From Candidatus Anstonellales archaeon (GTDB lineage: Archaea; Micrarchaeota; Micrarchaeia; Anstonellales; J096): a DNA stretch of 64,000 nt. Below the pieces are notes generated by a model. That model ran no database searches and was not told the origin of the DNA. It saw only the letters and a program-made list of their open reading frames with translations. The translations under genes and the position numbers were made by a program. The stretch is from assembly GCA_038890615.1 (NCBI GenBank), contig JAWAFI010000002.1, forward strand, positions 17,488 through 81,487, in the 5' to 3' direction. Below, one piece after another: positions 1 to 64,000 of the stretch; position 1 is the stretch's first letter; each line of letters begins with the position of its first letter.

Positions 1-1253
1 TAGCAAAAATAGATTCAGTAGTTGATAGGGTTAAGAAAGCAGAAAGCACAGAGGCAGCGGTTGGAGCGCTTATAAAATTGCTCGGCATAGATGAAATTCA
101 GGCAAAAGCAATACTTGAGATGAAACTCAGCAGGATAATAAAGATGGAAAGGGAAGAGATAGAGGCAGAGGTTGCAGAATTAAAGAAAAAAATAGACTAC
201 CTGAAAGGCATACTTGAGCATAGGGAAAGGCTGCTTGAGGTTGTAAAGGCTGAAATAAAAGAAGAGATGGCAAAGTTTGGGGATGAAAGGAGGACGCAGC
301 TAGCACCTGCAGATGAGGAGGAAGAGGAAATAATACTTGAGAACAAGGAGGAGTTCATAATACGAACATCAAAAGGGTATATGAAGAGGGTACCTGCAGA
401 GCTTTACAAGGAGCAGAAGCGCGGAGGAAAGGGGGTTATTTCAGCAAGGGTAGGGGAGGATGAGAGCATAGTTGAGGTGCTTGCGTGCAAGACAAAGGAC
501 ACTGTGCTACTTTTTGGAAAGCAAGGAAGGGTATACGCAATACCTGCGTACAAGATAGCAAGGGAGGACAGGTACGGAAAGGGGGTGCATACAAGCTCGC
601 TCCTGACAGAGGAAGGCGTGGAAGTAATAAAGATGCTGAGCATAGATGAAGATGCAGATTATTCTGGAAAATCATTCTTCTTTGTGACTAAAAAAGGGGT
701 TGTGAAGAGGACGCCTGTGGATGCCTTCAAGAGGCTTGGAAGGGTAGGGGTAAGGGCTATTGTGCTCAAAGAAGGCGATGTGCTTGTGGATGTAAAGATT
801 GTAAGCGAAGATGATGAAATAATTCTGCTAAGCAGCAAGGGCATGTCAATAAGGTTTGATGCAAATGATGTAAGGAACATGGGCAGGGTTTCTGCAGGAG
901 TGAGGGGCATGCGCCTAAAAGAAGATGACTATGTTGTAAGCGCTTCGTATGGAAGGGACGCAATATTCATAGTAACTGAAAGGGGTTATGGGAAGAGGGT
1001 TGAATCAGATAGGTTCAGGAAGCAGCACAGGGGAGGAAAGGGGATAAGGGCTATAAAGCTTGTTGAAAAGACAGGGAACATAGCAGGGGCAAAGGCGATA
1101 AGCGATGATTCAGCAGTGATAATCCTTACTGAAAAGGGCAAGAGCATAATGTTTGAGGCAAGCGATGTTAGGGTTATGGGAAGGCAGGCAAGAGGAGTTA
1201 GGGTTATGAGAGTAGAAGAGGGCGACAGAGTAAGCAGCTTGGCAGTGCTTTGA
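1..1253 (+). CDS. gyrA: DNA gyrase subunit A, C-terminal portion (5'-truncated by window edge)
   Basis: The reading frame is open from nt 3 with no upstream stop, so the gene continues to the left of the window. The C-terminal beta-pinwheel shows repeated RGGKG / QRGGKGV blades and a GIDEIQAKAILEMKL motif typical of GyrA-CTD. Confidence 0.8.
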   Translation, partial: AKIDSVVDRVKKAESTEAAVGALIKLLGIDEIQAKAILEMKLSRIIKMEREEIEAEVAELKKKIDYLKGILEHRERLLEVVKAEIKEEMAKFGDERRTQLAPADEEEEEIILENKEEFIIRTSKGYMKRVPAELYKEQKRGGKGVISARVGEDESIVEVLACKTKDTVLLFGKQGRVYAIPAYKIAREDRYGKGVHTSSLLTEEGVEVIKMLSIDEDADYSGKSFFFVTKKGVVKRTPVDAFKRLGRVGVRAIVLKEGDVLVDVKIVSEDDEIILLSSKGMSIRFDANDVRNMGRVSAGVRGMRLKEDDYVVSASYGRDAIFIVTERGYGKRVESDRFRKQHRGGKGIRAIKLVEKTGNIAGAKAISDDSAVIILTEKGKSIMFEASDVRVMGRQARGVRVMRVEEGDRVSSLAVL

Positions 1254-1257
1254 TAAG

Positions 1258-2376
1258 ATGAATAAAAATACTCGGCTGCTTTCCAAAATAAGCTTTTTTA
1301 CTGATGCAAGCAGCGAAATAATAAGTGCTATACTTCCAATATACTTGACGCAGGGGCTTGGCCTTGGGGCGCATGTTGTTGGGATCGTAGAAGGAGTGGC
1401 AATTGTCATTACAGAGATGATAAGGTCAATAGCTTCATATGTGCAGGAAGGGTATAGGGGGAGGAAAATATTCGTGCAGATCGGCTACTGGCTCTCTGCC
1501 ATTTTCAAGCTCTTTTATCCGCTCATAAACAGCAGCGGAAGCGCTTTGATAATCCACACCCTGCAAAGGGCAGGAAAGGGCATAAGGGAAGGGGCAAGGG
1601 ACGCCATAATAGCAAAAACAGAGACAACTAAATTAGGGGAGGCCTTTGGCTACAGGAAGATGATGGACAATCTAGGAGCAGTAATAGGCTCACTGCTTGC
1701 GCTTATACTTGGCTATATGTTTGCTGGTAATTATTGGGCTATTTTTGCTATAGCAGCACTACCTTCCTTGCTTGGGGCAAGCATGACCGCAAATATAGTG
1801 GATGTAAAAACAGTCCCTAAAAAAGTTACAATTAAGAGAATGGGGGGCAAATTCTTCCTTTTCCTTGTAGTTTGCAGCATATTTGCAATTTCGCTTTTCA
1901 GCCATTCTTTCATTGTGCTGCTTGGGGCTGACTATGGAAAGCCTTTTGAATTTTTCCTTGTTTTCAACATACTTTACCTTATAGTATCGTACCATATAGG
2001 CAAGGGGTTTGACAAAGACCGATACTCCGTTCTGCTTTTGCCCTTTGTTTCAATGCTGCTGCTTGGGATTGCAGCGCTTTTCAACAACATAATAGCAGCT
2101 GTGTTTATAGTGCTTTTTTATGCAATAGGTAAGGGAAGCATAGAGGTAATACCCAGAGCTATGCTTAAGGGAATGGGGCGTGCTTACACAATGGAGGTAG
2201 GGCTTATTTATTCAGCTATAGGGATGGCGCAATTCCTTGGAACAGTGGCAACAGGGTTCCTTTGGAACTACTTTTTAATTGGAGCCCGGCTTCCTTTGCT
2301 GCTCCCCCCTATTTTTGCCCTGCTTGCAGCAATTGTCTGGGTTGCAGGGCAAAGGCTTTTTAAGCACCACTTATAA
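1258..2376 (+). CDS. MFS-type transporter (polytopic membrane protein)
   Basis: About 11-12 hydrophobic helices. A GYRGRK motif after TM2 resembles the MFS loop signature. Confidence 0.55.
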   Translation: MNKNTRLLSKISFFTDASSEIISAILPIYLTQGLGLGAHVVGIVEGVAIVITEMIRSIASYVQEGYRGRKIFVQIGYWLSAIFKLFYPLINSSGSALIIHTLQRAGKGIREGARDAIIAKTETTKLGEAFGYRKMMDNLGAVIGSLLALILGYMFAGNYWAIFAIAALPSLLGASMTANIVDVKTVPKKVTIKRMGGKFFLFLVVCSIFAISLFSHSFIVLLGADYGKPFEFFLVFNILYLIVSYHIGKGFDKDRYSVLLLPFVSMLLLGIAALFNNIIAAVFIVLFYAIGKGSIEVIPRAMLKGMGRAYTMEVGLIYSAIGMAQFLGTVATGFLWNYFLIGARLPLLLPPIFALLAAIVWVAGQRLFKHHL

Positions 2377-2392
2377 AAACATCAGTGGCAAT

Positions 2393-3649
2393 ATGAACAG
2401 AAGTCTACTACTCGCAGCAATGCTCCTGCTCTCCATTGCTAACGCCATAACTGTTGAAAGCGGGGCAGAATGCAAAGCTGGCTTTTCTGAGAAAGTAGTT
2501 GTAAAGGTTTATGATGGGGAAAATTCCCCAATTGAAGGCGCGCTTGTGAATATAACCTACCAAAAGGATGCCACTACAGGAAAAGGATATGTAACAAGCC
2601 CCAATGTATATACTGACTCAAACGGAATGGCTTCATTTCTTGTAGTGAACATTGAAACGCTTGAGAGCAGGGTAAAGTGCGATTACACAATAAGGGCAAG
2701 CTATGGAGGGGTTAGCTCAAGGCTGGACACTTATTACAAGATGCCACAGCCATTTGGGATTACTATAAATGTATATCCTGTTATAATAAAGCTGCTTGAC
2801 AGGTACAAAAAGACGATCGAGCAAGGCAGCGTTTCAAGCAACGGAGTTCCGTGCATCAAAAGGGAGGACTACAGTTGGAAATGCTATGGGGGGAAAGGAA
2901 CGGTTTTCACTGCATCGTTTGGGGATTCCACAAAGGAATTTGAAGAAGATATAACAAATAGCACATACAAATACTATGTCCTTGATGTTTACCAGGCAAG
3001 CTTGCTACTGAAAGATGACACAGGGAAGCTTGTGAGCGGTATAGTTAAGGTAGGGGACCATTCCTATCAAGTAGAAGGTGAGGCGCCTGTTGTAGCTTAC
3101 CACCAAACAGAAACAGTAAGGGCAGAGGGGCTTGGAATAACGAAAGAAAGGGCTGTCGATTTTGCATCCACAGATGTTGTTGCTTTCATCTTTGACATAC
3201 ACAGCCCGTTGATAGGGCAAACAACCATAGAAGGAAATGATGACAATACCAAGATGATTATAAAATCCCACATAACTGATACCATAGGGGTTTCAAGCGC
3301 TAAGGTGCTTTATACAGTAGGGGGCAAAACCTCGCAGGCAAGCGGTGTAAAAAGAGGGGACACTTACGAATTCACGCTTCCAGTCCCTGAAAATTACAGG
3401 ATCGTAAGCATAACAATAGTTGCCACTGATGCTGATGGAAACACCGCACAGAGGAGCGGAACAATAACTATCACTGAGGTTAAAGAAGAGGGAGGGAGCA
3501 AAGGAGCTTCAACCCAAACAGGGCAAGAAGGAGGAGAGGTAAACATTCTTTTAATAGGAGCAGGTATAATAGTGGTGCTTATAGCTATTGTTGCCTTCTT
3601 TTACTTCAAGTCAAAGATGGAGTGGGAGAAGGAGCAGAAGGGGCAGTAG
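2393..3649 (+). CDS. Secreted or surface protein with N-terminal signal peptide and C-terminal TM anchor
   Basis: An ATG at 2393 lies in frame with the ORF-track ORF. The N-terminus MNRSLLLAAMLLLSIANA looks like a signal peptide. The body is Thr/Ser-rich beta-type sequence, and the C-terminus has a hydrophobic helix followed by a basic tail (FYFKSKMEWEKEQKGQ). Confidence 0.5.
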   Translation: MNRSLLLAAMLLLSIANAITVESGAECKAGFSEKVVVKVYDGENSPIEGALVNITYQKDATTGKGYVTSPNVYTDSNGMASFLVVNIETLESRVKCDYTIRASYGGVSSRLDTYYKMPQPFGITINVYPVIIKLLDRYKKTIEQGSVSSNGVPCIKREDYSWKCYGGKGTVFTASFGDSTKEFEEDITNSTYKYYVLDVYQASLLLKDDTGKLVSGIVKVGDHSYQVEGEAPVVAYHQTETVRAEGLGITKERAVDFASTDVVAFIFDIHSPLIGQTTIEGNDDNTKMIIKSHITDTIGVSSAKVLYTVGGKTSQASGVKRGDTYEFTLPVPENYRIVSITIVATDADGNTAQRSGTITITEVKEEGGSKGASTQTGQEGGEVNILLIGAGIIVVLIAIVAFFYFKSKMEWEKEQKGQ

Positions 3650-3770
3650 CAATCTGGCAATATTCTTTTTGGGACATTAGCATGGGCCTTAAGAAAAAAG
3701 CAGGTATAATAATGGGCAAAGGGGGAAAGAAGGGTTGTTGGAAGATTTATAGAACGTAAGGGGCTTGGCA

Positions 3771-4022
3771 ATGATGGAATTATTGAGAGAGTGGTCTCAC
3801 AGCTATTAGCAGCAGGAATTAAGGAAAGAGGCTTTTGAGGAGCTTAAGAGGATTAATAAGGAAAGGAAGAAGATTGGATAGGAAAGGAGAAATGAGATTG
3901 GAAAAGAGCTGCTAGAAGAATATAAAAAAAAGAAAAGAGTTTCAGTTGAGAGGGTTGCAAAACTTATTTTAGCAGGGGCGAAATTGGATTTGCAGGATGA
4001 TGATATATTAGAAGAAAGATAA
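3771..4022 (+). pseudogene. Pseudogenized fragment of the ankyrin-family conserved N-terminal module (two in-frame TAG stops, truncated before the ANK repeats)
   Basis: A single frame reads MMELLREWSHSY*QQELRKEAFEELKRINKERKKIG*ERRNEIGKELLEEYKKKKRVSVERVAKLILAGAKLDLQDDDILEER*. It aligns to the N-termini of the ANK proteins at 62492-62944, 53864-54625 and 52797-53819 (KEDKEAFEELRRINKEKRKEIGE...LGKELLEECKK...LILKGANLN). The in-frame TAGs are at 3807-3809 and 3879-3881. Confidence 0.6.
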
Positions 4023-4086
4023 AGGGGTGAAACGAGGAATAAGCTTTATAAATATGGTTGTAATATATTTATGAAGGTGACAATAT

Positions 4087-4821
4087 ATGGGAAGAAAGAA
4101 GCTGTTCAACATAAACATAGTAATTGACCAAAGTTGGCTCAATGCTTATAACCTTTCAAAAAAGATGATGGATTCTGACAAGAAGGAGTTTGAAAAGCTG
4201 AAAGAGTATACTGCAAGGCTTAATTCAGAAATAAAGAAAGTCAAAGTAGAAAGGTTCACCAAGGAAGTTAGGGAGAGCATTGCAAAAAGATATGGGCTTT
4301 ATAGCATTGACAAGGCATACTTGGCTTTCAACAAAATCACAGGAATAAAGAGAAGGGCTTTCATGGGGAGAGTTGAAAGGGGAGTTATACCAGTGGTTAA
4401 GGTAGGAAGGTTCAGGTATATCCCAAGCGAAGTAATGGATTACTATGTTGGCGTTTACAGCAAGTACCAATCCCTCACAGAAGCATACAAGAAGCTTGAG
4501 GGTGAAGGATTCATCCCAAACCTAAGAGCTTTCATAGGAAGGGCAGAAAAAGGCTCTGTGCCAAACGTTAAGATAGGGACGAGGAAATTCATACCAAATG
4601 TAGTTGTTGATGGCCTGACTAAGGTTGCAAAGTATTATTATGACGTTCCAACTGCGCTCGAGAAAATAAATGATGCTGGGCTCAAGATCTCTTCCAATGC
4701 CTTTGAGAGGAGATTAGACAGGGGGAGGATACCTTTCATAAAAATAGGAGGAAAAAGGTACATCCACAAATCAGTTCTTAATGAAATGATAACACAGGAG
4801 ATTCAAAAAAGGAGTAGGTAA
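4087..4821 (+). CDS. DNA-binding protein with three tandem excisionase/MerR-type HTH (HTH_17-like) repeats
   Basis: Three internal repeats of roughly 45 aa follow the pattern AF-x-GR-x-x-RG-x-IP-x-x-K-x-G-x-x-RYI (RAFMGRVERGVIPVVKVGRFRYIP; RAFIGRAEKGSVPNVKIGTRKFIP; NAFERRLDRGRIPFIKIGGKRYIH). The stop codon directly abuts the PolB start codon (4821/4822). Confidence 0.45.
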   Translation: MGRKKLFNINIVIDQSWLNAYNLSKKMMDSDKKEFEKLKEYTARLNSEIKKVKVERFTKEVRESIAKRYGLYSIDKAYLAFNKITGIKRRAFMGRVERGVIPVVKVGRFRYIPSEVMDYYVGVYSKYQSLTEAYKKLEGEGFIPNLRAFIGRAEKGSVPNVKIGTRKFIPNVVVDGLTKVAKYYYDVPTALEKINDAGLKISSNAFERRLDRGRIPFIKIGGKRYIHKSVLNEMITQEIQKRSR

Positions 4822-7134
4822 ATGAAGGCTTTCCTTCTTGATGCTTCATACGCCATTAAGAAGGATAAGACCTATGTAAAACTGCTTTTGAAAAACAGAA
4901 AGGGGCTTTTTTACAGGTACTTCCAATACGATCCTTATTTTTATGCAGAACCATCTGCCGAGCGATTGGTAAAGGCAATGGCAGAAGTGAAAGGTGTTGA
5001 AAGGGTTAAGATGATAAAGGGCTTTGAGGAAAGAGAACTGCTCAAGGTAATATGCAGCAGGCCAGGGGATGTGAGGGCTTTAAGGGATCGGCTCAAGGGA
5101 AGGTGCTACGAGGCAGATATAATATTTGCAAAAAGGTTCCTGGCCGACTTTGGGCTTGCCCCTAATAGAAGGCTGATATACACAAAGAAGGGCAAAAATG
5201 AGATAGCAGAGATTAAAGGGCAGGAAGAAGGTGAGCTTGTTTTAAGCAAGGTTGCAATTGACATTGAGGTATCAAACCCAGACATAATACCAGACCCAAG
5301 CAGGGATCCAGTAATAATGTTCAGCTACAAGTCAGCAACAGAGCAAGGTGTAATCACTACAAAGAACATAGATAGGGATTTTGTCAAAGTAGTAAAAAGC
5401 GAGAAAGAGCTGATAGAAAGGGCATTTGAGATTATAGACAAGCATGAGCTCATATATGGCTACAACTCCTCCAACTTTGACATCCCCTACTTGATTGAAA
5501 GGGCAGATAAGATAGGGGCTAACTTCCCTATAAAGGTGAGAAAGGTAAGGAAAGGGCTTTTCACAGGGCTAAGCATTTCAAAAAAAGTCCATGTAGACCT
5601 TTACTACTCATCAAGGCTTTACGCTGCTATAGGGCTAATAAAACCTTCTGATTACACCTTAAAAGGCGTTTTTGAATATATGTTCCAAGAAAAGAAGCAA
5701 ACTTTTGACAGGATACACATTGGGGATGCATGGAAAAACGACAAAGAGCTAGGAAAGCTCGCTGATTACTCCCTTTCTGATGCAATATGCACCTACAAGA
5801 TAGGGGAAAGGTTTATAGATCTCCAGAAAGAGATGTCAACCATATCTGGAATACCTTTGTTTGAGCTCAGTTTTTCAACAAGCGGCCAGATGGTCGAAAG
5901 CCTTCTTATCCACGAATCAAGGAAAAGAAATATTATAATCCCTTCAAAGCCAACAGAGAGGGAAGTCAAGGAAAGGCTAATGAAGAGCGTTGTAGGGGGC
6001 TATGTGAAGCTTCCTGAGGCAGGGATATATGATGACATAGCTGTGTTTGACTTCAGGGGGCTGTACCCATCAATAATAGTTTCATACAATGTAGACCCAA
6101 ATACAATAAGCAATGAAGGGGAGCACTTATCCCCAACAGGAACCAGGTTCCTAAAAGAGCCAATAGGGCTCATCCCTGCAGTTTTGCTTGAGCTCATAAA
6201 GAAAAGGAGCAAAATAAAGGATGAGCTTAAAACTTTGGGGAGAGAAAGCAAGGAATATGAGAGGGCATCAAACAGGAGCTTTGCGCTCAAAATACTATCA
6301 AATTCGTTCTACGGCTACTTGGGCTATGCAAGAAGCAGATGGTATTCATTTGAGTGCGCAGAAAGCATAACAGCATGGGGAAGGAAGCACATAAAAGACG
6401 CCGCAGAAATAAGCGAGCGCAATGGCTTCAAGGTTCTTTACATAGACACAGACAGCCTTTTCATACTGACAGAGGGAGAAAAGGACAAGGTCCTCTCCCT
6501 AGTTAAAGACATAAACAATAAATTGCCAGGGGAGATGGAGCTTGAGCTTGAGGGGTTTTACAAGAGAGGCATATTCGTTAGCAAGAAGAGCGAGGAGAAG
6601 GGAGCAAAGAAAAAGTATGCACTGCTTGGAGAGGACGGAAGGATAAAGATAAGGGGCTTTGAGTTGGTAAGGAGGGACTGGTCTGGCATTGCCAAAAAAA
6701 CGCAGGAAAGGGTGCTCAATGCACTCCTGATAGACGGAAGCAAGGAAAAAGCAGCAGAAATAGTAAGGGAAGTAATTGACAAGCTTAGGAAGAAAGAGGT
6801 GCCAAAGGAAGATCTAGTTATTTACACCCAGTTAAAGAAGGATCCTGCTGAATACGATGTAATAAGCCCGGAAGTTAGTGCAGCCAAAAAAGGCATAGAA
6901 GCAGGCATGAGGATAGGGAAGGGTTCTGTAATAGGCTATATAGTTGGATCAAAAGGGAAAAGTATCTCAGACAAGGCAGTAATGGCAGAAAATGCAGAAG
7001 ATTACGACAGCAACTACTACATAGAGCACCAAGTGCTGCCTGCTATAATGAAGCTCCTTAAGGAATTCGGATATAGTGAAGAAGAGCTGATTAGCCAGCA
7101 CAAGCAGAAAAACTTGGGTGATTTCTTTGGATAA
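4822..7134 (+). CDS. polB: Family B DNA polymerase, replicative archaeal type with 3'-5' exonuclease
   Basis: Motifs seen are Exo I AIDIEV, Exo II YNSSNFDIPYL, Pol A DFRGLYPSIIVSYN, KKKYALLG and Pol C LYIDTDS. The 770-aa length and overall collinearity match Thermococcales-type PolB. Confidence 0.9.
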   Translation: MKAFLLDASYAIKKDKTYVKLLLKNRKGLFYRYFQYDPYFYAEPSAERLVKAMAEVKGVERVKMIKGFEERELLKVICSRPGDVRALRDRLKGRCYEADIIFAKRFLADFGLAPNRRLIYTKKGKNEIAEIKGQEEGELVLSKVAIDIEVSNPDIIPDPSRDPVIMFSYKSATEQGVITTKNIDRDFVKVVKSEKELIERAFEIIDKHELIYGYNSSNFDIPYLIERADKIGANFPIKVRKVRKGLFTGLSISKKVHVDLYYSSRLYAAIGLIKPSDYTLKGVFEYMFQEKKQTFDRIHIGDAWKNDKELGKLADYSLSDAICTYKIGERFIDLQKEMSTISGIPLFELSFSTSGQMVESLLIHESRKRNIIIPSKPTEREVKERLMKSVVGGYVKLPEAGIYDDIAVFDFRGLYPSIIVSYNVDPNTISNEGEHLSPTGTRFLKEPIGLIPAVLLELIKKRSKIKDELKTLGRESKEYERASNRSFALKILSNSFYGYLGYARSRWYSFECAESITAWGRKHIKDAAEISERNGFKVLYIDTDSLFILTEGEKDKVLSLVKDINNKLPGEMELELEGFYKRGIFVSKKSEEKGAKKKYALLGEDGRIKIRGFELVRRDWSGIAKKTQERVLNALLIDGSKEKAAEIVREVIDKLRKKEVPKEDLVIYTQLKKDPAEYDVISPEVSAAKKGIEAGMRIGKGSVIGYIVGSKGKSISDKAVMAENAEDYDSNYYIEHQVLPAIMKLLKEFGYSEEELISQHKQKNLGDFFG

Positions 7135-7750
7135 GCTGAAAGTTGGTAGGAAGCTTTTGCTGCTCAAAAACGGCTTTATTGAAGGCAACAAAGAGGTGCT
7201 ATGGGCCTGCGAAATAGGGGAGAAGGAGCAGGCGCTCTTTGAGGAGGTAAAGGATTGCTTTGTGCCTGCAAAGGGCTTCTTTAAAGGTGAGAAGAACTGG
7301 TTTTTAGGAATAATAAGAGATGGAATTGTTTTCATTCCCAACGAATTGGTCAAAACAGCTGAGCTTGAGAAGCTAAAAGAGAGCCACAGGCAAAGGATTG
7401 CAGAAGGGGTAGTGTACAATCTTGCAAGAATGCACTCGAAATCAATAATGCTTAGGAATTTCTCGCTTGCAAACTTGCTTTATGGAAGGGATGTTGTTTT
7501 TCTTGACCCATCCAAACTTGCGAGAGCAATGGATAGCATAGGGCTCGTAAATGAGTTCTTATATGCAATGAAGGCCTTGATCATGTCAGATATTGTAGGT
7601 AAGGGAAACGCACAGGAATATATAAGCGCATATTTCCTAAGGATGAAGGAAGCATGCAGGGCATGGTACATAAGGAAGTATAAAATAAGGCCCAAGAAGG
7701 AAAGCGAGATTGTAAGGGAGATGTATGACAGCATAATAATGTTTCACTAA
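7118..7750 (+). CDS. Hypothetical protein, possible RIO/Bud32-like kinase fold with substituted catalytic residues
   Basis: Overlaps the polB 3' end by 17 nt. The segment NLARMHSKSIMLRNFSLANLLYGRDVVFLDPSKL resembles a kinase catalytic loop and DFG region, but HGD is replaced by LRN and DFG by LDPS. Weak. Confidence 0.3.
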   Translation: MISLDKLKVGRKLLLLKNGFIEGNKEVLWACEIGEKEQALFEEVKDCFVPAKGFFKGEKNWFLGIIRDGIVFIPNELVKTAELEKLKESHRQRIAEGVVYNLARMHSKSIMLRNFSLANLLYGRDVVFLDPSKLARAMDSIGLVNEFLYAMKALIMSDIVGKGNAQEYISAYFLRMKEACRAWYIRKYKIRPKKESEIVREMYDSIIMFH

Positions 7751-7753
7751 ACA

Positions 7754-10003
7754 TTAAAGTTCCTCTATTTCAGTAGGCGCATCCTTGTCCTTGTCCCTGC
7801 TTAACTTAAGGTACTTTCCTGTGTCTGCGGAGATGAGATTTTCATCGTGTGTTATTATGAAAGATTGTTCAACTAATTCAGGGAGCCTGTGCTGAATCAA
7901 TTCTGAAAGGGCGAGCACAGAGTCCCTATCTAGGTTGTGGGTCGGCTCATCCAATATTAGGATGTTTATGTCTGGAAGAATGACGGAAGCTAGCGCAATC
8001 CTAAAAGCAAGCGCAAGTGCAGTCCTTTCCCCGCCGCTCATCAACCTATCTATGTCATGCCATTCACTTTCATAAAGCACCTCAAATTCATACCCCCTAT
8101 CGCTTATCCCTATGCGCACCGCCTCATAGTTGCTATATGGGTAGATTACACGCCATATATGGGATATGGCAGTGTTCAGGGCGTCTATCACAGCCATGCG
8201 CATTTCTGCCTGGCTTTCTTCCACAACTGCCTTAAGTATTTCAAGCTGGCTTATGGCATGGGCAAGCTTGCTAATCCTGAATTCTAACTCTTTTGCCCTT
8301 TTGAGCTCAGAGCTTAGCTGTAAAGCTCTATCCTTAATCTCATAATACTCTCTCTTCCTTTCACTCAAGAGCACCTCTTTTTCAGAGAGGGCTTTTATAT
8401 ACTGCTCTATCTGCGCCCTTATATCAGCAAGCTCTTTCTCCTTCTGCTGAAGCTTGGCTTCTGCACCTTCCAACTCCTCAAGCTCCTTCTCTATTCTTTC
8501 CTTTTCCTTCTGCAACACAGGCACTTTGTCGCTTTTGCTCTTCTTTTCTTCCAACCTCCGCAGTGAGACAAGCACCTCTTCCTTCCTGCGGCTGTCAAAG
8601 GAGAGGGAGGAAAGGGCATCAAAAAGGGCTTTCTTCTCACTAGAGCGCTTTGATATTTCTTCTATCTCCTTTTCCTTCTCCTTTATATGAAGAAGCGTAA
8701 CTTCAGCTCTTTCAATAAAGGAAAGCCTCGCCTTAAGCTCTCCCTTTTGCCTTATCTTAGCTTCCAATGAATCAAGTTGGGAAGCCAATCTTTCTTTTAT
8801 ATATGAGTGCTCCTTTATCAGCTCAGCAGCGTGCTCTTTCGTAAGGGGGCGCCTGCAAACAGGGCAATCAGATGAAGCAGAGGAAAGTATCCCTAGCGTA
8901 TTTTCAGTGTCAGAAAGCTTCTGCTTCAGCTGGGCAAAAAGCGCCTCTGCCTCCTCAACATCCTTGAGCATTGCAATAATATCCTTCTTTTTAGAGCATT
9001 CCTCTTCTAACCTTTTCTTCCCACCTATTTCCTTGGCAAGTGCTTCTTTTCTGCGCTCAAGCTGCTCTATCTCCGCAATTGATTTGCTAAGATTATCCTT
9101 CTTTCTGCTGTATTCTGCCTCTTCCCTTTCAAGCTCCCTCTTCTGCTCTTGGAGAGAAAGAAGCAACTTCATATCCTCTTCATCAAAAGATGAATCTGAT
9201 ATATCCTTTTCTACCACTTCAAGCCGTGCTCGAAGCTGATATGCCCTCTTTATAGAAGCCCTTAAGGAAGCTAATGCAGTAGATACTGAGACGTCTGAAT
9301 TGCGGGCTGAAGAAACAAGATTACGGAGTTCCTTAGCCTCTCCTTCAATCTGGCAAATCATGGCATTTATCTCTTCCTCTTTCTTTGATAGAAAGGATAG
9401 CTCTTCCTCCTTCTTTTTGACCTCTTCTGGTCTGAAAGAATCGCGGAGGCCTGAAAGCTCTGAGTTAAGCTGCTTAAGGGCATCAGAGATATTTGCCCTT
9501 GCCTCTTCAAACCTTTCAAAGCCAAGCAGGGAATCTATCTGCTCTTTGCGCTTTGATGGCACTGCATCAAGAAGAAGGGGGAGGTTGTTCTGCTCGGAAT
9601 AAACAGCTCTGGTAAAATTGAAATAATCTGTTGAGAGTGCTTCTGAAATGTATGCTGAAACTCGCTCTACGCCTTTCTCTATCAATCTTCCATTCACGAA
9701 CAACGAAGCAAAATGCTTTCCGTCACCTGAAACAGAGCGGATCACCCTGAAGGATGAGCCCTTGTGGGTGAAGGTAAGCTCAAGCTCTGCTTTCTCCTGC
9801 CCCTTTCTCACCACATCTGCAAGCTTTACCTTTTTTCTCTCAAGCATTGGAAAGTTTCCAAATAGGGAAAAGCATATTGCGTCTACTATTGAGCTCTTCC
9901 CAGTTCCCATGCCCCCTATGATTAGGTTGCTCCCCTTTGAGAAGGAAATTGAGCTCTTGTGGTGGGAGCGCCAGTTTGAAAGTCTCAAGCTCTGCAGAAG
10001 CAT
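7754..10003 (-). CDS. rad50: Rad50/SbcC-like SMC ATPase with zinc hook
   Basis: Walker A GGMGTGKSS sits at the N-terminus. A long central coiled coil carries a CPVC zinc hook. The C-terminus has the ABC signature SGGERTALALAF and a Walker B ILILDEPT. Confidence 0.8.
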   Translation of the reverse strand: MLLQSLRLSNWRSHHKSSISFSKGSNLIIGGMGTGKSSIVDAICFSLFGNFPMLERKKVKLADVVRKGQEKAELELTFTHKGSSFRVIRSVSGDGKHFASLFVNGRLIEKGVERVSAYISEALSTDYFNFTRAVYSEQNNLPLLLDAVPSKRKEQIDSLLGFERFEEARANISDALKQLNSELSGLRDSFRPEEVKKKEEELSFLSKKEEEINAMICQIEGEAKELRNLVSSARNSDVSVSTALASLRASIKRAYQLRARLEVVEKDISDSSFDEEDMKLLLSLQEQKRELEREEAEYSRKKDNLSKSIAEIEQLERRKEALAKEIGGKKRLEEECSKKKDIIAMLKDVEEAEALFAQLKQKLSDTENTLGILSSASSDCPVCRRPLTKEHAAELIKEHSYIKERLASQLDSLEAKIRQKGELKARLSFIERAEVTLLHIKEKEKEIEEISKRSSEKKALFDALSSLSFDSRRKEEVLVSLRRLEEKKSKSDKVPVLQKEKERIEKELEELEGAEAKLQQKEKELADIRAQIEQYIKALSEKEVLLSERKREYYEIKDRALQLSSELKRAKELEFRISKLAHAISQLEILKAVVEESQAEMRMAVIDALNTAISHIWRVIYPYSNYEAVRIGISDRGYEFEVLYESEWHDIDRLMSGGERTALALAFRIALASVILPDINILILDEPTHNLDRDSVLALSELIQHRLPELVEQSFIITHDENLISADTGKYLKLSRDKDKDAPTEIEEL

Positions 10004-10071
10004 GAGAGATTCAGGATAAGGAATTTTAAATATGTTTGCGAGCTTATCCTATTATTTAGCAAAAGAAGCTG

Positions 10072-10683
10072 CTACCTCCCAAGCAGGATGTAGTAATCAG
10101 ACACTATTTTGAATGTTGTCAGGAATGACATAACAACTGTACCTAAGGAATTAGCTGCACCACCTATGCCAACTAGAATAAACAATCCTATTCCGTTGTA
10201 TATTAGTTCAGAAAAGAAGAAATATACTAGCGTGAATAAGTCAAAGCCTTTTGGAATGAATGATTTGAAAAATGGCTCTCCGGCTATTATGCGGTAATAT
10301 CCAATTACCATAGTCAAGAAAGAGAGTGCAAGGAGAAGCGCAAATAGCGGGATGAATAGCGGAAAGAACATGTATAAAGCAAAGAGAATCGCTGCAGAGA
10401 GAAAGAAAAGGGCATATGCGCCTATAACCTTTGCAGTGTAAAGCAGCAGCTCGTTAAATGTTGTGGTTGTGCCAGTGTATATCATATGAATGCTTTTTGC
10501 CACTGAAGTGCGCACGAAAATATGGCATATTAGAAAAATAATGGTTAGCACTTGGGAAAAAATAGAAAAAACATCCTGCGCAAAAAGCAGAAAAACCAAA
10601 ATTGAAAGAAGGTTGAAAGCTGCAAAAAGCAGGGAGAGTGCTAGGAGCTTCTTAAAATTCTTTTTCAGCACTTCAAAAAACAT
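10072..10683 (-). CDS. Polytopic membrane protein of unknown function
   Basis: Five to six hydrophobic helices with no recognisable motif. Confidence 0.4.
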   Translation of the reverse strand: MFFEVLKKNFKKLLALSLLFAAFNLLSILVFLLFAQDVFSIFSQVLTIIFLICHIFVRTSVAKSIHMIYTGTTTTFNELLLYTAKVIGAYALFFLSAAILFALYMFFPLFIPLFALLLALSFLTMVIGYYRIIAGEPFFKSFIPKGFDLFTLVYFFFSELIYNGIGLFILVGIGGAANSLGTVVMSFLTTFKIVSDYYILLGR

Positions 10684-10734
10684 ATAGATGCAAGGGAAAG
10701 GTATTTAAAAAGATTTTCCAAGGTATTAGATATC

Positions 10735-10807
10735 GGGGAAGTGGGCCAACCTGGTATGCTGCCAGCTTTGGGAGCTGGTGATTCGAGTTCAAATCTCGGC
10801 TTCCCCA
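10735..10807 (+). tRNA. tRNA-Pro (anticodon TGG)
   Basis: The acceptor GGGGAAG pairs with CTTCCCC. The anticodon stem CCAGC/GCTGG encloses the loop TTTGGGA, and the T-loop is TTCAAAT. There is a discriminator A and no encoded CCA. Confidence 0.8.
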
Positions 10808-10808
10808 T

Positions 10809-11528
10809 ATGGACGACGAGCTTATAATTAGGGATGGGAATAGGGGATTAGGGGTAAGGTTCAACCTTGAAGGCAAAGCAGAGCAGGAGTTCTGCTATGC
10901 TATGGCCTATGCAATACCTGTGTTTGGAAGCATGGCATTTGATTTTTCAGGAATTGAGAATAAAGGGGCAAAGAGTGCTGAGGGCCTTTTAGAACTCCTT
11001 AAGTCAAAGCCATCCAACCCATTGCTTAAGGAAGTGCAGGAAACTGCTTACATATGGAATACCTTGGAAGCAATGGGCATACGCCATCTTCCAAAGCCAG
11101 AAGATTATGGATTCGTTCAGCACGAGAAGGTGGAGGCAAAGGATGAGATAGGGCTAATCGTGAAGTATAAAGGGTGGATAAGCGTCAAAAAAGTTGGAAC
11201 AGAGGCAGAAGACTGGGAAAGGGCATTCCTTGCTGCTGGCATAGTTGAAAGCATAGTCAGGAAGCTTTGGGAGGCGTCTGGTTTTAAAGAGGCAGAAGTA
11301 GGGAGGAAAGATAAGAAAGCTCTTGCAAAGGCAATAGAAGAGGCAAAAGGCAAAGAAGGGCTTGCAGGGGCATACGAAACTTACAAAGCCGTTAGGGAGG
11401 CAGGCTACAGCGCTTATGCCCTTGAGGATTTTTATTTCAAATACCTATACAAAGAGCACCCTGAAATAAAGGATATACTCAGTAGGAAGAAGAGGGCCAA
11501 GAAGAAGGCGCTCAAGATGGTTGAATGA
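10809..11528 (+). CDS. Hypothetical protein (starts 2 nt after tRNA-Pro; 4-nt overlap with the downstream beta-CASP gene)
   Basis: A 239-aa ORF with no recognisable motif. It is translationally coupled to the next gene through ATGA. Confidence 0.4.
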   Translation: MDDELIIRDGNRGLGVRFNLEGKAEQEFCYAMAYAIPVFGSMAFDFSGIENKGAKSAEGLLELLKSKPSNPLLKEVQETAYIWNTLEAMGIRHLPKPEDYGFVQHEKVEAKDEIGLIVKYKGWISVKKVGTEAEDWERAFLAAGIVESIVRKLWEASGFKEAEVGRKDKKALAKAIEEAKGKEGLAGAYETYKAVREAGYSAYALEDFYFKYLYKEHPEIKDILSRKKRAKKKALKMVE

Positions 11529-12778
11529 GGGCAACTTTTTACGGCGGCGCGGGAGAGATAGGAAGAAGCTGCATACAGGCAGGTGATATGCTGCTAGATG
11601 CAGGGATAAAGCTTGGAAAGGCAAACGAATTCCCAGCAATAGGGACATTGGATGGAATAAGCAAAATAATAGTGACCCATGCTCATTTAGACCACTGCGG
11701 CTACTTGGCACACCTAAGCAATGAGATTGCGGAAAAGGATATAATAACCACCCCTCCAACAAAAGATCTTATGGGGCTATTGCTGTCAGATTACGCCTCA
11801 TTAGCAGAAGACATAGGCCCAGGCGCAGTTGAGGCTGTAATGAGAGCTACTAAAACAATAAATTTCCACAAGATAATAAGGAATGATGGCAGGATAAGGC
11901 TGCACAGGGCAGGCCACATACTTGGTGCTGCGATGGTTGAGATAAACAATGGTGGAAAAACAATAATTTACACCGGGGACATGAACAACAGAGGAGGCAA
12001 GACAATAGCAGGCTGTGAAAGGATAAGAAAGGCAGACACGCTGATAATAGAAGGAACGTATTGTTTAGAAGACAGGAAGCCAATTAAGGCAGTTTCAGGC
12101 GAATTTGAGAGGAAAATAAGGGAAGTCATTGGAAGAGGGGGCACAATACTGATACCTGTTTTTGCAGTTGGAAGGGGGGAGGAAATACTTTTGACACTTC
12201 ATGATATGGCGAAAAGAGGCACTCTGAAAGCTAAAATATATGTTGATGGTATGGTCAAGAAAGCTTACAATGTTTACAGGCAAAACATACTTTATGCCAG
12301 GAAATCGCTGATTTCAAGGATACTCCTTAGCGATGATGACCCTTTCAAGAGCCCCTATTTCATTATACCCAAAACCATGGACAAGAGCGATGTTGAAGGT
12401 GGTGTCATAGTCACAACCTCTGGAATGCTTACAGGAGGGCCAATTGTACAATACCTCAAAAGATTTGGAGGTGATGAAAACAACGCAGTGGTGCTCACTG
12501 GTTACCAGGCAGAAGGCACTCCTGGAAGGCAACTGCTTGATGGAATGAAAAAGGTGGAAATAGGGGGGGAGAATATTGAGGTAAGGGCGCAGGTCTGGCA
12601 GGCAGACTTCTCGGGGCATGCAGACAGGAATGGCCTAATATCCTTTGTGAAAGGAATAAAGGGGCTGAAAAAGATAGTGCTTGTGCATGGGGAAAGGGGC
12701 AAAATGGAGAAATTTGCAGAAGAGTTAAAGGAATACGAAGTTGAGATACCTCAGCAGTTTGATGAGGTTGACTTGTAG
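11525..12778 (+). CDS. Metallo-beta-lactamase / beta-CASP family ribonuclease (aCPSF/RNase J-like)
   Basis: Motifs seen are HAHLDHCG (MBL motif 2), an upstream D/H, and downstream beta-CASP-type H residues. Length is 417 aa. Confidence 0.7.
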   Translation: MRATFYGGAGEIGRSCIQAGDMLLDAGIKLGKANEFPAIGTLDGISKIIVTHAHLDHCGYLAHLSNEIAEKDIITTPPTKDLMGLLLSDYASLAEDIGPGAVEAVMRATKTINFHKIIRNDGRIRLHRAGHILGAAMVEINNGGKTIIYTGDMNNRGGKTIAGCERIRKADTLIIEGTYCLEDRKPIKAVSGEFERKIREVIGRGGTILIPVFAVGRGEEILLTLHDMAKRGTLKAKIYVDGMVKKAYNVYRQNILYARKSLISRILLSDDDPFKSPYFIIPKTMDKSDVEGGVIVTTSGMLTGGPIVQYLKRFGGDENNAVVLTGYQAEGTPGRQLLDGMKKVEIGGENIEVRAQVWQADFSGHADRNGLISFVKGIKGLKKIVLVHGERGKMEKFAEELKEYEVEIPQQFDEVDL

Positions 12779-13332
12779 GAGCTCCCGTTCTTTTCAACTA
12801 TCACGCAGATGGAAGAGTCGCCCTTCCTAGATGTCCATGTTACATACCACTTTCCATCCCTAAATATAACCTCTGGCATTGCTTGGTAAGAATCTATGTA
12901 AGATGAGATCTCAGCAGTTGGGTAAAGCTTGTGGGATGCTATTATTGCCTCCTCTGGGAAAAGTATGCTGCAATGCTCTGCTATGCAAAGCTGGCACCTT
13001 TCAGTTATCACTTCTGGGGGCTGGGGCACAAAGTTCTGCTCAGGGTAATTGTAGTATAGGTGAATCCTTGAAGGGCATTTTGTCTGCAAACCCCAGCTAA
13101 CCCTGACCTTAACCTCATAATAATCCCCTTTTGAACTGTATTTCTTGTCCATAGAAACGACTTCTATTACCTCAGCCTGAGGGTATTTCACTGCAGCGTC
13201 TTCTATAACATAGTTCCTTATGTCCTCCTCCACTACATAATCAGGAAGGAATGGCTTTATCAGCAATATCGTTAAAGCCATAATCAGAAGAAGCAAAGCA
13301 ATGTGCTCTATCCTTATTTTTTCCCTTTTCAT
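12751..13332 (-). CDS. Membrane-anchored hypothetical protein (N-terminal TM, Cys-containing extracytoplasmic domain)
   Basis: N-terminal hydrophobic helix LLLLIMALTILLI. Overlaps the upstream wHTH/coiled-coil gene by 4 nt. Confidence 0.35.
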   Translation of the reverse strand: MKREKIRIEHIALLLLIMALTILLIKPFLPDYVVEEDIRNYVIEDAAVKYPQAEVIEVVSMDKKYSSKGDYYEVKVRVSWGLQTKCPSRIHLYYNYPEQNFVPQPPEVITERCQLCIAEHCSILFPEEAIIASHKLYPTAEISSYIDSYQAMPEVIFRDGKWYVTWTSRKGDSSICVIVEKNGSSYKSTSSNC

Positions 13333-14834
13333 TTCTTCATGCTCTTGAGTTTTTGTGATTTCCTGAAAATAGTGACTTTAGATTTTTCAATCTCCTTGCT
13401 AAGGTCCGCAGGCTTTCCAGAAGCTAAGTCCTTTGCCTTTGTGAGAAGTTCTTTCAAGTAAGCCTGCAACTCTTCTACTTGGCTCTCAATAAGCTTTTCT
13501 TTCTGCACCATCTCTTCGCCCTTCTCTACATATTCCTTCATTAAGGCATTTAGGTTCTGCTCATAAAGGTAGACCGTGCTCTTTTCCTTTCCAGAAACCA
13601 CATTCTCTACTACTTCCTGCGTTTCGGCAACATCCTTCTCAATCTCAGCGATAAGGTTCTCATAATCATTGTAATAGTTTAGCACTTCCTTTTCAAGCTG
13701 CTTTGTATTCTCGATCTGCTTTAGGATGTCATCAAGGTTTTCCTTCCTTCTCCTTGTACTCTCCCTAAGCATGTCTATCCTATCGCTTAGCTCCAGCCTG
13801 ACTTTTGCCATTGAGGATACCGCCCTGTCTGCCTCTTCAGCCCTTGCCTGCACTTCTGAAACAGTCGAGCGTATTGAATCTACCTTTGCCCTAAGCTCTT
13901 TCTCCTTTTCCATAAGGTTCTTGTACTCTTTTTCTACTGTTTCAATAAGCTTCTCCTCGTCCCTCATTGCGTCATTTATGCTCTTTTTCTGGTCATTCAC
14001 TTCCTTCATAAGTTCAGCAACTTCTTTTTTAACAGAATCAAGAAGCTCCTTTATAAGCCCCATCTCATGCTGGGCTTTTTTCTCTATTTTCTCCACAAGG
14101 CTTGCGTACTTAGCAACCTTCTCGTATTTCTCAGGAAGGGACGCCACTCTGTCCTGCAAAGAAAGGATCAGCTGCTCTTTTTCCATCACCTTCTCTGCTA
14201 TCTTGTCTGCCTTTGCTTGGGTAAGCGCTTGAAGCTCTGCAAACTCATCAGTATAAAGCTTTTCCTTCTTCTCCTTTAGTTTAGAAAGCTCCCCTTTTAC
14301 CCTGTTTATCTCATCCAAATATTCCCTGAGGGAAGTAAGAGCCTTTTTCTTTTTGTCCTTGATTTCATCCTTCTGTTTTTGAACATCTTCCTCTTTCGGC
14401 TGCTCAGCCCATTCTGGCTCCTCTGGCTGGGCCTCTGCCTTCCTCACAACCATCTGCTTCTTCTCAGCAGGAGGCTTGGTTGTGCCTAGCTTTATGACTT
14501 TCACTTCTTCTGGCTTCTTCTTTTCGGCTTTCTTTGGCTTCTTCTTTTCGGCTTTCTTTGGCTTCTCGGCTTTCTTTGGCTTCTCCTTCTGCGGTTTCGC
14601 GGCCTCAACCGGCGGCTTCTTTGCCTCAACAGCTTTCCTTTCATGGCCAAGCCACTCAACATATGTCTTTGTAAGGGTGTAGTAGATGCGCACATAACCT
14701 TCTGCCTCAAGAACCTTTATCCAATACTTCACTTCATCAAATCCCCTGTTCAGCTCATTTGCTATTTCAGAAAGCTCCAGCTTCTTCTTTTTGGATATTA
14801 ATTCTATGAGCCTGTCTACATCTGTGGTTATCAT
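13329..14834 (-). CDS. Winged-helix plus long coiled-coil protein with a Lys/Glu/Pro repeat linker
   Basis: The N-terminus is wHTH-like (LIELISKKKKLELSEIANELNRGFDEVKYWIKVLEAEGYVRIY). This is followed by a (PKKAEKKK)n linker and about 350 aa of heptad-rich, E/K-rich coiled coil. Confidence 0.5.
   Translation of the reverse strand: MITTDVDRLIELISKKKKLELSEIANELNRGFDEVKYWIKVLEAEGYVRIYYTLTKTYVEWLGHERKAVEAKKPPVEAAKPQKEKPKKAEKPKKAEKKKPKKAEKKKPEEVKVIKLGTTKPPAEKKQMVVRKAEAQPEEPEWAEQPKEEDVQKQKDEIKDKKKKALTSLREYLDEINRVKGELSKLKEKKEKLYTDEFAELQALTQAKADKIAEKVMEKEQLILSLQDRVASLPEKYEKVAKYASLVEKIEKKAQHEMGLIKELLDSVKKEVAELMKEVNDQKKSINDAMRDEEKLIETVEKEYKNLMEKEKELRAKVDSIRSTVSEVQARAEEADRAVSSMAKVRLELSDRIDMLRESTRRRKENLDDILKQIENTKQLEKEVLNYYNDYENLIAEIEKDVAETQEVVENVVSGKEKSTVYLYEQNLNALMKEYVEKGEEMVQKEKLIESQVEELQAYLKELLTKAKDLASGKPADLSKEIEKSKVTIFRKSQKLKSMKK
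14510..14590. repeat. Imperfect tandem 24-nt coding repeat (ggcttcttcttttcggctttcttt, about 3.5 copies) encoding KKAEKKKP units
   Basis: Direct tandem copies are visible in the sequence at 14512-14590, inside the CDS 13329-14834. Confidence 0.7.
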
Positions 14835-15361
14835 GCTGCCACCCTACTTGAAACCTTTATTTTATAAGCGCCCGACATCTTCTTTGGTGCCTTAAGCAAT
14901 GACTCCCTTACCTTGCTTTCGTACTGCTTGTATGTTGAAACGACAAAAACAGGCCTTCCCTTGTATATCCTTGCAGCCCTGCTAGTAGGCTTCCCGAACG
15001 ATCTCCTCATCCCCTGCTGAATCCTGTCTGCTCCTGCGGTAGCAACCATCCTGTTTTCCCTTATAACATGATGTGGGTACTGCATCACAATGAAGTAATA
15101 GTTCCCAGGAGCGGCCTTTTCAAGATATCGGTTAACTGCTTGCCTTGCGCTTTCCAAAGAGTTGTCCCTTACTATAACATCCTTTTGAGCAACCAGCTCA
15201 AGTGTCAAATCATAATCTTCCTTCTTTGTCCCCATAACAAACTGGTTGAGGTGCCTATGGGGAAGCGACTTTATGTAAGACTTCCTTGGCTTGCTTTTTG
15301 AAAACCTAGTCCAAGCTACTTTGTCCATATCCCTTACGCAGCTAGCAGGTCTTAAAGCCAT
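14831..15361 (-). CDS. rpl10e: 50S ribosomal protein L10e (uL16)
   Basis: Strong similarity across the L10e body (FHHVIRENKM-like PHHVIRENRM, GADRIQQGMRRSFGKP). Confidence 0.85.
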   Translation of the reverse strand: MALRPASCVRDMDKVAWTRFSKSKPRKSYIKSLPHRHLNQFVMGTKKEDYDLTLELVAQKDVIVRDNSLESARQAVNRYLEKAAPGNYYFIVMQYPHHVIRENRMVATAGADRIQQGMRRSFGKPTSRAARIYKGRPVFVVSTYKQYESKVRESLLKAPKKMSGAYKIKVSSRVAA

Positions 15362-15489
15362 AAGAACACCTTTTATTATAAAATACGAGGGGTTTTAAAA
15401 AGCTTCTTTTTAAGGATAACCTATGAGAGAGAAAAAGTATGAAAGAATTTTCAAATTAGATAAGAAAAGGCAAATAAAAATATGAAGTT

Positions 15490-15999
15490 TTATTCAACTT
15501 TTTTGCGAAAATTGGCAAAGGCATTCTCAATGGAGGAGCGGAAGGGGTGGTTTTCGTTAACCTTCAGGAATGAAAGCAGCAGTAAGAGCTCTGCCTTCTC
15601 CTTCCCAAGCCCCCTGCTCATAAGGTAGTTTAGCGCCTGCTGGTCAATATTGTAAATATAGGCCTTGTGGCTTGCACTTGCCTGACCGCCTTTGATTTCA
15701 ATAGAAGGCGAAAAGGAAACCATGCCTCCTGCAAGGAATGCTGCCTGCTCTATTGAAAGTGAAGATCCTTTGGAGCCCTTCCCAATCCTTCCTATAGCCA
15801 AGAGGTCTGCATTAGCAAATGAAACCCCACGCATGGAAACAGATGCAGATGAGTTTTCAAGTAGCGAAAGGTCAACGCTTATTTTTATCCCTTTCAAGCC
15901 AAGGAAAATTACTTCCAAGCCATATTCACCCTTTACCTCCCCTTCAATAGAAATGCTTTCTGTTGCATAAATGGTTTGGTTCCCTGAAAGCGCAGTCAT
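15490..15999 (-). CDS. sufD: Short SufD-like protein (only the C-terminal SufB/D beta-helix and helical tail)
   Basis: The C-terminal motif QQALNYLMSRGLGKEKAELLLLLSF parallels the SufB C-terminus HYLMSRGLGRGAAQKLLVLGF. Only 169 aa. Overlaps the sufB stop by 4 nt. Confidence 0.5.
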   Translation of the reverse strand: MTALSGNQTIYATESISIEGEVKGEYGLEVIFLGLKGIKISVDLSLLENSSASVSMRGVSFANADLLAIGRIGKGSKGSSLSIEQAAFLAGGMVSFSPSIEIKGGQASASHKAYIYNIDQQALNYLMSRGLGKEKAELLLLLSFLKVNENHPFRSSIENAFANFRKKVE

Positions 16000-17327
16000 G
16001 GTTCCCCCCCTATATCTGTTTGCAAAAGCCTGTTGAACTCTATTGCATACTCAAAAGGAAGCTCAGCTATGAAATCGTCTGCAAAGCCCAGTACCAGCAG
16101 CTTCTGGGCTGCTCCCCTGCCAAGCCCCCTGCTCATAAGGTAGTGAATCTTTTCTTCCTCAATAGCTCCTATTGTTGCTTCGTGCCTAAGTTCAATGTTC
16201 CCGCCTACTGCTATCTTTGGGTAGGTGGCAGCTGATGATTCAGGGCAAACCAAAAGGGACGAGCAGTTTACAATGCATTTGCTCCTTGCTGCGCTTTCTG
16301 AAGAGGTTATCAGGGCTCTGTAGTTTGCGCACCCATTCCCCTGCGAAATGCTTTTAGAGACAACTTCAGAAGAAGTATCTTCTCCTATATGGGATATTTT
16401 CGCCCCCGTGTCAATGCACTGCCCTTCGCCAGCGTATGCAATTGAAAGAAGCCTACCAGAAGACCTTTTCCCCTGAAGCACTATTGAAGGGTATTTCATA
16501 GTTACCTTGCTGCCTATGTTGCCATCTATCCAATCTATCTGCGCACCGTCGTAAGCAATGGCTTTCTTAGTAACAAGGTTGTAAACATTCTTGGCCCAGT
16601 TCTGCACTGTAATATACTTCACCTTTGCATCCTGCTTTGCTATTATCTCAACGACCCCTGAATGCAAGGAATAAGTTGGATAGGCTGGTGCAGTGCATCC
16701 TTCTATGTAAGTTAGTGAAGAGCCGCTTTCTGCGACTATCAGTGTGCGCTCAAACTGGCCTAGGCCCATAGTGCTTATGCAGAAGTACGCCTGAAGAGGC
16801 ATATTGACTTCCACCCCTTTTGGCACATAGACAAAGGCGCCGCCGCTCCACATCGCTGTATTAAGTGCTGCAAACTTGTTGCTTGAAGGAGGTATCAGGG
16901 TGCCAAAATACTTTCTCACAATATCAGGATGTTCTTTCAGCGCAGTGTCCATGTCTGTAAGTATTACTCCTTGCTTTTCCCACTCCTTCTTTATGCTGTC
17001 GTAGATAACAGTTGAATCATACTGCGCTTCAACCCCTGCAAGAAATTTCCGCTCTGCTTCAGGTATTCCAAGCTTTTCAAACGATTCCTTAATCTCATCA
17101 GGCACCTCGCTCCACTCCCTACCTTTCCCATCAAATAAAGAAGAAAAATAAGTAAGCTTGCTGAAATCTATGCCTTCAAGGGAAGGGCCCCACTTTGGAA
17201 GCTGGGCTGAACAGAAAATTTCATAGGCGTGGAGCCTTTTTTCCCTCATCCATGCTGGCTCCCCCTTTAGAGAGGACAGCTCTGCAACTTTTTCCCTGTC
17301 AATTCCAGAAGCAAATTTGGTAGGCAC
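15996..17327 (-). CDS. sufB: Fe-S cluster assembly protein SufB
   Basis: A 443-aa protein with the SufB/D beta-helix and conserved C-terminal helices. Confidence 0.85.
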   Translation of the reverse strand: MPTKFASGIDREKVAELSSLKGEPAWMREKRLHAYEIFCSAQLPKWGPSLEGIDFSKLTYFSSLFDGKGREWSEVPDEIKESFEKLGIPEAERKFLAGVEAQYDSTVIYDSIKKEWEKQGVILTDMDTALKEHPDIVRKYFGTLIPPSSNKFAALNTAMWSGGAFVYVPKGVEVNMPLQAYFCISTMGLGQFERTLIVAESGSSLTYIEGCTAPAYPTYSLHSGVVEIIAKQDAKVKYITVQNWAKNVYNLVTKKAIAYDGAQIDWIDGNIGSKVTMKYPSIVLQGKRSSGRLLSIAYAGEGQCIDTGAKISHIGEDTSSEVVSKSISQGNGCANYRALITSSESAARSKCIVNCSSLLVCPESSAATYPKIAVGGNIELRHEATIGAIEEEKIHYLMSRGLGRGAAQKLLVLGFADDFIAELPFEYAIEFNRLLQTDIGGEP

Positions 17328-17418
17328 AACCGCTCTTCTACTTAAAGGTTTAAAAAAGAGCAGATTAAATTTTGCACAAAATAGTTAAATATTTAAATAC
17401 TCTTATTTAACCATTAGC
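17328..17418. promoter_or_regulatory. Divergent AT-rich promoter region between sufB/D and lrp-sufCSU
   Basis: TATA-like elements tttaaaaaag and aaatatttaaata lie between divergent start codons. Confidence 0.35.
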
Positions 17419-17838
17419 ATGCTTGACCAAAAAGACAGGCATATTTTAAACTCCCTTGAAGCAGATGCAAAAACTACGCTCAATAAGCTTTCAAAAGAAT
17501 TAGGCATAAGCATCACTGCGGTAAGGAGGAGGGTTGCAAGGCTGGAGAAGAGTGGCATCATAGAGGGCTACAAGGCAGTTGTGAACAAGCGCCTCTTGGG
17601 GATAAGGACTGCGATAGTTTGCATAAGCACAAAGGAAGGAAGTTATTTAGATGTGATGATGGCACTAAAGAACTACCGCCATGTCAGGAAGGCAACACCT
17701 GCACACGGAGATGGAAACATACTAGCAGTAATTGAAGGGCAAAGCTCTAAGGAGGTTCAGGATGCAATAGCCAGAATAAAAGGGATTGCTGGAATAAAGA
17801 AAGCCAATATGCTAATAATAGAGGAGGCGCTTGCATGA
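17419..17838 (+). CDS. lrp: Lrp/AsnC family transcriptional regulator
   Basis: N-terminal HTH (DRHILNSLEADAKTTLNKLSKELGISITAVRRRVARLEKSGII) plus a C-terminal RAM domain. Confidence 0.8.
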   Translation: MLDQKDRHILNSLEADAKTTLNKLSKELGISITAVRRRVARLEKSGIIEGYKAVVNKRLLGIRTAIVCISTKEGSYLDVMMALKNYRHVRKATPAHGDGNILAVIEGQSSKEVQDAIARIKGIAGIKKANMLIIEEALA

Positions 17839-18548
17839 GCCTGCTTGAGGTAAGGGGCCTTTCAGTAAGCTCAGGGGGGAATGAGATAATAAGCGATGTC
17901 TCGATAGAGGTTAGGAAGGGTGAAATAGTTGCGCTAATAGGCCCAAATGGGAGCGGAAAGAGCACGCTATGCAACGCAATTGCAGGCAAACCTTATGATG
18001 TAATTGGCAGCATATATTTTGAAGGAAGGGATATATTGAAAGATGGGGCAGATAAAAGGGCAAGGATGGGCATTTTGCTTGTGCACCAAAGCATGCCTAT
18101 GCTTGAAGGCATAAAGCTGAGGACGCTGCTAAGCTGGCTTTCTGAGGTGCACGGTGAAGGAATAATAGAGAAAGCAGAGAAAAACGCTGCCAAGGTAGGA
18201 TTTGGCAAGGAGGAATTTGAAAAGGATATTGCCAAGCTTTCAGGAGGGGAAAGAAAAAGGATGGAGATGCTGCTCATGGTCTCCCTGCCATCAAAGCTGG
18301 TTATTATTGACGAGCTGGATTCTGGGCTTGACATAGATGGGCTGAGGGTTGCCTCTGAAATAATAGAGAATATGAAAAAAGAGGAGAAGGGTATATTGAT
18401 AGTATCCCACTACCCTTTCATCCTTGAGAGGCTTCAGCCAGACAGGGTTTACCTTATGGAAAGCGGAAGGATAAAAAAGAGCGGTGGTATGGAGATTGTG
18501 AAAGGGATAAAGGAAAAAGGATATTTGAGGGATGAAAATGGATGTTAA
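17835..18548 (+). CDS. sufC: Fe-S cluster assembly ATPase SufC
   Basis: Walker A GPNGSGKST, ABC signature LSGGERKR and Walker B LVIIDELDSGLD. Confidence 0.85.
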   Translation: MSLLEVRGLSVSSGGNEIISDVSIEVRKGEIVALIGPNGSGKSTLCNAIAGKPYDVIGSIYFEGRDILKDGADKRARMGILLVHQSMPMLEGIKLRTLLSWLSEVHGEGIIEKAEKNAAKVGFGKEEFEKDIAKLSGGERKRMEMLLMVSLPSKLVIIDELDSGLDIDGLRVASEIIENMKKEEKGILIVSHYPFILERLQPDRVYLMESGRIKKSGGMEIVKGIKEKGYLRDENGC

Positions 18549-19722
18549 GAAAATAAGGGAGGACTTCCCTATATTAAAAGAAGTCATCTATTTTGACAAC
18601 GGGGCAACAAGCCAGAAGCCAATTAGCGTAATAAACGCGGTTAGCAATTTTTACAAAGAAACTAATGCTAATGTCCACAGAGGGCTTCACAGGCTTTCTG
18701 AAAAAGCTACCCTCCTTTACGAAAAGTCAAAGGAGGAGGTGGCATCTTTTATAAGGGCAGAAAAGAATGAAATCATATACACGAGGAACGCCACCGAGGG
18801 CTTCAACCTCCTTATGTACTCTTGGGGGATGGAGAATGTAAAGGAAGGCGATGATATTGTCATAAGCATCGCAGAGCACCACAGCAACATGCTCCCGTGG
18901 AGGACCCTTGCTGAGAAAAAAGGAGCAACATTGAAGTACATAGATGTTGATGAGGAAGGAAATTTCAATAAAAGAGATATTGAAAAGATTAGCAGGAAGA
19001 CAAAAATATTGGCGCTTACCATGCAGTCAAATGTAATAGGGAAGAAGAGCAACTTCCATGATTTTGTAAAGGCAGGAAAGGAAAGCGGGGCATTTGTGGT
19101 TCTTGATGGGGCGCAGTATGTACCCCACCACAAGCTTGATGTAAGGAAAACAGAAGCAGATGCAATAGCATTCACAGGCCACAAGATGCTTGCAGAAACA
19201 GGAATAGGAGTACTATGGGTAAAAAAGGAGTGGCTTGAAAAAATGGGGCCATTCATGTATGGAGGGGATATGATAAAAGAGGCAAGCTTAAGCAGGGTTA
19301 CTTGGAATGAGCTGCCTTACAAGTTTGAGGCAGGAACGCCACACATTTCAGGGGCAATATCAATTGGAGAAGCAGTAAAATACCTAAAGGCGATCGGCAT
19401 GGAGAACATAGAAGAGCACGAGAAAAAGCTTGCTTCAAAGCTAGTAGGGGCAATAGAAGGGGCTGGCCTTGACATTATAGGGGGCAAAGACAAGGAATGC
19501 CTTGCGAGCTTTACATCTGAAAAGATACACCCCCACGACTTGGCTGCCCTTCTTTCAGAATACAACATAGCAGTAAGGAGCGGCTTCCACTGCGCCCAGC
19601 CCCTCCATGAGAGGTATGGAAAGAAAAATGGGAGCACCAGGGCGAGCCTTTACTTCTACAATACAGAGGAAGAGGTCAAGGTTTTTGGAGAACGGCTCCA
19701 GGAAACAATGGGGATGCTCTGA
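18532..19722 (+). CDS. sufS: Cysteine desulfurase SufS (class V aminotransferase)
   Basis: PLP-lysine context FTGHKM, an N-terminal FDNGATSQKP, and the catalytic-Cys region near the C-terminus. Confidence 0.85.
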   Translation: MKMDVKKIREDFPILKEVIYFDNGATSQKPISVINAVSNFYKETNANVHRGLHRLSEKATLLYEKSKEEVASFIRAEKNEIIYTRNATEGFNLLMYSWGMENVKEGDDIVISIAEHHSNMLPWRTLAEKKGATLKYIDVDEEGNFNKRDIEKISRKTKILALTMQSNVIGKKSNFHDFVKAGKESGAFVVLDGAQYVPHHKLDVRKTEADAIAFTGHKMLAETGIGVLWVKKEWLEKMGPFMYGGDMIKEASLSRVTWNELPYKFEAGTPHISGAISIGEAVKYLKAIGMENIEEHEKKLASKLVGAIEGAGLDIIGGKDKECLASFTSEKIHPHDLAALLSEYNIAVRSGFHCAQPLHERYGKKNGSTRASLYFYNTEEEVKVFGERLQETMGML

Positions 19723-20093
19723 TGGACAAAGAAGAGATGTTCAGGATCTACAGGCAAAGGAAGAATTTCAGAAAGGTGGATGGGTTAAGGCTGGAAGGGG
19801 CAAACCCCCTATGCGGGGACTCTTTTGCCTTAAGCATCAAGGTTAAAAAAGGAGTAATCAAGGATGTTGGCATTGAAGGAAGCGGTTGCATGCTGAGCAG
19901 CGTTTCTGCATCTCTTCTTGCTGAATACCTTAAGGGAAAAAAGGTTGAAGAGGCAAAAAAGCTTAAAGAAGATGATATGTACAGAATAGTGGGAATTGAC
20001 ATGAGCCACAACCCTGTCAGGGCAAAGTGCCTCTTGCTCCCACTGCACATTTTAAAAACGATGGGAATGAACAACAATTATGAAAAGAATTAA
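19722..20093 (+). CDS. sufU: SufU/IscU-like Fe-S scaffold or sulfur acceptor
   Basis: Three conserved Cys contexts (NPLCGD, GSGCMLS, RAKCLL). Confidence 0.7.
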   Translation: MDKEEMFRIYRQRKNFRKVDGLRLEGANPLCGDSFALSIKVKKGVIKDVGIEGSGCMLSSVSASLLAEYLKGKKVEEAKKLKEDDMYRIVGIDMSHNPVRAKCLLLPLHILKTMGMNNNYEKN

Positions 20094-20604
20094 GGATGCG
20101 ATTGAACGAAAGCTCTGTGAAAAGGAAAAAAAGTGGAAAGATATGGAGATCATTACACCTGAGATGGAAAGGGAAGAGATTAGGAGATTAATAACAGCAA
20201 GGTGCATGACTTACGATACTTATAGAATAATAGAGCCTCTCTTAGCCAGAATGGAAAAAAACCTTGAGAATGTGGCTATTATCTCTTCTCTGCTTAAAGA
20301 TTCCTTTTCTCCTGTTAAGATTAACGCAGGGATGGCCCTTCTAATAGGGTGCCAAATAGGAATAAACATAGAAAAGGCAATGCCAGATGTAGTTGAAGCG
20401 CTTGAAGACAAAGAACCTAGGGTTAGGTCAATAGCAGCATCAATAATAAGGGAAATGGCAATCAAGGGCTATAAGGCGAAGAAGTGGCTCTTGGAAACAC
20501 TTAAGGCATATGCCCAATACGATCCTGACAAGGATGTGCAACTTTCTTGCGCAATGGCGCTTAGGGCAATTGAGTTGCAGAAAGAGGGCAACAATTATGG
20601 ATAG
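20080..20604 (+). CDS. HEAT (PBS-lyase-like) repeat protein
   Basis: Repeats EPRVRSIAASIIREMA and DKDVQLSCAMALRAI. Overlaps sufU by 14 nt. Confidence 0.5.
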   Translation: MKRIKDAIERKLCEKEKKWKDMEIITPEMEREEIRRLITARCMTYDTYRIIEPLLARMEKNLENVAIISSLLKDSFSPVKINAGMALLIGCQIGINIEKAMPDVVEALEDKEPRVRSIAASIIREMAIKGYKAKKWLLETLKAYAQYDPDKDVQLSCAMALRAIELQKEGNNYG

Positions 20605-21334
20605 GAAAAAAGAGAGCACGAAGTCGTTAGGCAACATACTAAGAAACTCGCTTAAAAAGGCGAAGGAAGTGTTCAATGTCAAAAAGCTCTATGAACAAGA
20701 GGATGGCATTCATTACAACTATCTCAACGACATGAAAAAATCAGCAGAAGCGATAAAGAAATTTGCAAGCATGCTCAACTCAAAAATAAAGGAAAGAAGG
20801 AACAAGGCATCAAATCTCTTTTTTTATGCTGCGAACACTGAGATCAATCTGCTTGTAGGGAAAGAAGAATTTATTAAGGCGCTCAGCTCAAGCGAAACTA
20901 ATGTAAGAAGGGTTGCATCAAGATGCCTAGAGAAAATAGCTGCTGAAGAAAACAGCATAGCTGAAGCGCTTCCTACATTAATATCAATAGCATCTGATAG
21001 GTCTGAAAACGACGAAGAAACCAGGCAGTTGGCCATTTTGGCAATTGCAAGCTCTGCAAAAGCAGGTGATGATATAAGCGCTGCATTTGAGGTGCTAAGG
21101 CAGGGCTTGCACAGCAATTACATAAGCATAAGGCAGGCATGTTCGCTTGCTCTCTACTATGCTGCCATAAATCAAAAGACCTCTAAGGCTTCTATAAAAA
21201 TCCTGGCAGAGGCCTGCAAGAGCAGTGAGGACAATGCAGACTACTTCGCTAGAGGAGTAATTTCTGAATTGCTCAAGAAGGGCGGCGAGAATATAAATGA
21301 TGCAATAAAGGATGAAATTGGCACTATAAGCTAG
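20597..21334 (+). CDS. HEAT (PBS-lyase-like) repeat protein
   Basis: ATG at 20597 (MDRKKES...). Repeats ETNVRRVASRCLEKIA, DEETRQLAILAIASSA and YISIRQACSLALYYAA. Confidence 0.5.
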   Translation: MDRKKESTKSLGNILRNSLKKAKEVFNVKKLYEQEDGIHYNYLNDMKKSAEAIKKFASMLNSKIKERRNKASNLFFYAANTEINLLVGKEEFIKALSSSETNVRRVASRCLEKIAAEENSIAEALPTLISIASDRSENDEETRQLAILAIASSAKAGDDISAAFEVLRQGLHSNYISIRQACSLALYYAAINQKTSKASIKILAEACKSSEDNADYFARGVISELLKKGGENINDAIKDEIGTIS

Positions 21335-21347
21335 CATAAGCCAGAGA

Positions 21348-21431
21348 TGCAGGGGGTGGGGTTCGAACCCACGCAGCCACTAAGGCACAGGATCCTAAGT
21401 CCTGCGCGTTTGACCGCTCCGCCACCCCTGC
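21348..21431 (-). tRNA. tRNA-Leu (anticodon TAG), type II with long variable arm
   Basis: Reverse complement GCAGGGG...CCCCTGC A. Three-bp D-stem GCG/CGC, anticodon stem CAGGA/TCCTG with loop CTTAGGA, a 16-nt variable arm, and T-arm GTGGG-TTCGAAC-CCCAC. Confidence 0.85.
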
Positions 21432-21522
21432 GGCATAAAATTAGGCATTGCATTTAAAATAATGCTTTGCACAGGCGCCTTGGCTCCGCTCTGCTTTAAA
21501 AGCTAACCTAGCATTCATTCCC

Positions 21523-22296
21523 ATGCAAAATCTCTTAATATCTTACATTCCCTGCCGCACCCCCACCTTAAGGTACTGGGGGGATTCCCAAAGCCCTCTA
21601 TCTATAGAGCTTAAGCCCCGATCTTTCATTTCCATTAAATTCTACGATTCAGTTCACTGCGTTGGATGGAATGACGAGCATGGTGAGCACAGATGCCCGA
21701 ATAGCGCAGTTAATACAAAGCAGTGCCCCACCTGCAGGTCGCGAGACATACTAAGGGCATATGCATCTGCTGATTTTGCAGGGTTAGAGCATCTTAAGGA
21801 AAGAATAAACAATGTCCCAACCTCATTGTACTTGGCACTTTTTGGGGATGTTGTAAAGTGCGGCATAACTGCCACAAGCAGGGTTGAAGCGCGCCTTGCT
21901 GAGCAGGGAGCAGATATGTACGCAGAGTTGATGCGCTTCCCAACAAGGGAGGAGGCACGTAGAATGGAACTGCTAATATCCTCAGAATTCGGGATCACTG
22001 AGCGTGTTATGCTCAATGAAAAGATTGAATGCATATCGCTTTCAGCAGATGAAACAAAGCTCCGGGATGCAATAGCGCAGATACGCGAAAGGGAGCCCTT
22101 TTCCTCTTTTGTCATGCCCTCGGTTTCAATAAAAAGGATTGATTACAACCTCCCAGAAAAAGCCTCGCTTTCATGGAAGCCTTCAGGAGAAGTGCTTGGA
22201 GCAAAGGGGGTTTTTCTTTTCATAAAGAAGGACGGAGAAAATTACTTTGTGCCAATGCACTCTTTCAAGGGGCACCTTTTTGATTTTACTCCCTGA
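21523..22296 (+). CDS. Hypothetical protein with N-terminal zinc-ribbon-like Cys/His cluster
   Basis: Contains HCVGWNDEHGEHRCPNSAVNTKQCPTCRSRD. A downstream segment SLYLALFGDVVKCGITATSRVEARLAEQ is faintly GIY-YIG-like. Confidence 0.35.
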   Translation: MQNLLISYIPCRTPTLRYWGDSQSPLSIELKPRSFISIKFYDSVHCVGWNDEHGEHRCPNSAVNTKQCPTCRSRDILRAYASADFAGLEHLKERINNVPTSLYLALFGDVVKCGITATSRVEARLAEQGADMYAELMRFPTREEARRMELLISSEFGITERVMLNEKIECISLSADETKLRDAIAQIREREPFSSFVMPSVSIKRIDYNLPEKASLSWKPSGEVLGAKGVFLFIKKDGENYFVPMHSFKGHLFDFTP

Positions 22297-22993
22297 TTGC
22301 CTCATATGCCTCCTTGCTCTTCCCTGAGAAATGGCTTGATAAGAAGTTCCCTATATGGAATGCTAAGTACTTTACATAACCCCATTTTCTCAGTCTCCTC
22401 AGCGAAACAAAGCACTTTGCCTTTGGGTCATACTTAACCCCCCCAACCTTCCTCAGCCTCTTTATTATATCAACCTCTTCTGCTGTCATTATGTCCCTAT
22501 TGAAGCCCCCTGCCTTTTTGTATGCCCTCCTGCTGAAGACTAGGTTGTCAGCAGCTGCATAGTCCAGCCCTAGCAGATTAAGAATGGTTGCAAGAAGGTT
22601 GAGCACCTCTGCCCCAAGATTCTCAATGAAATTGCCATCAAGCGCATAGATCGAGCCAATTACGCCTGCATAGCCCTCTTTTACTATTGCATCGCCTACC
22701 CTCTGAAGCCACCCTTGAGGGTAGATTGTATCTGCGCTTGCGCTTATTAGTATCTCACCCCGAGAGTTTATCATCCCTATCTTCCTTGCGTATGGTATGC
22801 CCTCTGTTTCAACTTCAATTACTTTGCAACCCATCCTTTGCGCTATCTCTGCTGTCTTATCCGTGCTCTTCTTATCAACGACTATTACTTCAATGTCATA
22901 ATCAGATTCCTGCCCAAATATGCTCTTTAAGGTCATAGGAAGGTTTTTTTCTTCATTGTATGTCGGTATCACTATGCTTGCTAGTTTTTTCAC
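22286..22993 (-). CDS. Family 2 glycosyltransferase
   Basis: N-terminal SIVIPTYNEEKNL and a DxD-type region (VVDKKSTD) typical of GT2. Confidence 0.75.
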   Translation of the reverse strand: MKKLASIVIPTYNEEKNLPMTLKSIFGQESDYDIEVIVVDKKSTDKTAEIAQRMGCKVIEVETEGIPYARKIGMINSRGEILISASADTIYPQGWLQRVGDAIVKEGYAGVIGSIYALDGNFIENLGAEVLNLLATILNLLGLDYAAADNLVFSRRAYKKAGGFNRDIMTAEEVDIIKRLRKVGGVKYDPKAKCFVSLRRLRKWGYVKYLAFHIGNFLSSHFSGKSKEAYEAIRE

Positions 22994-23042
22994 ATGCCTT
23001 TTTCCAGTTCAATATTTAAATTCATTTCCCATAATCCCCCTG

Positions 23043-23666
23043 ATGCAAGGAAGCCTTATCCAAAAAATAATACGCCTGAAAAAAAGCAGTACTTCTCGCT
23101 TAGCCAAAAAGAGAATGAAAGAGTTCCAATCTATAAGAAAAAAAGGCATAAATGCCATCTTCAAGGAACTTTGCTTCTGCATCCTTACTGCAAATTTCAG
23201 CGCAGAAGGAGGCATTCGCATACAAAAAGCAATAGGCGACGGCTTCCTGACAATGGGCGAAAAGGAGCTTGCAAAGGCCCTACGCTCAAATGGCTACCGC
23301 TTTCCTAATACAAGGGCCTTGTACATAGCAAAAGCCAGAGAAAAGATGCCAGAGCTTAAGAAAGCCCTATCAATGGAACCAAAGGAATTGCGCTATTGGC
23401 TTATTAAGAACATATATGGTTTGGGATATAAAGAGGCGAGCCACTTCCTCCGCAACATAGGATTCAATGATTTTGCAATAATAGATTTCCACATAGTTGA
23501 CCTATTAGTTTCAGAAGGGCTAATTCGAAAGCCAAGATCCATTACCCCAAAAAAGTACTTAAAAATTGAAAACAAGCTGAAGGAAATTGCAAAGGAAGTT
23601 GGCTTAACTTTAGGAGAGCTTGATTTGTATCTGTGGTATCTTTCTACTGGAAAAATCCTAAAATAA
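23043..23666 (+). CDS. ogg: N-glycosylase/DNA lyase, archaeal Ogg2-type (HhH-GPD)
   Basis: From the internal ATG (MQGSLIQK) the protein is 207 aa. HhH motif GLGYKEASHFLRNIG followed by AIIDFHI, and an LTANFSAE region. Confidence 0.65.
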   Translation: MQGSLIQKIIRLKKSSTSRLAKKRMKEFQSIRKKGINAIFKELCFCILTANFSAEGGIRIQKAIGDGFLTMGEKELAKALRSNGYRFPNTRALYIAKAREKMPELKKALSMEPKELRYWLIKNIYGLGYKEASHFLRNIGFNDFAIIDFHIVDLLVSEGLIRKPRSITPKKYLKIENKLKEIAKEVGLTLGELDLYLWYLSTGKILK

Positions 23667-23799
23667 CCATCTGTATAATCTTAGTTTCCTTCTCCCATTT
23701 CTTAACTAAATAATAAGTCTCTAAGCCCTTTTTAACCTTAATTACCGAGCAATTCCCCAACCAATTCTTCTAAACCTTTTTCAACCGTTTCTAAGTCAT

Positions 23800-24354
23800 T
23801 TATCGTTCTTTTTTTTTGAATTTATTCAGCATCTCATTTAATGTGAAAAGCGAAATGCCAACAACATTAAAGTAATCCCCTTCTATTCTTTCTATAAGCA
23901 GAGCCCCAATTCCTTGTGCCCCAAATGCACCTGCCTTGTCTAGCGGCTCTCCTGTTGCGATATAATTTTTAATATCTTTTTTGCCCATCCTTTTCATCTT
24001 TACTTTAGTAACTACTACTTTTACTTCTTTTAACTGATCTTTTACTACTGCGATTCCCCCGTACACCTTAATCCACTTGCCAGATATTTTCTTGAGAATT
24101 TTTTCAGCCTCCTTCTTATTTTTCGGCTTTCCTAAAATCTTTCCTGAATAAACAACTGTATCAGCCCCAACCACTATTTTGCCTTTGTACCTCGTGGCAA
24201 CTTCTTCAGCTTTGCCGAGCGCATTAGCAGCCACTGTTTCTTCCGGAGTCCTGAGCATTTTCTCTGGAAACCTGCTTCTTACACACCTGATTTTCCAAAA
24301 CTTCCTCAAAAGCATCCTCCTGCGTGGGGATGTTGATGCTAGCATTATCTCCAT
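23800..24354 (-). CDS. maf: Maf/Ham1-type nucleoside triphosphate pyrophosphatase (septum formation protein Maf)
   Basis: LASTSPRR motif near the N-terminus and GADTVV downstream. Confidence 0.75.
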   Translation of the reverse strand: MEIMLASTSPRRRMLLRKFWKIRCVRSRFPEKMLRTPEETVAANALGKAEEVATRYKGKIVVGADTVVYSGKILGKPKNKKEAEKILKKISGKWIKVYGGIAVVKDQLKEVKVVVTKVKMKRMGKKDIKNYIATGEPLDKAGAFGAQGIGALLIERIEGDYFNVVGISLFTLNEMLNKFKKKER

Positions 24355-24357
24355 GCT

Positions 24358-25017
24358 TCATTCACTCTTTCTTTTAATATATGTTTTTCTTGCAGGGCAC
24401 CATTTTATCTTGCACTGATTGCAGAGTGGCTTGGGCTTGCAAACTGTTTGCCCATATCCAACAAATGCCCTGTTCAGCCTTCTCCAAAATCTCCTTGGGA
24501 ATATCTTCTTCAGCCCTTTTTCTGTTTCTGCAGGTTTTTTTGTTTTCACAAGCCCTAGCCTGTTTGAAATTCTGTGAACGTGCGTATCCACTCCTATCTC
24601 TTCCTTTCCCAACATTCCAAGAATTACATTCCTGCTTTTCCTCCCAATCCCATCTAATTCTAAAAAGTCTTCAGGCATTCCCTCATTTACCACCCTTTTT
24701 GAGTTTGTTATCAGCCATTTTGCTTTCTGCCTATAAAATCCAACAGGGTAAATAAGTGCTGCAACCTCTTCTTCCGGGATTTTTGCAAGCTTCTCAAAGC
24801 TACCTGCTTTTCTAAACAACCTCTTTGCTGCAGCAATGCTTATATTATCTTTTGTGCGCGAGCTGAGAAGGACAAAAACAATCGCTCTAAAGATGCTTTT
24901 TCTGACGATCTTTCCAACATTGTAAACAGGCGCCTTCCTTGCCTTCCCCTCCATCTCCATTATTTCCACAATTTCCTCCAATATCTTTTTTTCCTTACTC
25001 ATAAAAATACCAATCAA
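24358..25017 (-). CDS. nth: Endonuclease III (Nth), HhH-GPD with 4Fe-4S cluster
   Basis: HhH (LDGIGRKSRNVILG), a catalytic-type Asp (GVDTHVHRI) and a C-terminal Cys cluster CKPKPLCNQCKIKWC. Confidence 0.8.
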   Translation of the reverse strand: MIGIFMSKEKKILEEIVEIMEMEGKARKAPVYNVGKIVRKSIFRAIVFVLLSSRTKDNISIAAAKRLFRKAGSFEKLAKIPEEEVAALIYPVGFYRQKAKWLITNSKRVVNEGMPEDFLELDGIGRKSRNVILGMLGKEEIGVDTHVHRISNRLGLVKTKKPAETEKGLKKIFPRRFWRRLNRAFVGYGQTVCKPKPLCNQCKIKWCPARKTYIKRKSE

Positions 25018-25090
25018 AAGCTGTTTTTAACCTTTCCCACCCTTTAAAGTTGTTATTTTTTAAGTTATTTTTACGAGAGAAAAGGAAACC

Positions 25091-25100
25091 TATATAAATA
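25091..25100 (+). promoter_or_regulatory. TATA-box-like element upstream of ftsZ1
   Basis: tatataaata lies about 40 nt upstream of the ATG at 25138. aggtga sits 5 nt upstream of the ATG. Confidence 0.35.
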
Positions 25101-25137
25101 TGCGCTTAATAATAACCACTGCGACCAGGTGATAGGT

Positions 25138-26223
25138 ATGGAAGATTTGATAAGATCAGTAACTAAATCTGGATTTGAAGGGGCTAAAGCAGAAGACAGC
25201 GGAAACATTGACAGTTCTGATACTATAAAAATAGTAACAGTAGGGGTTGGTGGTGGAGGGAACAACACTATCAACAGGCTAGTGAAGCTAGGGGTCAAAG
25301 GCTCTGAGCTTTGCGCTGTTAACACGGATGCCCAGCACTTAAAGCTTATGCACGAGAGTGTTAAGAAGATACTCATAGGGAAGAGCATAACAAGGGGGCT
25401 TGGGGCAGGAGGAGACCCTGACATAGGAGCAAAAGCTGCTGAAGTTGACAGGGCATCCTTAGAGAAAGCAGTTGAAGGGGCACACTTAGTTTTCATTTGC
25501 GCAGGCGCTGGAGGAGGAACAGGAAGCGGGGCAGCGCCGGTAGTTGCGCAGATCGCAAAAGAGCAAGGCGCGATTACCGTAGCGATGGTCACTTATCCGT
25601 TTGCCTTGGAAAGAGTAAGGAGAAAAAAAGCAGATGAAACTATAGCAAAGCTGCAGAAGATTGCTGACTCAGTAATAATACTCGACAACAACAAGCTTGT
25701 TGAGCTTGTTCCAAACCTGCCTATGCAGGACGCTTTTGTTGTTGCAGATGAAATACTTGCAAGGGCCATTTCAGGTCTTGTATGGACAATAACCCAGCCA
25801 TCGCTCGTAAACATCGACTTTGCAGATGTCAGGAGCATCATGAAAGATGGCGGGGTTGGGTTCATAGCAGTAGGCGAAGGCAAAGGCAACGACAAGGTCA
25901 AGAATGCTGCAGACAGCGTGCTAAAGAACAGGCTGTTGGATGTCGATTTCGAGGGTGCAAAAGGAGCGCTTATCCACATTTCAGGCGGCCCAGACCTAAC
26001 TCTAGGAGATGCAGTCAAGGCAGGTGAGCTTATAACTGAGAGGATGGACCCTGACGCAAATGTAAAGTGGGGCGCAAGGCTTGTCAGCAACTATGAAGGC
26101 AAGATGGAGGTTGTGGCTATCGTTACAGGCGTAAAGGGCGCAAGCGTTGGCGGCAAATCGTTGTCTGACCAGCAAGAAGCAGCTTTCCTTGGCTCTACTG
26201 GAGATTTAGATATGCTAGGCTGA
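25138..26223 (+). CDS. ftsZ: Cell division GTPase FtsZ (paralogue 1)
   Basis: GGGGNN nucleotide-binding loop, tubulin signature GGGTGSGAAPVVA and T7 loop NIDFADV. The ATG at 25138 is preferred over the ORF-track GTG at 25129. Confidence 0.9.
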   Translation: MEDLIRSVTKSGFEGAKAEDSGNIDSSDTIKIVTVGVGGGGNNTINRLVKLGVKGSELCAVNTDAQHLKLMHESVKKILIGKSITRGLGAGGDPDIGAKAAEVDRASLEKAVEGAHLVFICAGAGGGTGSGAAPVVAQIAKEQGAITVAMVTYPFALERVRRKKADETIAKLQKIADSVIILDNNKLVELVPNLPMQDAFVVADEILARAISGLVWTITQPSLVNIDFADVRSIMKDGGVGFIAVGEGKGNDKVKNAADSVLKNRLLDVDFEGAKGALIHISGGPDLTLGDAVKAGELITERMDPDANVKWGARLVSNYEGKMEVVAIVTGVKGASVGGKSLSDQQEAAFLGSTGDLDMLG

Positions 26224-26226
26224 ACT

Positions 26227-27243
26227 ATGACTGATGACTTTGAGGGAGTTCAAATCAGTGTCGTTGGCGTTGGAGGAGGGGGGAGCAACTGCGTCTCCCG
26301 CATGATGTCCTCCGGGATAAAGAGCGCAAGAACAGTGGCCATAAACACAGATTCAAGGCACCTATTAATCACGCAGGCCCACAAGAAAGTCCTTATTGGG
26401 AAGAAGATAACAAGAGGGATGGGAGCAGGAGGGGATGAAAAAATAGGAGAGAAGTGCGCTGAGATGGATGCTGCCCTAATAAAAGAGGCAATAGGAAACT
26501 CCAACCTGGTTTTTGTTACAGCTGGGATGGGAGGAGGAACAGGAAGCGGGGCAGCGCCGGTAGTGGCTAGGATAGCAAAAGAGATGGGCGCCATAACAAT
26601 AGGGGTAGTTACCTACCCATTTGCTTTGGAACGCACAAGGCTCAGGAAAGCAGAGATGGCCATAAACAGAATGGTTAAGGAGTGCGACACTCTAGTAGTA
26701 ATAGACAACAACAGGCTCCTATCTTATGCTCCTAACCTTCCACTGAACCAGGCCCTTGAGATGGTTGATTCAGTGACTCAAAGGGCAGTGGTGGGAATAA
26801 GCGACACCATAATACTCCCTTCATTGATGAACATTGACTATGCAGATGTTAAGAGCGTAATGGCAAACAGGGGCATTGCAATGATTTCTTTAGGCGAAGG
26901 ATATGGCTATACAAAGATAGAGGATGCTGCCAAAAGCGCGCTTGAGCATCCCTTGCTTGATACAACTTACGAAGGGGCAAAGGCAGCACTTGTGCACATA
27001 GAAGGCAATTCCTCACTAACTCTTGGAGAGGCAATAAAGCTGGGCAACATGATAACAGATCGCTTTGACCCTGATGCTAATGTGAAAATAGGGGCCCGCA
27101 TACTCCCTGATATCGAAGGAGTTCGTGTAACTACTATAGTGGCAGGCCTTTCATCCCCATGCTTCCTAAATGGCAAGGCAACAAGCTCTAGTGCCAATTC
27201 CGTGGTCCAAAACTACAGCCCGGAGACTCTCTATACCCTCTAA
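26227..27243 (+). CDS. ftsZ: Cell division GTPase FtsZ (paralogue 2)
   Basis: GVGGGGSN, GGGTGSGAAPVVA, NIDYADV. A divergent C-terminus lacks an obvious conserved C-terminal peptide. Confidence 0.85.
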   Translation: MTDDFEGVQISVVGVGGGGSNCVSRMMSSGIKSARTVAINTDSRHLLITQAHKKVLIGKKITRGMGAGGDEKIGEKCAEMDAALIKEAIGNSNLVFVTAGMGGGTGSGAAPVVARIAKEMGAITIGVVTYPFALERTRLRKAEMAINRMVKECDTLVVIDNNRLLSYAPNLPLNQALEMVDSVTQRAVVGISDTIILPSLMNIDYADVKSVMANRGIAMISLGEGYGYTKIEDAAKSALEHPLLDTTYEGAKAALVHIEGNSSLTLGEAIKLGNMITDRFDPDANVKIGARILPDIEGVRVTTIVAGLSSPCFLNGKATSSSANSVVQNYSPETLYTL

Positions 27244-27256
27244 CCTTTTTTATTTA

Positions 27257-29665
27257 TTACTTCGGCTTGAATCCCCTCATTAATAAGCTGTTTGCAACAA
27301 CGCTTATAGAGCTTAGCGCCATTGCCGCCCCTGCTAATGCAGGGTCCAGTACAAGCCCTGTAAATGGGTATAAAACCCCCATAGCAATGGGTATCCCAAC
27401 CGCGTTGTAGAAGGATGCCCAGAACAGGTTCTGTTTTATTTTGCTTACTGAATACTTGCTCAATTGCACTGCCTTTACTACATCTTTTAGGCTGCTTTTG
27501 ACCAGCACCATGTCTCCGCTTTCTATTGCCACATCAGTGCCTGCGCCTATTGCAATGCCTACATCTGCCTGTGCAAGCGCATGCGCATCGTTTATTCCGT
27601 CTCCAACAAACGCAACCTTTCCACTCTCCTGCAGCTTCTTCACCTTTTCTGTCTTTTCTTGTGGCGCTAGCTCAGCAGCAACATCTTCTATGCCAGCCTG
27701 CTTTGCTATTGCTTTTGCAGTTCTTTTGTTGTCCCCAGTAACCATTGCCACCTTATACCCCATTCCTTTAAGCTTTTCTACTGCTTCCTTTGAGTCATCT
27801 TTTATAACATCTGCAATCCCTATTATACCTGCAAGTTTGCCGTTTACTCCAACAAAAATTACAGTATTTCCATTTTCTTCAACTTTTTCAATTATCTTAC
27901 GAGCATCCTTTGGGATTGAAACCTCTTTCTTTCTCATCATAGCTGAATTGCCTATTACAACATGCATCCTCTTAACAATACCTTCTACCCCATAGCCTAC
28001 TCTCTCTCTAAACCTATCCGCCTTTAGGCTGCTCTTTGCCGTTTTCACAATTGCCTTCGCGAGATGGTGCTCTGAATTTTTTTCAACTGCTCCTGCTAAC
28101 TCCAATAGTTCTTTCTTACTGATTCCAAACGGATGCACGTAAGTTACTTCAAGCTCCCCTTTTGTTATCGTCCCTGTCTTGTCAAAGAGAAACCACTTAA
28201 CCTGATGTAGTGTCTCAAGGCTTTCTGCATTCTTTATTAGTATTCCATTCTCCGCTCCCTTGCCGCTTGCTATCATAACTGCGGTTGGGGTTGCCAGACC
28301 CATTGCACATGGGCATGCAATAATCAGGGTGGAAATAAACATAGTCATTGCAAACACAAAGGTTTGCCCAGCAAGAAAGTACCAATAAATAAAAGCACAA
28401 ACTGCAAGTAACATGACAACTTGCACAAAATAGCCAGCTACTACATCAGCTATCCTTTGGATAGGTGCTTTGCTGCTCTGCGCCTCCTCAACAAGCTTGA
28501 TTATCTGCGCAAGCATTGTTTCACTGCCAACCTTGGTTGCTCTAAATTTAAAAGTCCCAACCCCATTTATAGTGCCTCCTATCACCTGATCCCCTCTTCT
28601 TTTCCTAACAGGCATGCTTTCCCCTGTGACCATGCTCTGGTCTACGCTGCTTTCGCCCTCAACAACAATCCCATCAACAGGTATCCTTGCGCCTGGCTTT
28701 ACCACTACTATTGAATCAACTACTACGCTTTCAACAGGAACCTCCCTTTCCTCTCCATTCAAAATTACTATTGCTGTTTTTGGCTGGAGTGCCAAGAGCT
28801 TCTTTATTGCTTCTGAGGTTTTTCCCTTAGCTATTGCTTCAAGGTACTTTCCAAGCACAATGAATGTCAAAAGCAGCGTTGCAGTTTCATAATACATAAT
28901 TCCGTGGATTACTGCGAACCCTATTAGCGTGCTGTAGACATACGCAGTTCCTACTCCTACAAACACAAGGCTGTCCATTCCTGGCGTCATCCTAAGAAGG
29001 CCCTTTAATCCCTTTTCAAATATCTCCTTGTTTAGATAAATGACACCACTTGCCATAAAAAATTGGAGAATTGCAGATACCTCTTTGCTAAGCATGTTGC
29101 TTAAGCTTTCAGTTCCGAGCATCTCAGGAAGCGCAAGAAGAAGCACAGGTATTGTAAGAAGAACTGAAAAAATCACCCTGTTCCTTAGCGCCCTAAGCTC
29201 TGCATTGCTCTTTTCCTCTGCTGAACCATGCTCTTCATAGGCCTCAATCCTATATCCAGCGCTTTCTATTGCTTTTTTTACCTTTTCAAAATCAGCCCTT
29301 TCCTTATCATACAATATATTTGCCCTCCCAGTAGCAAAGCTTACCTCTGCCTCTTTAATCCCCCACACTTCTTCTATCAACTTCTTTACATGTTCAGCGC
29401 GTTCTTTAGATTCAAGGCCAACTATCTTTACTTCCATCCCTTCTTTCTTCTCTTCAAGCTCCTCAACTTCATACCCTAGCCCCTTAATCAATCTCTTTAT
29501 TTCCCCAATTCCAATAATTCCTTCATGATATTCTACTGTGGCCTTTCCTGTGGCATAGTTCACATTTGCACTTTCAATACCTTTTATATTTCTTAGCTTT
29601 TTTTCTATGTTTACTGCACATGAGGAGCAATCCATACCATCTATCTGCAGTGTAACCCTTCTCAT
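27257..29665 (-). CDS. copA: Copper-translocating P1B-type ATPase
   Basis: N-terminal [18 protein letters not shown] plus a second degenerate HMA. TM CPC motif [16 protein letters not shown] phosphorylation site, and [10 protein letters not shown]. Confidence 0.9.
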
Positions 29666-30579
29666 ACTAACACCCCGTAAACGAGCCCTGCTCTAGGACC
29701 ATAAATTATTAATCCAGTCAAGAAACTTGATAGCAAAAGGCTATTTATAAAAAAGCCTAAGAGGGTGGTATTAAAGTCACCTATCTTAACTTCTCCTTGT
29801 TCGCGGTACATTACATAACTCAACCCCCCTATCACCACCATGCACACGGCAGCTAGTAGATATAGAGATACCAAGAGGTTGTCGTTTATAAGCATTGCTG
29901 AAAGCATTGCGCCCATGGTTCCTGCCATTAACCCTGCCATTATCCCCTCCATTACGCCCATTATGCCACAGTAACGCCCAGCCATTATGCCAAACCCAAT
30001 CCCTAAAGAGGCACCAACTAAAGAACCTACAAACATTCCATTGGTCGCCCCTATTGTAGCTCCGCTCATAAAACCTACTACCATTCCTATCGTCATTCCA
30101 ATCATCATTCCGTTCATGCAACTAAGATTTCTTTTATAGCATTCTACGAGACTCATTGAATATGTAGTGACAACTCCTGTTGCTATTGAGAGTAGAATGA
30201 GTGGAAAATATACTTTTATGGTTGTTCCTAAAGTATAATATACCACGAGCACAAGCACTAAAAGAACGATTGCTGAGAAAAGCGCATAGTTAATCAATTT
30301 TGCCTCTACTACGAGCTTGCCTGAAAGCGTTCTCTTAATATATTCAAAAACCCTGTGTGGATCACCTCTTCTCTCTTCTGAGCCTTTCTCAAGATATCCA
30401 TTCTCTGCAAGTGCTCTTCTCAAGCCCGCTATCTTATCCTCCTCAACGCTAAACAAGACCTTTCCTGTTTTAATATCTATTTCAACAACCTGCGCTCCAT
30501 TCTCCTGCGCCACTTTTTTAAGTATCTCTATACAGGATTCGCAGGAAGCGTTCTGGAGGTTCAATTCAAGTTGACTCAT
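29662..30579 (-). CDS. HMA-domain / Met-Gly-rich polytopic membrane fusion protein (putative Cu(I)-handling membrane protein)
   Basis: N-terminal HMA fold with CESC ([16 protein letters not shown]...). Then six to eight TM helices rich in GxxxG and M ([30 protein letters not shown]...[19 protein letters not shown]). Overlaps the copA start by 4 nt. Confidence 0.5.
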
Positions 30580-30588
30580 TCCAGCACC

Positions 30589-30762
30589 TTATAGTATGGC
30601 CTTCTTTACTCTGCTTATCGTTTCATTACCCTCATATTCTATTATAACTTTCCCTATACTTACGTTGACACTCTTTAATCCTGGTATGTCAGCTATTACC
30701 CCCCTAATCAATGCACTTCGTGATTTGCAACACATTCTACTTATCTTTATTTCTGCTTTCAT
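30589..30762 (-). CDS. Small HMA-like (CopZ-like) protein with CC in place of CxxC
   Basis: From the internal ATG: MKAEIKISRMCCKSRSALIRGVIADIPGLKSVNVSIGKVIIEYEGNE, which has HMA beta-alpha-beta-beta-alpha-beta spacing. The metal-binding motif reads M-C-C rather than M-x-C-x-x-C. Confidence 0.35.
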   Translation of the reverse strand: MKAEIKISRMCCKSRSALIRGVIADIPGLKSVNVSIGKVIIEYEGNETISRVKKAIL

Positions 30763-30773
30763 TAAATCACCTC

Positions 30774-31016
30774 TTAGTGAATTACGATGTATCCCTCCTG
30801 TTCCATCATCGTGACGATATCTTCGATCCATTTCTGACCACAATCAATTATTGCTACAACCTCTTTGTGTTTCCTTTTAACATGGTTGTTCATATTTCCA
30901 ATATGCTTTTCTATTTCATCAAGAAGGTTCTCACATCTCATGCAACAAATCATCTGCAGTTCCGCTGTACCTTTTTCCGCATTTTCCTTCATTATTTTAT
31001 ATGTACCTCCCATCAT
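30774..31016 (-). CDS. Small Cys-rich putative metal-binding protein
   Basis: An 80-aa protein with ICCMRC...DCGQKW. It sits between the cupredoxin-like and CopZ-like genes on the same strand. Confidence 0.3.
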   Translation of the reverse strand: MMGGTYKIMKENAEKGTAELQMICCMRCENLLDEIEKHIGNMNNHVKRKHKEVVAIIDCGQKWIEDIVTMMEQEGYIVIH

Positions 31017-31564
31017 TCAACCACCATCTTTCCTACAAACATGTTCATACTACAATGGTATCTGTAGGAACCAACTTTATTTGGTGTGAACTCTACAACC
31101 TGTGTTTCTCCATTCTTGGAGTAGAGCCGAACACCAAACTCATCAAGAATCATGTATCTGCCGCATCCAGAAGAGGGTTCTGCGCTAAAGTAAAGCCTTA
31201 CTGGTACTCCTTTCTTAACTCGTACTTCTTCTGGCTCATATCTTCCTGTTCCAAGCGCCTTTATGTATATCTCTTGCATTTCTCCTTTTGCAGCAGACAG
31301 GTTTGTCTCATTTTGTTCGAGTTTAGACCATGAGTTTTCATTGCATCCACATCCTCCTAAACTCCAGCTGCTAATACTTGCTTTGGAAGGGTACAGGACT
31401 CTATTTTCTACTACGTTCCCATTTGCTTGCGCAGAGTCTGTACTCTTTTTTAAAGCTCCAGGCAACCCTAATATCACTCCTCCTGTCACTGCACCGGCGA
31501 GCAGGAGGGCCCAAAAGAGCACCCAAGTGGTTTTTTGTATTCTTATTTTTTCCACATACCTCAC
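31013..31564 (-). CDS. Membrane-anchored protein with Cys/His/Met-rich, cupredoxin-like C-terminal segment (putative copper-binding)
   Basis: N-terminal TM (WVLFWALLLAGAVTGGVILGL). C-terminal YRYHCSMNMFVGKM and GCGC / SSGCGRYM motifs. Confidence 0.3.
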   Translation of the reverse strand: MRYVEKIRIQKTTWVLFWALLLAGAVTGGVILGLPGALKKSTDSAQANGNVVENRVLYPSKASISSWSLGGCGCNENSWSKLEQNETNLSAAKGEMQEIYIKALGTGRYEPEEVRVKKGVPVRLYFSAEPSSGCGRYMILDEFGVRLYSKNGETQVVEFTPNKVGSYRYHCSMNMFVGKMVVE

Positions 31565-31612
31565 CCATAAGCTTTATAATGTTTCGTATGTTGAAACAAT
31601 ATATATTAATTA

Positions 31613-32158
31613 ATGAAACAAAGTTTCCAACCTTTGAAACGATATATTAAAAATAAAACGAACGGTTTTACTATGGAGATCAACAAGAAAATGGCTCTTT
31701 TGATTCTTATAATCTCACTGTTTGTTTTCCTTCTCACTGTTCTGGTCATTGTTTATTCAATCTATTCAGGAGGAGATGAAGTCCCTTTTCTGCTCAAACC
31801 TTTTATTGTTTACCACAACGAGTTCATGGTTCTTATGGGTCTAGTTGGGGTTTTTTCTGGAGTAGTAATTTATAGCATAATGGCTTCCTCTCTTAAGAAG
31901 CAGGAGATCATTACCCAGAAAAGCATAGACCTTCTTATTAAGGTTCTTCCTGATGACGAGCGCTCCATAGTAATGCACCTTAGGGGCAAAAAAGGTATGA
32001 GCACCCAAAGTGAGATATCAAAGATTCTTGGCTCGCGCCTCAAGGCCCATCGCCTAGTAAGAAAGCTTTCCGAGCGTGGTATCCTCCTTATTGACAGGTA
32101 CGGTAAAACAAACATTCTACGCCTTGCAGAAGAATTTTCCTTCCATGAAGAAAAGTAG
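31613..32158 (+). CDS. Membrane-tethered winged-helix transcription regulator (two TM helices plus C-terminal wHTH)
   Basis: An alternative ATG lies at 31673. Two hydrophobic helices, then MSTQSEISKILGSRLKAHRLVRKLSERGILLIDRYGKTN (MarR/TrmB-like wHTH). Divergent from the copper operon. Confidence 0.45.
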   Translation: MKQSFQPLKRYIKNKTNGFTMEINKKMALLILIISLFVFLLTVLVIVYSIYSGGDEVPFLLKPFIVYHNEFMVLMGLVGVFSGVVIYSIMASSLKKQEIITQKSIDLLIKVLPDDERSIVMHLRGKKGMSTQSEISKILGSRLKAHRLVRKLSERGILLIDRYGKTNILRLAEEFSFHEEK

Positions 32159-32162
32159 TGAA

Positions 32163-32234
32163 TGCCACAGGGCGGATTTGAACCGCCGACCCTCCGGTCT
32201 TCAGCCGGATGCTCTCCCGCTGAGCTACTGTGGC
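32163..32234 (-). tRNA. tRNA-Phe (anticodon GAA)
   Basis: Reverse complement GCCACAG-TA-GCTC-AGCGGGA-GAGC-AT-TCCGG-CTGAAGA-CCGGA-GGGTC-GGCGG-TTCAAAT-CCGCC-CTGTGGC-A. All four stems pair canonically. Confidence 0.85.
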
Positions 32235-32289
32235 TTTGATTTATCCATTAAGCTAATATATTTAAACCTTCCATTTATCTTAAAAGCAG

Positions 32290-33615
32290 GTGGACAATAT
32301 GGCTTCAGAAGAAGAAGTTGTTTCTATGGTAAGAGAGCAAGGGATAAGGTGGATTGACCTTCAGTTCACTGACGTTCTCGGGCATTTCCGAAATGTTTCG
32401 CTAGTTGCTGATTCAATAGGCACAACAGAGCTGAAGAAAGGAGTTTACACTGACCTCTCGCCCTTGTTTGGGGAGAACTCTTACCTCCTTCCTGATCCAA
32501 ACACTTATGCAAAAATAAGGTGGCTTAGGAGCACTGGGAGGTTCATTGCTTCACTTGTTGATGATAAGCAGAGGGCAAGGGAATACGACCCTCGTTATTC
32601 AATTGAAAAAGCGATTAAGCTTTCAGAGCTTGCTGGCTTCGGCCGCATTGATATCTCACCCTCCATTTGCTTCAATTTACTAGATACCGCTTCCATAGAC
32701 AGAACAAAGCCAGAAAAGCCAGGCGGGGTTCTTTTTGATTCAAGGGAAGCAGCATGGAGCCCTTCTCCCTTAGCAACTCCTGAGAATGCGTACATGTGCT
32801 CCCAGCCATACGATTCATTTGCCACAATAAGGGAGGAAACCTCTGATGTGCTTGAGGCAGATATGCGTTTTCGAGTGATGTCACACCATCATGGCGCAGG
32901 CAACACAGGGGCACAGAGGCTTAACCTTGCACCAATGACTCTCCTTGACGCAGGTGACGCCATCCAGAGCTGCAAGTTTATAATTAGGAACATTGCAACT
33001 GCTGCAGGTCTCACCGCTTCATTCCTTGCACAGCCAGTTCCATCTGACAAGCTCTCAAACTTCATTCTTGGAATAAGCATATGGAAAGGATCAGAAAACG
33101 CATTCTTTGAATCTAGCGGTGAACTTAGTGACAAGGCGCTTTATTTTGCAGGAGGGCTAATAGAGCATGCAGAGGTGCTTTCGCTGTTTGCTTCCCCAAG
33201 CCCCAACTCCTACAAGGCATTCTCTTCAATGTACGCAGGTTTTGGGAACGGTTGCTCTGTTGATTTCGCAGCTCCAGGGAACAGGCCTGACTCTAGCGTA
33301 GTTTTATTCAGAGGAACTGATGGAACAGCCAACCCCTATCTTGCAATTTCAGCCGTAATTGCTGCTGGTATTGATGGCATGAAAAAGAAGAGAGAGCCGA
33401 ATGAGTATGCTTCTTCCCTAGAGGATGTAAAGAAGCATGGCTTGCGCAGGATGACTTCATCATTTGAATACTCTCTTGAAGCTTTTGAGAGTGACAACTC
33501 CTTTGTCAAGAGCGTGCTTGAGCCAGCCCTACTTGATATCTACCTTAAGGAGTATGCAGTAATCCACAGAAAAGCAAGGGCAAACGCAGGTATGGATTAT
33601 TCTACAGGGCTCTAA
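32290..33615 (+). CDS. Glutamine synthetase family protein, divergent (active-site motifs appear degenerate)
   Basis: N-terminal GS beta-grasp (IRWIDLQFTDVLGHFRNVS). The catalytic-domain regions are recognisable (SHHHGAGNTGAQ, APGNRPDSSVVLF). By eye, the positions expected for Mn-binding Glu and the ATP-signature KP...H are substituted. Confidence 0.55.
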   Translation: MDNMASEEEVVSMVREQGIRWIDLQFTDVLGHFRNVSLVADSIGTTELKKGVYTDLSPLFGENSYLLPDPNTYAKIRWLRSTGRFIASLVDDKQRAREYDPRYSIEKAIKLSELAGFGRIDISPSICFNLLDTASIDRTKPEKPGGVLFDSREAAWSPSPLATPENAYMCSQPYDSFATIREETSDVLEADMRFRVMSHHHGAGNTGAQRLNLAPMTLLDAGDAIQSCKFIIRNIATAAGLTASFLAQPVPSDKLSNFILGISIWKGSENAFFESSGELSDKALYFAGGLIEHAEVLSLFASPSPNSYKAFSSMYAGFGNGCSVDFAAPGNRPDSSVVLFRGTDGTANPYLAISAVIAAGIDGMKKKREPNEYASSLEDVKKHGLRRMTSSFEYSLEAFESDNSFVKSVLEPALLDIYLKEYAVIHRKARANAGMDYSTGL

Positions 33616-33663
33616 ATATACTAAAACATCCATTGACCTCTATAACCATCTAGGAAAAAGAGA

Positions 33664-33751
33664 GAGCTAGGGGAGGGAATTGAACCCCCCTATGCCGGTT
33701 TCGGCTGCGAAGAGTACTGCAGCCGGCCGCGTTGCCGATCCGCCACCCTAG
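33664..33751 (-). tRNA. tRNA-Cys (anticodon GCA) with a putative 17-nt intron 3' of position 37
   Basis: Reverse complement GCTAGGG...CCCTAGC with discriminator U. Anticodon stem GCCGG/CCGGC encloses 24 nt. The loop reads CTGCAG (U33, GCA, G37) followed by TACTCTTCGCAGCCGAA and then A38. T-arm GGGGG-TTCAATT-CCCTC. Confidence 0.55.
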
Positions 33752-33793
33752 CGTTATTTTCTATAAACCAGATTTGTTTTTAATGTTTTTGCC

Positions 33794-34690
33794 CTAACTG
33801 AGGAGGTCCTTAAGCCTTCTTTTGAATATTGCTTTTTTTGCCCATGGGTCCACAGCAACCTCATCAGCGTATCTTCCTTCCTTATCAACTGCGTTTACAT
33901 TTGCCCCTGCATCTAATAAAATCTGCACTAAATTCATATGGAACATTTTTGCAGCAACTGCCAAAGCAGGGGTTCCATCCTTATCCTTTGCATCGACATC
34001 ATCCCCCTTCTCCAAAAACATTTTCACCAATTTTTCATCCCCGGATTTGATTGCTTCTATAAGCCTTGGGTTGCCTGTTTTCTTTGCATTTTCTTCAATT
34101 TTTTCAATCTTTTTGTTAATTATAAAATTTCTTATCCCTTCATCTTCTGCCAGGTCTTCTGCATATTTCCATTCTTTATTCGTGGAGAAAAGGTTTGCCC
34201 CGCGCTCAACTAAGAATTCAACAGCTTTTCTTCTCCCGCTTCTTGCAGCCCACATAAGAGGGGTGCAACCGTACTTATCGCTTTTATCTATCCAACATCC
34301 TAATTCAAGGAGAAGCCTTGCAATATCAATATTATCATTCCAGGCAGCCATCATAAGTGCATTCCTATCATGCTTGTCCTTTGCCTCATAGTCTGCTCCC
34401 TTTATTATAAGCCATACAACATTTTCTAATGCGTTGTTCTTGTTGTTTGTTGTTATATTAACAATTTTCCATCCTAATGCCCTCGCATCCCATTCGCCGA
34501 TCTTTGCCTTGTTTTTCTCATTTATCTCTTTAAGCTTATTGTAAATCTCATTTCCCTCTTCTCCTCTGTTTAATGCATGTACCGCCCTCATTACTATTTC
34601 TTTTTCTGTAAGCTTCCTCTCCTCTAATTTAACCTCTTTTTTTATTCCTTTTTTCTTCCCCTCTAGCTTAACATCCTTTTCTTTTTTCAT
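33794..34690 (-). CDS. Ankyrin-repeat protein
   Basis: At least five ANK repeats (NALMMAAWNDNIDIARLLLELG..., TPLMWAARSGRRKAVEFLVERGAN..., TPALAVAAKMFHMNLVQILLDAGANVN). Confidence 0.8.
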   Translation of the reverse strand: MKKEKDVKLEGKKKGIKKEVKLEERKLTEKEIVMRAVHALNRGEEGNEIYNKLKEINEKNKAKIGEWDARALGWKIVNITTNNKNNALENVVWLIIKGADYEAKDKHDRNALMMAAWNDNIDIARLLLELGCWIDKSDKYGCTPLMWAARSGRRKAVEFLVERGANLFSTNKEWKYAEDLAEDEGIRNFIINKKIEKIEENAKKTGNPRLIEAIKSGDEKLVKMFLEKGDDVDAKDKDGTPALAVAAKMFHMNLVQILLDAGANVNAVDKEGRYADEVAVDPWAKKAIFKRRLKDLLS

Positions 34691-34743
34691 TTATTATTCT
34701 CTAAAATATGCTTTTTAAGCTTTGCTTGCTTATCTTATTCTAA

Positions 34744-35703
34744 TTAGTACGCTACTATGTTTAAGTTATAACTGCATCCAGGGTCTTCCTCAACATACCC
34801 TGAAAGGAAGAGCCTTAGGTAGCCAAGTATTGGCACCCTTGCTATCACTTTGCCTTTTATCTGGCTCCTCTCAACTATAGAATTGCCCCCAAAGCCGCTG
34901 TATATTTGTATGTCAGCTATTTCATTGTTGTCCCCTTTTATTATATAATACTCATTGCTCTCTGTCTTTATCTTAAGCATAGCCCTGTGGATTATATCCC
35001 CCACCCTGCTGAATGCATCGCTTGGCTTTGGAGCGTATACAACTACATCCCCTCCCCTGTTGTCAATTACAATGTAATCTTTGTATTCAATCCTTTGCAG
35101 GCAAGGAACAAAACCTTCCTTTGCACCTTTCTTTACCCCTTTCCTATAGCAGGTTCCATAATGGAACTCAAAGTTGCCCCTTTTCTCCACTACCTTGCTC
35201 GGATAGTTGAAAAGATAAGCGCAAAACTCATGGCTTTCCGTAGCACAAGCAGAAAGCGCAGATCCCTTAACTTCTTCGCTTTTCCCCTCCCACTCAACTA
35301 CTGCATTGGCATTGGAAAGCCGTGCAACATCCTGCTCGCTCGCCTCTATTTCAGGGGCCCTTATACCTTCCCCATATATAACAACCAGATCCCCTCTTTC
35401 AAGGTTGGGGAGCATGCTACATGACACCACTGCATTTAGAGGAGAGCTAGTCCTTAGCGCAAATGAAAGTGCAAGCCATACTACTACTATAGCCCCTATT
35501 GTTATCACAGTGTCCTTAAGCTCTTCCTTCCAGCCTCTTTCCCTAACCCCCTGCGCCACCTCAAGCACTACTGCTATCACAAGGAAAATAGCACAAAGAA
35601 CCCCTAATATTGGCTCCCTGAATAGCACATAAAGTATAAGGAAAAATATGGAAAGCCCAATTGCAATCCTGTCTGCGTTTTCCTTTCCTATCTTGAAATC
35701 CAT
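34744..35703 (-). CDS. Signal peptidase I (S26 family) with large insertion
   Basis: N-terminal TMs, catalytic Ser box VVSCSMLPNLERGDLVVIY, and the C-terminal IIKGDNNEIAD (GDNN box). Confidence 0.55.
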   Translation of the reverse strand: MDFKIGKENADRIAIGLSIFFLILYVLFREPILGVLCAIFLVIAVVLEVAQGVRERGWKEELKDTVITIGAIVVVWLALSFALRTSSPLNAVVSCSMLPNLERGDLVVIYGEGIRAPEIEASEQDVARLSNANAVVEWEGKSEEVKGSALSACATESHEFCAYLFNYPSKVVEKRGNFEFHYGTCYRKGVKKGAKEGFVPCLQRIEYKDYIVIDNRGGDVVVYAPKPSDAFSRVGDIIHRAMLKIKTESNEYYIIKGDNNEIADIQIYSGFGGNSIVERSQIKGKVIARVPILGYLRLFLSGYVEEDPGCSYNLNIVAY

Positions 35704-35704
35704 C

Positions 35705-36112
35705 TTACTCCTTTCCTATTTCCTTTTCCATCCTTTCTGCCATTTCCTCTATCTCTTTCAGGGCTTTTGCAAGCGCCCCCTTGGCGTTCTTGCCTTTTAT
35801 CCTAAGTTCAACTTCGTTCTTTAGCGGATGTTCTTGCCTGTAAAAAACTGTTATGCCATCCATTTCGTTCATGTGCTGGGCAAGTGCCATAGCAAGGGCT
35901 CTGTTTTCTGTTTTTATTATGAGTACATCATCCTCTTTTTCTATGCTGGTAATCATGCCTTTACTTAGGGATAATATTATTAAAACCTTTGGATTCCCTT
36001 TCTTATCCAGGGCTGATATGAGCGGAATAGAAGAAAAGATAAGGAAGATAGAAGAGGAGATGGCTAGGACCCAAAAGAACAAGGCAACAGAGCACCATCT
36101 GGGCAGGCTCAA
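35705..36112 (-). CDS. Small hypothetical protein (true start probably internal)
   Basis: The ORF-track N-terminus is implausibly hydrophobic. The C-terminal ~80 aa (MITSIEKEDDVLIIKTENRALAMALAQ...) look like a small alpha/beta protein. Confidence 0.25.
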   Translation of the reverse strand: MSLPRWCSVALFFWVLAISSSIFLIFSSIPLISALDKKGNPKVLIILSLSKGMITSIEKEDDVLIIKTENRALAMALAQHMNEMDGITVFYRQEHPLKNEVELRIKGKNAKGALAKALKEIEEMAERMEKEIGKE

Positions 36113-37100
36113 GGCAAAAATAGCACAGCTTAAGGCAGAAGCAGAGCATAAGAAATCAATTGGGAAGAGCTCTTACGGTTATGGGTTGAAGAAAGAAGGG
36201 GATGCAACTGTCGTCCTCTTAGGGTTCCCAAATGCAGGCAAATCCTCAATACTTTCAAAGCTCACCAACGCAAAGTCAGAGATAGCAAACTACGAGTTTA
36301 CAACATTGAGAGTAATACCTGGCATGATGGTTCACAAAGGCTTCCGCATCCAGATACTTGACATTCCAGGCATAATAACAGGAGCAAGCAAGGGGAAGGG
36401 AAGGGGCAAGGAGGTTCTAAGCATAGCCCGTTCTGCTGACCTCATTTTGATAGTAGTTCCTGCAGACAGGCCAGAGCAGTACCAGCTTATAGTTGAAGAG
36501 ATGGAAAAAGCAGGCGTAGTGCTTAACAAGGAGCGCCCATATGTCCGCATAGAAAGGACTGCAACAGGTGGTGTGAAAGTGCTGGGCTCAACTGGCAAGA
36601 TGAGCTACAATGAGATAACTGGCATCCTTTCTGCGTTTTCAATATTCAACGCCAATGTTGTGGTTGGTAGGGATGTTGACTCTGATGCTTTTATAGAAGC
36701 AATACTGCCGCGAACGGTTTACAAAAAAGCCATAGTAGTGGAGAACAAGGTTGACATAGCAAAGCCAAGCCTGTCTTTTGCGTTGCCTATATCCTGTGCT
36801 ACTGGCTACAACATAGAGAAGCTAAAGGATTTCATAGTTGACAACCTAGGATTCATAAGGGTTTACACAAACCCAAAAGGAGGAAAGCCAGACCAAGAGC
36901 CAATAATATTGCCAAAGGGGGCAACTGTTGCTGATCTGTGCGCCAAAATATACCGCTGCATGGAAGCTGAATCCCGTGGAGCAATAGTGAATGGAAAAAG
37001 CGCCTCATTTCCAAACCAGATGGTTGGGCTTGACCATATGCTTGCTGATGGGGATGTTGTGAGGATTGTCAAGCATGCCGACAAAAAAAGAAATAGATGA
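36018..37100 (+). CDS. Developmentally regulated GTP-binding protein (DRG/Rbg1, Obg family with C-terminal TGS domain)
   Basis: ATG at 36018 (MSGIEEK...). G1 GFPNAGKSS, G3 DIPGII, G4 NKVD, and a C-terminal TGS-like domain. Confidence 0.8.
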   Translation: MSGIEEKIRKIEEEMARTQKNKATEHHLGRLKAKIAQLKAEAEHKKSIGKSSYGYGLKKEGDATVVLLGFPNAGKSSILSKLTNAKSEIANYEFTTLRVIPGMMVHKGFRIQILDIPGIITGASKGKGRGKEVLSIARSADLILIVVPADRPEQYQLIVEEMEKAGVVLNKERPYVRIERTATGGVKVLGSTGKMSYNEITGILSAFSIFNANVVVGRDVDSDAFIEAILPRTVYKKAIVVENKVDIAKPSLSFALPISCATGYNIEKLKDFIVDNLGFIRVYTNPKGGKPDQEPIILPKGATVADLCAKIYRCMEAESRGAIVNGKSASFPNQMVGLDHMLADGDVVRIVKHADKKRNR

Positions 37101-37341
37101 GATTATATCGTGGTGCGAGCAGAAGAAGAAGGAGAAAGGAATAGTGCCAATAATAGAGCGCAATACATTCAAAGACAAATATCCATGGGCATACCGCTAC
37201 ACCTTCATAGAAATAGACAGGCCTTTTGAAGCTGCTTCCAAGAGCTCACTCGTCTATGATTCAGTTACTAAAAAGCTGTGGCATTTTTTGCTCGGCTCTT
37301 GGAGGCCAATAGAGCCTGAGGCAGACATAAAATTTTACTGA
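37066..37341 (+). CDS. Small hypothetical protein
   Basis: A 91-aa ORF overlapping the DRG 3' end. No motif. Confidence 0.25.
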   Translation: MSSMPTKKEIDEIISWCEQKKKEKGIVPIIERNTFKDKYPWAYRYTFIEIDRPFEAASKSSLVYDSVTKKLWHFLLGSWRPIEPEADIKFY

Positions 37342-37547
37342 GCCACTTTTGACGCAAGGCGTAATATTTGCGCCTGAGCGAAAGCTATTTTAATAGCATT
37401 TACTAAATATCCCTATGCCAAAAAAGAAGGACCTGGTTTACGAGCGGCTGTTCTCAAGCGTGCGCGATCTCTATATGTATGAGTCAGAGGAAAGCATGCC
37501 TAAGCTCCCAAAAGACATAGGCGACTTTAATAATATAATAAAAAGGG

Positions 37548-39125
37548 CTACGCTTCTTTACGAGAAATAGCTGCTTCAACAAACTTGACGAAGATAGGAG
37601 CTGGCCTCTCTAGCCTGCTGTTCAATTCTATATGGGCCTGCGTGGCAATCCCAAATGAGTGGGGCCATTCGATTATCTCAACAATGTCATCCTTGTACCT
37701 TCCGCTTATTATAAGCCCGGTGCTTTCAAGCTCTTTAACAAGCTCAGGGTTTACTTCGTACCTGTGCCTGTGCCTTTCAAAAACCTTTGTAGCCCCATAT
37801 GCCTTATGTGCCAATGTTCCTTCTTTTATCCTGCATTCATAGTCGCCCAATCTCATTGTCCCCCCAAGCTTCTCAATGTATTTCTGCTCTTCAAGCAGCT
37901 TTACCACTGGGTACTTTGTCTCTGGGTCAAATTCAGTGCTGTTCGCCTTTTCCATTCCATTCACATTCCTGGCCCATTCGATAGCCATAAGTTGAAGCCC
38001 AAGGCAAAGCCCGAGGTAAGGCACCTTCCTTTCCCTTGCGTACCTTATTGCGCTTATTTTTCCCTCAATCCCCCTTGTGCCAAACCCTCCTGGGACGATT
38101 ATCCCATCAACATCATTGAGCTGGCTAAGGTCCTGCTCCAGCTCTTCTGCTTCTACCCATTTTACCTCAACTTCTGCGTTGTTTTCTGCTCCTGCGTGTA
38201 TTAGCGCCTCCTTTACGCTTACATAAGCGTCCTTGACAGCAGTGTACTTACCTACGATTGCAACCTTAACTTGCTTCTTTGGCTTCTTTATCCTTTCAAC
38301 CCTTGCATTCCAATCTTTCAGCTTCACTTCCTTTATTTCGCAGCCCAGCTCTTCGCAAATAGCTGAGTAGAGATTTTGCTTTTGGAGCAAGGGAAGGAGC
38401 TCGTATACTGTTCCCACATCAGTATCGTCAAAAACATTGGTTTCTTTCACATTGCAAAACATCGCTATCTTTGCCCTTTCTGCCTTGCCAAGGGGCACTT
38501 TGGAGCGCACTATTATTATGCTCGGCCTTATGCCCATGCTTAAAAGCATCCTATTTGCATGCTGGGTTGGCTTTGTCTTGAGCTCCCCTGTGACATTCTG
38601 AGGCGCATAGGTAAGCTGCACGAAAATAACTTTCTCTTCATTTGCAAGCTGCCTCATTGCCTCTATGAAATACCCGTTTTCCAAGTCCCCTGCAGTGCCC
38701 CCAACTTCAATTACCACAATATCAGCACCTTTCTTTTTCCCTACTTCTTTTACCTTGCTTTTTATATGGTTTATCAAGTGGGGCACAAACTGTACATCTT
38801 CTCCTAAGAATTTGCCCTTTCTTTCCTTTTCTATTATTTCACTGAAAAGAAGGCCTCCTGTTATGCTGCTGTCTTTTGTCATATCCTCATTAAGGAACCT
38901 CTCGTAAGTGCCAAAATCCATATCAACCTCCCTTCCATCCCTGAGCACAAAAACCTCACCATGCCTGTAAGGATTCATAGTGCCACAATCTACATTCAAA
39001 TATCCATCAAACTTAACCATGGCAACCTTAGCCCCACCTTCCTTGAGAAACCGACCTATGGAAGCAGCAACTGCCCCTTTTCCAAGACCAGACATTATAG
39101 TTCCTATTACAACTACAAACTTCAT
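37548..39125 (-). CDS. pyrG: CTP synthase
   Basis: A 525-aa protein with an N-terminal synthetase domain (GGTAGDLE-like motif VGGTAGD) and a C-terminal GATase (GLCLGLQ with Cys, and His-Glu further on). Confidence 0.9.
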   Translation of the reverse strand: MKFVVVIGTIMSGLGKGAVAASIGRFLKEGGAKVAMVKFDGYLNVDCGTMNPYRHGEVFVLRDGREVDMDFGTYERFLNEDMTKDSSITGGLLFSEIIEKERKGKFLGEDVQFVPHLINHIKSKVKEVGKKKGADIVVIEVGGTAGDLENGYFIEAMRQLANEEKVIFVQLTYAPQNVTGELKTKPTQHANRMLLSMGIRPSIIIVRSKVPLGKAERAKIAMFCNVKETNVFDDTDVGTVYELLPLLQKQNLYSAICEELGCEIKEVKLKDWNARVERIKKPKKQVKVAIVGKYTAVKDAYVSVKEALIHAGAENNAEVEVKWVEAEELEQDLSQLNDVDGIIVPGGFGTRGIEGKISAIRYARERKVPYLGLCLGLQLMAIEWARNVNGMEKANSTEFDPETKYPVVKLLEEQKYIEKLGGTMRLGDYECRIKEGTLAHKAYGATKVFERHRHRYEVNPELVKELESTGLIISGRYKDDIVEIIEWPHSFGIATQAHIELNSRLERPAPIFVKFVEAAISRKEA

Positions 39126-39159
39126 AATACTCTAAAAAAGGAAGATTTTAAATACCAAA

Positions 39160-39999
39160 TTGCTTTCCCTTTTGATGATGAGCACGCTGAAGGCATGGGT
39201 TGCGCTTTTCAGAGCTGAGCATGCGCTTCTCATATGCATTGCAATAGCGTTTTCGCAGTATATCACCGGTGCTGCCCCAAACATTATTCACTACATAGCC
39301 CCCATACTTGCGCAATTCTCTGCGTTTGCCCTAAACGATTACCTTGATGCAGAGGCGGATAAGCTAAACAAGAGGAAAGACAGGCCAATAGTTTCAGGCC
39401 TAGTAACAAAGGAGCAGGCCCTTTATGCAGGGGTAGGCGCATTAGCCCTTTCTCTAGTGGCTGCGCTTTTCCTGCCTCTCATAGCCCTCTCAATAGTGCT
39501 TTTATTCAACGCGCTTTCGCTGTTATACAACTTGCGCCTTAAGGATTACCCTCTCGTGGGTGAATTTTACATTGCCTCTTCCATGGCAATACCATTCATA
39601 TATGGGGCTTCTTTTGCGCAGGTAACAGTGCCTATAATAGTAATAACGATAACTGTTTTCTTCTTCGGCATTGGCAGGGAGATTATAAAGAAGGTAGAAG
39701 ATATGGCTGGTGACAAAAAGGCAAGAGGGGCTAGCACTCTCCCTATCTTAATAGGCGCAAAGGGGGCAGTAAAGGTTGCAATTGCCTTCCTTTCTGTGTC
39801 TTTTGCTCTTTTTGCCGTTGCTTTTTTCCTGTTCTTCATTCCTAACCCAGTTTCCCTGCTTTTCTTTGCTTTCATGGCCATCCTTCTCTTTTACTCAGTA
39901 TACTCCGCAATTGCTAATGATTACAAAAAGGCACGCATGGTGAGCCTTGCTTCCATGTTCTTTGCGCTCATTGCGCTCTTTTTTGGAGCATTCCCCTGA
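39160..39999 (+). CDS. UbiA-family prenyltransferase (DGGGP synthase-like)
   Basis: NDYLDAEADKLNKRKDRP Asp-rich motif and about eight TM helices. Confidence 0.7.
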   Translation: MLSLLMMSTLKAWVALFRAEHALLICIAIAFSQYITGAAPNIIHYIAPILAQFSAFALNDYLDAEADKLNKRKDRPIVSGLVTKEQALYAGVGALALSLVAALFLPLIALSIVLLFNALSLLYNLRLKDYPLVGEFYIASSMAIPFIYGASFAQVTVPIIVITITVFFFGIGREIIKKVEDMAGDKKARGASTLPILIGAKGAVKVAIAFLSVSFALFAVAFFLFFIPNPVSLLFFAFMAILLFYSVYSAIANDYKKARMVSLASMFFALIALFFGAFP

Positions 40000-41563
40000 T
40001 CTTTTCTATTTCTCCCCTATCTATCTTTCTGAACAGGTTGCCTATTCTTCCAATCTTGATTGCCTTTTGCCCTATTTCCTCCCATTCGCACTTGCCCCCA
40101 ACCATCTCTGAGATTTTCCTGCTGCTCTCAGGCAGGTAAGGGCTCAGCAGTGGGCCAAGCGCCTTCAGCCAGTTTGCGCAAGCTGTCAGTGTCCTATTCT
40201 TAACTTCGGCATTCTTCCATGGCTCCCTTTCATTAAGAAGGGCGTTGTACCTGCTGTTTTCGTTCACAATCCTGTCAAGCGCCTCCTTTATCCTAAACCT
40301 TTCCACCTCTGCAACCACCTCCTCCTTGAGCTTGGCTACATCCTCCCTCATCCTCCTTTCCTCCTCACTCTCTTCATATTTAAACCCAAGTTTTTCTGCA
40401 AGCACTGAGACCCTTTTGGCGAAGTTGCCTATGTTGCCAACCAAGTCGTTGTTTATCCTATTGGCAAAATCATCCAAGTTAAAATCCGAGTCAGCAAGGC
40501 TGAAAGGGGTTATTTGCGTCTCATAATACCTTAGATACTCTGCAGGGAAAACCTGCAGGAACTCATCTACTGTTATGTAGTGCTTCCTGCTCTTTGAGAA
40601 TTTCCTGCCCTCAAGAGTAAGATGGCCCCTTACAGGTATTGCGCTCGGCAACTTTATGCCAATGTCCGCTGCCATTATCATTGCAGGCCAGAATAGGTAG
40701 TGGTGGTAAACTATGTCCTTGCCTATAAAATGCACTATCCTGCCATTCCAGTACTCCTTCCATTTAGGGGTAAGAGCAACAGTGCTGCTTATATAACCGA
40801 TTGGGGCGTCAAACCAAACATAAAACACCTTTCCTTTCTCAGCAGGCACGCCCCAGTCCAAATCCCTGACTATGTCCCAGTCAACGAGCCCCTCCTTTAT
40901 CCAATTGAGAACATAGTTTTTAACCTCGTCCTGCATCTCTTTGTTTCCCTTTATCCATTCCTCCAGCTTAGGCCCAAACGCCTTCAGGTTGAAGAATGAG
41001 TGCTCTGACCTCTTTTTTGATGGCTTTTTCCTGCAGACAGAGCACTTTGGCTCCTTTATTTCACCTGGCCCTATTGTCCGTCCACAAGCTTCACAGCCAT
41101 CGCTGTATTGGTCCTCTGCCCCGCAGTGGGGGCAAATGCCAATGACAAACCTGTCAGGAAGGAATCTATTGCAGGTTTCGCAGTAGTAAAGCTCTACCTC
41201 CTTGGTGTAAATATAACCGCGCTCCTTTGCCCTTTGGAAAAAAAGCAAGGTCATCTCCTTGTTTTCCTTGCTTGAGGTCCTGTGGAATACGTCAAAATCT
41301 ATAAGCAGCTTCCTGAATGTCTCCTTGTCCTTCTCGTGGTATTTCTTTACAAACTCCTCTGCGCTCACTCCTTCCTTTTCAGCCCCAGCCACTATAGGGG
41401 TGCCATGCTCGTCTGTTGCGCATACATATATTGCATCCTTTCCAAGTGCCTTCATGAACCTGGTATATATATCTGCTGGCAGGTAGGTGCTCCTTATGTG
41501 GCCTAAATGAAGCTCCCCGTTTGCATAAGGCAATGCAGCAGTAACTACTATCCTTTCTTCCAT
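39968..41563 (-). CDS. metG: Methionyl-tRNA synthetase
   Basis: HIGH motif PYANGELHLGH, KMSKS-type RKFSKSRKH, and a zinc knuckle (CETCNRF...CPHCG). Confidence 0.9.
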   Translation of the reverse strand: MEERIVVTAALPYANGELHLGHIRSTYLPADIYTRFMKALGKDAIYVCATDEHGTPIVAGAEKEGVSAEEFVKKYHEKDKETFRKLLIDFDVFHRTSSKENKEMTLLFFQRAKERGYIYTKEVELYYCETCNRFLPDRFVIGICPHCGAEDQYSDGCEACGRTIGPGEIKEPKCSVCRKKPSKKRSEHSFFNLKAFGPKLEEWIKGNKEMQDEVKNYVLNWIKEGLVDWDIVRDLDWGVPAEKGKVFYVWFDAPIGYISSTVALTPKWKEYWNGRIVHFIGKDIVYHHYLFWPAMIMAADIGIKLPSAIPVRGHLTLEGRKFSKSRKHYITVDEFLQVFPAEYLRYYETQITPFSLADSDFNLDDFANRINNDLVGNIGNFAKRVSVLAEKLGFKYEESEEERRMREDVAKLKEEVVAEVERFRIKEALDRIVNENSRYNALLNEREPWKNAEVKNRTLTACANWLKALGPLLSPYLPESSRKISEMVGGKCEWEEIGQKAIKIGRIGNLFRKIDRGEIEKIRGMLQKRAQ

Positions 41564-41600
41564 AGCCTTTCTTCAATGATAAACTTATTAAAAGATAAGG

Positions 41601-42362
41601 TTAAAGCTCCCTTTTTAAAAGCGAAGCAAGCTTTTTGTTGCAGTTGATTAGCCCTGTATAAATCTGAATCCCTACTGTAAGGTTTCTGAAGCGATTGCAC
41701 TCCTTGCTTAGTTTTCTTCCGTATTCCCTTATCATTGCCCAGCTAAGCCCATAGTTGACCCTGTCAAGCAGGTCGAGCGCTGTTTTCCCATCCATGTTCC
41801 TAAGGAAGGGGTTTACTCCTGCTCTGAAAAGAAGGGTTTTTATTACATAATGGTTCTTTTCCCCAAGCACTGCATAGTGCAATGCTGTGTTTCCCTCCTT
41901 GCTTTTTATTCCAGCATCTGCCCCATAGTCCAACAGCAGGTTTAGAATATCATAGTCTCCAGAATAAGAAGCCTTCATGAGTGCTGTTTCCCCTTTTTGG
42001 TTCCTTGCATTTACCTTTGCACCTAATTTCAGCAATAATTCCACTGCATAAAAGGCCCCTGTTTCAGAAGCCCTTATGAGTGCAGTGTTCCTTTCCTTGT
42101 CCCTCCAGTTCGGGTCTATTTCTGCCTCTAACATAATTTTCATAACTTCTACATCGTTTTTGCGTGCTGAATCTATGAAAATTTCAGCCAGCCTTTCCCT
42201 CCCTTCCTTCGTCTCTTTCATCTTCTTCATCTGCTCCACCAATTCCCTGTGCTTTGCCTCCTCATCCCTTTTCCCTTCAACAAGCCCATCCTTTTTTTCA
42301 AAACCCTTCTTAGCTGCCTTTTCCTCTTTTCCATTCTCCTTATTTTCAACCTTTTCAACCAT
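41601..42362 (-). CDS. Ankyrin-repeat protein
   Basis: Four to five ANK repeats (NTALIRASETGAFYAVELLLKLGAKVN, ETALMKASYSGDYDILNLLLDYGAD, NTALHYAVLGEKNHYVIKTLL). Confidence 0.8.
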   Translation of the reverse strand: MVEKVENKENGKEEKAAKKGFEKKDGLVEGKRDEEAKHRELVEQMKKMKETKEGRERLAEIFIDSARKNDVEVMKIMLEAEIDPNWRDKERNTALIRASETGAFYAVELLLKLGAKVNARNQKGETALMKASYSGDYDILNLLLDYGADAGIKSKEGNTALHYAVLGEKNHYVIKTLLFRAGVNPFLRNMDGKTALDLLDRVNYGLSWAMIREYGRKLSKECNRFRNLTVGIQIYTGLINCNKKLASLLKREL

Positions 42363-42364
42363 CC

Positions 42365-42904
42365 CTATTCCTCCCCTTCAAGCACCCTTTTGGCTTTGTG
42401 GATGGCTTCTCCAGCTCTTCTGCTTTTCAACAGAGCCATAGCAGCCCAATACCTAACCTCTGGCTCAGGGTCATCGATGGCTTGCTTAAGCGCCTCCAAT
42501 TCTTTGCTGCTTAGTATTTTCTCTCCCACTAAAGAAAGCGCCCATGCTGCCTTCTTCCTTACCTCTGTGCTCTTGTCGCCAAGCGCATCAGCAAGCAACC
42601 CGATGCATGATTCTATGCCAAGCCCCTTTGCTGCTGTTTTCCCAAGGCATTCTGCAGCTGCTTCCCTTACTCTCTCATCCTTGTCTTTCAGCCCTTCAGC
42701 AAAAACTTCTGCTGCCCCTTCCTTTCCTAGAAGGCCTTCCATAAGCTTTATTTTTTCTGATGTTCCTATTGTGCTGAGCATCCCTATCCTCTCATCTGCT
42801 ATGGGCTCAATCCTTTCTTTCCTGCATTCTCTGCCTCCTTCTTTTTTGCACACCTTTTCCATGAAAAATGTACATTCTGCACCTTTATAATGATTGCCCT
42901 GCAA
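42365..42904 (-). CDS. HEAT (PBS-lyase-like) repeat protein
   Basis: Repeats DERVREAAAECLGKTAA, STEVRKKAAWALSLVGE and EPEVRYWAAMALLKS. Confidence 0.6.
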   Translation of the reverse strand: MQGNHYKGAECTFFMEKVCKKEGGRECRKERIEPIADERIGMLSTIGTSEKIKLMEGLLGKEGAAEVFAEGLKDKDERVREAAAECLGKTAAKGLGIESCIGLLADALGDKSTEVRKKAAWALSLVGEKILSSKELEALKQAIDDPEPEVRYWAAMALLKSRRAGEAIHKAKRVLEGEE

Positions 42905-43001
42905 ATAGAAAGCTTTTTAAATAGACCCACCACAATTACCATGTGAAAAGAATAGAGGGGATGCTTAGGCATTCTTTTTCTATTGGCAAGAGGTTGAAAA
43001 A

Positions 43002-43307
43002 ATGAGCAAGAAACTGTATGTAGGAAACCTGCCCTTTAGCGTGACGCAGGACCAGCTTAAGGAGATGTTCTCTTCTTACGGCTCTGTGTCAGAGGCTATT
43101 GTTATATCAGACAGAATGTCTGGCAGGTCTAAAGGATTTGGTTTTGTAACCTTTGATGAAGATGCCGCAGCTGACAAAGCTATGGCAGAAATGAACGGGA
43201 AAGATGTAGAAGGCAGACAGATTAAGGTTACAGAAGCCAGGCCGCCTTCTCCAGGTGGAAGAGGCGGCTTTGGAAGGGGCCCAGGAAGAGGAAGAGACGA
43301 GTTCTAA
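43002..43307 (+). CDS. RRM-type RNA-binding protein with Gly/Arg-rich tail
   Basis: RNP2 LYVGNL, RNP1 KGFGFVTF, and a C-terminal RGG-like tail (PGGRGGFGRGPGRGR). Confidence 0.8.
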   Translation: MSKKLYVGNLPFSVTQDQLKEMFSSYGSVSEAIVISDRMSGRSKGFGFVTFDEDAAADKAMAEMNGKDVEGRQIKVTEARPPSPGGRGGFGRGPGRGRDEF

Positions 43308-43380
43308 GCCCTTTATAACCTGTCCTAACCTTTCCCATTTTTCCCAAAACATATTTAATGATTGCCTAATTTAGTGCTTT

Positions 43381-44292
43381 ATGGATGAAGAGGAGAAAGC
43401 TGATTATAGCAAGATCAGCCGCAAGTTCAAAGAGGTGGCTGACTCAAACGCGCGCCTTGACTTAATAAAGGCAATAAAGCTTTATTCCCAAGGGAGCAAG
43501 GATGAGTCACTAAAACTCCTTAGCTCTATAATTGAGGAAGCGCCATCTATCGCAGCTTCAATGCTGTACTCCCCAAAAAGCGAGCTTGCTGATGAGTTTT
43601 CAAAGCTCCGCTTCTTTTCAATTTTCTTTGCAATGCTTAAATCAGTGAAGCGGTATGATGCAATTGTTGCCACAATCCTTTTTTCATTCAGGGACAAGAA
43701 GCACTATCCCATTGAGCTAGTAACTACCATCCTCCCTTTCATGCAGGACAAAGAATTCATAAGCGAATTCAGCTCCTCTTTAGAGGAGCATCCAAGGGAG
43801 CTTCTTCAGTTCTTGGTTGATTCTGAAGAGCAGGAGTTTGTCAAGCCGTTCAGGAAGTTCATAAAGGATTACATAGAGGAAAACTTTGGGGATGACCAGT
43901 ACACGGCAATAAAGGCCATTTCTTTAATAAAGGATTCTGCCACTGAAAGGTTCCTTCTTGGCTATATAGATGATTGGGATGAAGAGGTACGCCGTCTTGT
44001 CCTGCTGTACTTTATGAATTCGCAAAGCCATGAGATAGGCAGTGAATTTGTGAATGCCCTTATCTCTGAAAAGGACAGGCGCCTAAGGGCATTGCTAAAG
44101 CACATAATAATGAACAACTTCTCTAGGCTAAAGGATCACATCATAAAGGAAATCAAGAAGAATAAGTTAGAAGCATCAAAGGACCTTCTTCATGTAGCCT
44201 TCATGATGATGGATAAAAAGGAATTAAGTGAACTTGCAGATGAGCTAAGCGATGAAAAGCGAAACTATTTATTAAACAAGATGTACATTTGA
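43381..44292 (+). CDS. Hypothetical alpha-helical repeat (HEAT/ARM-like) protein
   Basis: All-helical with weak HEAT-like periodicity (EEVRRLVLLYF, DRRLRALLKHI). The ATGA overlap with the downstream KH gene puts it first in the Top VI array. Confidence 0.3.
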   Translation: MDEEEKADYSKISRKFKEVADSNARLDLIKAIKLYSQGSKDESLKLLSSIIEEAPSIAASMLYSPKSELADEFSKLRFFSIFFAMLKSVKRYDAIVATILFSFRDKKHYPIELVTTILPFMQDKEFISEFSSSLEEHPRELLQFLVDSEEQEFVKPFRKFIKDYIEENFGDDQYTAIKAISLIKDSATERFLLGYIDDWDEEVRRLVLLYFMNSQSHEIGSEFVNALISEKDRRLRALLKHIIMNNFSRLKDHIIKEIKKNKLEASKDLLHVAFMMMDKKELSELADELSDEKRNYLLNKMYI

Positions 44293-44822
44293 TTGCCATG
44301 ACCAGCATAATAAGGATCCCACAAACCATGGTGGAACAGGCAAAGGAGGCATGTTCAGCCATAAAAGGGCTAGTTAAGGCAAAGCTTAGCGTGAGCGAGG
44401 ACGGAACTGTTGAGATTGAAGGGGATGCTCTTGAGGAGCAGAGGGTCTGCCTTGTAATGAAAGCGATCGGAAGGGGGTTTGATAAGGAGGATGCACTTCT
44501 GCTCCTTGATGATGAGTATGAATTAAGGGCAATAAACCTTAAGGATTATTTCAGCTCCCCTGGCCACTTCAAGCGCATAAAAGGAAGAGTCATAGGAAGG
44601 GGCGGGAGCATAAAGAAGAGCATAGAAAGCTCCACCTTCTCAAGGATAAGCGTATGGGGGAACCATATCTCAATAATAGCCCCTTACTACTCCCTTCCAT
44701 ATGCAGAAGAGGCAGTAGGAATGATTATAAGAGGGTCAAAGCATTCAACCCTTGGGAATTACCTTTCCAAGGCAAGGAAGGACCTCATTTACACCCAGCT
44801 AAAAGGTGAAAAGAATGTTTGA
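44289..44822 (+). CDS. KH-domain RNA-binding protein, aDim2/Pno1-like
   Basis: Two KH folds: a degenerate first one (KAIGRGF) and a second with canonical GXXG (VIGRGGSIKKSIE). About 175 aa. Overlaps top6B by 17 nt. Confidence 0.6.
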   Translation: MIAMTSIIRIPQTMVEQAKEACSAIKGLVKAKLSVSEDGTVEIEGDALEEQRVCLVMKAIGRGFDKEDALLLLDDEYELRAINLKDYFSSPGHFKRIKGRVIGRGGSIKKSIESSTFSRISVWGNHISIIAPYYSLPYAEEAVGMIIRGSKHSTLGNYLSKARKDLIYTQLKGEKNV

Positions 44823-46410
44823 GGATTTCAAGGAATACTCAGTGGCTGAGTTTTTCAAGAAGAACAGGCAGATGATTGGCTTCAGCGGAAAGGTAAAAAG
44901 CCTCACAGTGATAGTGCATGAGTACTTTACAAACAGCATGGATGCTTGCGAGGAGGCAGGAATACTGCCTGACATAAAGGTGGCAATAACGCAGGAAGAT
45001 GAGGAGCGCTACACGGTTGAGGTATGGGACAATGGGCCTGGCATCCCAAAATCCATCCTTGGAAAGGCCCTTGGGAAGATGCTCACAGGCACAAAGTTCC
45101 ACCGCTATGTGCAGCAGAGGGGGCAGCAAGGAATAGGCGCAGCAGGGTGCACCATGTTTTCTTACCTTACTACCGGCAAGCCAATAGAGGTGGTCTCACG
45201 CTACAAAGGAAATGAAGTAAGGGCCACAATAGGGCTTGACATCCAAAGGAATGAGCCGGTAATGAATGTTATGGAAGAGAAAAAGCTCGAATCCCAAGAG
45301 CATGGCCTTTATGTTAAAGCTTACTTCTCAGATGTCAAGTATGATAAGAGCAGCTACAGCCCTTCTGAATACATAAAGCTTTCTGCCCTTTCCAACCCTC
45401 ATGCCCAAATAGAGTTCATAGAGCCATCAGGCCAGCGTTTCCTCTATCCAAGAGTGGTAAACGAGCTCCCTCCACGCCCAGTTGAGATAAAGCCCCATCC
45501 CCTTGGAGTTGACAGGCATATGCTTTTTGAGATGATGAAAGCATCCAAGCCGATGCGCATTTCCGCATTTCTCACATCAGAATTCTCGCGCTTCTCTTCA
45601 GCGAAGCTGGATGAGCTTCGCACTGCATGCCCAAGCGTTGACCTTTCCAAAAAGACAAGCGAAATCACTTGGGAAGAGGCAGAGAAGATTGTAAAGGCAA
45701 TTCAAAGCATTAAATGGATGGCGCCTCCTACTGATTGCCTTAGCGGCATAGGGGCTCAGCAAATGGAGAAGGCGCTCTCTAGCATCCTAAATCCCCAGTT
45801 CTTGAAGGTTGTCGAAAGGCCTCCAAAGGTTTACCGGGGTGGTGTGCCGTTCAAGGTTGAAGCAGCTATTGCCTATGCCCCTAACTTTGGCAAAACCCAA
45901 GTTCTGCGATATGCCAACAGGGTGCCCCTTATGTTTGATGCAGGGGCTTGTGCAATAACCGAAACAGTAAAGTCGATTGATTGGAAGCGCTACAACATTG
46001 ACATAGAGAACAACGCAGTGATAATGGTAAACCTTTCAAGCGTTTTCGTGCCTTATCTAACTGCAGGTAAGCAGGCAATATCTCCTGAAGAAGAGATAGT
46101 TGCAGAGATCAGGAATGCGTTGATGGAAGCAGCAAGGGGAGTTTCTGGGTTCATAAGCAGCGAGGTGCGTGAAAGGGAAAAAGGCAAAAGGAAGAAGATA
46201 TTCCTTAAGTATGTCCCCCAGATTGCAGCAGACCTTGCATACCTCTCAGATGTAAGGCAAGAGGTGCTCATGAAGGCAATGGAAAAAGTCATTGAAAAGA
46301 GGATGGGTGAAATAGAGGAGATGGAGAATGAAGATGAAGCCGAACCATTGCCTAGCAAGGAAAAGGAAAAAGGTGATGAAAATGGTGAAGCCGCTGGAGA
46401 AGCTGAATGA
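44806..46410 (+). CDS. top6B: DNA topoisomerase VI subunit B
   Basis: GHKL/Bergerat ATPase motifs (NSMDACEE, VWDNGPGIP, GQQGIGAAG), transducer domain, 534 aa. Confidence 0.9.
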   Translation: MKRMFEDFKEYSVAEFFKKNRQMIGFSGKVKSLTVIVHEYFTNSMDACEEAGILPDIKVAITQEDEERYTVEVWDNGPGIPKSILGKALGKMLTGTKFHRYVQQRGQQGIGAAGCTMFSYLTTGKPIEVVSRYKGNEVRATIGLDIQRNEPVMNVMEEKKLESQEHGLYVKAYFSDVKYDKSSYSPSEYIKLSALSNPHAQIEFIEPSGQRFLYPRVVNELPPRPVEIKPHPLGVDRHMLFEMMKASKPMRISAFLTSEFSRFSSAKLDELRTACPSVDLSKKTSEITWEEAEKIVKAIQSIKWMAPPTDCLSGIGAQQMEKALSSILNPQFLKVVERPPKVYRGGVPFKVEAAIAYAPNFGKTQVLRYANRVPLMFDAGACAITETVKSIDWKRYNIDIENNAVIMVNLSSVFVPYLTAGKQAISPEEEIVAEIRNALMEAARGVSGFISSEVREREKGKRKKIFLKYVPQIAADLAYLSDVRQEVLMKAMEKVIEKRMGEIEEMENEDEAEPLPSKEKEKGDENGEAAGEAE

Positions 46411-47473
46411 TTTTGGTAAGAATCTTGCAGAGCGCATAATACGTGGCGAAGAGCCCTCTTTTGAGCTTCCTGTTCGCTCGCGCAGCAATGTTGTTTTTGA
46501 CCCATCTGTGGGCTACCTGCGCCTTGGGCAAAACAAAGAGGTTCGCAAGTACCTGAGCCTTTCGCAGGCAAAAAAATTCATGCAAACCCTGTCTGTTGCA
46601 GCCAAGGTCAAGAAATTTGTAAAAGAAGGGCTGCATACAAGCATAAGGGGCCTTTACTACCAGCTCAAGTTTACGCTTGGGGAAGATATAGACGAAGACC
46701 TTTTCACTGAGCAGGAGGAATCCAATGTGCTAATAGAGGACCTTGAGTCAGCCCTAACCTTAAAAAGAGAGGATTTCAACCTGACCACAGACAGGAAAGG
46801 GGTTATGGCAGGCCCTATAATGCTCATTGACAAGTTTGCGGGCGAGACGATAGAGATTGACGGCACAAGGCAGGGAAGGAGCGGCTGGGCTGTCCCAAGC
46901 GATGTGGACAATGGAATTGAAATAAAAAAGATAGAGGCTGATTATGTGCTGGTTGTCGAAAAGGATGCCTTATGGCAAAGGCTCAATGAAGACAAGTTTT
47001 GGGACAAGAACAACTGCATACTGATAACCCCTAAAGGACAGGCCTCAAGGGGCGTTAGGAGGCTCATAAGGAAGCTTGCCGATGCAGGGCTCCCAATATA
47101 CTTTTTCACTGACTGCGATGCATGGGGCTGGTATATTTACTGGACTGCAAAAACAGGAAGCATGAACCTCGCCTACCTAGGAAGGGACTTTGCAGTGCCT
47201 GAAGCAAAGTTCTTGGGAGTAACTATGAGCGACATAAAAGAGTTTGATTTCCTCCAAAAGCTCACAATAAAGGCAAAGGATATAGATCTGAGGAGGGCGC
47301 AGGAGCTCCTTAGTTATGAGTGGATAGGGCGCTACAAGGACTGGCAGAAGGAGCTCAACCTTGTGCTTAAGGAGAAGAAGAAGCTTGAGCAGGACGCACT
47401 TCAGGGACCTCGGCTGACATTTGTTGGTGACTATGTTGAGCAAAAGATAAAAAAGAAGGAGTTTTTATCCTAA
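46376..47473 (+). CDS. top6A: DNA topoisomerase VI subunit A (Spo11-like)
   Basis: ATG at 46376 (MKMVKPLEKL). Winged-helix region containing the catalytic Tyr, and a Toprim domain with FFTDCDAWGWYIY. Confidence 0.9.
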   Translation: MKMVKPLEKLNDFGKNLAERIIRGEEPSFELPVRSRSNVVFDPSVGYLRLGQNKEVRKYLSLSQAKKFMQTLSVAAKVKKFVKEGLHTSIRGLYYQLKFTLGEDIDEDLFTEQEESNVLIEDLESALTLKREDFNLTTDRKGVMAGPIMLIDKFAGETIEIDGTRQGRSGWAVPSDVDNGIEIKKIEADYVLVVEKDALWQRLNEDKFWDKNNCILITPKGQASRGVRRLIRKLADAGLPIYFFTDCDAWGWYIYWTAKTGSMNLAYLGRDFAVPEAKFLGVTMSDIKEFDFLQKLTIKAKDIDLRRAQELLSYEWIGRYKDWQKELNLVLKEKKKLEQDALQGPRLTFVGDYVEQKIKKKEFLS

Positions 47474-47475
47474 AC

Positions 47476-48705
47476 ATGGAAAACAAGCTAATATATGATG
47501 CAATAGAATTCCTTTCCTCAATAACCAGCTATGATCCTTCCAACATTGAAAAACTTAGGGTGCTCAAGGAGCAAATGCTCCAAATGGGCTTTGATTCACC
47601 TTTCAAGCCGATGCTCTCGCTGCCTTCATTTGATGATGAAGAGATGAGCGAAGCAGAGGCGCATGATGTAAAGAAGCACCTCTCCTATTTCCGCTACCGC
47701 GCTTTTCTCAAGAAGTCATTGCTAAGGCAGGTGCAGCTTTCAATCGCCGCGCACAAGGTTTACAAAGCACTTGAGAGCTATGGCGCTCCGGATATCCTTC
47801 CTTATATCCCTTTGAAAGGCAACCATGTTGACATGTTCATTCGCTATGGGATTGATTCCCTTTTAGTTTACAAGCATCTTAGCAGCCTGCTTTCAAAGCA
47901 TGCAGATGAAGAATATTACTATATCGTAAATCTCAAAACAAAAAAAGGCATTGAGGCAAGGAAGGTCCAGAGGCTCAAAGGGCTAAAGGAGGTTGTGTCA
48001 AGCAAGAGATTTGTGCGCTCAAAGAAGCTCATCTCCTCCACCCCAATATCAATCTCCTACCTGACTGCGATAGCCACTTACACTTCAAGCTCTGTTCCAG
48101 AAGAATCAGGGATTTCTGATTCTTTGCGCTCCTACAACCAAGTGCTTAAGGAGCACGGGATAGTGCCATTTGTATTCATGGACAAGGTGGAAGGCTTTGA
48201 GCATGTGAAGGAGGCATTAGCCAAAAAAGGGTTTATGCTTGAGCAGAAGGATGATTTCATACTCTCCCCTAAGATTGAGGCAGAGCTGCGGGAAGTGCGG
48301 AGGCGCAGGATGGAAAAGCTCAAGCAAGTTGCAACCCTGCTTTTCTTGACGCCACTGCTTAAGTTCTACCTTCTCAAATCAAGGAGGCAGAGGGAATCAA
48401 ACCCTTTGATCCCTTCAATCGAGACTGAGCCCTCATCAAACCAGCTTTCAATATTTTCTGCGCTTGCAGAAGAAGAGGCGCGCCTGAAAGGCATTGAAAA
48501 GGCGCTTTCTGAGAAGCTTATGCTTGAAAAGGCAGTGAAGGACCAGCAGAGATTAGCTGTTTCCCTGCTTAAAGTGCACACATCTCTTCCAAGCACATGG
48601 ATTGCTGACTTTTGCTCTGTGAATGTGGAATATGTTGAAAAAGTGCAGCCATGGCATTCCTTCATAAAAGGTGGCAGGGGTGAAAGGTTCCTCAAGGAGC
48701 TTTAA
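47476..48705 (+). CDS. Hypothetical protein encoded immediately (2-nt gap) downstream of top6A
   Basis: A 409-aa protein with no recognisable motif, on the same strand. Its start codon lies 3 nt after the top6A stop. Confidence 0.4.
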   Translation: MENKLIYDAIEFLSSITSYDPSNIEKLRVLKEQMLQMGFDSPFKPMLSLPSFDDEEMSEAEAHDVKKHLSYFRYRAFLKKSLLRQVQLSIAAHKVYKALESYGAPDILPYIPLKGNHVDMFIRYGIDSLLVYKHLSSLLSKHADEEYYYIVNLKTKKGIEARKVQRLKGLKEVVSSKRFVRSKKLISSTPISISYLTAIATYTSSSVPEESGISDSLRSYNQVLKEHGIVPFVFMDKVEGFEHVKEALAKKGFMLEQKDDFILSPKIEAELREVRRRRMEKLKQVATLLFLTPLLKFYLLKSRRQRESNPLIPSIETEPSSNQLSIFSALAEEEARLKGIEKALSEKLMLEKAVKDQQRLAVSLLKVHTSLPSTWIADFCSVNVEYVEKVQPWHSFIKGGRGERFLKEL

Positions 48706-48985
48706 GCTTGTAGGCAAGAGCACTGCGCTTCTTAATTCACAATTGACTAAGGAAGTTGCCTTAGAGATTGCAAGAAACGAGCAAATAAAGGAAGTAGTGG
48801 TTTCCCAGACAAACTTGAAAAGGGCTTCCTTGCCTGTGTTGCGTGCCCTGCGCAAAGTGGGCATCACAATACGCACCAAGCCGTCTTTCAGGAAAAGAAT
48901 CCTAAAGCGCGTTTCTTTATCCCTCAACAAGAGCAAATCCCTCAGGTCAGCAGGCCTCTCTAAAAGCTTCTTTTATAGGAAGTAG
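48671..48985 (+). CDS. Small basic hypothetical protein
   Basis: A 104-aa, K/R-rich protein. It overlaps the previous gene by 35 nt and could be spurious. Confidence 0.2.
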   Translation: MAGVKGSSRSFKLVGKSTALLNSQLTKEVALEIARNEQIKEVVVSQTNLKRASLPVLRALRKVGITIRTKPSFRKRILKRVSLSLNKSKSLRSAGLSKSFFYRK

Positions 48986-50029
48986 CTACCTGCTTACCTT
49001 GCCTTTGACCATTTCAATTATGCTTTCCTTTCCCTTGAACCTTTGCCTCACAGGCTCAATCATTTCATTGAGCTCTCTTGCAACTGCTGCCTTTAGGTCA
49101 AGCGGGTGTATCTTGCCTTGTGAATAAAGCGATGCCAGTTCGCCATCTATCTCAACTTCTATGTCGCCCCCAAACTCCTTCTTCCTTTCAATAAGGAGCG
49201 TTTCCTTTGATGCCCCTATTACATAGCTAGCTATCTCATACACAGGGTTGCCTTCTACCTGCCTTTCAGGGCAGAATGCCTTTTTGACCTTTCTCTCAAC
49301 TTCTTCCTTGCTCTCGTGCAAATAGATTGCTGTTTCTGGCCTGCTCTTGCTCATCTTGGCATCAAGAAGCTCCTCATCCTTGTAAGGGTCCATCTTCTTT
49401 GAGCTCTGGAGGCTGGGGAGTATGTGGTTGTGCACTGCTACAAAAGAGGGATTTATCTCCCTTGCAAAAACATGGACCTTCCTCTGGTCCATCCCTGCGT
49501 GCGCTATGTCTATGCCCATATAAAATATGTCCGCTGCCTGCATGAGCGGATAAATTATGTTTGCTGTGTGTATGCTCTCCCCTTCCTTCCTGCCCATTAT
49601 GGTTGAGCACCTGAGCGCCCTCTTTATTGTAGCCCTCTTGCTGAGCTCAAGCACAAGCTTCCAGTAGTCTTCTTTGTATATTTCGCTTGCAAGCACATAG
49701 TTGGCATCATCTATGCCCATTGCCCTGTACAGCTCAGTAAAGTATTCCCTTCCAGCCTTTTGTATAAGCTCCAAATCCCCTCCAAGCTTGTTGTTTATCC
49801 ATGCGTGGTAATCCGCAAGGAAAACATTAAGCTCTATTCCTGCTTTCTTAAAATGCTTCATCTTCTCTGCTATAAGCAGGTTGCCTATGTGCCCTATGCC
49901 TGAAACCTCAAAACCTATGTAGTGCTTGGGCCTGCTCTTTTCTTCAAACAGCTTCCTTAAATCTTCTGGCGTTATCACTTCCTCTGTTGGCTTTCTCATC
50001 ACAAGAGCAATCCTCTCTTCTATGTCCAT
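48986..50029 (-). CDS. tyrS: Tyrosyl-tRNA synthetase (archaeal type)
   Basis: Collinear with Methanocaldococcus-type TyrRS: YIGFEVSGIGHIGN class-I region, KMSKS (DAKMSKSRPE), and C-terminal GGDIEV...LHPLDLKAAVA. Confidence 0.85.
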   Translation of the reverse strand: MDIEERIALVMRKPTEEVITPEDLRKLFEEKSRPKHYIGFEVSGIGHIGNLLIAEKMKHFKKAGIELNVFLADYHAWINNKLGGDLELIQKAGREYFTELYRAMGIDDANYVLASEIYKEDYWKLVLELSKRATIKRALRCSTIMGRKEGESIHTANIIYPLMQAADIFYMGIDIAHAGMDQRKVHVFAREINPSFVAVHNHILPSLQSSKKMDPYKDEELLDAKMSKSRPETAIYLHESKEEVERKVKKAFCPERQVEGNPVYEIASYVIGASKETLLIERKKEFGGDIEVEIDGELASLYSQGKIHPLDLKAAVARELNEMIEPVRQRFKGKESIIEMVKGKVSR

Positions 50030-50036
50030 GGGGGTT

Positions 50037-51803
50037 CTACACTATTGATATTAAAAATATTATCGCAACAAGAGCAAGGGCTATGATAAGAGGGAGCAGT
50101 ATTTTCGCAACTGCCATTATTGCGTTTGCAGTGCTTATTATCTCTATGGCACTGGAGAAGCCGAAAACCTTTTGCTCAACCCTTTCTTCTATGTACTTTG
50201 CCTTTGCAGGCACCATCCTCTTTTCTGCTTCCTTTATCATTCCAACTATGAACCCTGCATGCCCTTTGCTGCCTTTAAGTGGGTTGAACACTCCCTTAAC
50301 TGCATTCATCTCATGCGTGTCAGTGCTCATTACAATTACATTCATCCTGCCTGCCAGCCTCTTTATCTCTCTTGTTAGATTGTAGTCCACGCCATTTGAA
50401 TCAATTACTACGAGCGCAGTCCTTGGCTCTGTTGAGAGGACAATTACAGAGACGCCTCCACCTCCCACCCCCTTCCAATCAACCGATTTCCTAATGAAGC
50501 CAACCTTAAGGTTCCTTTCCTTGCCTTTTTCCATTAAGCCGTCCCTTATTGCCATTTCGTACTCATGGAATTCCGGAGTAGCTGCATCAAACATCGTAAT
50601 CTCTTCGGTGTCTGAATTGTGCTGGTCAACAAGAAAAGCTTTGCCTACAAACTTCTCTGCCTCCTTCTTTAATGCTAGCCCTGCGCCTATCGTGAGATCC
50701 TCAGTCACATAAGGGGCTCTAGTAATCATAACCATTGCGAATTTTCCAAAATCAATTATTTCAGCTGATGCATTGCCGAAATTGCCCTTCTTGTAGGTGC
50801 ATGCGCTTGAGTAAATCCCTTCTCCTTTGCTCCTTTCAATTATGTACTTAGCATACCTTTCAGCCTCTTCATGGGAAACCATGTTCATGTCATGGGTCAC
50901 TGTTGAGTGCAAAGCAACTGCCTCTTTGTCTTTTGAGTAAAGCAAGTAGGGGAAAGCGCTGCTCCCTAGCATCTTGAATGGTCCATAATGTATCATAGGA
51001 TTGACAAGCTTTACTGCCAAGCCTTGCCCCTCAAGGCATATGATCTGCATAGGGATTATAACGGTCTTAGCTATCCTTTCCATGCTTTCTTCAATTGAAA
51101 AATCCTCCCTGAACCACTGAGCTAGGAACATCTGCACTGCATCCACTGTCTTTAGCCCAAAGGAACGCTTTCCAGGCGCATTTATTATGTTGAAGAAGAG
51201 GTATATGGCCCCTGTAAACACAGCGCATGCAAGGAGGAACTTGAGCGCTATGGCTGCCGGGTCCATTCCAAGTATGTTCACTTCCATCAGGAAAAGGAAG
51301 TGGAATAATATGTGCACTGTGGCGAAAAGGAAAGCCCTTGTCTTCATCCCAAAAACCATCTTTCCTACTAGGAGCCAAAGCGCATACACAACGCCCCCGC
51401 CTATGAAAATCACAAATTCAAATGGTATGCCTGCTGTGTTCAAAGCAAGATAAAGCCCATATGCTAGCAGGAGTATTATTTCACCTACAAAGGATGTTGC
51501 TATTATTCTTCTGAAAGGGACTTCCCTAAGAAAGAGCTTTAATACTACTGAGCTAAGCAATGAGGGAAAAGCAAAAAGCATCAGGGATATGAAAACAGAT
51601 GCAACCACCCTTTCTGGAGTAAAAGGCCCATCTGAAATAAAGAAGTGGAATGCAGCAAATATCATTGAAACAAGGAAAATGCCCCCTGCAAAATACTCAG
51701 ACCTTGGAAGGTCTATGAACCCCTTTGTTACCTTAAGCGCCTCATTGGCTGCCTTCATCCGACTTTCACCACTATGTTCTGCTTGGCTCCGCAGTGCGGG
51801 CAC
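50037..51803 (-). CDS. Large polytopic membrane protein with cytoplasmic domain (DUF2070-like, archaeal)
   Basis: About eight N-terminal TM helices, a ~350-aa soluble region and a C-terminal TM. Family assignment from memory only. Confidence 0.4.
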   Translation of the reverse strand: MPALRSQAEHSGESRMKAANEALKVTKGFIDLPRSEYFAGGIFLVSMIFAAFHFFISDGPFTPERVVASVFISLMLFAFPSLLSSVVLKLFLREVPFRRIIATSFVGEIILLLAYGLYLALNTAGIPFEFVIFIGGGVVYALWLLVGKMVFGMKTRAFLFATVHILFHFLFLMEVNILGMDPAAIALKFLLACAVFTGAIYLFFNIINAPGKRSFGLKTVDAVQMFLAQWFREDFSIEESMERIAKTVIIPMQIICLEGQGLAVKLVNPMIHYGPFKMLGSSAFPYLLYSKDKEAVALHSTVTHDMNMVSHEEAERYAKYIIERSKGEGIYSSACTYKKGNFGNASAEIIDFGKFAMVMITRAPYVTEDLTIGAGLALKKEAEKFVGKAFLVDQHNSDTEEITMFDAATPEFHEYEMAIRDGLMEKGKERNLKVGFIRKSVDWKGVGGGGVSVIVLSTEPRTALVVIDSNGVDYNLTREIKRLAGRMNVIVMSTDTHEMNAVKGVFNPLKGSKGHAGFIVGMIKEAEKRMVPAKAKYIEERVEQKVFGFSSAIEIISTANAIMAVAKILLPLIIALALVAIIFLISIV

Positions 51804-52759
51804 CTGTCCCCTTCAAGCATAATCCTTTCAACATCAAATCCACTCCTCTCTATTAGCATTGCCCTGCATTTATAACAGTATGTGCTCTCTGTTTCTTTAT
51901 TTCTAATGTTGCCTGTGTAAACGTATTTCATACCTGCCTCCATGGCTATTTCCCTTGCCCTCAACAATGTGCTTATTGGCGTCCTTTGCTTGTCCATCAT
52001 CCTGTATGCCGGGTAGAATGAAGTGAAGTGCAAAGGTACGCTTTTATCCAATTTTGCCACCCATTCTGCAAGCTGCATTATCTGCTCTGGCATATCATTC
52101 TCCCCAGGAATCAATAAGTTTATTATCTCAATATGCATTTTCTTATGAAGCTTCTTTATGCTGTCCAATACCCCTTCCATGTCAACCCCTCCGCATACCC
52201 TATCGTAGAACTTTTGGTCAAATGCCTTAAGGTCAACCCTCGCTGCATCAATATCACCCATGCTTTTTATGGCTTCTGGCGTCATATACCCATTAGTGAC
52301 AAACACGTTGTAGAGCCCTTCTTTTTTCGCAAGTTTTGCGGTGTCAAGAGCGTACTCCATGAAAACAGTAGGCTCAGTGTAAGTGTAAGCTATCCCATCC
52401 GCCCTACCCTTGCTCAACCTAACTATCTCTTCTGGAGAAAGGTCATCCCCAATTATGTCTAATTTTTGCTGGCTTATATCCCAGTTCTGGCAGTGCAGGC
52501 ATCTAAAGTTGCAACCAACAGTAGCAAATGAGAAAACCTGCGTTCCTGGCATGAAGTGGAAGAACGGCTTCTTCTCTATTGGGTCTATCATGTACGAAAC
52601 TGCCTTTCCATAGGCAATGGCATAAAGCTTCCCATCCCTGTTCTCCCTTATTCCGCAGTACCCTCTTCTTCCAGGAGCAATCATACATCGCCTTCTGCAT
52701 AGGTTGCATATAGCAAACTTATCTTCGCCTTTCTTCCACCACCTAGCCTCTTTGGCCAT
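51755..52759 (-). CDS. Radical SAM protein, AmmeMemoRadiSam-system / PflA-like activase family
   Basis: N-terminal Cys cluster (CNLCRRRC...YCGIRENRDGKLY) typical of that family, plus a canonical CNFRCLHC (CxxxCxxC) and GG motif. Overlaps the downstream membrane-protein gene by 49 nt. Confidence 0.7.
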   Translation of the reverse strand: MAKEARWWKKGEDKFAICNLCRRRCMIAPGRRGYCGIRENRDGKLYAIAYGKAVSYMIDPIEKKPFFHFMPGTQVFSFATVGCNFRCLHCQNWDISQQKLDIIGDDLSPEEIVRLSKGRADGIAYTYTEPTVFMEYALDTAKLAKKEGLYNVFVTNGYMTPEAIKSMGDIDAARVDLKAFDQKFYDRVCGGVDMEGVLDSIKKLHKKMHIEIINLLIPGENDMPEQIMQLAEWVAKLDKSVPLHFTSFYPAYRMMDKQRTPISTLLRAREIAMEAGMKYVYTGNIRNKETESTYCYKCRAMLIERSGFDVERIMLEGDRCPHCGAKQNIVVKVG

Positions 52760-52796
52760 GACAATTTCTTTATGGGGTCCTTTAAATCATTTCCTT

Positions 52797-53819
52797 TTAT
52801 CTTTTTGCCTCCTTAAGCATCTTCTTTATGCTGCTGTCAAAAGCCATATCCATGGCGCTATTCCCTTCAAAGTCCTTAACTGATGGATTAGCGCCATTTT
52901 GAAGAAGCAGTTCCACTACTTCTTTATATCCGTTGATAACCGCCCACATAAGCGCTGTCTTGCCGTTTTCATCCTGCGCGTCTAGCTTTGCCCCTGCCTT
53001 TATTAGGGCTTCTGCGCTTTCCTTCTGCCCATTCATTGCTGCCATAATAAGGGCGCTCTTTCCTTTGTTGGTATTGACATCAGCCCCTGCCCTAATAAGC
53101 ATCTCAATAACAGCAGTGTGCCCATTAGCAGCTGCCCCCATAAGCGCTGTCCAGCCGCTTGCTTCAACAGCATTTACATTAGCCCCTGCTTTTATAAGAA
53201 TCTCTACAGTGCTCAAATGCCCGTTTCCAGCTGCCCACATAAGCAGCGTCCTGCCCCTTTTGTCAGCAGCGTTTACATCAGCGCCAGCCCTAATAAGCAT
53301 CTCCACAACTTCTTTGTTCCCCCTGTCAGCAACTTCCATTGCCACCTTCTTTATCCAAGTGAAGTCTGCATTCACATTTGCTCCGTTGGCAATCAGCCTA
53401 ACCACTTCCTCAAGGTTGCAGTTTTTCCTTTCAGAGCAGTTCCTTATTATTTGCACCCCAAGCTCTGCTGCTTTTTCCTCTCCTATGATTTTCCTGTTTT
53501 TTATATTTTCTCTTTTAAGTTCCTCAAACGCCTCCTTATCCTCCTTCCCTTCCCTAATAGCCCCAACAACCCTCTCAACAACCTTCTCATTATGAAGCTT
53601 TTCTGAATTTTGCGCCTCAACCTTCTGCTCAGCCCCATACAGCGTTCTGTTTAATGCGAACGAAGCAGATGGTCCAAGTGCCATCCCTAATGAGACAAGC
53701 CCCAGCACAGCGAGCTCTTTTGTTTTTGTTAAAATCTTACCAAGCCTTCTTTCTTCAAGAGGGCTCTTAAGTAAAGGCTTTTTAGAGGATCCCTCAACCT
53801 CCCTTGTTTTCATTTTCAT
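52797..53819 (-). CDS. Ankyrin-repeat protein with N-terminal signal/anchor and conserved family N-terminal module
   Basis: A hydrophobic segment LAVLGLVSLGMALGPSASFALN is followed by the module VERVVGAIREGKEDKEAFEELKRENIKNRKIIGEEKAAELG...VVRLIANGANVN, then about six ANK repeats. Confidence 0.8.
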   Translation of the reverse strand: MKMKTREVEGSSKKPLLKSPLEERRLGKILTKTKELAVLGLVSLGMALGPSASFALNRTLYGAEQKVEAQNSEKLHNEKVVERVVGAIREGKEDKEAFEELKRENIKNRKIIGEEKAAELGVQIIRNCSERKNCNLEEVVRLIANGANVNADFTWIKKVAMEVADRGNKEVVEMLIRAGADVNAADKRGRTLLMWAAGNGHLSTVEILIKAGANVNAVEASGWTALMGAAANGHTAVIEMLIRAGADVNTNKGKSALIMAAMNGQKESAEALIKAGAKLDAQDENGKTALMWAVINGYKEVVELLLQNGANPSVKDFEGNSAMDMAFDSSIKKMLKEAKR

Positions 53820-53863
53820 GCTAATAACTATGCTCTAGCATATAAAAGAGTTTCGCTCTTGCG

Positions 53864-54625
53864 CTATGCCTCCTTCTCCCATTTCTCAAATGTTTCAAAC
53901 GAGCTTTTCCTTACGTTTTCTATATGCTTCTTTATAACCTCTCTAATCTCTTCTGTTTTCGCTACATCAGCAGTGGTCTCTCCAAAATAATTTTTTATCA
54001 AGGGGTTGGCACCTGCGTCAAGCAGCTCCTTTACAATCTTCAAATGCCCATTTTCAGCAGCCCTCATAAGTGCAGTGTATCCTTCATCTCCCTTTGAATC
54101 AATATTTGCACCTGCCTTTATAAGTTCTTTCACAACCTTCCAGTGCCCCTCCTCTGCAGAAATAAGCAGCACACTGTCCCCAAACATGTCCTTAGCATTA
54201 ACATTTGCCCCTGCGCCTATCAGCGCCTTTAACAATTTAAGATGGCCATTCTGTGCAGCCCAGCCCAAAGGAGTCTCATCGTACTCATCCTTTATTTCAA
54301 TGTCTGCACCTTGGGCAATAAGCTTTACAACCTTTGCTAAGTCGCTGAAGCTTGCTTTTTTGCATTCCCTCATTAGCTCTGCCCCAAGATACTCTGCCTT
54401 TTCCTCACCCACTTCCCTCTTCCTTTGCTCGTTGATTTCTTTAAGCCTATCAAAAGCCTCCTTATCCTCCTTGCCTCTTTTAATACTCTTAACAACTTCT
54501 TTTATAACTTCATCTTCACCTGCCATTCTTTTTTCAACAATGCTCTCCCCCATCCTGTCCTTTCCCTTTAAAAGTTTCTCCAGCAAACTCTTGATGAGGC
54601 CTTTTTTCATCCCGTCCTGTTTCAT
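53864..54625 (-). CDS. Ankyrin-repeat protein with conserved family N-terminal module
   Basis: Module IKEVVKSIKRGKEDKEAFDRLKEINEQRKREVGEEKAEYLGAELMRECKK...VVKLIAQGADIEIKD, then four ANK repeats. Confidence 0.8.
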   Translation of the reverse strand: MKQDGMKKGLIKSLLEKLLKGKDRMGESIVEKRMAGEDEVIKEVVKSIKRGKEDKEAFDRLKEINEQRKREVGEEKAEYLGAELMRECKKASFSDLAKVVKLIAQGADIEIKDEYDETPLGWAAQNGHLKLLKALIGAGANVNAKDMFGDSVLLISAEEGHWKVVKELIKAGANIDSKGDEGYTALMRAAENGHLKIVKELLDAGANPLIKNYFGETTADVAKTEEIREVIKKHIENVRKSSFETFEKWEKEA

Positions 54626-54880
54626 GAAAGAATTTCACTCCAAATGCTTTTAATTGTATTCCTCATTTCACTGAAAATAGTAATCATACGTCTGCCTTTG
54701 TCATTAACATTGGATCCTAACAATATCAGCAGTTAAGTTCCTTTCTAGTTGGGTCATGCCATCTTCCAAGTGATTCTTGTACTTGAAGGCTTTATTGCTT
54801 TGATTCTCTTTATTCAAGCTCATCTGCTTCTTGACCGCGATATTTACTCCTAATGAATGCTTTCTTCCATCTCCCATTCA

Positions 54881-54893
54881 ATATATTTTTAAA
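54881..54893 (+). promoter_or_regulatory. TATA-like element and SD-like gaggtgagg upstream of alba
   Basis: atatatttttaaa lies 45-57 nt upstream of the ATG at 54938. aggtgagg ends 4 nt before the ATG. Confidence 0.3.
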
Positions 54894-54937
54894 CCATTAG
54901 GTAATTATACTAACGCAAAGCAATTAGAGGTGAGGAA

Positions 54938-55270
54938 ATGACAACAACACAACCAACAGCAACACAGAAGCCAGCGCAGGCACCAGCGCCGAGGCAGCAA
55001 AAGGAGGACAACTCTGTCTACGTTGGGAAGAAGGGGATAATGGGCTATGTGCTCGCAGTTGTGACCCAATTCAGCGGCACTGCCTCAACCGTAACTGTGA
55101 AGGCAAGGGGCAAGCTCATTTCCAGGGCAGTTGATGTAGCAGAGATAGTAAGGAACAGGTTCATGCCCAATGTGAAGATAAGCGAGGTGAAAATCTCCAC
55201 AGAGGAGCTGACCTCAGAGGACGGCTCTAAGTCGAAAGTATCTGCAATAGAGATCGTTCTCTCAAAGTAA
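54938..55270 (+). CDS. albA: Chromatin protein Alba
   Basis: [19 protein letters not shown]...[24 protein letters not shown]...EIVLSK matches Alba throughout. Confidence 0.85.
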
Positions 55271-55299
55271 CCTCTTAACCTAACCTCCATTTTATACTT

Positions 55300-57858
55300 A
55301 TGATATCACGATTGGGCAAGGCATATAGCGATCATTATATATACTCCCTTCTGGAAGAGTCAGTTGCGACTTGGTTCAAGAAGGCTTTCGGGTCTTTCAC
55401 AGAGCCGCAGAGGTATGCCATTGCTGAAATACACAAAAAGGAGAATGTGCTGATCTCCGCACCAACTGGCAGCGGCAAGACGCTCAGCGCATTCCTTGCC
55501 ATAATTAACGAGCTCTTCGCTCTTTCTCAGGAAAAAAGGCTTGAGAACCAAGTTTACTGCATCTATGTTTCCCCTCTACGCGCTTTGAGCAATGACATAA
55601 AGAAAAACCTGTTGGATGTTTTTGAAGACATAAAGGCCCAAGCCCTTCTTATGGGGAAAAAAGAAGCAGAGGAGATAAGGATAGGGGTGCGCACAAGCGA
55701 CACAACGCAATACGAGCGCAGCAAGATGTCTAAGAAAGCCCCGCACATCCTCATCACGACCCCTGAGAGCTTGGGAATTATCCTGAATTCTCCTGTGTTC
55801 TCCCAGCGCCTTAGAGGCACTAAGTATGTGATAATTGATGAGATACACGCCTTGGCTGGCAATAAGAGAGGCACCCACTTAGCAGTAAGCTTGGAGAGGC
55901 TTGCGCTTATTGCTGATTTTGTGCGCATAGGCCTGAGCGCAACAGTAAGTCCTCTGGAAGAGGTCGCGCGCTTCTTAGTAGGCTCAGGGCGCAGCTGCAA
56001 GATAGTTGATACTTCATCTTTGAAGAAAGTTGAGATAAGCGTGGAAACCCCTGTTGATGATTTCATTGCTTCCTCCTCTAAGGAGATTACAGAATCAATG
56101 TATTCCTTGATGGAAAGGGTTATCAAGGAAGGAAGGACCACGCTTGTTTTCACTAACACCAGGAGCGCAACAGAGAGGGTTGCCTACTTCCTAAAGCAGA
56201 AGCTGTCAATGGATGAGGTCCAGGCGCACCATAGCTCGCTTTCAAGGGAGCATAGGCTTGAAGTAGAGTCAATGCTCAAGAAAGGGGAAACAAAGGTTGT
56301 GGTAAGCTCAACTAGCTTGGAGTTGGGCATTGACATAGGGGCAGTTGATTCTGTTGTGCTTATTACTTCACCGAAATCAACTTCTAGGGCGTTGCAGAGA
56401 GTAGGGAGGAGTGGCCATTCAATGAGCAGGGTTGCAAAGGGAATAATGATCGCGCTTGACAATGATGACCTTATGGAATGCGCCGCAATAAAGATAAAGG
56501 CAGACCAGAAGGACATAGACAAGGTGCGCATAATAGAGAAGCCCTATGATGTGCTTATCCAGCACCTTTTCGGCATGTCTATTGAGCGCAAATGGAAGGC
56601 AGAGGAGGCCTTACAAGTGTTCAAAAGGGCCTACCCTTACCGCTCACTCACTATGGAGGAGCTTGAGAAGGCACTCCTTTACTTAAGCGGATTTTTCTCA
56701 GAACTTGAGAACAAGAAGGTTTTCGCAAAGGTTTGGTTTGAAAATGGGGAATTTGGCAGGAGAGGGAGGCTAGCCCGCCTCATCTACTATTCCAACAGCG
56801 GCACAATCCCTGATGAAACGGGCATAAAGGTCTTCAGTGAATCCTCAAGATACATAGGCAAGATTGAGGAGGCATTCCTGGAGCGCCTTGCAGAGGGCGA
56901 CCGGTTTGTACTCGGAGGCAAGGTATATGAGTTCATAAGCTCATCTGGCTCAAGGGTGCTAGTGCGGGAATCATCTGGCAACCCTACGGTACCTGCTTGG
57001 TATTCTGAAATGCTGCCGCTAAGCTACGAAACTGCGCTTTTCATAGAAGAGTTGCGCGAAGAGCTGAGCTCTTCAAAAGACCCCTATTCAATTCTACAAA
57101 ACAAGTACCGCCTATCAAAACGAGCTTCAAAAGCCCTTTCAAAATACATTGAAGAGCAGAAGCTTGCATGGTGCCCTTCCAGATCCAAGTTCTTCATAGA
57201 GCACTATTCCACTGAGAACATGTATATCTTCCATGCTTGTGCAGGAAGGAAGGCCAATGATGCTCTAGCACGCGCAATTGCCTACCGCATTGGGAGGAAA
57301 AAGAAATGCAACATAGCGCTAAGTGTATTGGACCATGGTTTCGTGCTTACCTTGCCTAAAGGCATAATCCTTTCGAAAGAGGATATCTCTTCATCACTTT
57401 ACCCTGATTTCTTTGAGAGCGATGTAAGGTCCTCAATAAAAAATTCCGAGGTCCTGAAAAGGAGGTTCAGGCATGTTGCACTTCGCTCTTTCCTTGTGCT
57501 GCGCTCCTACAAAGGGATTGATATAGGCATTGACAAACAGCAGATAAATGCAGAGAACCTTTTGAAATTCCTTGAAAGGAACTATAAGGATTTCCCTGTG
57601 CTTGATGAGGCATACAGGGAAGTGCTCTATGATTATATGCATATAGATGAGGCTCTTGATTATATGGGAAGGATGGCTGAAAAGGAATTGGTGCTTATAA
57701 GCACCTCCTCCCCAAGCCCATTCTCCTTCAACCTTATTGTTTCAGGCACAAGCGACATTGTGCTGATGGAAAGCAGGCACGAATACATAAAAAAGCTCTA
57801 TGCAAGGTTTATGGAAGGTGCATCCAATGCTGGGAAAAGGAAGGGAGCTAACCCCTGA
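55300..57858 (+). CDS. lhr: Lhr-core type superfamily II DNA helicase
   Basis: N-terminal FTEPQRYAIAEI...APTGSGKT (Q motif and Walker A), DEIH box (IIDEIHALAG), helicase C-terminal motifs (QRVGRSGH), and the ~850-aa length with a WH/domain-4 tail typical of Lhr. Confidence 0.85.
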   Translation: MISRLGKAYSDHYIYSLLEESVATWFKKAFGSFTEPQRYAIAEIHKKENVLISAPTGSGKTLSAFLAIINELFALSQEKRLENQVYCIYVSPLRALSNDIKKNLLDVFEDIKAQALLMGKKEAEEIRIGVRTSDTTQYERSKMSKKAPHILITTPESLGIILNSPVFSQRLRGTKYVIIDEIHALAGNKRGTHLAVSLERLALIADFVRIGLSATVSPLEEVARFLVGSGRSCKIVDTSSLKKVEISVETPVDDFIASSSKEITESMYSLMERVIKEGRTTLVFTNTRSATERVAYFLKQKLSMDEVQAHHSSLSREHRLEVESMLKKGETKVVVSSTSLELGIDIGAVDSVVLITSPKSTSRALQRVGRSGHSMSRVAKGIMIALDNDDLMECAAIKIKADQKDIDKVRIIEKPYDVLIQHLFGMSIERKWKAEEALQVFKRAYPYRSLTMEELEKALLYLSGFFSELENKKVFAKVWFENGEFGRRGRLARLIYYSNSGTIPDETGIKVFSESSRYIGKIEEAFLERLAEGDRFVLGGKVYEFISSSGSRVLVRESSGNPTVPAWYSEMLPLSYETALFIEELREELSSSKDPYSILQNKYRLSKRASKALSKYIEEQKLAWCPSRSKFFIEHYSTENMYIFHACAGRKANDALARAIAYRIGRKKKCNIALSVLDHGFVLTLPKGIILSKEDISSSLYPDFFESDVRSSIKNSEVLKRRFRHVALRSFLVLRSYKGIDIGIDKQQINAENLLKFLERNYKDFPVLDEAYREVLYDYMHIDEALDYMGRMAEKELVLISTSSPSPFSFNLIVSGTSDIVLMESRHEYIKKLYARFMEGASNAGKRKGANP

Positions 57859-58558
57859 AGGCGCTTTCGTAGACAGCCGCACCTCTACAGGCGCAATAGC
57901 AGACCTTCATATAGGTTATGAGCACGGCGCAGGGGCCCTTATGCTGCGCTCCCAAACTTATGACATGCTTAAGAAAGCAAAATCCCTTATTCTCAGGCAT
58001 TCGCTCAGGCGCCTTGTCCTTTTAGGGGACATAAAGCACGGCTTCTCAATGAAGTCAGAGCAAGAAAGGAGCGAGCTGAAGCTTTTCCTATCCTCCTTGT
58101 CATCCATTGCAGAAGTAATAATAACTATGGGCAACCACGACAGCGGGATTAAGCAATTTGCCTCTTCGTATGCTGAGCTTGTTGATTTTTTTGATGATGG
58201 CAAAAACATTTACTACCATGGCCATCTGTCTGTAGATGCGCCTTCTTCCAGGCTGCGCGTGCTTGGAAACGAGCACCCTGCCCTTAAACTCAGGGACGAG
58301 GTTGGGGCGCTATATTCCTACCCAGCCTTCCTTTTATTCCGCAAAAGGAAAGTTCTTGTGCTCCCAACCTTCAACCCATGGGCATATGGCACTAATGTGC
58401 TTGCTATTCAAAAAGGCGCCTTCCTCTCCCCGGATTTGAAGGCCCTTGACCCTGAAGAAGCAGAGGTCTATGTTATTTCCGAGGGAGTAATATTTTTTAA
58501 AACCATCAGGGAAATAAAGGAGTATGTGGGAAAAGAGGATTCCTGTAAAAGAAGCTAA
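57800..58558 (+). CDS. Calcineurin-like metallophosphoesterase (Lhr-associated MPE)
   Basis: Motifs ADLHIG (DxH), LGDIKHG (GDxxH), MGNHD (GNHD) and YYHGHLS (GH). Overlaps the lhr 3' end. An alternative ATG at 57827 is likely. Confidence 0.7.
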   Translation: MQGLWKVHPMLGKGRELTPEGAFVDSRTSTGAIADLHIGYEHGAGALMLRSQTYDMLKKAKSLILRHSLRRLVLLGDIKHGFSMKSEQERSELKLFLSSLSSIAEVIITMGNHDSGIKQFASSYAELVDFFDDGKNIYYHGHLSVDAPSSRLRVLGNEHPALKLRDEVGALYSYPAFLLFRKRKVLVLPTFNPWAYGTNVLAIQKGAFLSPDLKALDPEEAEVYVISEGVIFFKTIREIKEYVGKEDSCKRS

Positions 58559-59795
58559 ATCGTTGCGGGGCCCCGTTGAGATTGCAGGATGGGCGCATGA
58601 GGTTAGAAGCATAGGCAAGCTTAAGTTCATAATACTAAGGGACAGCACCGGAAAAGTGCAGGTTATGCTTAAGCAGGGCATAGTGCCTGATGAGCTGCTC
58701 AGCCTCCACATTAACAAGGAGGACTTCCTTTATGTAAAAGGCCAGGTTGTTGACAGCAAGTTTGCCCAAGACGGGGTTGAGGTAATCCCTCATTCAATTG
58801 AGATTTTGGGAAAGGTAGGGAAAAAGCTCCCTGTTGACCCTGCAGGGGTTGTTGAAAGCGACTTTGACACACGCCTCAACTACCGCTACATTGACCTGCG
58901 GAGGAAGGAGGTTTCTGATGTTTTCCGCATAAAGTCAATAGTTTCCAACGCTTTCAGGAGCTTTGCAGTGCAGAATGGCTTTGTTGAGATTCATACTCCT
59001 TCCTTGGTTGGAGCTGCAACGGAGGGAGGAGCAGACCTGTTTGAGGTGGAATATTTTGAGCGGAAGGCATACCTTGCCCAATCTCCGCAGCTCTACAAAG
59101 AGATGGCCGTCCTTGGGGGGTTGGAGAAAGTTTTCATGCAAGTGCCTGTATTCAGGGCTGAAAAGCACAACACCGTTACCCACTTGAATGAAATAATACA
59201 GATGGATGTAGAGATGGCACTGGTTGACTGCATAGGCGCAATGGATTGGCTTGAGAAGTTCTTCCTGCATATCTGCAAAGAAGCAGTTTCATCTCCTGTT
59301 GGAGAGGAGTACAGCCTTGCTGCTCCAAAGAAAGTTATGCGCTTAACCTATTCAGAGATAGTTGACAGGCTAAACTCAGAAGGCGCCTCTATCGAGTGGG
59401 GAAGGGACTTTACGAAGGAGGAGGAAAAGAAGATCGCAGAGATTGTTGGGCGCGATGCATTTTTCATATATGAATGGCCAACAGAGGTAAGGGCGTTCTA
59501 CTCAATGCCCAAGGACGACAGAGTTTGCAATGCGTTCGACCTGATCTACAAAGGCCTTGAAATAAGCAGCGGAGCCCAAAGAATCCATGTGCCTGAGCTC
59601 TTGGAAGCCCAGCTTTCAAAAAGGGGGCTTAACCCGCAAGACTTCTCGTTTTTCATAGATGCATTCTATTATGGGGCCCCACCCCACTCGGGCTGGAGCA
59701 TAGGGCTTGAGAGGCTTGTGATGAAGCTAATGAATCTTCCAAACATAAGGGATGCAATGCTTTTCCCACGCGATAGGATGAGGCTGCACCCATAA
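58524..59795 (+). CDS. aspS: Aspartyl-tRNA synthetase (archaeal type; AsnRS not excluded)
   Basis: N-terminal OB anticodon-binding domain, class II motif 2 (QSPQLYKEMAVLGGLEKVFMQVPVFRAE), motif 3 (GWSIGLERLVM), 423 aa. Confidence 0.75.
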   Translation: MWEKRIPVKEAKSLRGPVEIAGWAHEVRSIGKLKFIILRDSTGKVQVMLKQGIVPDELLSLHINKEDFLYVKGQVVDSKFAQDGVEVIPHSIEILGKVGKKLPVDPAGVVESDFDTRLNYRYIDLRRKEVSDVFRIKSIVSNAFRSFAVQNGFVEIHTPSLVGAATEGGADLFEVEYFERKAYLAQSPQLYKEMAVLGGLEKVFMQVPVFRAEKHNTVTHLNEIIQMDVEMALVDCIGAMDWLEKFFLHICKEAVSSPVGEEYSLAAPKKVMRLTYSEIVDRLNSEGASIEWGRDFTKEEEKKIAEIVGRDAFFIYEWPTEVRAFYSMPKDDRVCNAFDLIYKGLEISSGAQRIHVPELLEAQLSKRGLNPQDFSFFIDAFYYGAPPHSGWSIGLERLVMKLMNLPNIRDAMLFPRDRMRLHP

Positions 59796-60943
59796 TGCCA
59801 AGCCCCTCCACTTTTTTTGTCCATGAGATCTCTGAAACGGGCAGGATTGCAGGCATTGACAATTTCTCTGGGGGCGCAGGGCCGTATACTCGCTTCGTGC
59901 TTAAAAAAAGCTTATGGGCAACGCCTGATGCAATAAGGGTCATTTCAAAAGCCCTGAGGGTGGGGGCAAGCAGGTTTGGCTATGCGGGCAACAAGGACAG
60001 GAACGCAACAACCTTCCAGCTTGTAAGCGCCTACAAAATCCCTGCTTCTTCGCTTTCTGCATTAAGTATAAAAGATATTTCATTAAGCGATTTCCATCTA
60101 TCTGAATCCCCTGTAAGGATTGGAGCCCTTCTTGGCAACCGGTTTAAGGCAACTTTGCCCATTCCTGACGAAATAGTTGTTGGAAGGGCATCGCTTGTAG
60201 CCGAAATTCCAAACTTTTTTGGGGAGCAGAGGTTTGGCAACGTGCGAAGGAACACTGCAAAGGTGGGTTACCTCATCCTGAAAGGCCTTTTCCGCGATGC
60301 AGTGATGGAGATCCTAACATCCATTAAAGGGGAGAAGCACAAGGAAGCAATTGAAGCACGCAAAAGGCTAAGCGAAGAGCTTAACTTCTCGTCTGCGCTT
60401 GAGTATTTCCCAAGGCACCTAAAGTTAGAGCGCCTTATCCTATCCTCCCTTGCAGAGCATGAGCGCGACTTCATAAACGCGTTCAGGAGGCTGCCTATCC
60501 ATGTGCGCACTCTCTTTGTCCATGCATTCCAATCATACTTATTCAACCTTGAGCTAAAGGAAAGGATTGAGGAGGGGCCTCTTGAGCAGGAGCAGGGCGA
60601 ATACTTTTGTGCTTCAAATTCCTACGGCTTCCCTGACATAGGTTCAAAAGGCGACCAATGGTTTGTTGGAAAGCTTATAGGATATGAGTCAGTGCTCAGC
60701 AAAAGGCAGGAAGAGCTTCTCTCCTCTTTTGGGCTTAAGAAAGAGGATTTCAAGGTAAGGCAGATGCCTGAGCTTTCTGCAAAAGGCTCTTTCAGGGCTC
60801 TTTTTGTGCCTGTACTTGATTTCAAGATGCCTATTGAATTCTCCCTTCCCAAAGGGGCCTATGCTACGGTATTCTTAAATTTCTTGGAGAGAAAGGAATT
60901 TCTCCCTTCAGAATTTTTTGAGCGCGATCTTCACGAGCTTTAA
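59795..60943 (+). CDS. truD: tRNA pseudouridine synthase TruD/Pus7 family
   Basis: GYAGNKDRNATTFQ (catalytic Asp in a GxKD motif) and FFGEQRFGN (the TruD FGxQRFG motif). Confidence 0.75.
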   Translation: MPSPSTFFVHEISETGRIAGIDNFSGGAGPYTRFVLKKSLWATPDAIRVISKALRVGASRFGYAGNKDRNATTFQLVSAYKIPASSLSALSIKDISLSDFHLSESPVRIGALLGNRFKATLPIPDEIVVGRASLVAEIPNFFGEQRFGNVRRNTAKVGYLILKGLFRDAVMEILTSIKGEKHKEAIEARKRLSEELNFSSALEYFPRHLKLERLILSSLAEHERDFINAFRRLPIHVRTLFVHAFQSYLFNLELKERIEEGPLEQEQGEYFCASNSYGFPDIGSKGDQWFVGKLIGYESVLSKRQEELLSSFGLKKEDFKVRQMPELSAKGSFRALFVPVLDFKMPIEFSLPKGAYATVFLNFLERKEFLPSEFFERDLHEL

Positions 60944-61666
60944 AAGCAGGTATATGTTCAGCAGGGAAATTCTTTTCAATCTCTCAACTATTGCCTTTCT
61001 GAACATATCATCATCGGTTTGCATTTGCTTGTTCTCTTCGCTTGACATCCCAAGCTCTTCTGCGTGTTCCTCCCTAATTTTCCTCAATAGGCCATAGGGC
61101 TTGTCTGCTTCTTCCAATGCCATTCCCTTCCTTTCCCTTATCTCTTCTACGATCCTGCCCAGCTCATTTTCCTGCGCCTTTCCAAGCTTCCTTTTTCTTA
61201 CCTTCAGCTTTGCAACCTGCTTTAGCCATTCAACCTCTGCCATTTCCTTTCCATCAACTATGAACTCGCATTCTGCTATATAGCTCTGCAAAGCGCTGTC
61301 CTTTGCCCTTGCCCTAAAAAGCGGGTTCATGAGGTAAAGGTAAACAGGGAGAAGGGATCTTTCAGCGATTGCCTCTTCCACTGCCCTTTCAGCGCATCCG
61401 CTGTAATTAACAGAAACAAGCACTTGCTTATTCCCATTCGGCTCTTTCCTCAAGTTATAATCATGCCTTCCTGCGCAATTGTCTAACCAAAGGAGCTCAG
61501 CATAACTTTCTTTATTAATATGTTCAGCAACTATATTCATGCTTGCGGTGTAATTCCTGAAAATTGTGCTGTCTAGCAGTGGTATAAGGAAATAGGGCGC
61601 TTTCCTGAGCTTTGCTGCTTTTAGTTCTGCCATAGCCATTCTCCTACGGGATAAAATGAATTGCAA
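60908..61666 (-). CDS. Hypothetical protein
   Basis: A 252-aa protein with no confident motif. The charged C-terminal half is helical. Confidence 0.3.
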   Translation of the reverse strand: MQFILSRRRMAMAELKAAKLRKAPYFLIPLLDSTIFRNYTASMNIVAEHINKESYAELLWLDNCAGRHDYNLRKEPNGNKQVLVSVNYSGCAERAVEEAIAERSLLPVYLYLMNPLFRARAKDSALQSYIAECEFIVDGKEMAEVEWLKQVAKLKVRKRKLGKAQENELGRIVEEIRERKGMALEEADKPYGLLRKIREEHAEELGMSSEENKQMQTDDDMFRKAIVERLKRISLLNIYLLLKLVKIALKKF

Positions 61667-62017
61667 AGAGTAGATTTAAAAGATATTTGGTTATCTATTT
61701 CTTTTGTGGGAGGTGTGATGGAGCCCCTTGGGGTGTACCATCCCCTCTTAACCTTAAGTGGTCTTATGATTCTTTCTGTGAAGGTTAGGGCAGGTGCAAG
61801 CAAGGATGCTGTTGAAGACAATGATCCCCTTACCATATATGTAAAGGAAAAGGCTGAAAACAACAAGGCAAACGTAGCAGTGGTCAAGCTGCTTGCAGAG
61901 CACTTTTCAGTGCCTTCTTCATCAATAAGGATAGTGAAAGGCCATGCCTCATCAAGAAAAGTAATTGAGATTACCTCTTCTTCTTTTCAGCGATTGAAAG
62001 GATTAAAACCCCAATAA
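61661..62017 (+). CDS. DUF167/YggU family protein
   Basis: The core LSVKVRAGASKDAVED...NKANVAVVKLLAEHFSVPSSSIRIVKGHASSRKVIEI matches the YggU pattern. The real start is probably an internal Met near 61763. Confidence 0.5.
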   Translation: MQRVDLKDIWLSISFVGGVMEPLGVYHPLLTLSGLMILSVKVRAGASKDAVEDNDPLTIYVKEKAENNKANVAVVKLLAEHFSVPSSSIRIVKGHASSRKVIEITSSSFQRLKGLKPQ

Positions 62018-62402
62018 TCGTAATAAGTATCAAAACTGCAATGAAAAGCATCTCGCTTGAAACACCAGTGCCTTGCTCCTGCTTTCCGCTCAGGTCAGGC
62101 TCCTTGAAAGCGCTTGAGTAAAGCGTGACCTTTTTCATATCCTTTTCCCCTAAAACTGAAATCTCATAAAGCCCTTCCTCAACTGCTATAAAATCTTTTT
62201 TGTATGGAAGCGCTACAGAATCAAGATGCTCTACTGCTAACTGCGTTGTGCCTCTCTTGACTACCACAGTGAAGGATTCAGTTCCCTGGCCTCCAATAGT
62301 GTAAGTAATTATTCCATCTCTAGCGCTTGCGCTAAGGGTAAAGGGGTTCACGATACCTGATAGGAGCGAAACAGCCAAAATGCAGAGCAAAATTGCCTTC
62401 AT
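61971..62402 (-). CDS. Small secreted/anchored protein (signal peptide plus C-terminal TM)
   Basis: N-terminal MKAILLCILAVSLLSG and a C-terminal hydrophobic helix followed by KKKR. Confidence 0.35.
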   Translation of the reverse strand: MKAILLCILAVSLLSGIVNPFTLSASARDGIITYTIGGQGTESFTVVVKRGTTQLAVEHLDSVALPYKKDFIAVEEGLYEISVLGEKDMKKVTLYSSAFKEPDLSGKQEQGTGVSSEMLFIAVLILITIIGVLILSIAEKKKR

Positions 62403-62491
62403 GCTTTTTTATTGCCTACCTATTTTAAATCCCTTCTGTCTGCTTAAATCTTCCTTTTTTAGCTAAAAATAAAGTCCCGAGCAGTTTTGCC

Positions 62492-62944
62492 TCAACTTTT
62501 ATGGCTTCTTATTTTCTGATCTCTGACCCATATTACCGTAGCACCGCTGTTCAAAAGCGTAATTTTAATCTTTTCATTTTTATGCGAAAAAGCCCACCGC
62601 AATGCAGTATCTCCATTTTCGTCTTTGAAATTTAAATTTGCCCCTTTTAATATTAAGTCTATAATTTTCTCAATCGAGACGCCTACCTCCTTCTTGCATT
62701 CTTCCAATAATTCCTTGCCAAGCTTATTGGCAGCATCTTCCCCTATTTCCTTCCTCTTTTCCTTATTAATCCTCCTAAGCTCCTCAAAAGCCTCCTTATC
62801 CTCCTTCCCGCTCCTAACACTCTCCAAAACCCTCTTAATAACAAAATCCTCCCCCATCCTTTCCTCCTTTAAACCACTCCTCTCAATTCCTTTAGAAGAG
62901 CCCTTCTTTTCCTTCCCTTTCTTATCCTCTTTTTCAATTGCCAC
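62492..62944 (-). CDS. Short ankyrin-family protein (conserved N-terminal module plus about two ANK repeats)
   Basis: Module VIKRVLESVRSGKEDKEAFEELRRINKEKRKEIGEDAANKLGKELLEECKK...IIDLILKGANLNFKD, followed by GDTALRWAFSHKNEKIKITLLNSGA. Confidence 0.7.
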   Translation of the reverse strand: MAIEKEDKKGKEKKGSSKGIERSGLKEERMGEDFVIKRVLESVRSGKEDKEAFEELRRINKEKRKEIGEDAANKLGKELLEECKKEVGVSIEKIIDLILKGANLNFKDENGDTALRWAFSHKNEKIKITLLNSGATVIWVRDQKIRSHKS

Positions 62945-62979
62945 AATATCTTTTCTACCCTATTATTTTTAATCCTTGC

Positions 62980-64000
62980 TCAGCTTAACATCCTACTGAC
63001 AATTATGCCAACTTTCTTACTACATTCTCTCAACATAAACTCTAAAGCATCCCTCATTTCGTCCTCTCTTACCTTTTTACCTTTTTCCATTTTCTTAACC
63101 GTTCCATATGATCTTATGATCCCCCTTATGTATTCATTTCCTGCCAAATCATAAGCTGTCTTTCCATCATTATTTACAATAAAAGGATCAGCCTCTGCCT
63201 TCAGAAGCATCTCAACAATCCTCTCATGCCCCTTCTCAGCAGCCCACATCAGCGCCGTGCTTCCATCATTATCCTGCAAATCCACCTTAGCCCCTTTATC
63301 AATCAATTCCTTTGCCAACCCATCCAGCCCTCCATTAGCAGCATACATAAGTAGACTCTTTCCATCCTTTGAAACATACTTGGGGTCAACATTCGCCCCA
63401 GCCTTCCTAAGCATCTCAACAACCCTCTTATGCTCATACCAAGCAGCCCACATCAGCGCAGTCCTTCCATCATTATCCTGCAAATCCACCTTAGCCCCTG
63501 CCTTTATCAGCAGCTCAAGAATCTCCTCAGCCCCATTCACAGCAGCATACATCAGCGCAGTCTCTCCATTATTATTCTGCAAATCCAAATTAGCCCCTGC
63601 CTCTATCAGCATCTCAACAACCCCCTTATGCCCCCCATCATACAAAGTAGCCCACATCAGCGCCGTCCTTCCATCATTATCCTGCAAATCCAAATTAGCC
63701 CCTGCCTCTATCAGCAGCTTAAGAACTCTTTTTTGGTTACCATTAGCAGCCCGCATCAGCGCAGTCTTTCCATTATTATCCTGCAAATCCACCTTAGCCC
63801 CTGCCTTTATCAGCATCTCAACAACCCCCTCATGCCCTCTCTCAGCAGCCCACATCAGCGCAGTCTGTTTAAAAAAATTATCCTCCCCATTCAGCACATT
63901 CAGATCCGCCCCTTCTAAAACCATCTTTACAACCCTTTCTAAAGAAATCTTCTCTTTTTCCTTTCTGCATTCATCAATCAATTTCTTCCCAAGCCTTTCA
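62980..64000 (-). CDS. Ankyrin-repeat protein (about nine ANK repeats), 5'-truncated by window edge
   Basis: The ORF-track start is a TTG at 63981. The frame stays open to the window end, and the extra upstream residues ERLGKKLIDECRKEKEKISLERVVKMVLEGADLN match the family module. It carries many ANK repeats of the pattern G-TALMWAA-xGH-xVVEMLIxAGAxxDLQDNx. Confidence 0.8.
   Translation of the reverse strand, partial: ERLGKKLIDECRKEKEKISLERVVKMVLEGADLNVLNGEDNFFKQTALMWAAERGHEGVVEMLIKAGAKVDLQDNNGKTALMRAANGNQKRVLKLLIEAGANLDLQDNDGRTALMWATLYDGGHKGVVEMLIEAGANLDLQNNNGETALMYAAVNGAEEILELLIKAGAKVDLQDNDGRTALMWAAWYEHKRVVEMLRKAGANVDPKYVSKDGKSLLMYAANGGLDGLAKELIDKGAKVDLQDNDGSTALMWAAEKGHERIVEMLLKAEADPFIVNNDGKTAYDLAGNEYIRGIIRSYGTVKKMEKGKKVREDEMRDALEFMLRECSKKVGIIVSRMLS
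63150..63900. repeat. Near-identical 99-bp tandem repeats (ANK repeat units) inside the ankyrin gene
   Basis: Recurring blocks such as cccacatcagcgc.gtccttccatcattatcctgcaaatcca..ttagcccctgcct.tatcagca appear at about 63241, 63340, 63451, 63541, 63641 and 63741. Confidence 0.7.

Follow-up and report, generated by a model that had tools for sequence, protein, structure and literature searches.

The locus lies in a Micrarchaeia (Anstonellales) archaeon, within a window of 64,000 nucleotides (the whole stretch of DNA that was analysed), and comprises five close-packed genes on the minus strand (27257-31564) and, divergent from them on the plus strand, the gene for a winged-helix regulator with two transmembrane (TM) helices (31673-32158). 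The five open reading frames and the divergent gene reported in the earlier note were recovered, and an independent gene call, made on the identical public contig, gave the same six genes. The features are:

27257..29665, minus strand: copA, Cu(I)/Ag(I)-type P1B-1 ATPase, 802 aa (TIGR01511, Pfam, motifs)
29662..30579, minus strand: HMA-fused polytopic membrane protein, 305 aa (homologues, AF2, Foldseek)
30589..30762, minus strand: degenerate CopZ, 57 aa, with Shine-Dalgarno sequence GAGGTGAT before its ATG (alignment, hhalign)
30774..31016, minus strand: diverged CopZ/HMA paralogue, 80 aa (CopZ profile, hhalign)
31013..31564, minus strand: cupA-like, membrane-anchored cupredoxin Cu(I) chaperone (PF13473, phmmer against CupA)
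31580..31598, no strand: putative operator O1, palindrome TGTTTCA-N5-cGAAACA, with the TATA box on one side and the start of the cupA-like gene on the other
31599..31613, no strand: TATA-like AT-rich box ATATATATTAATTAA, candidate operon promoter (read from the sequence)
31614..31620, no strand: third half-site, TGAAACA on the plus and TGTTTCA on the minus strand (half-site comparison across loci)
31622..31641, no strand: candidate operator O2, imperfect palindrome aGTTTCc-N5-TGAAACg (read from the sequence)
31673..32158, plus strand: regulator, 161 aa (family alignment, AF2 model, hydropathy)

The cupA-like gene and the 80-aa frame overlap by ATGA, an 11-nt gap with GAGGTGAT ahead of the ATG at 30762 separates the 80-aa frame from CopZ, a 9-nt gap containing AGGTG separates CopZ from the HMA-membrane gene, and the latter overlaps copA by 4 nt (ATGA). 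Shine-Dalgarno-like GGTG motifs stand at the correct spacing ahead of both the 80-aa and the 57-aa frames. Two start sites had to be moved: that of the regulator, put at 31613 in the earlier note, is 31673, which yields a 161-aa protein with the family N-terminus MDxRKK, and that of the CopZ-like gene is 30762 (57 aa) as opposed to 30843. For the cupredoxin gene, the GTG at 31555 is the probable start.

The identification of CopA was borne out by TIGR01511, which it matches with 621 bits (cut-off 397). Pfam assigned E1-E2_ATPase, Hydrolase and two HMA domains, one with a CxxC (C13-C16) and one Cys-less; members of the CopA family typically have one N-terminal CxxC. We read the motifs CPC451, DKTGT495, YN753 and MALSS782, and it is the TIGR01511 match together with the CPC, YN and MxxSS motifs that argues for Cu(I) specificity; judged by its sequence, the protein is an ordinary P1B-1 pump for Cu(I). 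Pfam placed no Cupredoxin_1 domain on its N-terminus, which holds two HMA (ferredoxin-like) stretches instead.

The cupA-like protein has a single N-terminal TM helix, a GCGC linker (C72, C74) and a cupredoxin domain containing C134 and C171-S-M173-N-M175, and it matches PF13473 (Cupredoxin_1) with 42 bits (cut-off 27). A phmmer comparison with Streptococcus pneumoniae CupA (2MRY/4F2E) aligned the whole soluble domain with an E value of 4e-15, and a comparison with the N-terminal domain of CopA (4F2F) gave 1e-8. The Cys and CxMxM residues align with the ligands of CupA and are conserved in the cupA-like proteins of 78 loci, and the hydrophobic N-terminal helix was found in the 78 homologues. 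The description of this protein as cupredoxin-like and membrane-anchored stands, but it is a clear CupA homologue and not a novel type. According to reviews, CupA occurs in a few streptococci and lactobacilli, not in archaea (PMC7558416, PMC5552934). The locus has in common with the S. pneumoniae copY-cupA-copA locus a regulator gene, a membrane-anchored cupredoxin with Cys...CxMxM, and CopA. However, the pneumococcal repressor CopY is soluble and carries a Cys motif at its C-terminus, whereas the regulator here has two TM helices and is free of Cys, the N-terminal domain of pneumococcal CopA is a cupredoxin in place of HMA domains, and the archaeal operon adds CopZ and the HMA-membrane protein.

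Both small frames trace back to CopZ. The 80-aa frame, the sole open frame in its interval, was not the new Cys-rich protein it had been taken for; it is a diverged CopZ that retains C25-M-R-C28 (among four Cys in total) and the C-terminal EQEGYIV, scores 12.9 bits against the local CopZ profile (reached by 0 of 2000 shuffles, maximum 8.8), and aligns with CopZ over 56 columns by hhalign (probability 68%, E 4.7e-5). It matched no Pfam family and, among 1.84 billion representatives, only itself. The 57-aa protein is, as had been proposed, a CopZ-like HMA protein with adjacent Cys residues, but the CC is not a non-canonical type: across 75 aligned syntenic CopZ genes the family has GMHCKSCE where this copy has SRMCCKSRS, so that its second Cys has been lost, and we regard it as a canonical GMHCxSCE CopZ that has degenerated in this lineage. 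It also lacks the last β-strand, scores 21.6 bits against Pfam HMA (cut-off 24.8), and matches columns 2-59 of 68 of the CopZ family by hhalign (probability 97%, E 6e-11); from these features it may be non-functional. Tandem CopZ pairs also occur in other loci (L030 and L060).

These findings raise the possibility that both small frames are decaying, functionless duplicates and that the working module consists of the cupA-like, HMA-membrane and copA genes. In favor of this are the absence of a detectable homologue of the 80-aa frame, the damage to the 57-aa copy, and the codon scores of the two frames (0.14-0.15, below 96% of true-gene segments; 0.149, an intermediate value, for the 80-aa frame). 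However, the genuine cupA-like and HMA-membrane genes score just as low on codons, both frames are intact, properly preceded by GGTG motifs and overlap or abut their neighbors, the 80-aa copy keeps its CxxC and conserved C-terminus, and CopZ pairs recur elsewhere, and we consider decay of both somewhat improbable.

To assess conservation we used 80-81 loci seeded from the HMA-membrane protein and, separately, 27 loci seeded from the regulator. The layout of the regulator gene facing cupA-like, copZ, HMA-membrane and copA genes recurs in most of the 80 species-level loci; the order regulator, cupA-like, copZ, HMA-membrane gene (with or without copA) was found in 52/80, and most of the others are interrupted by contig ends. 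Among the membrane-protein-seeded loci the cupA-like gene is present in 78/81, a CopZ gene in about 75/81 and the regulator gene in 65/81, which removes the concern that the small genes are spurious. Conversely, all 21 informative regulator-seeded loci contain the copper module, and the regulator was nowhere found beside unrelated genes. The position of the cupA-like gene differs in some regulator-containing loci, and the genes flanking the module show no conservation between loci. The cluster is a genuine copper-export gene cluster whose conservation extends over about one hundred tiny DPANN archaea; its CopA pump and its CupA- and CopZ-type copper chaperones are known parts, while the membrane-anchored DNA-binding regulator and the methionine-rich membrane protein are apparently undescribed.

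In the Sulfolobales, the copRTA and copMA loci encode an Lrp-type CopR with a TRASH domain, a TRASH chaperone (CopT or CopM) and CopA. Like these, the present locus serves copper efflux in an archaeon and places a regulator of its own and a small chaperone next to CopA; it differs in its membrane-tethered regulator, its CupA/CopZ-type chaperones and its extra membrane protein. A Pfam search of all six proteins at E≤1 gave no TRASH or YHS match; membership of the CopR/CopT (Lrp-TRASH) group was rejected on this basis, and the module is distinct from the copRTA layout, as the earlier note had it.

The two TM helices and the C-terminal winged helix originally ascribed to the regulator were both upheld, the former by agreement between hydropathy and the AF2 model (pLDDT 79.5), the latter by a winged helix-turn-helix (wHTH) fold in the model and by homologues carrying PF24034 or HTH_24. 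TM1 spans approximately residues 7-30 and is followed by an outer loop; Y47-H48-N-E50-F-M52 sits at the outer end of TM2, and one continuous helix (48-91) leads into a cytoplasmic winged helix (94-150). The topology is positive-inside (K+R per segment, 2.4/0.4/18). The regulator itself matches DUF7343 (PF24034) with 20.4 bits, under the Pfam gathering threshold of 27.6; PF24034 is pre-annotated in nearly all of 64 homologues, many of which also carry HTH_24 or TrmB (PF13412, PF01978). Weak matches, to LrpA, CadC and MarR as well as ArsR and CRP folds, were obtained for the wHTH, which is generic.

Bacterial ToxR, CadC and TcpP are membrane-bound one-component regulators. Tethering of the DNA-binding domain to the membrane combines signal perception and transcription control in one polypeptide. 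ArnR and ArnR1 of Sulfolobus acidocaldarius, cited in PMC13286277, are membrane-bound one-component regulators too, and ArnR is an example of the use of such factors by archaea. The window regulator shares this tethering. In ToxR, CadC and ArnR, however, the HTH is N-terminal and one or more TM segments follow, with a periplasmic domain in addition in ToxR and CadC, whereas the window regulator has two N-terminal TM helices before a C-terminal wHTH and an outer loop of only ~20 residues. We detected no sequence relationship between the window regulator and ToxR/CadC/TcpP or ArnR/ArnR1. A ToxR/CadC-like architecture (N-terminal OmpR-type wHTH, one TM, C-terminal periplasmic sensor) was rejected on the grounds of reversed order, the presence of two TM helices and lack of an extracytoplasmic domain, and the likeness to ToxR/CadC is functional only.

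Within the regulator family H48 and M52 are each conserved in 79/86 sequences and M55 in 65/86, and at the boundary of outer loop and TM2 two otherwise different subfamilies carry [YF]HxExM and C...CPH, respectively. The window regulator contains no Cys, and its cytoplasmic part has no conserved Cys or His except H126 of the recognition helix. [YF]HxExM, at the outer end of TM2, is a putative site at which the regulator could sense extracytoplasmic or membrane copper, as the earlier note suggested; the grounds for this are the conserved His/Glu/Met (Cys/Cys/His in the other subfamily) at the boundary of outer loop and TM2 and the positive-inside topology. Copper would be the ligand.

The intergenic region contains a conserved operator pattern, TGTTTCA-N5/6-TGAAACA plus a third half-site, around a TATA box. 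The O1 palindrome is unique in the 64 kb (two strand matches at a single site, where 0.10 would be expected), and a homologous palindrome was found in 67/73 divergent regions. ATATATATTAATTAA, a presumptive TATA box, matches the cross-locus consensus TTTAATATATA, placed between half-sites, and the third half-site lies directly upstream of it as seen from the operon. Most loci have exactly three half-sites, whose position around the TATA box is fixed across loci. O2, by its sequence a possible second operator, is specific to the window, whose intergenic region is longer, and adjoins the TATA-like box (31643-31656) of the regulator gene itself. The density of half-sites is 9.55 per kb in divergent regions versus 0.25 per kb elsewhere in 1.2 Mb; at least two are present in 53/57 regulator-containing loci and none in 16/21 regulator-free loci, and in one regulator subfamily, whose recognition helix differs, the palindrome differs too and is everted. 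The putative operator is thus tied to the regulator, varying with both its presence and its subtype.

We think it probable that these features are explained by a self-contained Cu(I) detoxification operon with a membrane-tethered repressor that also controls itself. Such an operon would belong to the usual gene set of Micrarchaeia and related DPANN archaea and would act on Cu(I), probably also Ag(I). Its chaperone set would consist of a CupA-type membrane-anchored cupredoxin and one or two CopZ-type proteins (in this genome one diverged copy that keeps its CxxC and one degenerate copy); the membrane protein would contribute an HMA domain with CxxC on the cytoplasmic side and, in its glycine-zipper helices, methionine ladders, and the CopA pump would expel Cu(I). 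The regulator would be a one-component membrane-tethered transcription factor, N-terminus inside, in which TM2 runs on as one helix into the cytoplasmic winged helix. As a dimer it would bind the TGTTTCA/TGAAACA half-sites flanking the TATA box, covering the operon start site, and would also bind beside its own promoter. Half-sites around the TATA box, over the start site and by the regulator's own promoter make a repressor of the operon that is also an autoregulator the most likely reading; repression as opposed to activation is what we infer, although half-sites upstream of the TATA box would fit an activator too. Derepression would follow copper binding to [YF]HxExM, or hand-over from the membrane chaperones, the signal traveling along the TM2-linker helix. 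Against this explanation, the regulator is free of Cys and its His/Glu/Met site is a pattern of conservation only, CopA has HMA metal-binding domains and is not the CupA-partnering cupredoxin type of S. pneumoniae, and the 57-aa CopZ has no CxxC. In addition, the cupA-like protein has K+R of 1.8 before its TM helix versus 0.8 after it, a weak bias to the outside that contrasts with the cytoplasmic face on which pneumococcal CupA is described as acting (PMC7558416).

Alternatively, the regulator may bind no metal and read copper through membrane contact with the CupA-like or HMA-membrane protein, in a manner resembling copper exchange between CupA and CopY or transporter-sensor pairs that signal flux. 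In every informative locus the partners, all of them membrane proteins, are encoded next to each other, the regulator's cytoplasmic part offers no conserved Cys or His beyond H126, and interplay between CupA and CopY has been reported in vitro (PMC7558416). We nevertheless judge this unlikely: soft-metal ligands kept in two subfamilies are more easily explained by direct metal binding, and the cupA-like gene varies in position.

The HMA-membrane fusion was confirmed: the 305-aa protein has an N-terminal CxxC ferredoxin-like domain (the copy in the window scores a weak 17.6 bits against HMA, a model matched by 26/28 family members) followed by a polytopic Met-ladder/Gly-zipper membrane domain (GMMxGMTxGM...). 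Its homologues number more than 566, almost all in DPANN, and its AF2 model has a pLDDT of 91 and a pTM of 0.85. Foldseek matched the HMA part to Atx1 and MerP (TMt 0.72-0.80); against the PDB the membrane part gave no fold match (TM≤0.23), and no Pfam family covers it. Ctr1/CcoA-type copper transporters have MxxxM motifs, and MerT/MerP occur also as MerTP fusions. The 305-aa protein shares with Ctr1/CcoA methionines spaced i+4 in TM helices, a candidate Cu(I) path, and with MerTP a soluble HMA domain fused to a small membrane transporter, in the opposite domain order. We found no sequence or fold similarity to Ctr1/CcoA or MerT/MerP, and MerT/CopZ-fusion models match the HMA part only, weakly. 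The protein may serve CopA as a relay or conduit for Cu(I), but this role is a guess, since the membrane domain has no characterised relative.

The two MxxxMxxxM ladders within the glycine-zipper helices, the invariant E92, N180 and E211, the conservation of H144 and C154 in at least 90% of sequences, and the lack of a fold match to known exporters would also suit a Cu(I) importer or channel, using MxxxM as Ctr1 or CcoA do, in a module that supplies or buffers copper, with chaperones feeding cuproproteins. This is quite improbable in our view, however, given that the gene is translationally coupled to that of a CopA-type efflux pump and nearly always immediately precedes it, and that one promoter serves it together with chaperones of the kind typical of resistance operons. 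Finally, the generic nature of the wHTH would allow a regulator of general envelope or membrane stress, or one that controls itself constitutively and has nothing to do with metal, linked here by chance, but this is very improbable, as linkage to the copper module is exclusive in both search directions and, across 1.2 Mb of flanking DNA, the operator is all but confined to the promoter of the module.

All six ORFs that the earlier note had assigned to this copper gene cluster exist; a gene caller run on the identical public contig gave the same six, and two of the products are identical to NCBI entries (the 305-aa protein to QW035_03490 and the 161-aa regulator to QW035_03510). The host, a Candidatus Anstonellales archaeon, belongs to the class Micrarchaeia of the DPANN/Nanobdellati. 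The genes are:

27257–29665, minus strand, copA
29662–30579, minus strand, gene for the 305-aa HMA-membrane protein
30589–30762, minus strand, copZ-like gene
30774–31016, minus strand, 80-aa ORF
31013–31564, minus strand, cupA-like gene
31673–32158, plus strand, gene for the two-TM winged-helix regulator

The spacing of the five genes on the minus strand is that of a putative operon. In particular, ATGA overlaps join the cupA-like gene to the 80-aa ORF and the 305-aa gene to copA, and the other two junctions span 9–11 nt and carry GGTG-type Shine-Dalgarno motifs. We corrected the start of the regulator to 31673 (MEINKK, which fits the family N-terminus MDxRKK) and that of the CopZ-like gene to the ATG at 30762, giving a product of 57 aa; the cupredoxin gene probably starts at the GTG at 31555. 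The four small or accessory genes within 29662–31564 score 0.10–0.17 for codon usage against a mean of 0.43 for the genes of the window, and the GC content of this stretch is 0.39 against ~0.44; the low values may stem from the membrane-type or low-complexity make-up of the products, or from a history unlike that of the other genes.

A scan with the 305-aa family, limited to one genome per species, returned 80 loci, mostly from Micrarchaeota, with some from Iainarchaeota, Woesearchaeota or Nanoarchaeota and two from Methanoregula bins. The same layout does occur in other archaea: the full order of divergent regulator, cupA-like gene, copZ, HMA-membrane gene and copA is present in 39 of the 80, and the core made up of the first four genes in 52, most of the others being truncated contigs or permutations. 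ORF and profile analysis placed the cupA-like gene in 78 of 81 loci and the regulator in 65 of 81, and copZ is syntenic in 75 cases, so that these small genes, which the earlier note had allowed might be spurious, are conserved. In the reverse test, a metagenome scan seeded with an alignment of the regulator yielded 27 loci; a divergent cupA-like gene is present in all 21 with usable upstream sequence, and the whole operon in all those with enough flank, which argues against an association of the regulator with unrelated genes. The genes on either side (FtsZ, GlnA-like, ankyrin) differ between species, and the conserved unit is therefore the module itself. The dip in GC is slight (0.39 versus 0.44) and no mobility genes were seen, so we replace the label "island" by portable cassette. 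(Note that three contigs carrying the module are binned outside the DPANN, two as Methanoregula and one as Thaumarchaeota (L043, L047 and L041), which could represent true spread or mis-binning; no regulator was seen on the two Methanoregula contigs, and the upstream end of L041 is cut off.)

The proposed architecture of the regulator, with two TM helices and a C-terminal winged helix, is supported by an AF2 model in which TM2 runs on as a single helix (residues 48–91) into the winged helix, and by the charge distribution, which places the N-terminus and the winged helix inside and a loop of ~20 residues outside. Members of the family have ~160 residues, with a mean column identity of 63% among the closer ones; homologues are annotated as DUF7343, HTH_24 or TrmB, and we found no annotation for a two-TM winged-helix family of candidate sensors. 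ToxR/CadC and the archaeal ArnR/ArnR1 resemble the regulator only in binding to the membrane, and differ from it in architecture. The only conserved Cys or His in the cytoplasmic part of the family is H126, in the recognition helix. Conserved non-structural residues lie instead at the outer end of TM2, as [YF]-H48-x-E50-x-M52 followed by M55; H48 and M52 are each found in 79 of 86 homologues, down to ~27% identity. A divergent subfamily carries C...CPH in the outer loop in place of [YF]HxExM, and because two different sets of soft-metal ligands thus occupy the same place, we infer that the regulator could sense copper directly, either on the outer face of the membrane or inside it. The main rival explanation is that the regulator senses copper by way of the neighbouring membrane chaperones; the exchange of one ligand set for another is what speaks for direct sensing. 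A membrane-tethered factor must find its operator near the site of its insertion, and the constant position of the regulator gene beside its target would suit such a factor.

The divergent intergenic regions share a common design, GATTGTTTCA-N7-TAATATATA-TTGTTTCA-N5/6-TGAAACA. A palindrome of TGTTTCA and TGAAACA half-sites (up to 2 mismatches) is present in 67 of 73 such regions, where half-sites occur at 9.55 per kb; the 1.2 Mb of DNA around these regions has 0.25 per kb, which makes the enrichment 38-fold. The elements here are:

31580–31598, operator palindrome (O1), the only one within the 64-kb window
31614–31620, third half-site
31622–31641, second, imperfect palindrome, adjoining a second TATA-like box before the regulator gene

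At least two half-sites lie upstream of the operon in 53 of 57 loci with the regulator, and no half-site is present in 16 of 21 loci without it. Furthermore, the divergent subfamily has the recognition helix SKVKVSR rather than SRLKAHR, and its adjoining palindrome is TGAAAC-TA-GTTTCA. Because the motif tracks both the presence and the subfamily of the regulator, there is strong comparative evidence that the regulator is the local transcription factor. The TATA box has one half-site immediately at its upstream edge and, directly downstream, where transcription should start, an inverted repeat; archaeal repressors usually bind between the TATA box and the start codon, and the regulator is most likely a repressor, less probably an activator. 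To our knowledge almost no regulation has been characterised in DPANN, and here a complete circuit (regulator, operator, promoter geometry and target genes) can be read from sequence.

The Cys-rich outer loop (SSCT...CPH) was observed at L054:7182–7800, L063:1156–1800 and L078:7278–7960, and beside these regulators the everted palindrome lies upstream of the TATA box. The gene order is regulator-copZ-membrane-cupA-like(-copA) in L054 and L063 and regulator-membrane-copA-cupA-like in L078, where no copZ was called. Between the regulator and copZ of L063 (~1810–2470) is an extra ORF whose Met-rich product (GGMMG-type repeats, SHOCT-like C-terminal tail) may be a further accessory protein that binds copper.

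More than 566 proteins, nearly all from DPANN, make up the family of the 305-aa protein, for which we found no annotation as an HMA-Met-ladder membrane family. These proteins start with an HMA domain (CxxC kept in at least 90%; PF00403 matched by 26 of 28 members), and the modelled HMA part matches Atx1 and MerP. In the highly conserved membrane domain, Gly residues recur at i+4 spacing and there are two MxxxMxxxM ladders; E92, N180 and E211 are invariant, and H144 and C154 occur in at least 90%. The AF2 model has high confidence (pLDDT 91). Foldseek found no match to the membrane fold in the PDB (TM ≤ 0.23), and Pfam gave no family, only compositional Gly-zipper matches. We favour a role as a Cu(I) relay or conduit partnered with CopA, because the gene is translationally coupled to copA and constantly adjacent to it; a rival explanation is Cu(I) import, against which the coupling to copA speaks.

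Taken jointly, and as a tentative reading that we think rather unlikely to hold in full, the regulator would represent a new archaeal class of one-component transmembrane metal sensor. It would bind Cu(I)/Ag(I) itself on the outer side of the membrane, at a His/Glu/Met site that TM2 forms in a dimer or, in the sister subfamily, at the Cys/Cys/His loop, and would act from the membrane on a bidirectional promoter; the HMA-fused Met-ladder glycine-zipper protein would then be the first of a new kind of membrane conduit for Cu(I), working with CopA.

The 57-aa protein aligns with CopZ (hhalign 97%, E 6e-11). It does have CC instead of CxxC, but the 75 syntenic CopZ genes carry the metal loop GMHCxSCE in ~66 residues, and the window copy reads SRMCCKSRS and ends without the last strand; the CC is therefore what remains of a canonical CopZ loop that has degenerated locally. 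The 80-aa ORF, described earlier as a separate Cys-rich protein, is most plausibly a CopZ paralogue that has diverged fast, because it matches the local CopZ profile (12.9 bits; best of 2000 shuffles, 8.8) and the CopZ alignment (hhalign probability 68%, E 4.7e-5) and retains C25-x-x-C28 and a C-terminal EGY-V. Tandem CopZ genes are known from other loci too. From its position and profile matches we reject the reading of the ORF as pure noise, although an exhaustive single-sequence search returned no homologue and the codon score reaches no more than an intermediate value. In about 20 loci (L022:5535–6008, L011:7344–7817, L004:7293–7814 and ~17 more) the slot between cupA-like and copZ, taken in the window by the CopZ paralogue, holds a ~155-aa polytopic membrane protein with an invariant CPxCQPxWL and a C-terminal CEV that matches no Pfam family; we reject the idea that the 80-aa ORF is a remnant of it, as a profile search of the six-frame translation was empty (the best E, 0.05, came from a frame on the plus strand).

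CopA itself (TIGR01511, 621 bits against a cut-off of 397; CPC, DKTGT, YN and MxxSS motifs all present) is an ordinary Cu(I)-type P1B-1 pump, with one CxxC and one Cys-less HMA domain, the usual state in the CopA family here. The membrane-anchored protein was rightly called cupredoxin-like (it scores above the Cupredoxin_1 threshold), but it is more precisely a clear homologue of pneumococcal CupA (E 4e-15, entire soluble domain aligned), matching also the N-terminal cupredoxin domain of pneumococcal CopA (E 1e-8). Both here and in 78 related loci, the Cys...CxMxM ligands for copper (C134, C171, M173 and M175) are kept. CupA, defined by this motif, has been reported only from a few streptococci and lactobacilli (PMC7558416; PMC5552934), and the chaperone type now extends to a whole archaeal lineage, alongside CopZ and HMA-type CopA. 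Charge around the TM helix gives a weak bias towards a cupredoxin domain outside, whereas pneumococcal CupA has been placed on the cytoplasmic side (PMC7558416). Tandem cupA-like duplicates, or an extra copy 3' of copA, occur in L003, L008, L010, L014, L029 and L032, and in L005, L009 and L019; a GCxC motif in the linker past the TM helix is found in 17 of 78 cupA-like proteins (about a fifth), including that of the window.

The locus contains true representatives of CopA, CupA and CopZ and would work like a copY-cupA-copA or copZA resistance operon. A TRASH or CopR-type reading fails: unlike copRTA, the archaeal Lrp-TRASH copper system, the module has no TRASH domain, so that it is indeed not of the classical copRTA layout. 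In the limited collection of literature that we searched, neither the module nor its regulator or operator is described; what is new is the regulator family together with the operator, the membrane family with HMA domain and Met ladders, and the occurrence of CupA-type chaperones across an entire DPANN lineage. DPANN genomes are ~1 Mb, and five or six copper genes kept in a reduced genome suggest that copper stress matters to these episymbionts. Adjoining the copA end of the module are tandem FtsZ paralogues on the plus strand (25129–26223 and 26227–27243), the second ending convergently 13 nt from the copA stop codon; among the other loci, this neighbourhood recurs only in L050. At the other end, a minus-strand tRNA-Phe(GAA) (32163–32234) begins 4 nt past the regulator stop codon, and a plus-strand ORF listed across it at 32076–32357 is probably spurious.

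Follow-up and report, generated by a model that had tools for sequence, protein, structure and literature searches.

Archaeal DNA topoisomerase VI (Topo VI) is considered to be sufficient in itself as an A2B2 enzyme; the eukaryotic enzymes that descend from it depend on accessory proteins that bind DNA. Two such proteins, RHL1 and BIN4, are required for Topo VI function and strictly co-occur with the eukaryotic enzyme, but they are absent from archaea, for which our literature search found no Topo VI accessory factor described (PMC11302465). The top6A and top6B genes are contiguous in most archaea, and in haloarchaea and Methanosarcinales they form top6BA-gyrBA clusters, which have been read as co-regulation (Berthon et al., 2008, PMC2643942). 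The same study described archaeal superclusters of replication and translation genes, e.g., PCNA-PriS-Gins15 with L44E-S27E-aIF2alpha-Nop10, which provide a precedent for such co-location, and reported no KH, HEAT-like, DUF530 or DUF1699 genes beside Topo VI (PMC2643942).

We analyzed a stretch of 64,000 nt of contig JAWAFI010000002.1 (hereafter, the window) from a Ca. Anstonellales genome of the Micrarchaeota (DPANN). The initial annotation had reported a tight array of six same-strand ORFs, and our ORF reading of the window found all six on the plus strand, at the coordinates listed here together with two promoter-like boxes:

43351..43359, plus strand: TATA-like A/T box ATATTTAAT, about 26 nt 5' of the first ATG, by sequence reading
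43381..44292, plus strand: ORF1, HEAT-like helical-repeat protein, 303 aa
44266-44277, plus strand: TATA-like box CTATTTATTAAA, 5' of the KH gene
44298..44822, plus strand: KH-domain protein, arCOG04150 / aDim2(Pno1)-like, 174 aa from ATG 44298, alternative TTG 44289 (longest frame 44289-44822, 177 aa)
44815..46410, plus strand: top6B, DNA topoisomerase VI subunit B, 531 aa from ATG 44815 (longest frame 44806-46410, 534 aa)
46382..47473, plus strand: top6A, DNA topoisomerase VI subunit A, 363 aa from ATG 46382 (longest frame 46328-47473, 381 aa)
47476..48705, plus strand: DUF530-family protein, 409 aa, pI 9.3, start 2 nt past the top6A stop
48680..48985, plus strand: small basic partner protein, 101 aa, pI about 12 (longest frame 48671-48985, 104 aa)

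The two central genes encode both Topo VI subunits. Top6B scores 578.7 bits against TIGR01052 (cut-off 380.7) and contains HATPase_c and Topo-VIb_trans (E 6.9e-49) domains, i.e., the GHKL ATPase fold and the transducer domain that define the subunit, and its translation includes the N-box EYFTNSMDA, DNGPGI and GQQGIGAAG. Top6A matches TP6A_N (PF04406, 56.5 bits) and TOP6A-Spo11_Toprim (PF21180, E 1.4e-52), and the motifs IRGLYYQ, VVEKDA and DCDAWGW, which are invariant in the alignment, supply the 5Y-CAP with its catalytic tyrosine and the Toprim E and DxD residues. Its score against the NCBIfam equivalog (411.5) falls below the cut-off of 465, as expected for a divergent DPANN lineage. As the motifs show, the Topo VI encoded here is a canonical, motif-complete A2B2 enzyme.

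The junctions between the genes differ in part from those initially described. The ATGA overlap reported between ORF1 and the KH gene is absent: ORF1 stops at TGA 44290-44292, and the KH frame opens either at TTG 44289, which results in a TTGA overlap, or at ATG 44298, which leaves a gap of 5 nt. A 17-nt overlap between the KH gene and top6B holds only for a top6B start at GTG 44806; the most likely start is ATG 44815, which is preceded at a spacing of 5-6 nt by the Shine-Dalgarno (SD) motif AGGTGA (44804-44809) and shortens the overlap to 8 nt. The most likely start of top6A is ATG 46382, which overlaps top6B by 29 nt and follows an AGGTGA (46371-46376) in the same context; the 17-nt SD context common to both genes corresponds to repeat D14. 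For the small gene, the most likely start is GTG 48680, which lies 6 nt after AGGTG (48669-48673), overlaps DUF530 by 26 nt and gives the 101 aa of the NCBI annotation (P0168). The stop of the small gene abuts that of the convergent TyrRS gene at 48986.

SD motifs, not TATA-like boxes, precede the starts of the internal cistrons top6B, top6A and the small gene, and a sequence scan found no SD motif upstream of the KH gene. The ATATTTAAT box comes after a T5 run (43338-43342) at the end of the upstream RRM gene, and we infer that it is the promoter of a leaderless transcript, while the CTATTTATTAAA box may be an internal promoter for the KH gene. T5 runs are no commoner at gene junctions than within genes. 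Promoter and SD assignments were made by reading the sequence alone, and the signals agree with a single transcription unit. Transcription would start from the ATATTTAAT box and yield a leaderless mRNA, with the second box before the KH gene as a possible extra start. Translation of top6B, top6A and the small gene would initiate at AGGTG(A) sites located within the preceding cistron, 5-6 nt from each start, and the DUF530 start 2 nt past the top6A stop suggests termination-reinitiation. In the window, the MetRS and TyrRS genes likewise have boxes resembling ATATTTAAT about 30 nt 5' of their starts.

Co-transcription had initially been proposed from the tight spacing of the genes. By a crude gene call, the window is about 95% coding, and gaps of at most 10 nt separate 26 of 38 same-strand neighbor pairs (median -1), which indicates that the tightness of the Topo VI array is not beyond chance. 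Because tiny gaps are the norm for this genome, significance must come from comparative conservation. The proposal retains the support of the SD motifs and of the recurring gene order described below, and we consider it highly probable that top6B, top6A, DUF530 and the small gene are co-transcribed. The same compactness bears on a competing explanation, in which the adjacency is fortuitous and inherited and DUF530 and the small gene perform a housekeeping role of their own that has no connection to Topo VI: compact DPANN genomes pack unrelated housekeeping genes into long co-directional strings.

We compared gene order across 80 species-level (species-representative) Micrarchaeota loci, with denominators that vary by gene, and found that the array consists of three pairs of closely coupled genes: HEAT-like-KH, top6B-top6A and DUF530-small. 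The top6B and top6A genes are adjacent in 66 of 68 loci. In the first pair, the 303-aa protein of the window matches HEAT_2 weakly, and 17 of 24 family members match it; the family profile aligns with alphaRep/HEAT structures at a best E of 6.6e-27 (a fusion, over six repeat stretches) and with other alphaRep chains at 6.6e-15 and weaker. The KH protein scores 127.6 bits against TIGR03665/arCOG04150 (cut-off 114.2; profile positions 13-170 of 173) and matches KH_KRR1_2nd/KH_PNO1_2nd, and its translation includes a GRGG motif; it thus combines a score above the family cut-off with tandem KH domains and a GXXG loop in the second. A HEAT-like homologue lies 5' of the KH gene in 26 of 62 loci, and the gap between them is at most 50 nt in 28/28 loci (median 5 nt). 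In 57 of 68 loci the KH gene precedes top6B, but the two are loosely joined: the median gap is 94 nt, and 0.3-2.8 kb separates them in 19/61. The initial annotation had suggested a coupling of Topo VI with ribosome biogenesis. The co-location itself recurs, but the KH gene is coupled to the HEAT-like gene and only loosely to top6B. Most probably, the KH/HEAT pair serves ribosome biogenesis and has no closer tie to Topo VI than a common transcription unit, and the position of KH next to Topo VI is best read as co-location or co-expression.

The 409-aa protein, which had been described as lacking a recognizable domain, is a member of Pfam DUF530 (PF04409; E 7e-20, 71.4 bits, cut-off 27) and is named 'DUF530 family protein' by NCBI. 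Membership, judged by the gathering threshold and by homology to canonical members along the length, is supported: 43 of 47 aligned family members match PF04409, and phmmer connects the protein to Methanobacteriales members at E 8.5e-8 to 9e-4. Its best stretch against Pfam spans no more than profile positions 31-115 of 521, canonical members are longer by about 110 aa, and it is assigned to a divergent Micrarchaeota subfamily. We found 89 representatives of the family, of which those named are from Micrarchaeota and Methanobacteriales; the family median pI is 9.1. An AF2 model of the protein (pLDDT 91.9, pTM 0.87) had no significant fold match in the PDB, with MarR/Sso10a-type winged helices as the sole, low-probability hints, and neither fold nor sequence similarity yielded a biochemical function. 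Weak winged-helix-like features and long helices are apparent in the protein.

The small protein of the window aligns with small genes 3' of DUF530 in every locus examined, including an orthologue that is 66% identical (L001). The orthologues match DUF1699_N (PF28505) and HTH_7 (PF02796); the window protein has no Pfam match of its own and aligns along its length with matching orthologues, retaining the N-domain, with FRKR in place of the RGRP arm and a deletion of about 12 HTH residues. We tentatively assign it as a degenerate member of the family that combines DUF1699_N with a Hin/resolvase-type HTH. The family profile finds the Cbp2-type HTH of structure 2lvs (E 2.5e-7) and, weakly, chains of resolvase/Hin (E 0.02-0.4), and the DUF1699_N alpha/beta domain had no significant fold match; the AF2 model of the small protein has a pLDDT of 81.6, and the family median pI is 10.7. 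The partner family resembles the C-terminal DNA-binding domain of Hin and gamma-delta resolvase, as well as Cbp2 (PDB 2LVS), in its R-G-R-P arm, and Hin in a three-helix HTH that ends in '...S.RT.YY'. In contrast to Hin and gamma-delta resolvase, the family does not have a serine-recombinase catalytic domain, and the window copy differs from these proteins and Cbp2 by its HTH deletion. The partial loss of the HTH makes DNA binding by this copy doubtful.

DUF530 lies directly 3' of top6A in 20 of 69 Micrarchaeota loci, in 19 of which the small gene follows, and the linked loci fall in several deep top6A clades. A relative that is 63% identical (L001) has top6B-top6A-DUF530-small in the same order, and (KH)-top6B-top6A-DUF530-small recurs in four independent contigs (L002, L009, L010 and L011) in which DUF530 is 26-34% identical; the five metagenomic contigs with conserved order have differing flanks. 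A difference in the neighbors of top6BA among close relatives, which the initial annotation had named as grounds for refuting its reading, is not what these contigs show. Across linked loci, Top6A identity is 62-71% as compared to only 26-34% for DUF530. The gap between DUF530 and the small gene is at most 50 nt in 25/25 cases (median -8 nt), and that between top6A and DUF530 is at most 50 nt in 18 of 27 (median 20 nt). Inherited adjacency has to be weighed against these results: linkage outlives divergence of DUF530 to 26-34% identity and rearrangement of downstream genes (the window, L009, L011, L049, L065, L066 and L092), and the same-strand junctions are short in most linked loci. However, F0, an unrelated convergent gene for a secreted protein, is found 3' of the small gene or directly 3' of top6A in 35 loci and is thus as syntenic as DUF530, and the site between top6A and F0 holds the DUF530-small cassette in some loci but not in others. 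Inherited synteny therefore accounts for part of the conservation.

DUF530 is missing 3' of top6A, within the flank, in 48 of the 69 loci, and one more locus has DUF530 1.4 kb away. A Micrarchaeota MAG (L008) encodes DUF530-small without an upstream top6 gene, and three Methanobacteriales genera (Methanobacterium, Methanothermus and Methanosphaera) keep the pair away from top6, in the order MetRS-DUF530-DUF1699_N/HTH_7 by the primase genes. These genes form a single PriS-PriL-MetRS-DUF530 string in Methanothermus and are divergent in Methanobacterium and Methanosphaera. PriS lies 3 kb from the cassette in L003, and another neighbor elsewhere is a membrane protein with Pcc1/prefoldin. The DUF530 and small genes make up an autonomous cassette, and we have high confidence that its products are a functional pair. 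A strict co-location proxy for a Topo VI accessory subunit fails on these placements. We considered DUF530-small as an obligate, stoichiometric Topo VI subunit and rejected it on the basis of the 48 loci, L008 and the Methanobacteriales placement. The initial proposal that the 409-aa protein is a Topo VI-associated factor is partly supported, by recurrent linkage in deep clades, and weakened by the autonomy of the cassette. The limited linkage and the varied neighbors also favor inherited adjacency. Counting against it, Topo VI and primase, the neighbors that recur, are both enzymes that act on DNA, and the small protein belongs to an HTH-bearing family. We give inherited adjacency a substantial probability that stays short of even.

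The cassette-like presence and absence of DUF530-small at one site, together with HTH_7/HTH_23/HTH_Tnp_1-type matches in partner proteins, could also reflect a domesticated remnant of a mobile element with a resolvase- or transposase-type HTH that inserted 3' of top6A. We consider this origin very unlikely, as neither protein of the pair has a recombinase or transposase catalytic domain, the region has no flanking direct or inverted repeats and no matches to defense- or mobile-element families, each locus examined has a single copy, and the position is kept in three Methanobacteriales genera. The HTH might instead belong to a transcription-factor-like pair that controls the adjoining operon (top6BA, or primase/MetRS) and does not act with the enzymes. 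The weak MarR-type winged-helix hints in DUF530, the neighbors that differ among lineages and the location at operon 3' ends are consistent with such regulation; but a 410-540-aa protein with an obligate partner, beside different operons in distant lineages, is atypical of a local regulator, the window partner is retained despite its degraded HTH, and we looked for recurring operator-like repeats in the region and found none. We regard local regulation as a distinctly unlikely role.

Our preferred explanation is one polycistronic unit of three modules in which DUF530-small is a DNA-binding accessory alongside Topo VI, a reading that we hold to be evenly balanced. DUF530 and its partner would be an obligately paired, basic, probably DNA-binding two-protein module that a large part of the Micrarchaeota would co-express with Topo VI. 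In chromosomal DNA transactions, whether topology or replication, the module could act as an accessory or as a targeting factor. That the pair binds DNA is somewhat probable; a direct functional link to Topo VI is less likely than not. A stronger version, in which DUF530-small is a hitherto unrecognized archaeal complex that binds DNA and acts in physical association with Topo VI (with the primase/replisome in Methanobacteriales), and hence the first archaeal Topo VI accessory factor, is improbable; if true, the pair would correspond in function to RHL1/BIN4 of plants, would have a fold without a counterpart among solved structures, and might target or regulate decatenation during replication. 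If the Topo VI link is instead fortuitous, tight spacing and multi-species synteny are weak evidence of function in DPANN genomes. Taken together, we conclude that this locus is a conserved variant of the predicted Topo VI operon in which DUF530-small is plausibly a DNA-binding accessory of DNA topology or replication. The pair can reasonably be put forward as a candidate, still unproven, for a partner of archaeal Topo VI, made concrete by its conserved position 3' of top6A, where its translation is probably coupled, and, in methanogens, beside primase, which also provides the first context-based functional hint for DUF530 and DUF1699_N, archaeal DUF families without literature.

The closest counterpart is the MetRS-DUF530-DUF1699_N/HTH_7 cluster of Methanobacteriales, whose location beside primase was not found in the literature searched. 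It contains the same cassette in the same order, with tiny gaps, at the 3' end of an information-processing operon, but its canonical DUF530 is 512-537 aa as compared to 409 aa here, its partner has one or two complete HTH_7 units, and its upstream neighbors are MetRS and primase rather than Topo VI. The KH/aDim2-like gene 5' of top6B fits the pattern of the replication-translation superclusters (PMC2643942), although the KH-top6B junction is loose here. As in the top6BA-gyrBA clusters (PMC2643942), top6BA is extended by further genes in one cluster, but those genes encode a gyrase of known function whereas the added genes here are uncharacterized. Finally, we detected no homology between DUF530-small and RHL1/BIN4, and the pair differs from them in that just about 30% of Micrarchaeota loci link it to top6A and Methanobacteriales place it elsewhere; like plant/eukaryotic RHL1 and BIN4 (MIDGET), the DNA-binding companions of Top6A/Top6B, it is basic, probably DNA-binding and, in the window, co-encoded with top6BA.

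The window lies on a 91.8-kb contig of a Candidatus Anstonellales MAG (Micrarchaeota, DPANN). Six plus-strand open reading frames make up the array, and their positions agree with those in the initial annotation. By domain scan, the 534-aa product is Top6B (TIGR01052, 578.7 bits; HATPase_c and transducer domains) and the 381-aa product is Top6A (TP6A_N and Toprim). The 177-aa product is arCOG04150/TIGR03665, the KH protein universal in archaea (127.6 bits; cut-off 114.2), and the 303-aa product belongs to a HEAT-like repeat family, of which 17 of 24 members match HEAT_2 and whose profile matches alphaRep/HEAT structures (best E 6.6e-27). The 409-aa protein encoded after Top6A had been described as having no recognisable domain; however, Pfam places it in DUF530 at 71.4 bits (cut-off 27; E 7e-20), in agreement with its NCBI annotation. 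The sixth gene encodes a small basic protein, and the refined starts read from the sequence place the last four junctions as follows.

Junctions of the window array with refined starts
KH/top6B: 8-nt overlap
top6B/top6A: 29-nt overlap
top6A/DUF530: 2-nt gap
DUF530/small gene: 26-nt overlap

An identical context, AAAAGGTGA-N5-ATG, lies 5' of ATG 44815 (top6B) and ATG 46382 (top6A), and AGGTG is found 6 nt before GTG 48680 of the small gene, the start that NCBI also uses (101 aa, P0168); AGGTGA fits the standard archaeal anti-SD. An ATGA overlap had been read at the first junction, but the stop codon of the first frame is TGA 44290-44292, and the KH frame starts with either TTG 44289 (TTGA) or ATG 44298. 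The first gene has no SD and carries the box ATATTTAAT ~26 nt upstream, after a T5 run that follows the upstream RRM gene, and the MetRS and TyrRS genes have similar A/T boxes ~30 nt upstream of their starts. This arrangement suggests that the array genes are co-transcribed from a leaderless promoter and that translation of the internal cistrons is SD-driven or coupled. A comparable box, CTATTTATTAAA, ~27 nt before the ATG of the KH gene makes a second promoter possible. Five of the seven T5 runs in the region lie within genes, which renders the run at 47462 uninformative, and a bacterial promoter and terminator scan was set aside as inapplicable to archaea. Because the window is ~95% coding and 26 of its 38 same-strand neighbour pairs are separated by ≤10 nt, the tight spacing of the array is not distinctive by itself. 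Rfam at the gathering threshold revealed no RNA elements in or near the array; its matches in the window are three tRNA genes (10735-10807, +; 21348-21431, -; 32163-32234, -).

The order top6B-top6A-DUF530-small proved to be conserved, recurring in locus L001 and four further contigs. L001, whose DUF530 is 63% identical to that of the window, also shares the convergent TyrRS gene that follows. In the four other contigs (L002, L009, L010 and L011/L012), the string (KH)-top6B-top6A-DUF530-small has differing flanks, and identity to the window is 26-34% for DUF530 and 62-69% for Top6A. The TAG of the window small gene (48983-48985) abuts the CTA stop of TyrRS (48986-48988) with zero intergenic bases, and the same stop-to-stop abutment occurs in L001 at 3244/3245. 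Since DUF530 alignments have no conserved stretch of 7-10 residues, loci were collected via top6A instead: GTDB species representatives were scanned with a Top6A alignment, which yielded 80 Micrarchaeota loci in which the six families were mapped by HMMs.

Neighbours of top6A, counted over loci whose flanks are long enough; all loci were selected through top6A and are from Micrarchaeota
top6B adjoining top6A: 66/68
KH gene upstream, same strand: 57/68 (adjacent in 40, separated by extra sequence in 17)
HEAT-like gene upstream: 26/62
DUF530 directly downstream of top6A: 20/69, plus 1 at 1.4 kb
small gene after DUF530: 19/69

On a crude neighbour-joining tree, the DUF530-linked state occurs in several deep Top6A clades and is missing from one large clade, a distribution that, as far as such a tree can be read, fits an old top6A-DUF530 linkage with losses. 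Three loci (L038, L059 and L078) have top6A with no detectable top6B immediately upstream despite available flanking sequence and may contain split top6 genes or a paralogue; in the Top6A tree, L059 and L078 share a long branch as near-identical sisters.

The junction statistics resolve the array into three tight pairs, [HEAT-KH][B-A][DUF530-small].

Gaps between consecutive genes across loci
HEAT-like to KH: median 5 nt; ≤50 nt in 28/28
KH to top6B: median 94 nt; >200 nt in 19/61
top6B to top6A: median 0 nt; ≤10 nt in 56/81
top6A to DUF530: median 20 nt; ≤50 nt in 18/27
DUF530 to small gene: median -8 nt; ≤50 nt in 25/25

The constant partner of the KH gene is thus the HEAT-like protein, not Topo VI. 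The wide KH-top6B spacers, found in 19 of 61 loci, measure 0.3-2.8 kb (L016, L022, L024, L027, L028, L056, L079, L082, L087 and others). The Dim2p gene of Pyrococcus horikoshii may lie near top6BA; literature searches on Dim2 with Topo VI and on PH156x locus tags yielded no relevant paper. In archaea, replication genes are known to co-locate with genes for ribosomes or translation (PMC2643942), which makes the KH and HEAT-like neighbours of top6BA unsurprising.

Several other genes were observed beside the array. Directly upstream lies an RRM_1 protein gene (43002-43307, +; 101 aa, E 6e-25) whose product ends in an RGG/GRG tail; a T5 run and a TATA-like box lie between this gene and the array. 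Few archaeal RRM proteins are glycine-rich, and no homologue was found in any of the other loci examined. Eukaryote-like repeat proteins recur around the array: shortly before the array, the window has a gene for ankyrin repeats and a separate one for HEAT repeats (41601-42362, -, and 42365-42904, -), and two ankyrin-repeat genes precede the HEAT-like/KH/top6 array in L002 (2157-4049, +).

Clustering of the frames downstream of top6A identified a convergent gene, F0, in 35 Micrarchaeota loci, including the following two.

L010, 9551-12235, - strand: F0
L002, 9654-11936, - strand: F0

The F0 product is a Cys-rich protein of ~760-1000 aa whose N-terminus resembles a signal peptide/lipobox and which weakly matches SLT transglycosylase. 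A second large conserved gene, F1, is usually next. In non-linked loci F0 immediately follows top6A, at offsets from a few nt to ~1.3 kb, and in 12 linked loci it comes after the small gene, which indicates a single fixed site that either holds DUF530-small or does not. Genes with no plausible Topo VI link thus also keep their synteny, which makes adjacency weaker evidence than first appears. That DUF530-small and top6BA share nothing except inherited adjacency is a real possibility, although we place it short of even likelihood: F0 is equally kept near top6A, yet the top6A-DUF530-small linkage persists where F0 is not downstream (the window, L009/L071, L011, L049, L065, L066 and L092). In L010, and in that locus only, two condensin kleisin subunit genes, ScpB and a faintly matched ScpA, lie just past F0 (12244-13339, -), ~3 kb from top6A; the idea that F0 encodes an SMC-like protein, which came from this adjacency, was rejected because its product looks like a secreted protein or lipoprotein.

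The DUF530-small pair also occurs away from Topo VI. In Methanobacterium, Methanothermus fervidus and Methanosphaera, it follows MetRS with primase genes adjacent, as one co-directional string, PriS-PriL-MetRS-DUF530-DUF1699_N/HTH, in Methanothermus and with divergent primase genes in the other two; no top6 gene was found near the pair in any of the three loci. An archaeal clade (L003-L006) has the order membrane protein, DUF530-like, small gene, with PriS 3 kb off in L003, and the Micrarchaeota MAG locus L008 carries DUF530-small with no top6 upstream on a contig that ends ~630 bp before DUF530. These differing neighbours identify the pair as an autonomous cassette, one that recurs beside information-processing genes and, in two cases, beside genes for DNA enzymes (Topo VI and primase). 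In L003 and L005, the 287-aa gene that precedes the DUF530-like gene was considered as a HEAT-like homologue and rejected (hhalign probability 0.07; membrane protein). MetRS abuts or overlaps the start of DUF530 in the three Methanobacteriales genera (L007, L093 and L094), immediately precedes the HEAT-like/KH/top6BA string in the Micrarchaeota loci L047, L063 and L091 (about 720-2950, +), and is found in the window 1.8 kb upstream of the array on the opposite strand (39968-41563, -).

Relatives of DUF530 were few in a word-indexed homologue search and numbered 89 in an exhaustive HMMER search. A confident AF2 model from a 47-sequence alignment (pLDDT 91.9, pTM 0.87) comprises an N-terminal helical hairpin, 43-residue helix and three-stranded sheet, followed by a winged-helix-like helix-helix-helix-hairpin unit, a 36-residue helix and, at the C-terminus, a bundle of helices. 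In the PDB, Foldseek found nothing significant (best E 0.34), the only hints being MarR- and Sso10a-type winged helices at low probability, and the DUF530 profile had no consistent match among PDB sequences or in Pfam (E up to 1). The invariant or near-invariant positions (G115, R306, K79, P112, Y220, K347, E351 and F405) point to no known catalytic site. The protein is basic (pI 9.3; family median 9.1). Its obligate partner, the small protein, belongs to a family in which a small alpha/beta domain, DUF1699_N, is joined to an RGRP arm and an HTH of the Hin/resolvase type (Pfam HTH_7; PDB 2lvs, E 2.5e-7; resolvase/Hin chains weak, E 0.02-0.4). The window protein and its L001 orthologue have lost ~12 HTH residues and their arm reads FRKR, and both are still very basic (pI ~12); a moderately confident model (pLDDT 81.6) gave no significant fold match. 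DUF530-small has no known fold or function, and literature searches on DUF530, PF04409 and DUF1699 returned nothing relevant, with no paper mentioning DUF530 or DUF1699 in archaea.

We infer that the pair probably binds DNA and may act together with Topo VI or in replication. That it is directly linked to Topo VI in function is a tentative reading, which we consider about as probable as purely inherited adjacency. What probability remains is shared by a role of the pair as a regulator and an origin as a domesticated mobile remnant, the latter finding little support because flanking repeats, catalytic domains and defence-system matches (PADLOC) are all absent.

Taken together, these results indicate that the operon variant is real and conserved. 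They bear out part of the proposal that the 409-aa protein is a candidate Topo VI-associated factor, in that the gene order is conserved; however, the protein belongs to a known uncharacterised family. No archaeal Topo VI accessory factor was described in the literature searched, and RHL1/BIN4 are absent from archaea (PMC11302465); the connection of DUF530-small to Topo VI is lineage-restricted and unproven, but plausible.
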